From Promethearchaeota archaeon (GTDB lineage Archaea; Asgardarchaeota; Lokiarchaeia; Sigyniarchaeales; SOKP01), in assembly GCA_029838195.1 (NCBI GenBank), contig JALGVJ010000051.1, positions 1 through 23,200 on the forward strand: a stretch of 23,200 nt of DNA, written 5' to 3'. Below are positions 1-23,200 of the stretch, one piece after another. A program made the position numbers and the translations under genes. Below the pieces are notes generated by a model. It worked only from the letters and a program-made list of their open reading frames with translations, was not told where the DNA came from and did no database searches. Each line of letters begins with the position of its first letter. The stretch's first letter is position 1.

Positions 1-57
1 AGGAATTAATATTATAAATCCTTTAACCATGTTTTTAACGGCTCCCATTAATTTCAC

Positions 58-558
58 CTAAAATATTAATTGCGTTTGAATTTGAAGAGACATTAAATTT
101 AAGGAAAAACGTCCGCCCATGATAATGTCCATTTGATATTGGATGGGTCCTGGATTTCGAAAAGTCTCATGAATGAGGGCTATAATATTGGCTTGCAAGA
201 AATCATTTGGGCCAACCTTATATTCATCTTTCAGTATTTGACCTGCACTGATATTTCCAAAGCTTTTTAGCTTGCTGAAAATCAATTTTGTGTTGTTCTG
301 CTCGCCATAAATTGCCGTGAGATTGATATAAATGAAAATATCTTGGATATCATAATAGCCGGCATTTGTGATGGAAAAAGGCACCGTGAAATGCATCTCA
401 TCCCATTCAAGAACATTAAAATTGTAAGTCACCTCTCCATCGGGTACTTTTAAATTAACTTCGGGATTGGAAACAATTAAATAAACGGAATAAACATTCA
501 ATATCATGAAAAGCACTAAGGAGATGAGGATCCATTTTAATAATTTAAAAATATTCAT
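58..558 (-). CDS. Hypothetical membrane-anchored protein (N-terminal TM helix + beta-rich, LEA_2/WHy-like domain)
   Basis: 166-aa ORF with ATG start. Hydrophobic N-terminus (WILISLVLFMILNVYSVYLIV) followed by alternating beta-strand patterns (FTVPFSITNAGYYDIQDIFIYINL). The domain call is by resemblance only. Confidence 0.7.
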   Translation of the reverse strand: MNIFKLLKWILISLVLFMILNVYSVYLIVSNPEVNLKVPDGEVTYNFNVLEWDEMHFTVPFSITNAGYYDIQDIFIYINLTAIYGEQNNTKLIFSKLKSFGNISAGQILKDEYKVGPNDFLQANIIALIHETFRNPGPIQYQMDIIMGGRFSLNLMSLQIQTQLIF

Positions 559-808
559 GTGATCACTTTTTCTTTTTTTTTAAATGAAAGCTAGAGAAAG
601 TAAATAAATTCTTATATATATTTCTTTACACAAAAAATTCTCACTTCTCACATTAATTCTAATGTCATGCTATTTTTATTTGGAATGTTTGCCTAACCAT
701 GAAAAATTCGACACGAGATATGATATCTAACCTTGTTAAATTATTAATGCGGGGATGGGTATTTCACGATTACTAAAAAATGAAACATTTTCCTCCCATG
801 CCGGTGAT

Positions 809-843
809 AAAATAAAGGAGATTCACGTTCCTCGTGAAATTCC
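809..843 (-). terminator. Possible hairpin + U-rich terminator downstream of the DUF2229 gene
   Basis: Minus strand reads GGAATTTCACG-AGGAA-CGTGAATCTCC (9 of 11 arm positions pair) followed by TTTATTTT, starting 17 bp past the stop at 860. Confidence 0.3.
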
Positions 844-859
844 GTTCTTTAATAGTTTA

Positions 860-1909
860 TTAAAAAAGTTCTGATTTCTTGGCTCGCTGTTTTGCTAGAG
901 ACATTAATTTCATCTGATTTTTCTTTCGGCGTACCATTTCAACAAAAGATTGGATTCTGGTTAATAAGCCCGCTTCTCCTGAATGTTCATCCATTATTAT
1001 TTCTAAGAAGGGAAGTCCAACGACTTTCATGTCTCGCATGATTAATTCTGAGATAAGGCTATCCGGGCCACATGCAAAGCTTATTAAGAAAATAACGCCA
1101 TCAATTTCTTTACGGCCTTTCGTGAGATAATAGCGAATCGCCTGCATTATTTCCTCCTCGTGCACCCAATAGTTTCTGAGCTTTTTATTGACGATAACCG
1201 GCACTTTAAAGATGGATTCCGGTAAATTTTCTATTGTAAGACTATCTGCGCCCTCATCGCGTAATTTTCTCTGAAAGTTTAAATTAATATACGTGTCAAA
1301 CAAATTATAGGCGTGTCCCAATAATAGAAATTTTATATCATGTTCTTTTTTCTTCTTCGGAAGGGTGAAAGGAAGATTTCTTTCTACTAATCGCAAGGCA
1401 TGAAGGACGGGAGCTCCAGCTCTTAGAAACGAGTGATATTCATCGAAATATGCTTTTGCTTCTCTATAAGCTTCTAATGCGCGGGCCTGGCTCTTTCCCA
1501 ATTGTCTTGCTAAGCTAATGACGGAGGTTGCAATTGGAAATTCTTTAACATTCACTTCAAAATTAAGGAGTTTTGGAACATTTGGAAGGATTTTAATTAC
1601 ATCCGGCAAGGAGAGAAATTTAGGGCAAAAATACGATTCTTTTTTCTCTGAAACGTATCGAGGCACGAATAGATAGTCCAATTCCGGATGTTCCCGAATT
1701 AATTTCATGACATGACCATAATATATCTTGACAGGAATGCAAAGTTCTCCAAAACCGTGTTGAACGCCCTCTTCCACGATTCTTTTATTTGTTGGGGGGC
1801 TAAGCACGATCTCTGCCCCTAATTCTTCAAGGAGCTTTTTCCAAAAGGGAAAATATCTATAAAAATGAAGTGCACGAGGTATGCCCACTTTTGGTTTTCC
1901 ATTTGACAT
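860..1909 (-). CDS. DUF2229 / acyl-CoA dehydratase-activase-related Fe-S protein (2-hydroxyacyl-CoA dehydratase-like; PlsA/PlsR reductase-module family)
   Basis: Family motifs KVGIPRALHFYRYFPFW, ELCIPVKIYYGHV, YFCPKF, GHAYNLFD, SFACGPDS and MDEHSGEAGLLTRI, with three conserved Cys. ATG at 1909 is preferred over the track's GTG at 1921. Confidence 0.85.
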   Translation of the reverse strand: MSNGKPKVGIPRALHFYRYFPFWKKLLEELGAEIVLSPPTNKRIVEEGVQHGFGELCIPVKIYYGHVMKLIREHPELDYLFVPRYVSEKKESYFCPKFLSLPDVIKILPNVPKLLNFEVNVKEFPIATSVISLARQLGKSQARALEAYREAKAYFDEYHSFLRAGAPVLHALRLVERNLPFTLPKKKKEHDIKFLLLGHAYNLFDTYINLNFQRKLRDEGADSLTIENLPESIFKVPVIVNKKLRNYWVHEEEIMQAIRYYLTKGRKEIDGVIFLISFACGPDSLISELIMRDMKVVGLPFLEIIMDEHSGEAGLLTRIQSFVEMVRRKKNQMKLMSLAKQRAKKSELF

Positions 1910-2093
1910 GCAAGACGTCACGTATTTAGGGTTATTTTTTCATTAATAAGTAAATATAAGGATTTCTCGATTATCAATCTTTTCTATTAGTATCTTTATC
2001 ATTACGAGTTCTTTAAAACATCATGAGAAAAGAATTGAGAAAACTTTATATTTTACTAAAGAAAATAATAAAACAATTAATATCAGTGAAAGA

Positions 2094-2101
2094 TTTATAC
2101 A
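2094..2101 (+). promoter_or_regulatory. Putative archaeal TATA box (with purine-rich BRE-like upstream bases) for the MFS gene
   Basis: GTGAAAGA-TTTATACA ends ~31 bp upstream of ATG 2132. The AT-rich background limits specificity. Confidence 0.35.
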
Positions 2102-2131
2102 AAATTGGAAAAGAAACCAAGAGGAAGTAAA

Positions 2132-3523
2132 ATGACCAAAAATGAAAAAAATTCAGAGTACAAGTATTCCACATTAACACACGTTCTTTTTGGATTCGGC
2201 TATTTCTCCGATAATTTCTTAACCGGTGCCGTGGGAGTTCGATTATTCGCATTTTACGAAAATGAGTTATTACTCCCCGTAGTATTGGGATTAATTGCCT
2301 ATATAATTTATGCCGCATGGAACATGGTCAATGACCCGCTTATTGGATATTTCTCTGATAAACCCAATAGGTTTTGGAAGAAGTGGGGTCGTAGATTTCC
2401 TTGGATTGTTGCTGCTACGCTTCCTTGGCCCATTACCTACATTCTCATTTTTGTCTGCCCTCCTGTTTCAGAGGTTGGTGCCTTATTTGTCTTTTTATGG
2501 CTCGTTATCATCATGTGCTTGTTTGATTTTCTATATTCAGCGTGGAATACCAATTTCTACTCTCTTTATCCCGATAAATTCCGCTCGCATAAAGAACGAA
2601 CACGGGTTGCGGGAATTAGCACGGCGATTGGACAATTAGGAATTGCTCTTGGCTTTATCATCCCGCCATTATTCATTGATTACGGAGATCAATCCACCTA
2701 CATAACGGGTTCCATTGCTATTGCTTTAATAGCATATGCCGGAATTTTTTTAATGTATCCGGGCGTGAAAGAAGATGAAGTCATGAGGAAACGCTTATTT
2801 ATCATTAAGCCTGAAGAAAAAAAAGAATCTTTTTTTGAAACGTTAAAATTTGCCATTAAGCAAAAAAATTTTTTCGTTTATCTAATGGCTTATCTTTGCT
2901 TTCAATCATTCGTTTTCATCATTTTGGGCTCCTTGCCATATTTTACTCCTTTTATTCTGCAATCGGAAGCTGAAGTGGAATCTCTCCTTTCAATTGGATT
3001 TCTCGTGGGATCTTTAGCCTCCATCGCCGGTTGGACATATTTAGTTGCCAAATATGGAAATAAAAAAATCTTCATTATTGGCTTTATTTTTACGGGCTTG
3101 GCACTGTTTCCGCTCCTCTTTACAAGTTCCGTGCCCTTGTCTTTCATCATCATGATCTTCGTGGGAGTGGGTGTCGGGGCCATATGGATAGCAGTATATC
3201 CCATATATGGGGAAGCAATTGATGAAATAGTCCTTAAAACGAAAAAGCGAGAAGAGGCCATCTTTTTCGGCATTCGTATTTTTTTTGCACGGTTTGCCTT
3301 AATCGTGCAGGCGATAGTTTTTGCCTTGATTCACATGGCAACGGGATTTGACCCCGAACAAGCAATTCAGACGCCTTTAGCTCTCATGGGCATTCGGATC
3401 CAGACAGCATTGATTCCCATGTTGCTGTTATTTTTAGGTGCTTTCATTTTCTGGAAATGGTATGATTTAACACCCTTGAAAGTAGAAGATATTAAACTTC
3501 GACTAAAGGAGCTGCAAATTTGA
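2132..3523 (+). CDS. MFS transporter, GPH/MelB (glycoside-pentoside-hexuronide) family
   Basis: About 12 TM helices; WNMVNDPLIGYFSD...WGRRFPW signature; ERTRV; EAIFFG. ATG at 2132 is preceded by GAGGA and preferred over TTG 2105. Confidence 0.9.
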   Translation: MTKNEKNSEYKYSTLTHVLFGFGYFSDNFLTGAVGVRLFAFYENELLLPVVLGLIAYIIYAAWNMVNDPLIGYFSDKPNRFWKKWGRRFPWIVAATLPWPITYILIFVCPPVSEVGALFVFLWLVIIMCLFDFLYSAWNTNFYSLYPDKFRSHKERTRVAGISTAIGQLGIALGFIIPPLFIDYGDQSTYITGSIAIALIAYAGIFLMYPGVKEDEVMRKRLFIIKPEEKKESFFETLKFAIKQKNFFVYLMAYLCFQSFVFIILGSLPYFTPFILQSEAEVESLLSIGFLVGSLASIAGWTYLVAKYGNKKIFIIGFIFTGLALFPLLFTSSVPLSFIIMIFVGVGVGAIWIAVYPIYGEAIDEIVLKTKKREEAIFFGIRIFFARFALIVQAIVFALIHMATGFDPEQAIQTPLALMGIRIQTALIPMLLLFLGAFIFWKWYDLTPLKVEDIKLRLKELQI

Positions 3524-3776
3524 ACAATTAAAAAAGATGAAAACAAGGATCGAGGAAAGTTGAATTGAGATAAAAATGTTCTATTTTTCTTTTTTTTTAA
3601 TCATTTTCCTTTTAACAATTGGACTATACAGATTTGTTTAACGAATTAACTAAAAATTAGTAAAAATAAGTAACAAAAAGCTGGATTTTTAAAATATACT
3701 TTTTTATTAAAAAAAATGATTATAAACTTTATTATTGAGAAGAAAATTAAAATAAAAACAAGATATTTGATTAATT

Positions 3777-5477
3777 TTAAGCATTAGGTACATCATACAC
3801 GAGCAAATCTCTGATTCTATCCATCATATTAGCAGTTAATCGTTTTAATTCATCATAGGAAGGTATGGGTTTATCCCAGTATTTTTTATGTTCCATGAAG
3901 GGTGGACCCGCTTTTAAAATAACACCTCTTCCGAAATTCAACATTTTTGCATGTTTAGGATAAACATCCTCCGTTCCCGTGATCCCTACCAAATAAATCG
4001 GCACTTTTGCCTCAATTGCTAGCCGAATTGGTCCCGTGTGGCCTTCTAATAAATCTCCCCCGCCAGTGTTAGTGGTACCTTCCGGATAAATGATGATCCA
4101 CTTGTTTTTGCGCAAGAGTTCTAAAGCATAATTATAAGAACCCACATCATGGCCACCCCTCTTTAATGGAAATGCCCAACAAGACCTTACCCATCCATTA
4201 ACGACAGGGATGCGGAAAAGAGAATCTTTTGACTGTTGATAGACGATTTGGCCTCGCTGCTGAAAAGAAGTAGCTAGAATAATCACATCCCATTCTGAGT
4301 TGTGGTTTGAGCATATAATAGCTCCTGAATCTTGAGTAGGAGGAATATATTTATCATAATCAATGGTTCTGTAGGGACTCATTACGTTGCAGAAAGCATC
4401 CACGATATTTCCCGATAAATGATATACAAACCTTTGAAAATGTTCGTTCACATTGAATACTTCTAACGATTTAAGGATCGAATACCAAGAATCATCCCAG
4501 AGCCACAGGAAATCATTTACAATTTTTTTTAAGATCCCCTTTGGACTCCTTAAGTTCGATTTTTTTTGGAGTTCTTGTGGACTTCCGATGGATAATTCTT
4601 GCGCTTTCTCTCTATCAACATCCGTGTTGTATTCAATTAAGTCCAACACCGTTTGCCTTAATTCATTTGTTAATTCCAAGATTTCTTGAGGAGTTACCGA
4701 ATTAATATCATAGTCATTATAGTAAATGGGTTTTCCCACGCGAACCGTGACGTCAGCTGGTTTCATGAGGAGTTTTCCTTTAGGAAGCGCATTTTCAGAT
4801 CCGAGCACTGCCATGGGAACAATTGGACATTGAGTTTCAATGGCTAATCGCACAGCTCCCGTTTTGAATTCTCCTAATGTTCCATCTTTGGAGCGCGTTC
4901 CTTCCGGAAAAATTCCTACCCATCCACCATTGTTAATAATGCTTTTTGCCTCCTCCCAAGCTCGCTTTACATGCTCTTTATTTCCTCTTTCTCCCAAAGA
5001 AAAGGCTCCTAAGTTTCTAAACAAGGTGCGGACGAGAGGTGTTTTAAAATTTTCATCCTTGCTCATGAATCGAATGCGTCTTTGACAAGCACCCCCAAAG
5101 AAAAAAGGATCTAAATGCGAACGGTGATTTCCTACAAGAATTCCCCCTCCATATTCCGGAAACAGCGTTTTATAAACATTATCTACTTTAAAATTCCACA
5201 ATGTTCTTGTAACAAATTTTACATAAATATAAGCTGCCCACCATTGCAATTCGCCCTCTTCTTTGCTGAAATGCATCTTATCAACGATCCAATGATAAAG
5301 ATCGTTTAAGGGATCGATTGGATTGTATTTTAAAATTTTATATGCGAGAGATTGATGTCTTTTCGTGTAAACTAATTCTCCTTTTTCATCAAGGAGGACT
5401 CCTTCATATTTTGGTTTCACGATATCCATGGCACTTTCTTCTATCTTTTCTTCTTCTTTTTGCTCTGAATATTCCAT
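3777..5477 (-). CDS. plsC: Tandem (two-domain) lysophospholipid/1-acyl-glycerol-3-phosphate acyltransferase, PlsC-like
   Basis: Domain 1: NHRSHLD, FMSKDE, FPEGTRS, PIVPM. Domain 2: NHNSEWD, QSKDSLF, YPEGTTN, PIYLV. ATG at 5477 has an AGGAG SD-like sequence upstream (track start GTG 5486). Confidence 0.9.
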   Translation of the reverse strand: MEYSEQKEEEKIEESAMDIVKPKYEGVLLDEKGELVYTKRHQSLAYKILKYNPIDPLNDLYHWIVDKMHFSKEEGELQWWAAYIYVKFVTRTLWNFKVDNVYKTLFPEYGGGILVGNHRSHLDPFFFGGACQRRIRFMSKDENFKTPLVRTLFRNLGAFSLGERGNKEHVKRAWEEAKSIINNGGWVGIFPEGTRSKDGTLGEFKTGAVRLAIETQCPIVPMAVLGSENALPKGKLLMKPADVTVRVGKPIYYNDYDINSVTPQEILELTNELRQTVLDLIEYNTDVDREKAQELSIGSPQELQKKSNLRSPKGILKKIVNDFLWLWDDSWYSILKSLEVFNVNEHFQRFVYHLSGNIVDAFCNVMSPYRTIDYDKYIPPTQDSGAIICSNHNSEWDVIILATSFQQRGQIVYQQSKDSLFRIPVVNGWVRSCWAFPLKRGGHDVGSYNYALELLRKNKWIIIYPEGTTNTGGGDLLEGHTGPIRLAIEAKVPIYLVGITGTEDVYPKHAKMLNFGRGVILKAGPPFMEHKKYWDKPIPSYDELKRLTANMMDRIRDLLVYDVPNA

Positions 5478-5524
5478 TTTTCTCACTCCTTTTTTTTTAA
5501 TTAAATTAAATTAGCTTATTCGAT

Positions 5525-6280
5525 CTACTTTATTTTTTTATTATTAATTAATTCTAATAATTCTTCAAGCGAATGAATAATAATATCGGGATTATATTGA
5601 GCTAAAACCTCCTCATTACTCACTCCACTCGTGAGTGCGATGGTCCAAAATCCCGCTTCTTGCCCTGCTTCTATATCGGACGGCATGTCGCCAATCATGA
5701 CAAATTCTCTTGCTTTAAAAGAGTCGTGTAATTCAAATATGGGTTGAAATGCTTTTATGCTGGGTTTCATCTCGATTAATTTATCAGCTCCAAAGATTCC
5801 TTTAAAGTATTTTGTCAAACCTTCTTTTTCCAAGTGATCTAAAATGGATTTCGTCTGGTTATGAGAAACGATATATAAATCATGCTGTTTTGATAAATGT
5901 TCCAATAATTCCTTGGTACCCGGAAAAATGGTAGCCTCTTCTTTCGAATAATCCAAATAACGCGTGAATAATTTAACAGCAATCCGTAATTTTTTTAAAA
6001 AGGAAAATTTTTGAAGAGATGAGATATTTTTAAAAAGATCATACGATTGAAGTAAGATTTTTGGAATGGGATGACCCTGAATGGATTCTAACACGGTACC
6101 AATCTCTTGGATGGTGTGGTCAATATCTGCAATAATTTTATAATAGTCAAATACTTCTATGACCGCATCTTTTAAAGCTTTTTTAACATCCAAGAGCGTG
6201 CCATCAAAATCAAAAATGATGCAGCGAATGGATTTCTTCTTAAATTGCTCGACTAATTGATTAGCGACAGTCATGGTCAT
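5525..6280 (-). CDS. HAD-superfamily phosphatase (phosphoglycolate phosphatase-like, subfamily IA)
   Basis: Motif I IIFDFDGTL, motif II VSHN, motif III KP, motif IV IGDMPSDIEAG. Confidence 0.9.
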   Translation of the reverse strand: MTMTVANQLVEQFKKKSIRCIIFDFDGTLLDVKKALKDAVIEVFDYYKIIADIDHTIQEIGTVLESIQGHPIPKILLQSYDLFKNISSLQKFSFLKKLRIAVKLFTRYLDYSKEEATIFPGTKELLEHLSKQHDLYIVSHNQTKSILDHLEKEGLTKYFKGIFGADKLIEMKPSIKAFQPIFELHDSFKAREFVMIGDMPSDIEAGQEAGFWTIALTSGVSNEEVLAQYNPDIIIHSLEELLELINNKKIK

Positions 6281-7192
6281 TTAATCGTGAACTCTATTGG
6301 TTTTACTTATTAAGAATTATTAAATTCTTTATAAATTATGATTTTACACTTGTAATACTTTTTTCAAACAGATGTTTATATAAAAATCTATCGAAATTTA
6401 GAATATTTTTAATCGTATGATCTCTAAGAATAAAAATCTTCATGAAAATTAGAAAAGGGAATATTTACGGGAAAACATGAATTAGTTGAAGGATGTTGTG
6501 CGATAGATTTTAACTTAATGCGGTAAATGTTATCTATTTTGAATTTTGAGATATGAGGCTTGTTCATGATTAAATACACGATAATGGAATTTATTAAAAA
6601 ATCAAAGTTTTAGAAATAAAAATGAAGTTTATAAAGAAAAGACTTCCATTTTAATTCCTTGAACATTTCATTCCACATTAAAGCAAGTAGAAATATACTC
6701 ATGATTTCTGGGCCCATGCATCGCTTTTCATGAACAATTAAGTTGTAAACTTCATTTATTGAGTAAATTAAGAAAATAATTCTATGGATCCTAAATTCAC
6801 AATGTGTAGAATAAAACCTCATCTTAAAACAATGGAAAAATAATATGGGTGGGGTTAAATCTATGGCTCAGCTCATTCTCTTGTGTTTTTTTAATCGCGT
6901 TGAACTTTCATAAATAGAGCCTTTTATTTTTTAGGGCGTTTATTTCTTTTAGTATATTTCATTTATTTATTCATTCTTTCTTACTTCGTGGAATTAAAAT
7001 CGAGAAGGGTGAGATTTAAAGTAACATTACTCGAATGTAGCATTAACACTAATTTTTTGAATACACTCATTCTTTTATTAAAAATTTAATCATTTTTCTA
7101 CGCTTTCCTTGTTAGATTTACTCTATTTGACAAAATTTAATTTTCATGGTATTTTTTAATTCTTATCTCAGTTATTTTTTATAAATTTAATC

Positions 7193-8389
7193 ATGAAAGG
7201 GTTAACATATAGAATCCATCCTATTTTCATCTTAGCTTTCTTTAGGGTTTCTATTGCCACGGCTATTGGATTGGCAATTCCTCTCTATTATTCTTCCATT
7301 AATATAAGACCAGAAATCATTGGATTGATCATATCTGCTCGCTCACTCGCTTATTTATTTTCTCCTTTTCTTTTAAAAAATGTACCGAACAAAATAGGAT
7401 TCAAAAAGAGCCTGCAAATTTCTATTGGGGGATTTTTTATTATATATATTCTATTAAGAGTACTATTGACACCTTTTTGGAGCTTTCTATTATTACTTCT
7501 GGATGGCATTCTTTTAGGCTTATTCTGGCCAGTTTTAATCAGTTCGGTTTCAGTAATTTCTAATTTTCAGGAAATACGGGAGAAAGAATCCATTAAAGAT
7601 AAATTACTAAAGAATTATGGTTTATCGTGGAATATGGGAGGTATTTTTTCATTTTTGTTAGGTTCTTTATTATTATTTATTATATCCAATATTATTTTGG
7701 TTTTTCAAGCGTGTATTATCTTTTGTTTGATTAATTTAATTGTCGTGTTCTTATTTCAAGACCCCAAACGAAATAAAGAAATTACCGAATTGGAAGGAAT
7801 ACACCCCTTGGGAATTGATTTATCTCCGCCTCCAGTGAAATTAAGTTTTCCCTCCTACATTCCTTTATTCTTAATCACCCTATATGCGTTTTCGATTAGT
7901 TCTTTAGGGTTAATTTTTCCCTTGAAATCTGATTCTTTGCTCTATGATTATTCCATTACTTACTTTTTATCCTTTATTAGATTGTCTGCTCAAACTTTAT
8001 CCATTTCTCTTACTATGTCCTTACCAATAAAGATCCTCAAAAAACTCATTCCCTTCCTTGCCCTAATAGTTAGCTGTTGTTTTCTCTTAATGGGTTTCAA
8101 TGAAGATATTGTTGTATTTGGTATCCTTTTTTTAATATTTGGAATTACTATTTCCGTATTTTATTCCTTTTCTTTTAAACTAATCGTCCATCTAAATACC
8201 GTGAAAAACACCTCCAAATATAGCGTATATTACGAGACAATGGTGGGATTTAACTTTTGGCTCTCACCTCTGATTTGCGGATTTTTAGCAGCTATCGATA
8301 TAAATGTTGCTTTTTATTTCATGGCCCTCCTCATGTTAATTGGTCTAGGTATTTATCTCATTTTATATCGTGAATTGAAAATTCTTTAA
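7193..8389 (+). CDS. MFS transporter (divergent)
   Basis: 398 aa, about 12 hydrophobic helices in a 6+6 arrangement; DGILLGLFWP and YGLSWNMGG motifs. Confidence 0.8.
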   Translation: MKGLTYRIHPIFILAFFRVSIATAIGLAIPLYYSSINIRPEIIGLIISARSLAYLFSPFLLKNVPNKIGFKKSLQISIGGFFIIYILLRVLLTPFWSFLLLLLDGILLGLFWPVLISSVSVISNFQEIREKESIKDKLLKNYGLSWNMGGIFSFLLGSLLLFIISNIILVFQACIIFCLINLIVVFLFQDPKRNKEITELEGIHPLGIDLSPPPVKLSFPSYIPLFLITLYAFSISSLGLIFPLKSDSLLYDYSITYFLSFIRLSAQTLSISLTMSLPIKILKKLIPFLALIVSCCFLLMGFNEDIVVFGILFLIFGITISVFYSFSFKLIVHLNTVKNTSKYSVYYETMVGFNFWLSPLICGFLAAIDINVAFYFMALLMLIGLGIYLILYRELKIL

Positions 8390-8683
8390 ATCCACTTTTT
8401 TAATATAAAATCTTTCTTTTCAAGTCTCATGATCATTTCTTGTCATGATTTTATAACGCCGGGCTAAAATCAACAATAAGATTATTTTTTAGTTGAAATG
8501 CTATAAATTTTTAGTAGAATTATTTTCAATCCGTAAAAGAGGTTTATGCTAAGAAAAGAAAATTGATGTTATTTTTTAAAAGCTTGTAAATCATTTGCTA
8601 TAGAAAAAAAAACGTTTAAAAGTAAGAAAAACTTCATTTTTTTAAAAAAAATTAATTAATTTAACAGAAAAAAGGAATTAAAA

Positions 8684-10039
8684 ATGACAAGTGAAACGAA
8701 TACTATTGTCAGGGAAAAAAGCACAACTCGTAAATTCATTCTTTTCGCTCTACCTAAATATTCCAACTCCATTGTAATGGGATTTGCAGATCTTGCGTTA
8801 GCGACACTCTATATCTTAGCATACCAACTCCCTCCTTTTTTAGTGGGCTTAGCACTAGGATTGGGCAAAATCACCATTGCTATTTCTCAATTCTTTTTTG
8901 GATGGATAAGTGATGCAAAATATACTCGACTGGGTCGAAGAAAACCCTATATAATCTTATTAGCACCAATATTGGGAATTTCTTTCATTTTACTTTTACT
9001 GCCGAGCATGTTAATAGATATTACCAATATTGAGGCACTTTTCATTTGGTTATTGGTGATCTATCAATTCTTTAACATGAGTTATGCAATCACGACGCCC
9101 TTTAATGCATGGATGGTGGAACAATTTTCAGTAGAAGAACGCCCGAAAGCAGCTCAAATCCAAACTGCTTTTGATATTTTAGGGGTGGCAACAATTTCAG
9201 TTTTCTCATTAATCATCATGACGGATTTTATTTCCAAAGTAAGAGAAAACCCGGAAATTCTTCCGCCGAGTTTCTTTTACAGCGTGATAGCATTTGGGAT
9301 AATGGTAATTGTGGTATTTTATTTGGTGTGCTTTTTAATGCCAACAGAACCCCATTTTAAAATTGAATCTACCATATTTCAGTATTTAAAGGTAGTGCTT
9401 AAAAATAAGAAATTTATTGCCGTCATTGGTATGATTGGGATTGCATCGCTTGGCTGGGTTCAAGTCTCTTCCTTAGTTCTATTATTCATTGAAGTTGTAT
9501 TAAAATTTGAATTCACGACTTATATTATGGCATCGGTTGTTTTTATTTTAGGAATTATTCTTTTTTTATACATGTGGAGAACGTTTATAAAAAAATTTGG
9601 GAAAAAACGCACGCTCATGTATGATCTAATAGCAGCGGTTATTTTTCTGCCTTTCACATTAATAGGATTAATTCCCATGCAATCCACTCTTATTTATGGG
9701 ATCATATTTGTTCTTGGAATTGCTGCTATTTATTCGGGATGGCAAATTCTTCAATACATAATGATTCCGGACATTTCCGAAGATGACGAAAAAGCTACTG
9801 GCGAATTAAAAGCAGGGACCTATAAAGGTATTCCTAGTATTCCTCTTAATTTCTTTCAAGCCATTGGACTCATTATAATGGGTAGCATTTTAGAATTGCC
9901 AGAAATATCAGTTGGTTCTTCGAGTTTTTCAATAGGATACGTGTTATGGGGCCCGATTTGTTCTGCTATTTTATTGATAACACTTTTTTACGCTAAAAAA
10001 TACATTACATTAGATTTTGAATGGGAGAAAAAAGATTAA
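8684..10039 (+). CDS. MFS transporter, GPH family
   Basis: GWISDAKYTRLGRRKPY signature, EERPK, DISEDDE...KAGTY; 11-12 TM helices; AAGGA upstream of ATG. Confidence 0.9.
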   Translation: MTSETNTIVREKSTTRKFILFALPKYSNSIVMGFADLALATLYILAYQLPPFLVGLALGLGKITIAISQFFFGWISDAKYTRLGRRKPYIILLAPILGISFILLLLPSMLIDITNIEALFIWLLVIYQFFNMSYAITTPFNAWMVEQFSVEERPKAAQIQTAFDILGVATISVFSLIIMTDFISKVRENPEILPPSFFYSVIAFGIMVIVVFYLVCFLMPTEPHFKIESTIFQYLKVVLKNKKFIAVIGMIGIASLGWVQVSSLVLLFIEVVLKFEFTTYIMASVVFILGIILFLYMWRTFIKKFGKKRTLMYDLIAAVIFLPFTLIGLIPMQSTLIYGIIFVLGIAAIYSGWQILQYIMIPDISEDDEKATGELKAGTYKGIPSIPLNFFQAIGLIIMGSILELPEISVGSSSFSIGYVLWGPICSAILLITLFYAKKYITLDFEWEKKD

Positions 10040-10143
10040 AAAAGAATCTTAAATTTTTTTTTTTTAATTATTGCCGGTTTTGGCATTAAAATGTCAAGAT
10101 AATTAAATTTTTTATGAAATTTCTTTAAAGGGAAAAGAACAAA

Positions 10144-11370
10144 ATGAATCCCCGAAAAATTCCAAGAATTATTTTTAAAGAATCGAAGGTACCAATATAT
10201 AGCTTGCCTGACCCGCTGATTAATTCTGATAATACTCCTGTATCGAATGAAAAAGAATGGTGGACCAAGCGTCGTCCTGAAATAATGAAATTATTTGAGG
10301 AAAATGTATACGGTAAAATGCCGGGAAAACCTTCTAAATTTGGTTTTGAAATAAAAAAATTGAAAAGGAATGCTCTAAAGGGGAAATCAACTCTCAAAGA
10401 AATAAGTATTCAAATAGAAAATAATAATAAAGAAATTACCTTAAATCTGCTCATTTTTCAACCTAACAATGGAGAAAAACCTTATAAAACTTTCTTAGGT
10501 TTAAATTTTTATGGAAATCACACCATTCATCCCAGTCCCGATATAACTATTACTGATCAATGGATTCCTAATGATAAGGAACAGGGTATAACCGAAAACA
10601 AAGCTACGGAATCTACAAGAGGCATGCGTGCCGAAAGATGGTCCGTTGAGCACGTAATAGATAGGGGATATGCTATTGCAACAGTTTATAATGGAGATAT
10701 TGATCCCGATTTCGATGATGGATTTCAAAATGGTGTACATCCTTTATTTTATCGTGAAGGGCAGAACAAACCGGCAGACGATGAATGGGGTACAATTGGA
10801 GCTTGGGCGTGGGGCTTGAGTCGCATATTGGATTATTTTGAACATGATGAGGATATTGATCATCATCGGGTTATTGTTTTTGGCCATTCTCGTCTTGGTA
10901 AAACAGCATTATGGGCAGGAGCAACGGATCAACGCTTTGCCATCGTCATATCGAATAATTCTGGTGCTGGAGGTGCTGCTTTATTTCGCAGGAAATTTGG
11001 AGAAACCATTTATTATTTAAACAAAACTTTTCCCCATTGGTTTTGCCAAAATTTCAAAAAATATGATGAAAAAGAGAATGAATTACCCGTTGATCAACAC
11101 ATGCTAATTTCCCTCATCGCACCAAGACCGGTATACGTGGCAAGTGCGCAAGAAGATTTCTGGTCAGATCCAAGAGGCGAATTTTTAAGCGCTAAACATG
11201 CTGATCCGGTCTATAAATTATTAGGGACGAATGGATTAAATGCTAACGAAATGCCTGATATCCATCATCCTATTTATTCAACAATCGGATATCACATTAG
11301 ATCTGGGGATCATGATTTAACTCGCTATGATTTAGATAGATTCCTTGATTTTGCCGATAAGCATCTTTAA
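10144..11370 (+). CDS. CE15-family carbohydrate esterase (4-O-methyl-glucuronoyl methylesterase-like)
   Basis: LPDPL, RRPEI..LFEENVYG, WGTIGAWAWGLSR, nucleophile motif GHSRLGK, LPVDQH, IAPRP, EDFWSDPRGE and C-terminal His in GDHD. No signal peptide. Confidence 0.88.
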   Translation: MNPRKIPRIIFKESKVPIYSLPDPLINSDNTPVSNEKEWWTKRRPEIMKLFEENVYGKMPGKPSKFGFEIKKLKRNALKGKSTLKEISIQIENNNKEITLNLLIFQPNNGEKPYKTFLGLNFYGNHTIHPSPDITITDQWIPNDKEQGITENKATESTRGMRAERWSVEHVIDRGYAIATVYNGDIDPDFDDGFQNGVHPLFYREGQNKPADDEWGTIGAWAWGLSRILDYFEHDEDIDHHRVIVFGHSRLGKTALWAGATDQRFAIVISNNSGAGGAALFRRKFGETIYYLNKTFPHWFCQNFKKYDEKENELPVDQHMLISLIAPRPVYVASAQEDFWSDPRGEFLSAKHADPVYKLLGTNGLNANEMPDIHHPIYSTIGYHIRSGDHDLTRYDLDRFLDFADKHL

Positions 11371-11430
11371 ATTAACTTTCTTGTTAAAAAAACATGAACA
11401 CGTGATTATCCGGCAAATCTAATTTAATCT

Positions 11431-12624
11431 TCAAGGAAAATTTGGATTATCTAGCCGTATATAATTTAAGTACCTTCTAATGAATTCAAAAAGGGCATCA
11501 ATATTAGGAGAAAATCCTGTACGCACGAAGATTGCCGTTAAAGCATTTCCCATTAATAAAGATTCCGCTTCATCTAAACCACATGCTAAACCTGCTATTA
11601 AACCAGCATTAAAATGATCTCCTGCCCCCGTCATAAATCTTGGAGCAGAAGTAAAGCCTTCCGTGACCCAATAAAGTTCTTGATAACATGCCATGACCGC
11701 AAAATGAGGCGTATGAGTCACGAGATAAGATAAGTTGAGTTTATTATTAATTTCTTTTGTAATAATAGGGAGATCACCCCCACTCTCTTTGTTAATTTGC
11801 CCCGTCCTTTCTATCTTTAATGCTCTATATATATCTAAACATTCTTGATCATTTAATGATAATACTACGGGAACATCTTCATTTATTTTTTTTAAAATTG
11901 TCAACATCTCTAAAATATCCTCTCTCGTTCGCTTTTTAATATCTGCTAAATCAACAAAAAAAAGTTTCTTTCTTAATTGAGAGAGTGTAGGAAATACCTC
12001 TTCTTGCACGTGCTTCCAAATATTACTTAATTCGGGAATTAAAGACCAATGTCCAAAACCCATGATATTTACCTTCTCTAAAATTTCAGCCAGTCGTTCT
12101 ATAGATACTCGTTCTTTTATTAAATTCCAACTAATTTTGAAAATGTTAGTAAAATCTTGCATCATGATTTTCCCATCATTAAACTCTAAAGCGATTGTAT
12201 CCCCAGGATCTACATAGGAGATTATTTCGGTGTTTTTATTCGAGCCTAACGGTAAAAATATATTATGTACTTGGGGATATCCACATGCCGCAACTAAATA
12301 CACCCTTACACCCAATGCATTTAATGCTCCACAAGTATTAGGAGCAAACCCGCCATGTGTTCTACTTTTTAATACCCGCTCTATACTCGTAGAACTTCCC
12401 GCAGCACTTAACACCCGCTCACCGTACTCTCTCATGGATTCCATTCTAACCCAATCAGATTTGCTTTTTCTAATTTTAACCATCGAGTAGAGGGAATCAA
12501 TATATCCATCTAATCCAAGGAAACATTCTATTTTAGAAATCTCACGTATTATCTCATCTTTTTTCTTGTTTAAAGAAGTGTGGGCTTCAAACGTGAAATC
12601 ATATTTATTTTTCTTTTCCAGCAT
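11431..12624 (-). CDS. PfkB/ribokinase-family carbohydrate kinase
   Basis: GGFAPN substrate-site motif, LNDQE, and anion-hole motif TGAGDHFNAG with the catalytic Asp. Confidence 0.85.
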   Translation of the reverse strand: MLEKKNKYDFTFEAHTSLNKKKDEIIREISKIECFLGLDGYIDSLYSMVKIRKSKSDWVRMESMREYGERVLSAAGSSTSIERVLKSRTHGGFAPNTCGALNALGVRVYLVAACGYPQVHNIFLPLGSNKNTEIISYVDPGDTIALEFNDGKIMMQDFTNIFKISWNLIKERVSIERLAEILEKVNIMGFGHWSLIPELSNIWKHVQEEVFPTLSQLRKKLFFVDLADIKKRTREDILEMLTILKKINEDVPVVLSLNDQECLDIYRALKIERTGQINKESGGDLPIITKEINNKLNLSYLVTHTPHFAVMACYQELYWVTEGFTSAPRFMTGAGDHFNAGLIAGLACGLDEAESLLMGNALTAIFVRTGFSPNIDALFEFIRRYLNYIRLDNPNFP

Positions 12625-12780
12625 GGTCCCAATAAAATTTAATTCTTGCTATTGTTAATAAACTTAAATATTTTAAAATTTTTAAGTAGTAAAAAACAAG
12701 TCATTTTCCGTATCATCATTCCCCATTGTCTCTCGCAAAAAAACAATAAAACAATAAAAAAAAAGAAATATTAATTTTAT

Positions 12781-13527
12781 CTATTTTTCCTTTATTAATA
12801 TTTTCTTCAAGCGGTCAGGCAAGATCCACCCGAAATAAAAGAAAATCGCAGAAGACATTAAAAAAATACGATTCATCACGATTAAAAATGGCTGTGTTAA
12901 AAAGATTGCAATAGAATCAAGAACCGCACTAACCGTGAAAAGAATAAATGCTATGATTAAAAATCGTCCTTTCCATTGGATTTCTTTTTCAGTTGACTTC
13001 AAGGACTTCGAAGCAAACATTAAGAAAGTGATAAACGCAATTCCCAAGAAAAACATGAAGGTTATTCGCATGAATGGAGAATAGATTGCTAAAAATGGAG
13101 CGCCAAAATATCCAATCAAGTTCTCTCTATCAATTATCAGAAACGTGAAAAAAAGCACTTCACAAGTTAAACTTATTATCGCAATTATTGAAACAATGAG
13201 TTTTTGCTTATTTTTATAAAGAAAATCCGTAAAAACAATGAACCATAAAAGGACGATTATGGGAATAGAAGTATAAGCTATGATAAACCGCATTGTTATG
13301 AAGGATTCACTCTCGATGACTAAAGGATTAAAAAAATAAACGATAATCGTTATAGCGCCATGCAGCCAGGGCGTACAAATGCCCATCCACGTCAATCCTA
13401 TTAAAATATAGTCCCTTTTCTTGTAAATTCTATATTTTGAAAGAATGGTAAGCCCAACAATAAAAGAAATGATTACAAATACTAAATTCAAGCTTCCTTG
13501 AAGGATTTCAGCAATTGTAAGAGCCAT
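12781..13527 (-). CDS. Hypothetical 7-transmembrane protein
   Basis: 248 aa with seven hydrophobic segments, short loops and a C-terminal GWILPD..KK tail. No soluble output domain. Confidence 0.8.
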   Translation of the reverse strand: MALTIAEILQGSLNLVFVIISFIVGLTILSKYRIYKKRDYILIGLTWMGICTPWLHGAITIIVYFFNPLVIESESFITMRFIIAYTSIPIIVLLWFIVFTDFLYKNKQKLIVSIIAIISLTCEVLFFTFLIIDRENLIGYFGAPFLAIYSPFMRITFMFFLGIAFITFLMFASKSLKSTEKEIQWKGRFLIIAFILFTVSAVLDSIAIFLTQPFLIVMNRIFLMSSAIFFYFGWILPDRLKKILIKEK

Positions 13528-13732
13528 TTTAGATCTTTAATAAAGTTGATTTCAAATTGCTTTTTGAAAAATGCATCATGGTTAATAAATATTGATAATT
13601 TTCTGGGAAATGCGATTATTTTAAAAATTTTTTTAGGCTTGATAATATCATTGTTTTTCTAAAAAGGGTTAAAGTAATTCATGAACTAACCTTTAAAATT
13701 TAATTTACACCAATTCTTTTTTTATTAATAAC

Positions 13733-14845
13733 ATGTCTAAATTTTTTGAAGAAATTAAAGATCAACCTCGTGCCTTATCCCGTACTCTTAAAAAAATTAA
13801 GCAAGATTACATCCCTCAATTAAAAGAGCTTCAAAATGTAATAAATAATAGAAAGATTAACCACCTAATCTTTTCTGGCATGGGGTCAAGTTATTTTGCT
13901 ACTTTCTTGCCTTATTATTTATTGAATCAACATGGTATCCATGCGGAAATCCGGGAAACAGGAGAATTTACCTCACATGGTTTTCCTAAAACAAGCAATT
14001 CATTTCTAGAGGATTCTATCCTTTTTTTAGTTTCTCAATCCGGAGAATCGGGTGAAATCATTGAACTTTTAGAAAAGGTAAAACTTCTTGAAAGAAAACC
14101 AATAATCATGGCAATTACTAACAACCCCAAGAGTACGTTAGCTAAGAATTCAAACGCGTCGTTCATTTTTAACGCCGGAGAAGAATTATCTGTAACGTCA
14201 AAAAGTTATACTTGTACACTATTGATGTTATACTTGATTAGTAAGAGCATTATAGGACTCGAACCTTTTAATGAGAAAGACATGAACGATATAACGTTCC
14301 TTTTAGAAGTCATTAATAAGTTTTTTCCGGTAAATGATGCAATGGAAAAAAAATTCGATGAAATTTTATCTTTATTTGGATTAAACATTCCCTGCCTGGA
14401 AATCTTGGCACAAGGTCCTTCTTTAGCGACAGCCCATCAAGGAGCTTTAATTTATAAAGAAATCGTAAAATCTCCCTCCGAAGCCAATTCAATTTCGATG
14501 TATCATCACGGAGGAATTGAAAGTCTCAATCAACGTTCAAAAATAATTCTAATTTCTTCCGGAAAAAAATGCAATATTATATCTGAAAGATTTATTAAAA
14601 ATTTAAATGAAAAATGGGAATATGGGGCACTTTTATACATTTCCAATGAAAATCTAAAGGATAAATCCATTTTAACACATCCTCACTCTAAAATCCAAAT
14701 ATTTTCTCATGATATATCTAATGTATTTTTATCTCCCATAATAGAAATAGCGATTTTGCAAGTATTATTTTATAAAATGGCAGTAAAAAAAGGATTAGAA
14801 CCGGGGAAATTTAGGTTCTCTCAAAAAATTACTCCCGTTCTATAA
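13733..14845 (+). CDS. Double-SIS-domain sugar-phosphate isomerase/deaminase (GlmS C-terminal-like; GlmD/FrlB/AgaS group)
   Basis: EIKDQP, GMGSSY, VSQSGES, ITNNPKSTLA, AGEE.SVTSKSY, YKE, HHG and C-terminal KIT. No N-terminal glutaminase (Cys1) domain. Confidence 0.85.
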   Translation: MSKFFEEIKDQPRALSRTLKKIKQDYIPQLKELQNVINNRKINHLIFSGMGSSYFATFLPYYLLNQHGIHAEIRETGEFTSHGFPKTSNSFLEDSILFLVSQSGESGEIIELLEKVKLLERKPIIMAITNNPKSTLAKNSNASFIFNAGEELSVTSKSYTCTLLMLYLISKSIIGLEPFNEKDMNDITFLLEVINKFFPVNDAMEKKFDEILSLFGLNIPCLEILAQGPSLATAHQGALIYKEIVKSPSEANSISMYHHGGIESLNQRSKIILISSGKKCNIISERFIKNLNEKWEYGALLYISNENLKDKSILTHPHSKIQIFSHDISNVFLSPIIEIAILQVLFYKMAVKKGLEPGKFRFSQKITPVL

Positions 14846-14969
14846 TAGTAAAGTAATTTTAAAATATCAAGTGGTCCGTGCATTTAAAATTGAATTATTT
14901 CATCCTATGAAATTATAAAGATTACCTTACACGATGAAAAATTCTTAAGATCCCAAGTATTTCATAATT

Positions 14970-14976
14970 TTTATAT
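14970..14976 (+). promoter_or_regulatory. Putative archaeal TATA box for the MFS gene at 15009
   Basis: TTTATAT ends ~33 bp upstream of ATG 15009, about the same spacing as at 2094. Confidence 0.3.
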
Positions 14977-15008
14977 TTCTTCAACAATTTCGAAATTTTG
15001 ATTACCTC

Positions 15009-16421
15009 ATGACCGATTCAAATTTAGATATTTCCATGCCAACCATGTTCAAGTCCTATTTTCCCGTATATTTATTATCTGGATTGTTTTCTTTAGCATT
15101 TAGTGGCATATACATAATGGTGGTTCCTTTATCTTCTTTATTTTGGCCAGATGAGCCTTATCATGCCTTGGAAATGGGCTTTCTCATTACTTCAATGTTT
15201 TGGGTGATATCTATCGCGGGTCTTTTCTTTGGACGTCTCATTGATAAGTATAGCAGGACTAATATTTTATTTCTCATCTCCCTACTTCGAGGAATTAGCA
15301 TGATAATGTTAAGTTTTACTACAATTGGACTTGGACTTCGCTCGTGGCTCTATTTTTATGTTTTCACCTTTATAATTGGGTTCTCAGCCGGAGGAAATTT
15401 TCCTACAATAGTATCTCTTTCTCATGATTTAGTTCCCGTTAATCACCGTTCTCGCTTTTTCGGGATTCATAAAATCACTCGTAATTCATTTCAATTAATG
15501 GGGTTTCTTTTGACGGGCATGTTAATTTATTTTAATGCGTGGAGATTTTTTTTTAGCGGAATAGGGATTGCTATTCTAATCTCCGGAATTTTGATGAAAT
15601 TAAAAATTAAGGAACCAAAAAGAGGAATACAAAGATCTGAACTAACTCACATTTTACAAGAGGAATCCATTATCTATAAATATCAACTAGATAGACAAAT
15701 GATGATGGAAACCATATTTAGCAAGACGAATATAGTAGCTTTAATCGAAGGAATTTTCACGAGCATGTACATGGGAAGTTTAACCATTCTTTTCCTCCCA
15801 TATATTCAAACAGAACCTCATAATATTTCACCTCTTGCTACGGGTATTTTTCTAGCATTGTTTGGCTTAACAGGAGGGTTAATTATTAATTTGCTGTTAG
15901 CACGATTATCCGATAACATGTCAAAAGAAAAATCTGAAAATCGACTATATTTAATCATTTTCTCAGTTGGCGGAGGTGCACTCACATTCGTCTTGCTATT
16001 CTTTATTCCGCTTCCTGAATTAACTGTTGAGCAAGGCAATGATATTCTTTTCATATTTTCTCATCCAATTATTTGGCTCATGGGGTTAATATATGTTACT
16101 ACTTCATCAATTTCAGCATTATATGACATAAACCAACCTCCCATTCTACAAGAAATTAATTTGCCTGAAGCTCAAGGACAAATCATGGCAATAAATCGCC
16201 TCTTGGAAAGTATTGGATTTGGGTCGGGACCGTTAATCGCAGGAATTTTGATCTACTTTACGAACCAAAATTATCAAATAGTGGCATTATTAATCGGTCT
16301 TTTTTCCATCCCGGGAATGATTTTATGGATCTTTGGAATCCACTGGTATCAAGAAGATAGTAAAAAAATAAGAAAAATACTTTTAGAAAGAGCTCAAGAA
16401 TTAAAAAATGAAAATTCATGA
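15009..16421 (+). CDS. MFS transporter (Spinster-like motifs)
   Basis: Motif A GRLIDKYSR, DLVPVNHRSRFFG, post-TM6 KEPKRG and EINLPEAQG; about 12 TM helices. Confidence 0.88.
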   Translation: MTDSNLDISMPTMFKSYFPVYLLSGLFSLAFSGIYIMVVPLSSLFWPDEPYHALEMGFLITSMFWVISIAGLFFGRLIDKYSRTNILFLISLLRGISMIMLSFTTIGLGLRSWLYFYVFTFIIGFSAGGNFPTIVSLSHDLVPVNHRSRFFGIHKITRNSFQLMGFLLTGMLIYFNAWRFFFSGIGIAILISGILMKLKIKEPKRGIQRSELTHILQEESIIYKYQLDRQMMMETIFSKTNIVALIEGIFTSMYMGSLTILFLPYIQTEPHNISPLATGIFLALFGLTGGLIINLLLARLSDNMSKEKSENRLYLIIFSVGGGALTFVLLFFIPLPELTVEQGNDILFIFSHPIIWLMGLIYVTTSSISALYDINQPPILQEINLPEAQGQIMAINRLLESIGFGSGPLIAGILIYFTNQNYQIVALLIGLFSIPGMILWIFGIHWYQEDSKKIRKILLERAQELKNENS

Positions 16422-16492
16422 CATGCTCGGAATGTTCTTATCTCATGATCGGTTAAAAAAGAATTAATTTAATATACAAGGGGTTTTTAATT

Positions 16493-17626
16493 TTATTTTA
16501 ATCCATACTCTTGTACAATTTTTGATATTTGCTCAAGTTTTTTTATATCTCCATTGGGGGGAAATTCATCAGAAACTCCAAGGATCAACCGGGGAGAAAA
16601 AAGATCTAAAACCTTTAAAGTAAATTTTTGAACCTGTTCGCAAGAATATTCCGAGAGAAAAAGAATAGAAGGGATTCCATCTAATAATATCTTTTCTCCT
16701 ATTGCTTTTTTAATTTCTTCTAATGAAACATCACCTTGAGGGAAGGGGGTTAAAGCTTCATATCCATCAAAAGGTAATTCAGAAAGAAATGGAAGTAAAT
16801 TCTTGATTGAACCATCCATGTGAATGTGGCAAAATTTACCTGCCTTTTTTAATTGATTTACACGTTGTTCATAATACGGAACTAAATATTTTTTAAAATA
16901 AGGAGGGCTGCTCAAGTTAGCATCGATATTTTCGCCAAAATTAACAATTTGCAGCGGAGAGCGTGCAATTTCATCGAACATTTTATTATCCCAAAGACTT
17001 AAAAAATGGATGAAATCCAATATCTCTTGAGGATATCGCTTTAAAAATAAAATCGTGCGAGAAAAACCCATATATTCAAGAATCAATTTTTGATAAGGAC
17101 TACGACCCAAATAAGTGCTAACAACCCCACTTTCTCCAAATAATTTTTCAGCTTTAAGAAAATTTTCGTTTGAAAAATGAATTTCGGAATTTTCTAAAAT
17201 ATATCGCATTATTTTAATGTCTTCAATGGTTTTAATGGGATATTCCGTAAGATGGCCTCCCAAGCCTCCTCCAATTGAACTCACTTCTCGTAAATTTCCT
17301 AAGGGCGTGAAATAATACTTGATAAATTCATCTTTTTTTCCTCCACGTTTAGTTTTGATTCTAATTTCCGCTTCTGGTTTAAATCGGGTTTCTAACAAAT
17401 TTAAATAAAGAGTCTCTTCACAATACCGTGGACTGCTCTTTAACATTTCATGAATTTCTAATTGAGACTTCTTGAAATATTTTTTAGGAATAGCATGGCT
17501 TTTAGATGGATTAAATCTTTTATACAACTTGTTTACCATGTACCAATAATAGATTCTGGGACTAAAAACCATGTTATCAACGGGCTTGCCCATAAAAATA
17601 TTAATTACACGCTCCTTTAAATTCAT
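16493..17626 (-). CDS. Uroporphyrinogen decarboxylase / MtaA-CmuA methyltransferase superfamily protein
   Basis: N-terminal ERVINIFMGKPVD, EYPIKTIED, SPPYFKKYLVPYY, HIHMDG, P.PQGDVSLEE, LLDGIP and ILGVSDEFPP. Confidence 0.8.
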   Translation of the reverse strand: MNLKERVINIFMGKPVDNMVFSPRIYYWYMVNKLYKRFNPSKSHAIPKKYFKKSQLEIHEMLKSSPRYCEETLYLNLLETRFKPEAEIRIKTKRGGKKDEFIKYYFTPLGNLREVSSIGGGLGGHLTEYPIKTIEDIKIMRYILENSEIHFSNENFLKAEKLFGESGVVSTYLGRSPYQKLILEYMGFSRTILFLKRYPQEILDFIHFLSLWDNKMFDEIARSPLQIVNFGENIDANLSSPPYFKKYLVPYYEQRVNQLKKAGKFCHIHMDGSIKNLLPFLSELPFDGYEALTPFPQGDVSLEEIKKAIGEKILLDGIPSILFLSEYSCEQVQKFTLKVLDLFSPRLILGVSDEFPPNGDIKKLEQISKIVQEYGLK

Positions 17627-18021
17627 GAAAATCCCTCGTTTCGAAATCTCATTTTTTATTACTTAAAATTAAGAAAGCAATATATTAATTTAGAAAAGAT
17701 TTCATGTTAAGTCATTAAAACTTAGAAGAATAGGTTATAAATCGTACCTTTTTCGTGTTGAATGAACGTTATTAAAATTTTAACTTTCATGGATATATTT
17801 CAAGTCAATGGAAAATTTAATTCTAACTATTTAAGCAGCCTTAATGCTACTCTTTTTATTTTTGTCCTGCGACTTTTACCTCATCTTTCCTTATTAATTA
17901 AATCGGTTTAAGTCTATTAAATATCTTTATTTGTTAAATAAATTATACAATTATTAATGTCAATTTAATACTAGTATATCTATATAGATTCTTATGATTA
18001 AATGATTAAAATTAAATAAAA

Positions 18022-19128
18022 GTGAAAAAATTGAGTGTAAAAGTATATTTTGAAGAAGAGGGAAATTTCTCTCTTGTAAAAAATAAAACCATAGCTATTA
18101 TAGGGTATGGCAACCAAGCAAGAGCACAAGCCTTAAACATGCGCGATTCAGGATTAAACATTATAATCGGAACCATAACTCGTGAACATGAGCAAAGGGC
18201 CAAGGAAGATAATTTCACTTGTTATCCCCTTTCTGATGCACTGAAAAAGGCCAGCATTTATTTCTTATTAATCTCAGATGATTTAATGGAAAAGCTCTAC
18301 CCGAATGACATCGAGCCGTTTCTCGAAAAAAATGATACGATCGTGTTATATAGCGGCTATAATGTTGCTTTTGGAAAAATAATCTTTCCAAAACATGTCA
18401 ATATCTTATTAATTTCCCCAAGAGTACCCGGAGAAGGTTTGCGAGAAAATTTTTTAACTAATAAGGGAGTGTTTAGCTTCATTCACGCGCATCAAGATTT
18501 CACCGGTAATGCCTTAAACATGTTGCTTGCTCTAAGTAAAGCGGTTGGTGCTTTATCCAGAGGAGCCATCGATATCACGCTACGGCAGCAAGCCATTTTA
18601 AATCTTTTTTTCGAGCAAACTCTCATTCAAGGATTTTTACAGATCATGATGAGGTCCATATTAACCTTAATCGAGAAAGGATATTCCCCGGAAGCAATTT
18701 TCGTCGAGTTATTTTTATCAGGAGAAGGAGGATATACTCTAGATAAAGTAATAGATGTAGGAATGATAAAACAAATGAATTTTCACTCACAAACTTCTCA
18801 ATATGGCCAAATGAGTCGGGGAACTAAGTTTAGAACGGTTGCCGGAGATATAGGGGCCATTCAAAAAAAAATATTCCAAGAAATAAATAATGGAGATTTC
18901 GCTTCCGAATGGGCTCGAGAGGAAAGTAAAATAAGACTTGCTCTCCTGAAATACCATGCAAGTAATATTAAATTTGCTGAAATTGAGAAGAAAGTAAGAG
19001 AAAATCTGGGCTTTCGAACACGAGATCTATCGCATGAAATCCAATATCCTTCTGAAGATCTCTTAGTCAAATATCCTCAGATCAAAAAAGAAATTGAAAT
19101 CATCAAATCATTTTATCGGAAATTATAA
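18022..19128 (+). CDS. ilvC: Ketol-acid reductoisomerase-like protein, paralog A (degenerate Rossmann and Asp site; intact partner-donated residues)
   Basis: IGYGNQARAQALNMRDSG, SGYN, SPRVPG, NLFFEQ, EAIFVELFLSGE, HSQTSQYG, GDFASEW. Start is uncertain (GTG 18022 or TTG 18031). Confidence 0.85.
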   Translation: MKKLSVKVYFEEEGNFSLVKNKTIAIIGYGNQARAQALNMRDSGLNIIIGTITREHEQRAKEDNFTCYPLSDALKKASIYFLLISDDLMEKLYPNDIEPFLEKNDTIVLYSGYNVAFGKIIFPKHVNILLISPRVPGEGLRENFLTNKGVFSFIHAHQDFTGNALNMLLALSKAVGALSRGAIDITLRQQAILNLFFEQTLIQGFLQIMMRSILTLIEKGYSPEAIFVELFLSGEGGYTLDKVIDVGMIKQMNFHSQTSQYGQMSRGTKFRTVAGDIGAIQKKIFQEINNGDFASEWAREESKIRLALLKYHASNIKFAEIEKKVRENLGFRTRDLSHEIQYPSEDLLVKYPQIKKEIEIIKSFYRKL

Positions 19129-19145
19129 TCAAGAGGGATAACAGC

Positions 19146-20237
19146 ATGACAAATATTTATAAAGAAAAGGATGCGGATTTGTCCATTTTGGAAGGAGTTA
19201 CCATAGGAATGATTGGTTATGGAAATCAATCTCGCAGTCAAGCTTTAAATTTGCGCGATCATGGTTTAACGGTTATCGTTGGGAATAGAAATGATGAATA
19301 TAAAAAAAGAGCTCAAGCAGATGGCTTTCCTACGTATTCAATTCCGGATACGGTCAAAAAAGCACGCGTTCTTTTTTTCTTAATTCCTGACGAAATAATG
19401 AGTAAGGTTTTCAAAAAACAAATAAAACCTTATCTTAAAAAGCATGATGCATTGATTTTCGCAAGTGGATATAATATAGCCTTTGGCTTGATCACCCCTC
19501 CCGAATTCATTGACGTGTTATTAATTGCTCCACGAATGATTGGAATTGGCGTGCGGGAAACTTTCCTTAACAAAGAAGGATATTTTTCTTTTATTGGAGT
19601 ACATCAAGATGCTTCAGGAGAAGCAAAACAAAAACTATTAGCTCTAAGTAAAGGAGTGGGAGGATTAACGAGAGCGGGGATTGAAGTTACTTTTAAAGAA
19701 GAAGCAGTGTTAGATCTATACTCTGAGCAAGGATTTAGTCCGGCGTTTAGCCAAATAATGATGAGACCCATCAGTATATTAAAAGAAGCGGGATATCCAG
19801 ATGAAGCCATTCTAATGGAAATCGTACTCTCCGGTAAAATGAAATACATCTTTAAAAGTATCATTGATAATGGAATTATCAATCAAATATTTTATTTGCC
19901 GGAAAGAGCTCAGTATGGTGCATTGAGTAGATGCTTGCGATTAAGGCACCCCATTGAAAAAATCGCTGAAATCCAACGAGAAATCGTTGATCACATTGAA
20001 AATGGAGGCTTTGCTAAGGAATGGGAAGCGTTTACTGCTAAATTAAAATTTAAATTCATTAAATTTATGGCTTCAAGAGTAGGATTTGCTAAACTGGAGA
20101 AACGGGTTCGCGAAAGTCTTAAAATGCCTGAGGTAGACTTGTGGGAAGAGGTGCCTTATCCCACTGAAGGTGATATTAAAAAGAAAAAAGAGATTTTAGA
20201 AGAACTTAGAAAATTTCAAGGATTTAAGGAATTCTAA
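19146..20237 (+). CDS. ilvC: Ketol-acid reductoisomerase-like protein, paralog B (intact D190/E194; degenerate partner-donated residues)
   Basis: IYKEKDADLS, IGYGNQSRSQALNLRDHG, LIPDE, FASGYN, APRMIG, FKEEAVLDLYSEQ, GGFAKEW. Starts 17 bp after paralog A with a GAGGG SD-like sequence. Confidence 0.88.
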   Translation: MTNIYKEKDADLSILEGVTIGMIGYGNQSRSQALNLRDHGLTVIVGNRNDEYKKRAQADGFPTYSIPDTVKKARVLFFLIPDEIMSKVFKKQIKPYLKKHDALIFASGYNIAFGLITPPEFIDVLLIAPRMIGIGVRETFLNKEGYFSFIGVHQDASGEAKQKLLALSKGVGGLTRAGIEVTFKEEAVLDLYSEQGFSPAFSQIMMRPISILKEAGYPDEAILMEIVLSGKMKYIFKSIIDNGIINQIFYLPERAQYGALSRCLRLRHPIEKIAEIQREIVDHIENGGFAKEWEAFTAKLKFKFIKFMASRVGFAKLEKRVRESLKMPEVDLWEEVPYPTEGDIKKKKEILEELRKFQGFKEF

Positions 20238-20442
20238 TTTTTATAGCAAATTTTTTTAGATAATATTCGAATATACCGGGAGAAAAAGAATTCTCACCAA
20301 AAAAATTGCGGTTCTCAATCATTGAGGTGATTTTTACGATCTTCTCAATCCTCTTTTTAGGGTTTTTTCTCATCAATGCGCTTTTAGCATTCATGTGAAT
20401 AAATTTATAAAACCCCTTTTCATTTCTTTTTTTAATTATTCA

Positions 20443-21663
20443 TCATTCCTTTTTTTTCAATAACACGATTAAAAAAATCCCGAAAAGGTTTAAACCAATT
20501 ACAACATAAAAGATTAAGGGAATTCCAATTAATACGTAAATAATTCCTACAGAAGCATACCCTAAAAAGCTAGCAGAATTAATAATAGCAGAGTTTGTTC
20601 CACTTGCTTCACGGTTTAAATCCATGGCTTGCTTGAATAATGCGGGCCAAATCATAGCAGATCCCACGTAAATCATGCCTGAAATCAAGATATAATGGAG
20701 AAAAGATTTTCCGTGAGGAAGAAAAATTGTTGATAACATCAATATAAATCCCGATAGCATCATTTTTAAGGGTGAAATCTTTTTTAAGAGATCTCCCGTA
20801 ATAGGGGAGAGAATAATAGAAATAAAACCATTCACCGTTAGGATCGTACTCACTATTGAAATGATCTCTTGATCTGAAATATTTTCAATTGACTTTCCTA
20901 TTTGTTCCATCAGCGTGTTCGTGAGGGTAATGACGCAGAAAAACGTGAAAAATCCGATGAGCCCTAAAATAATTATTTTTGAAGTTAAATTGTCCTTTAA
21001 TTGAAGATATGCAGCTCTAAATTTTGAATTCTGCTCATGCCGTACATTATTGGTTATAATATTAAATTCATGAGTCTTGGATCCCCCTAATTCACAATTT
21101 TTTGTAGCAAGCATGAAAAAAGTAAAAGCAAATATTGTTAAAATGGGATTTAAAAAAAAGATGAATCTCCATTCTCCAAGGATATTTGCAAAAACACCTG
21201 AAATAATGGCTCCTAAACTAACACCTATAGCTGCTGAGGAATTATAAAGCCCCATCATTAATCCCTTTTTCCGTGTGGGGGTAATTAAATTAAGAATCGC
21301 CAAAATCGTGGGATTAATCATCGAAAAACCAAGACCAAGAAGCAAGAAGGAAGTTAAAAACAAGAAATAATTTTTAATTAAAACTGAAACCAATACAAGC
21401 ACTAAACTGAATAAAAAGATAATAAACCCCAAAGAAACTACACTCCTTTTATCTACAATATCGGAAAAGGTTCCAGCAAATAATTGTAGGATAGAAAATG
21501 GAAAGATATAAAACGATATAGCGAGAGAAATCAAAGAAACTTCTTCCAAAAGAAAATTTTCCTTGAGAAGATTAAAAATAGGAATTATAGCATTCGTGCT
21601 AAGTGGACCTAACATGGAAGAAAAAAGTATTAGGTAATATTTTTTCTCAAAATGCTCTTCCAT
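20443..21663 (-). CDS. MFS transporter (DHA1/efflux-like)
   Basis: QLFAGTFSDIVDKR motif A, KKGLMMGLY, EWRFIF; about 12 TM helices. Confidence 0.88.
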   Translation of the reverse strand: MEEHFEKKYYLILFSSMLGPLSTNAIIPIFNLLKENFLLEEVSLISLAISFYIFPFSILQLFAGTFSDIVDKRSVVSLGFIIFLFSLVLVLVSVLIKNYFLFLTSFLLLGLGFSMINPTILAILNLITPTRKKGLMMGLYNSSAAIGVSLGAIISGVFANILGEWRFIFFLNPILTIFAFTFFMLATKNCELGGSKTHEFNIITNNVRHEQNSKFRAAYLQLKDNLTSKIIILGLIGFFTFFCVITLTNTLMEQIGKSIENISDQEIISIVSTILTVNGFISIILSPITGDLLKKISPLKMMLSGFILMLSTIFLPHGKSFLHYILISGMIYVGSAMIWPALFKQAMDLNREASGTNSAIINSASFLGYASVGIIYVLIGIPLIFYVVIGLNLFGIFLIVLLKKKE

Positions 21664-21975
21664 GAATTATAAGAAGAATAATATCAATTAATTTTTATTT
21701 TTTGAACAAGAAATAAAAGGAGTTATGGAATATTTTTTATAATGTATCTCGAAACTCTCATGCATTTAATATTAATGAATGATTTAAGGTTAAAATATTT
21801 CTTATTCGTATGGTGATTTTAGATGACCATAAATTTCCGATTTTTTCTTTATTTTTAAATCTAAAGAGAAAGATTTCTTTTTTATTCGGGGAATCAATCT
21901 TATCTTGTAAATTAGAGAAGCAGTATTTTTATTTTTTCAATATTTTTAGCATATATGAAGAAAAAAAAAAAACAT

Positions 21976-22857
21976 TTATTTAAGAAATCCGCTCAATTTA
22001 AGCCCTTCTACTAACCATTCTATTACTAATTCTAATCCCTTTATGTTTTCTTTTGTATGTATCGTAGAATTAGGAATAAATGTTTCATGATATTTTTCCG
22101 CAATATATTTTAAGGAAGGATTTTCAGCATGCCATTTAATGATAGCTTCTTTTGTTTCATGATACACGGGTTCCATTTCATTCAAAATAAGCTCACAATC
22201 CTCATCCGTCCATACGCCAAAATGGTTTAAAGAGATGGCCCTTAAATCATCTTTTAAATTTCTTAATTTTTCGAAGGATTTCAAAAGTTCTTTTTCATCA
22301 AAATCGGGTGGCATGAACACGCTATTCACCGTTTCGTGATCATATCGGTCTAGAATCGCATCGCCCGAAAATATGTTTTGGTTCTTTCTATCCAAGATTC
22401 CTATGGAATCACGGGTATGTCCGTATAAATTAATTATTTCCAACTCTAAACCATTAAGATCTATGATTTCTCCTTCTTTAACAGGAGTTACTCCCTCAAT
22501 GGGCTCCACGTTATATCCAAATATTTCGTTTAATTTTTCAGGATATTTTAAATTGTCAATTGCATTTTCCGAAGCTAATACTTCAAAATCTCCCATAGCT
22601 TTTCTTAATTTACTGAATCCTTGGACATGATCCCAGTGCGAGTGAGTTAAAATAAGCTTATCAATGGGAAACAGCCCAAATTCCTTGAGCTTGGCAATGA
22701 TTTTCCTTGCGGCTAATTGAACACCTGTATCTATCATTAATCTCATTCCTTTATTTTCAATCACGTAAACGGCGAGTTGTTTTGGGAGGCGAAAGATAAG
22801 ACCATCAATTAAATAAGAATTTTCATTAAACTTTCCTTCTGAATTAATAAATGTCAT
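21976..22857 (-). CDS. Metallo-beta-lactamase-fold hydrolase
   Basis: IDTG, THSHWDH (HxHxDH), GHT, SGDA and NHFG metal-binding motifs. Confidence 0.9.
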   Translation of the reverse strand: MTFINSEGKFNENSYLIDGLIFRLPKQLAVYVIENKGMRLMIDTGVQLAARKIIAKLKEFGLFPIDKLILTHSHWDHVQGFSKLRKAMGDFEVLASENAIDNLKYPEKLNEIFGYNVEPIEGVTPVKEGEIIDLNGLELEIINLYGHTRDSIGILDRKNQNIFSGDAILDRYDHETVNSVFMPPDFDEKELLKSFEKLRNLKDDLRAISLNHFGVWTDEDCELILNEMEPVYHETKEAIIKWHAENPSLKYIAEKYHETFIPNSTIHTKENIKGLELVIEWLVEGLKLSGFLK

Positions 22858-22971
22858 GATTTACACGCTTATTGTAGTGATAACATTTGAATTACTTCAA
22901 AATATACATTAGATGAATTATAATTTAAACTTTGGTTTAAAAAAAGAGTATGTTTCATAAATGTTAGTTTC

Positions 22972-23200
22972 TTATTGTAGTTTTTCCAACAAGGCGGGCG
23001 AGACTATCACGGGACATCCAAGACGATGCGATATTCTCATGCGAATATTTTCAAGAGTGCGCATCCCACACTGAGTTTGATACAAGTTATTCATCAATTT
23101 ATTGCTCGACTCGTTAACCACCTTAATGGAGGGTGAAAAGGTACGCCGAGGGAAAAGTTCATGAAAATGTTGGAACCGAAACACGTTCTCCTCATTGTTT
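22972..23200 (-). mobile_element. 3' end of a probable transposase (ISL3-like C-terminus), truncated by the window edge
   Basis: The frame is open from 23199 to the stop at 22972. VVNESSNKLMNNLYQTQCGMRTLENIRMRI resembles the ISL3 C-terminal pattern E..N......R..YG.R...N.R.RI. The segment is locally more GC-rich than the flanking intergenic DNA. Confidence 0.5.

Follow-up and report, generated by a model that had tools for sequence, protein, structure and literature searches.

Ketol-acid reductoisomerase (KARI) has been studied heavily, as a target of herbicides and antibiotics and as a workhorse of biofuel engineering. In the class II enzymes of E. coli and plants, one Rossmann domain works alongside two knot domains arranged as a pseudo-dimer, of which the first half contributes the Asp/Glu residues and the second the Glu/Glu/Ser set. 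The known class I KARIs form homodimers, or dodecamers built from them, and each dimer holds two complete sites that are identical; the pocket of these enzymes is built by the N- and C-domains of one subunit together with the C-domain of the second subunit (PMC13753588). In Sac-KARI, Mg(II) is bound by E227 and E231 from one subunit and by D191 from the other, which bridges both Mg ions (PMC5940873); likewise, E230 has been described as a KARI Mg(II) ligand and S251 as hydrogen-bonded to the bound ligand (PMC12202844). As far as we could find in the literature searched, KARI has so far been described only as homo-oligomers or as internally duplicated monomers.

In other enzyme families, homomers have become heteromers by complementary loss, as in the yeast NAD-isocitrate dehydrogenase (IDH1/IDH2) and the trypanosome deoxyhypusine synthase paralogs. 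The same outcome was obtained in the Fcy1 experimental system, where a duplicated homomer became a heteromer through complementary loss-of-function mutations (PMC10888846). Here we analyse a tandem pair of KARI paralogs, genes A and B, from a Promethearchaeota (Asgard) archaeon, which, with a probability that we put at about 0.75 on the basis of their sequences, encode the subunits of an obligate heterodimeric class I KARI of the Sulfolobus-like (Ser107/Arg130) subfamily. A search of the literature for heterodimeric, pseudoenzyme or Asgard KARIs retrieved nothing relevant.

Results

The pair occupies positions 18022-20237 of the 23,200-nucleotide stretch of DNA that was analysed (the window), and its features are collected in Table 1. 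The ORF coordinates bear out the description of the genes, in the first-pass annotation, as co-oriented class I KARI paralogs separated by a very short gap. The spacer with its SD-like element suggests co-transcription and coupled translation of A and B, and in ten other tandem loci the gap from A to B measures 4-58 nt. The constant four-residue offset between the proteins, previously followed to residues 262/258, was found to extend over the whole protein, because the BLASTP alignment of A8-364 with B4-360 (43% identity, 65% positives) contains 0 gaps.

Table 1. Features of the KARI gene pair (positions in the window)
Feature	Position	Strand	Remarks
Gene A	18022..19128	+	KARI paralog, GTG start, 368 aa
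A codons Q190 to E198 (QQAILN194LFFE)	18589..18615	+	Glu186- and Mg-bridging Asp190-equivalents lost
A codons E229 to G262	18706..18807	+	ELFLSGE235 and H255SQTSQYG: trans Mg ligands and substrate Ser loop retained
A-B spacer	19129..19145	+	17 nt, holds SD-like GAGGG
SD-like GAGGG	19133-19137	+	8 nt upstream of B ATG
Gene B	19146..20237	+	KARI paralog, ATG start, 363 aa
B codons E186 to E194 (EEAVLD190LYSE194)	19701..19727	+	cis Mg ligands retained
B codons K231 to G258	19836..19919	+	Lys at Glu230-equivalent; Ser loop = LPERAQYG

In class I KARIs, a chain of ~330-370 aa begins with the Rossmann KARI_N domain and continues with a single knotted KARI_C domain, and this order was found both in A (Pfam KARI_N 8.7e-45, KARI_C 6.5e-17) and in B (6.3e-51 and 1.1e-15). 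Class II enzymes, in contrast, have two tandem knot domains within one ~490-aa chain; A and B contain a single KARI_C each, and with the class II model NF003557 their scores reach only 69-73 bits. Both proteins remain under the two NCBIfam equivalog cut-offs for KARI, with 221.4 (A) and 233.7 bits (B) for NF004017 (cut-off 336 bits) and 199.7 and 200.9 bits for TIGR00465 (cut-off 226.15 bits). Each has a C-terminal extension of ~35 residues. The NCBI pipeline gives A and B alike only the name 'NAD(P)-binding domain-containing protein'.

The pair belongs to the Sulfolobus-type subfamily, which is characterized by the motifs FASGYN (Ser for His107), APRM(I/V)G (Arg for Lys130) and HSxTSQYG and by Sso-KARI (PDB 6jcv) as the nearest solved protein; the latter was the best solved match here (E = 3e-66 for B). 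The two N-domain motifs are present in B and in all the intact single genes and are degenerate in A, while HSxTSQYG is absent from B. The R for K in APRM and the S for H in FASGY are traits common to the active Sulfolobus KARI and not defects. Sulfolobus-type class I KARIs (Sso-KARI, 6jcv; Sac-KARI, PMC5940873) resemble A and B in fold, in the order KARI_N plus one KARI_C and in these shared motifs, and their two-Mg site spans an intertwined dimer; unlike the known homodimers with their two identical sites, A and B are predicted to require two genes.

Published structures place Asp190 and Glu194 with the Rossmann chain (in cis) and Glu226 and Glu230 with the partner chain (in trans), in agreement with the premise of a cross-chain site from which the first-pass annotation had started. 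The motifs it quoted were all found (LISDD, SPRVPG and GTITRE in A; LIPDE, ASGY, APRMIG and GNRNDE in B), and the key Mg-ligand and Ser-loop residues were checked codon by codon. Gene A reads Q190, N194, E198, E229, E235 and H255-SQTSQYG; its cis half is degenerate, with Q190, N194 and a relaxed set of Rossmann-side motifs. Gene B reads E186, D190, E194, E225, K231 and L251-PERAQYG, so that the Ser loop HSxTSQYG (S249/S251 region) is found in A as H255SQTSQYG and not in B (L251PERAQYG). Neither chain alone holds the full set of Asp190, Glu194, Glu226 and Glu230 plus Glu186, which is complete only as B (cis) plus A (trans).

The full-length relatives (n = 196) were sorted into A-types, with Asp190 lost and the trans residues kept, and B-types, with the converse pattern. 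No protein was mixed; 127 were intact, 36 belonged to the A-type and 33 to the B-type. In the 36 A-type clusters, S, N, K or G mostly takes the place of Asp190, where D never occurs, and Q or A stands in for Glu186; E235, T239, H255, S256, T258 and S259 are kept in 36/36, and E229 in 7/7 A-types from genomes. Conversely, E186, D190 and E194 are kept in 33/33 B-type clusters, in which K, Q, N or R, and less often W, A or T, replaces Glu230 and the Ser loop is variable. The variability at the Asp190 position of A and at the Glu230 position of B fits relaxation rather than a new specificity. The reciprocal substitutions are thus conserved in kind across 36 A-type clusters, 33 B-type clusters and 11 full-length loci, and they recur in a further, damaged locus, which is more than chance would give; the counts are not independent, since all the pairs descend from one duplication and the initial losses were one event each.

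The first-pass annotation had tied the heterodimer to the joint occurrence of the two genes, and a lone A or B was found neither in the 11 full-length loci read nor in a damaged twelfth locus (genome G012), where both genes are present and both apparently truncated. A precedes B in 11/11 full-length loci, in ten of them directly adjacent and in one 2.8 kb apart, and for 14 A/B cluster pairs from the database the longest contigs of the A cluster and of the B cluster are equal in length. The pair and the intact single genes are mutually exclusive: all of the ~70 long-type singles that were read within genomes are intact, every intact protein checked in context is single, and among 161 genomes of the class the pair occurs in 7, one long-type gene in 78 and the pair together with a long-type single in 0. 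A search at E <= 1e-3 of six genomes with the pair retrieved no further KARI-family gene.

In an unbiased test, the distribution of the losses was examined over 83 columns conserved to >=95% in 68 single genes, numbered by B-positions. The 14 columns lost only in A all fall at positions 30-199, in the N-domain and the first knot helix; of the 7 columns that B alone has lost, 6 fall at 231-255 (Fisher p = 1.3e-4). The database clusters (36 A-type, 33 B-type, 127 intact) show the same partition (p = 6e-4). In the phylogenetic tree, A forms one clade and B forms one clade (100/99) with identical inner topologies, which indicates one duplication inherited as a unit; several independent origins of the pair are rejected by this tree. 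The distance matrix of A is correlated with that of B (r = 0.87, Mantel p = 2e-4), and the evolutionary rate of A is 1.25 times that of B.

The predicted complex of A and B scored 0.90 vs 0.00 for the best control, a result that does not discriminate A:B from A:A or B:B. This mark is reached by 58/80 solved complexes and by 2/110 mismatched pairs. Contacts in the predicted A:B dimer agree to at least 92% between runs, with a partner pLDDT of at least 88, and include L189 of B with 225/226 of A, and residues 81-83 and 130-132 of B with A. The pair may pass because it resembles KARI homodimers of solved structure.

Discussion

The pattern is what would be expected if one ancestral homodimeric gene had undergone tandem duplication, after which the cis half, with Glu186, the Mg-bridging Asp190 and the contacts on the Rossmann side, would have been lost from copy A, and the trans half, with the H-S-x-T-S substrate loop and the equivalent of Glu230, from copy B. 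An intertwined A:B dimer would then possess one complete site, made of the B Rossmann domain, E186, D190 and E194 of B, and E229, E235 and H255-S-x-T-S of A, and this site would run a Mg-dependent, NAD(P)H-dependent KARI-type reaction, most likely on 2-acetolactate or another 2-hydroxy-3-keto or 2-keto acid. The mirror site, consisting of the A Rossmann domain, the A helix and the B loop, would be dead, and A:A and B:B dimers would each be without an essential half. The earlier proposal of a reciprocal half-site loss, with one composite site from B in cis and A in trans, is thus supported as far as sequence reaches, and from it we infer physical heterodimerization and inactivity of the homodimers.

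That one copy is simply decaying into a pseudogene, the reciprocal pattern being a coincidence, would account for the loss in A of 18 of ~116 strictly conserved columns and for the truncated look of both genes in the damaged locus. Nevertheless, the two ORFs have stayed intact in 11 loci over deep divergence (p-distances 0.4-0.5), the losses are spatially partitioned while the retained residues are invariant, and no mixed or lone degenerate form exists among the 196 proteins; decay, which the first-pass annotation had named as the competing outcome, is rejected on this conservation evidence and appears very improbable. It is also unlikely, if less so, that B is the sole enzyme, a homodimer of altered chemistry working with neither the Glu230 ligand nor the Ser loop, and that A is a non-catalytic regulator or scaffold of it or has some unrelated function. 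B does retain the entire Rossmann side with E186, D190 and E194, A is the faster-evolving partner, and the generic pipeline name of both genes is compatible with such a role. On the other hand, the trans half of a B:B dimer would be made of freely varying positions (K/Q/N/R/W/A at 231, and the loop at 251-255), and A, for all its faster evolution, still holds E235, H255, S256, T258 and S259 in 36/36 clusters, an invariance that would be unexplained unless these residues face a working site.

A heterodimer with the composite site may instead act on some other 2-keto or 2-hydroxy-3-keto acid and not be a branched-chain KARI, an alternative that differs from the main reading only in the substrate and that we regard as possible, although rather doubtful. 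The pair is not part of an ilv operon, its neighbours being MFS transporters, a URO-D-like protein and an MBL-fold protein; in the genome, neither the small acetolactate synthase subunit (ilvN) nor a canonical large subunit of acetolactate synthase (AHAS) was found, the best candidate for the latter reaching 408 bits vs a cut-off of 538. Taken together, these three observations make a role in branched-chain amino-acid synthesis doubtful. Moreover, the canonical ilvB-N-C-D operon of the sister families employs a different, short KARI, which is the only one that canonical AHAS and ilvN track in the pathway census, and two genomes (G029 and G037) hold a canonical and a long-type KARI together. 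In other lineages the pair adjoins divalent-metal transporter-like or acyl-CoA synthetase genes, and overall its neighbours are not conserved. Against a different substrate stand the composite site itself, in which no ligand of active KARIs is missing, and the deposition of the nearest solved protein, Sso-KARI, as a ketol-acid reductoisomerase; Sso-KARI is active in vitro. In addition, three IlvD-family genes and a ThDP enzyme resembling AHAS do occur in the genome. Genes of the IlvD family and LeuB-like genes are near-universal in the group, even in genomes without any KARI, and are therefore uninformative on the pathway; the neighbours of the single genes (small GTPase, DMT transporter, ADP-forming acyl-CoA synthetase subunits) indicate no pathway either.

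Returning to the composite A:B enzyme, its predicted architecture is similar to that of class II KARI in having one site per knotted pair. The class II enzyme, however, results from an internal duplication in one chain with no second Rossmann domain, whereas A and B are separate products and A keeps a vestigial Rossmann domain. If the heterodimer is real, it would be a present-day analogue of an intermediate that may have connected class I with class II KARI. As with Fcy1, IDH1/IDH2 and deoxyhypusine synthase, a duplicated homodimer would have lost solo function and left an asymmetric, active mixed dimer; Fcy1 is a case of laboratory evolution and all three belong to other families, while the A/B pair is natural, old and found in at least 33-36 Asgard sequence clusters. 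It would thus provide a clear natural case of the passage from homomer to obligate heteromer by complementary loss, a route that laboratory evolution shows to be possible. ApnO and BurG, which have the KARI fold and other chemistry (PMC13753588), share the knotted dimer with pocket residues from both subunits, but they are homodimers with conserved, re-specialized residues (His/Zn in ApnO), while the changed positions of A and B are variable and the composite KARI ligand set is kept.

Automatic pipelines label these genes as ordinary KARI or as a generic NAD(P)-binding protein, which affects metabolic reconstructions of Asgard archaea; since these genomes have no canonical acetolactate synthase, the question also arises what function this KARI subfamily has in them. 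We tentatively propose a natural, long-lived, obligate heterodimeric KARI, an 'in trans' equivalent of class II KARI that would have arisen by complementary degeneration, whose dead half-site might have become a regulatory ligand site and which might serve, in Asgard archaea, some pathway outside classical Val/Ile/Leu synthesis. Since A still has an intact GYGNQ dinucleotide fold and retains much of its Rossmann domain, the A site could keep some ligand binding. Some positions of the half-site also look re-fixed, namely S132 (33/36) and Q190 (31/36) in A and R/K at 254 (27/33) in B, which counts against pure relaxation.

Two reciprocally altered KARI genes in tandem

The first-pass annotation had pointed to two co-oriented, reciprocally altered ketol-acid reductoisomerase (KARI) paralogs in the window, here called A and B. 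This observation was confirmed: every residue quoted was found present at the codon level, and the constant offset claimed corresponds to an alignment of 357 residues with 43% identity and zero gaps. Each protein has a KARI_N and one KARI_C domain but neither reaches the curated cut-offs set by NCBIfam for KARI, and the closest solved structure is the Sulfolobus Sso-KARI (6jcv, E = 3e-66). The spacer between the genes is 17 nt long and contains a Shine-Dalgarno-like GAGGG, 8 nt 5' of the ATG of B. No further full-length KARI gene was found in the source genome, a 4.5-Mb metagenome-assembled genome (MAG) of 94 contigs and about 97% completeness.

Archaeal KARIs of the clade of A and B carry a C-terminal extension of about 35 residues (approximately 331-368 in A and 327-363 in B), which Sso-KARI lacks, as do some relatives from bacteria and from more distant Asgard archaea. 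Phe357 of this extension is invariant among B-types and intact singles but lost in A, and the tail of B is predicted to sit at the A:B interface.

Positions of the genes and loci discussed (the first four rows are in the window)
Feature	Locus	Position	Strand	Remarks
Gene A		18022-19128	+	ORF, GTG start, 368 aa
Gene B		19146-20237	+	ORF, ATG start, 363 aa
URO-D-like protein, divergent, upstream of pair		16493-17626	-	Pfam E = 1.7e-8, C-terminal half only
MFS transporters, either side of pair		15009-16421; 20443-21663
Protein of ~478 aa	L140	4550-5986
Protein of ~478 aa	L141	4509-5945
Protein of ~478 aa	L086	2446-3936
Protein of ~478 aa	L060	3-1067
Protein of ~478 aa	L059	8090-9103
NIPA-type Mg transporter	L075	6271-7089
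NIPA-type Mg transporter	L142	2906-3727
Damaged pair	L022 (G012, contig C57)	672-2530		MAG 86% complete
ilvB-ilvN-ilvC-ilvD operon	G040, contig C60	3234-8312		Equivalents in G027, G029, G031, G035-G037, G039
ThDP enzyme/dehydratase region	L139 (G000, contig C39)	11168-22391

Complementary conservation of the active site

In Sac-KARI, D191 and E195 bind Mg(I), and D191 bridges both Mg ions (PMC5940873); in ApnO, the Glu230-position residue and the Asp190 equivalent are supplied by different subunits (PMC13753588); E230 is a Mg(II) ligand, while S251 is hydrogen-bonded to the bound ligands (PMC12202844). These published KARI-fold structures place the Rossmann domain and Glu186/Asp190/Glu194 in cis, and Glu226/Glu230 and the Ser loop in trans, in agreement with the division of the class I site assumed at first reading.

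A search of a 5.8-billion-protein collection with A and B as queries gave 196 full-length relatives: 127 intact, with all ligands, 36 A-type (Asp190 lost, trans residues kept), 33 B-type (the reverse) and 0 of mixed type. A B-type gene lay immediately downstream in 4/4 of the A-types checked on long contigs, and 14 A/B cluster pairs had longest contigs of equal size. Glu235, Thr239, His255, Ser256, Thr258 and Ser259 are present in all 36 A-types, and Glu186, Asp190 and Glu194 in all 33 B-types; judging from these sequences, a wholly conserved site would arise solely from B in cis and A in trans.

The same division was obtained without hand-picked residues, when all 83 alignment columns with a conservation of at least 95% across 68 single genes were sorted by whether a loss was confined to A-types or to B-types. 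The 14 columns lost only in A all fall within B-positions 30-199, spanning the cofactor loop, PDE, FASGYN, APRMIG, Glu186, Asp190 and the helix end at 198-199, whereas six of the seven lost only in B fall at 231-255 (the Glu230 equivalent and H-S-x-T-S; Fisher's exact test, p = 1.3e-4). With the 36 A-type, 33 B-type and 127 intact sequences from the database, the test gave the same partition (p = 6e-4). The Asp190 position of the A-types is occupied by S (14), N (7), K (7), G (2) or other non-Asp residues, and the Glu230 position of the B-types by K (9), Q (8), N (7), R (4) and otherwise W, A or T. Such mixed replacements indicate relaxed constraint rather than new conserved chemistry; exceptions to this heterogeneity are S132 and Q190 in A and R/K254 in B.

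Distribution and descent of the pair

Comparison with 41 close relatives, and then with 161 genomes of the class, revealed three kinds of KARI: a short canonical form within an ilvB-ilvN-ilvC-ilvD operon, limited to two sister families; a single gene of the long (Sulfolobus-like) type, in 78 of the 161 genomes; and the A+B pair, in seven (G000, which is the window's own genome, G001, G008, G012, G022, G030 and G160). An additional pair (L060) came from a scan of species genomes, which also yielded long-type singles from archaea and bacteria. All singles read were intact (about 27 of the 78, or about 70 with the scan loci). None of the 161 genomes had the pair together with an intact long-type gene, and no other KARI-family gene was found in the six pair genomes searched (E <= 1e-3).

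The survey of relatives for the same pair and the same reciprocal substitutions bore out the expectation, with A preceding B at all 11 full-length loci and a gap of 4-58 nt at 10 of them; in G008, two unrelated ORFs lie between the genes. In the damaged pair of G012, A ends near residue 287-323 and B is missing about 27 N-terminal residues as well as the C-terminal tail, through either a deletion across the A/B junction or mis-assembly.

In a maximum-likelihood tree, A-types and B-types each form one clade (100/99 for both), with the same inner topology, ((G022,G160),(G008,(G030,(G000,G001)))). Both clades are nested among intact singles from the same archaeal family, a small group of which may be the sister of B alone (87/73) or of A and B together. 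Over 11 genomes, the pairwise distances among A genes correlate with those among B genes (r = 0.87, Mantel p = 2e-4), A evolving about 1.25 times as fast as B. The history is that of a single duplication, after which the two copies degenerated in complementary ways and were passed on as a unit. The many pairs are therefore not independent origins; what their sequences show is long-term purifying selection on the complementary halves.

Predicted complex and possible role

Complex prediction with A and B (a 6-row alignment for each) scored 0.90, against 0.00 for the best control. This mark is attained by 58/80 solved complexes and 2/110 mismatched pairs, although, KARI homodimers having already been solved, the score may reflect likeness to them. 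The runs had a contact agreement of at least 92% and a partner pLDDT of at least 88. The roughly 400 predicted contacts describe an intertwined knot in which Rossmann-side residues 81-83 and 130-132 of B touch A, and L189 of B meets A 225/226. These contacts fit a composite site, although the prediction cannot place A:B over A:A or B:B.

The proposal of a composite-site KARI is supported by reciprocal conserved losses, pairing and co-inheritance, all read from sequence, and we put the probability at about three in four that A and B form an obligate heterodimer with a single composite site. The dimer would most probably catalyse the KARI reaction, or the reductase half of it, at one site. No heterodimeric or pseudoenzyme KARI turned up in full-text searches of the literature. 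The route from homomer to obligate heteromer by complementary loss is already established as a concept: duplicated Fcy1 homodimers were experimentally converted into obligate heteromers by one loss-of-function mutation per copy (PMC10888846).

As for the pathway, two relatives (G029 and G037) have both the canonical operon KARI and an intact long-type KARI, a hint that housekeeping synthesis of branched-chain amino acids may not be the task of the long type. The window's genome has no ilvN, and its AHAS-like ThDP enzymes all score below cut-off. Its IlvD-family genes number three, at least one of them adjoining sugar-type dehydrogenases, and there is a weak IlvE-like match. At one locus (L139), an IlvD-family dehydratase (650 bits against a cut-off of 618) and an AHAS-like ThDP enzyme (408 bits against 538) are encoded 6 kb apart, with a DNA methyltransferase between them and two Gfo/Idh/MocA-type dehydrogenases beside the dehydratase. 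Since ThDP-IlvD closeness also occurs in relatives without any KARI, its role may lie in the metabolism of sugar acids rather than in making Val and Ile.

Neighbouring genes and other KARI arrangements

The neighbours of the pair in the window are MFS transporters, a URO-D-like gene and an MBL-fold gene. In four other lineages, a protein of about 478 aa is encoded directly 5' of gene A, and in the sister genome 2 kb downstream of the pair. It has no Pfam match, and its copies are 58-92% identical, a higher conservation than that of either A or B. On language-model features it groups with divalent-metal transporters of the Nramp type (score 0.98); a tblastn search of the window's genome found no copy. 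A NIPA-type Mg transporter gene adjoins the pair in two further lineages. The presence of two unrelated metal-transporter families could be due to chance, or to a link with the metal requirement of the enzyme.

Promethearchaeota long-type singles (L062-L104) have a conserved neighbourhood of their own: at 32 loci the gene immediately upstream encodes a small GTPase, at 27 a DMT-type transporter gene lies downstream on the other strand, and at 25 there are genes for alpha subunits of ADP-forming acyl-CoA synthetase. Another tandem KARI pair occurs on Anaerolineales contigs (L116, L119, L121), where the upstream copy (GYGHL / EADIDLFIEQ / EMYMDEEMEMV / VHGPTALY), beside an intact one, retains all four acidic ligands and has an altered Ser loop; this pair does not show the reciprocal A/B pattern. 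Finally, Anaerolineae relatives (L110, L128-L130, L132, L136, L137) have open frames of 508-632 aa, which makes them KARIs fused to an additional C-terminal part.
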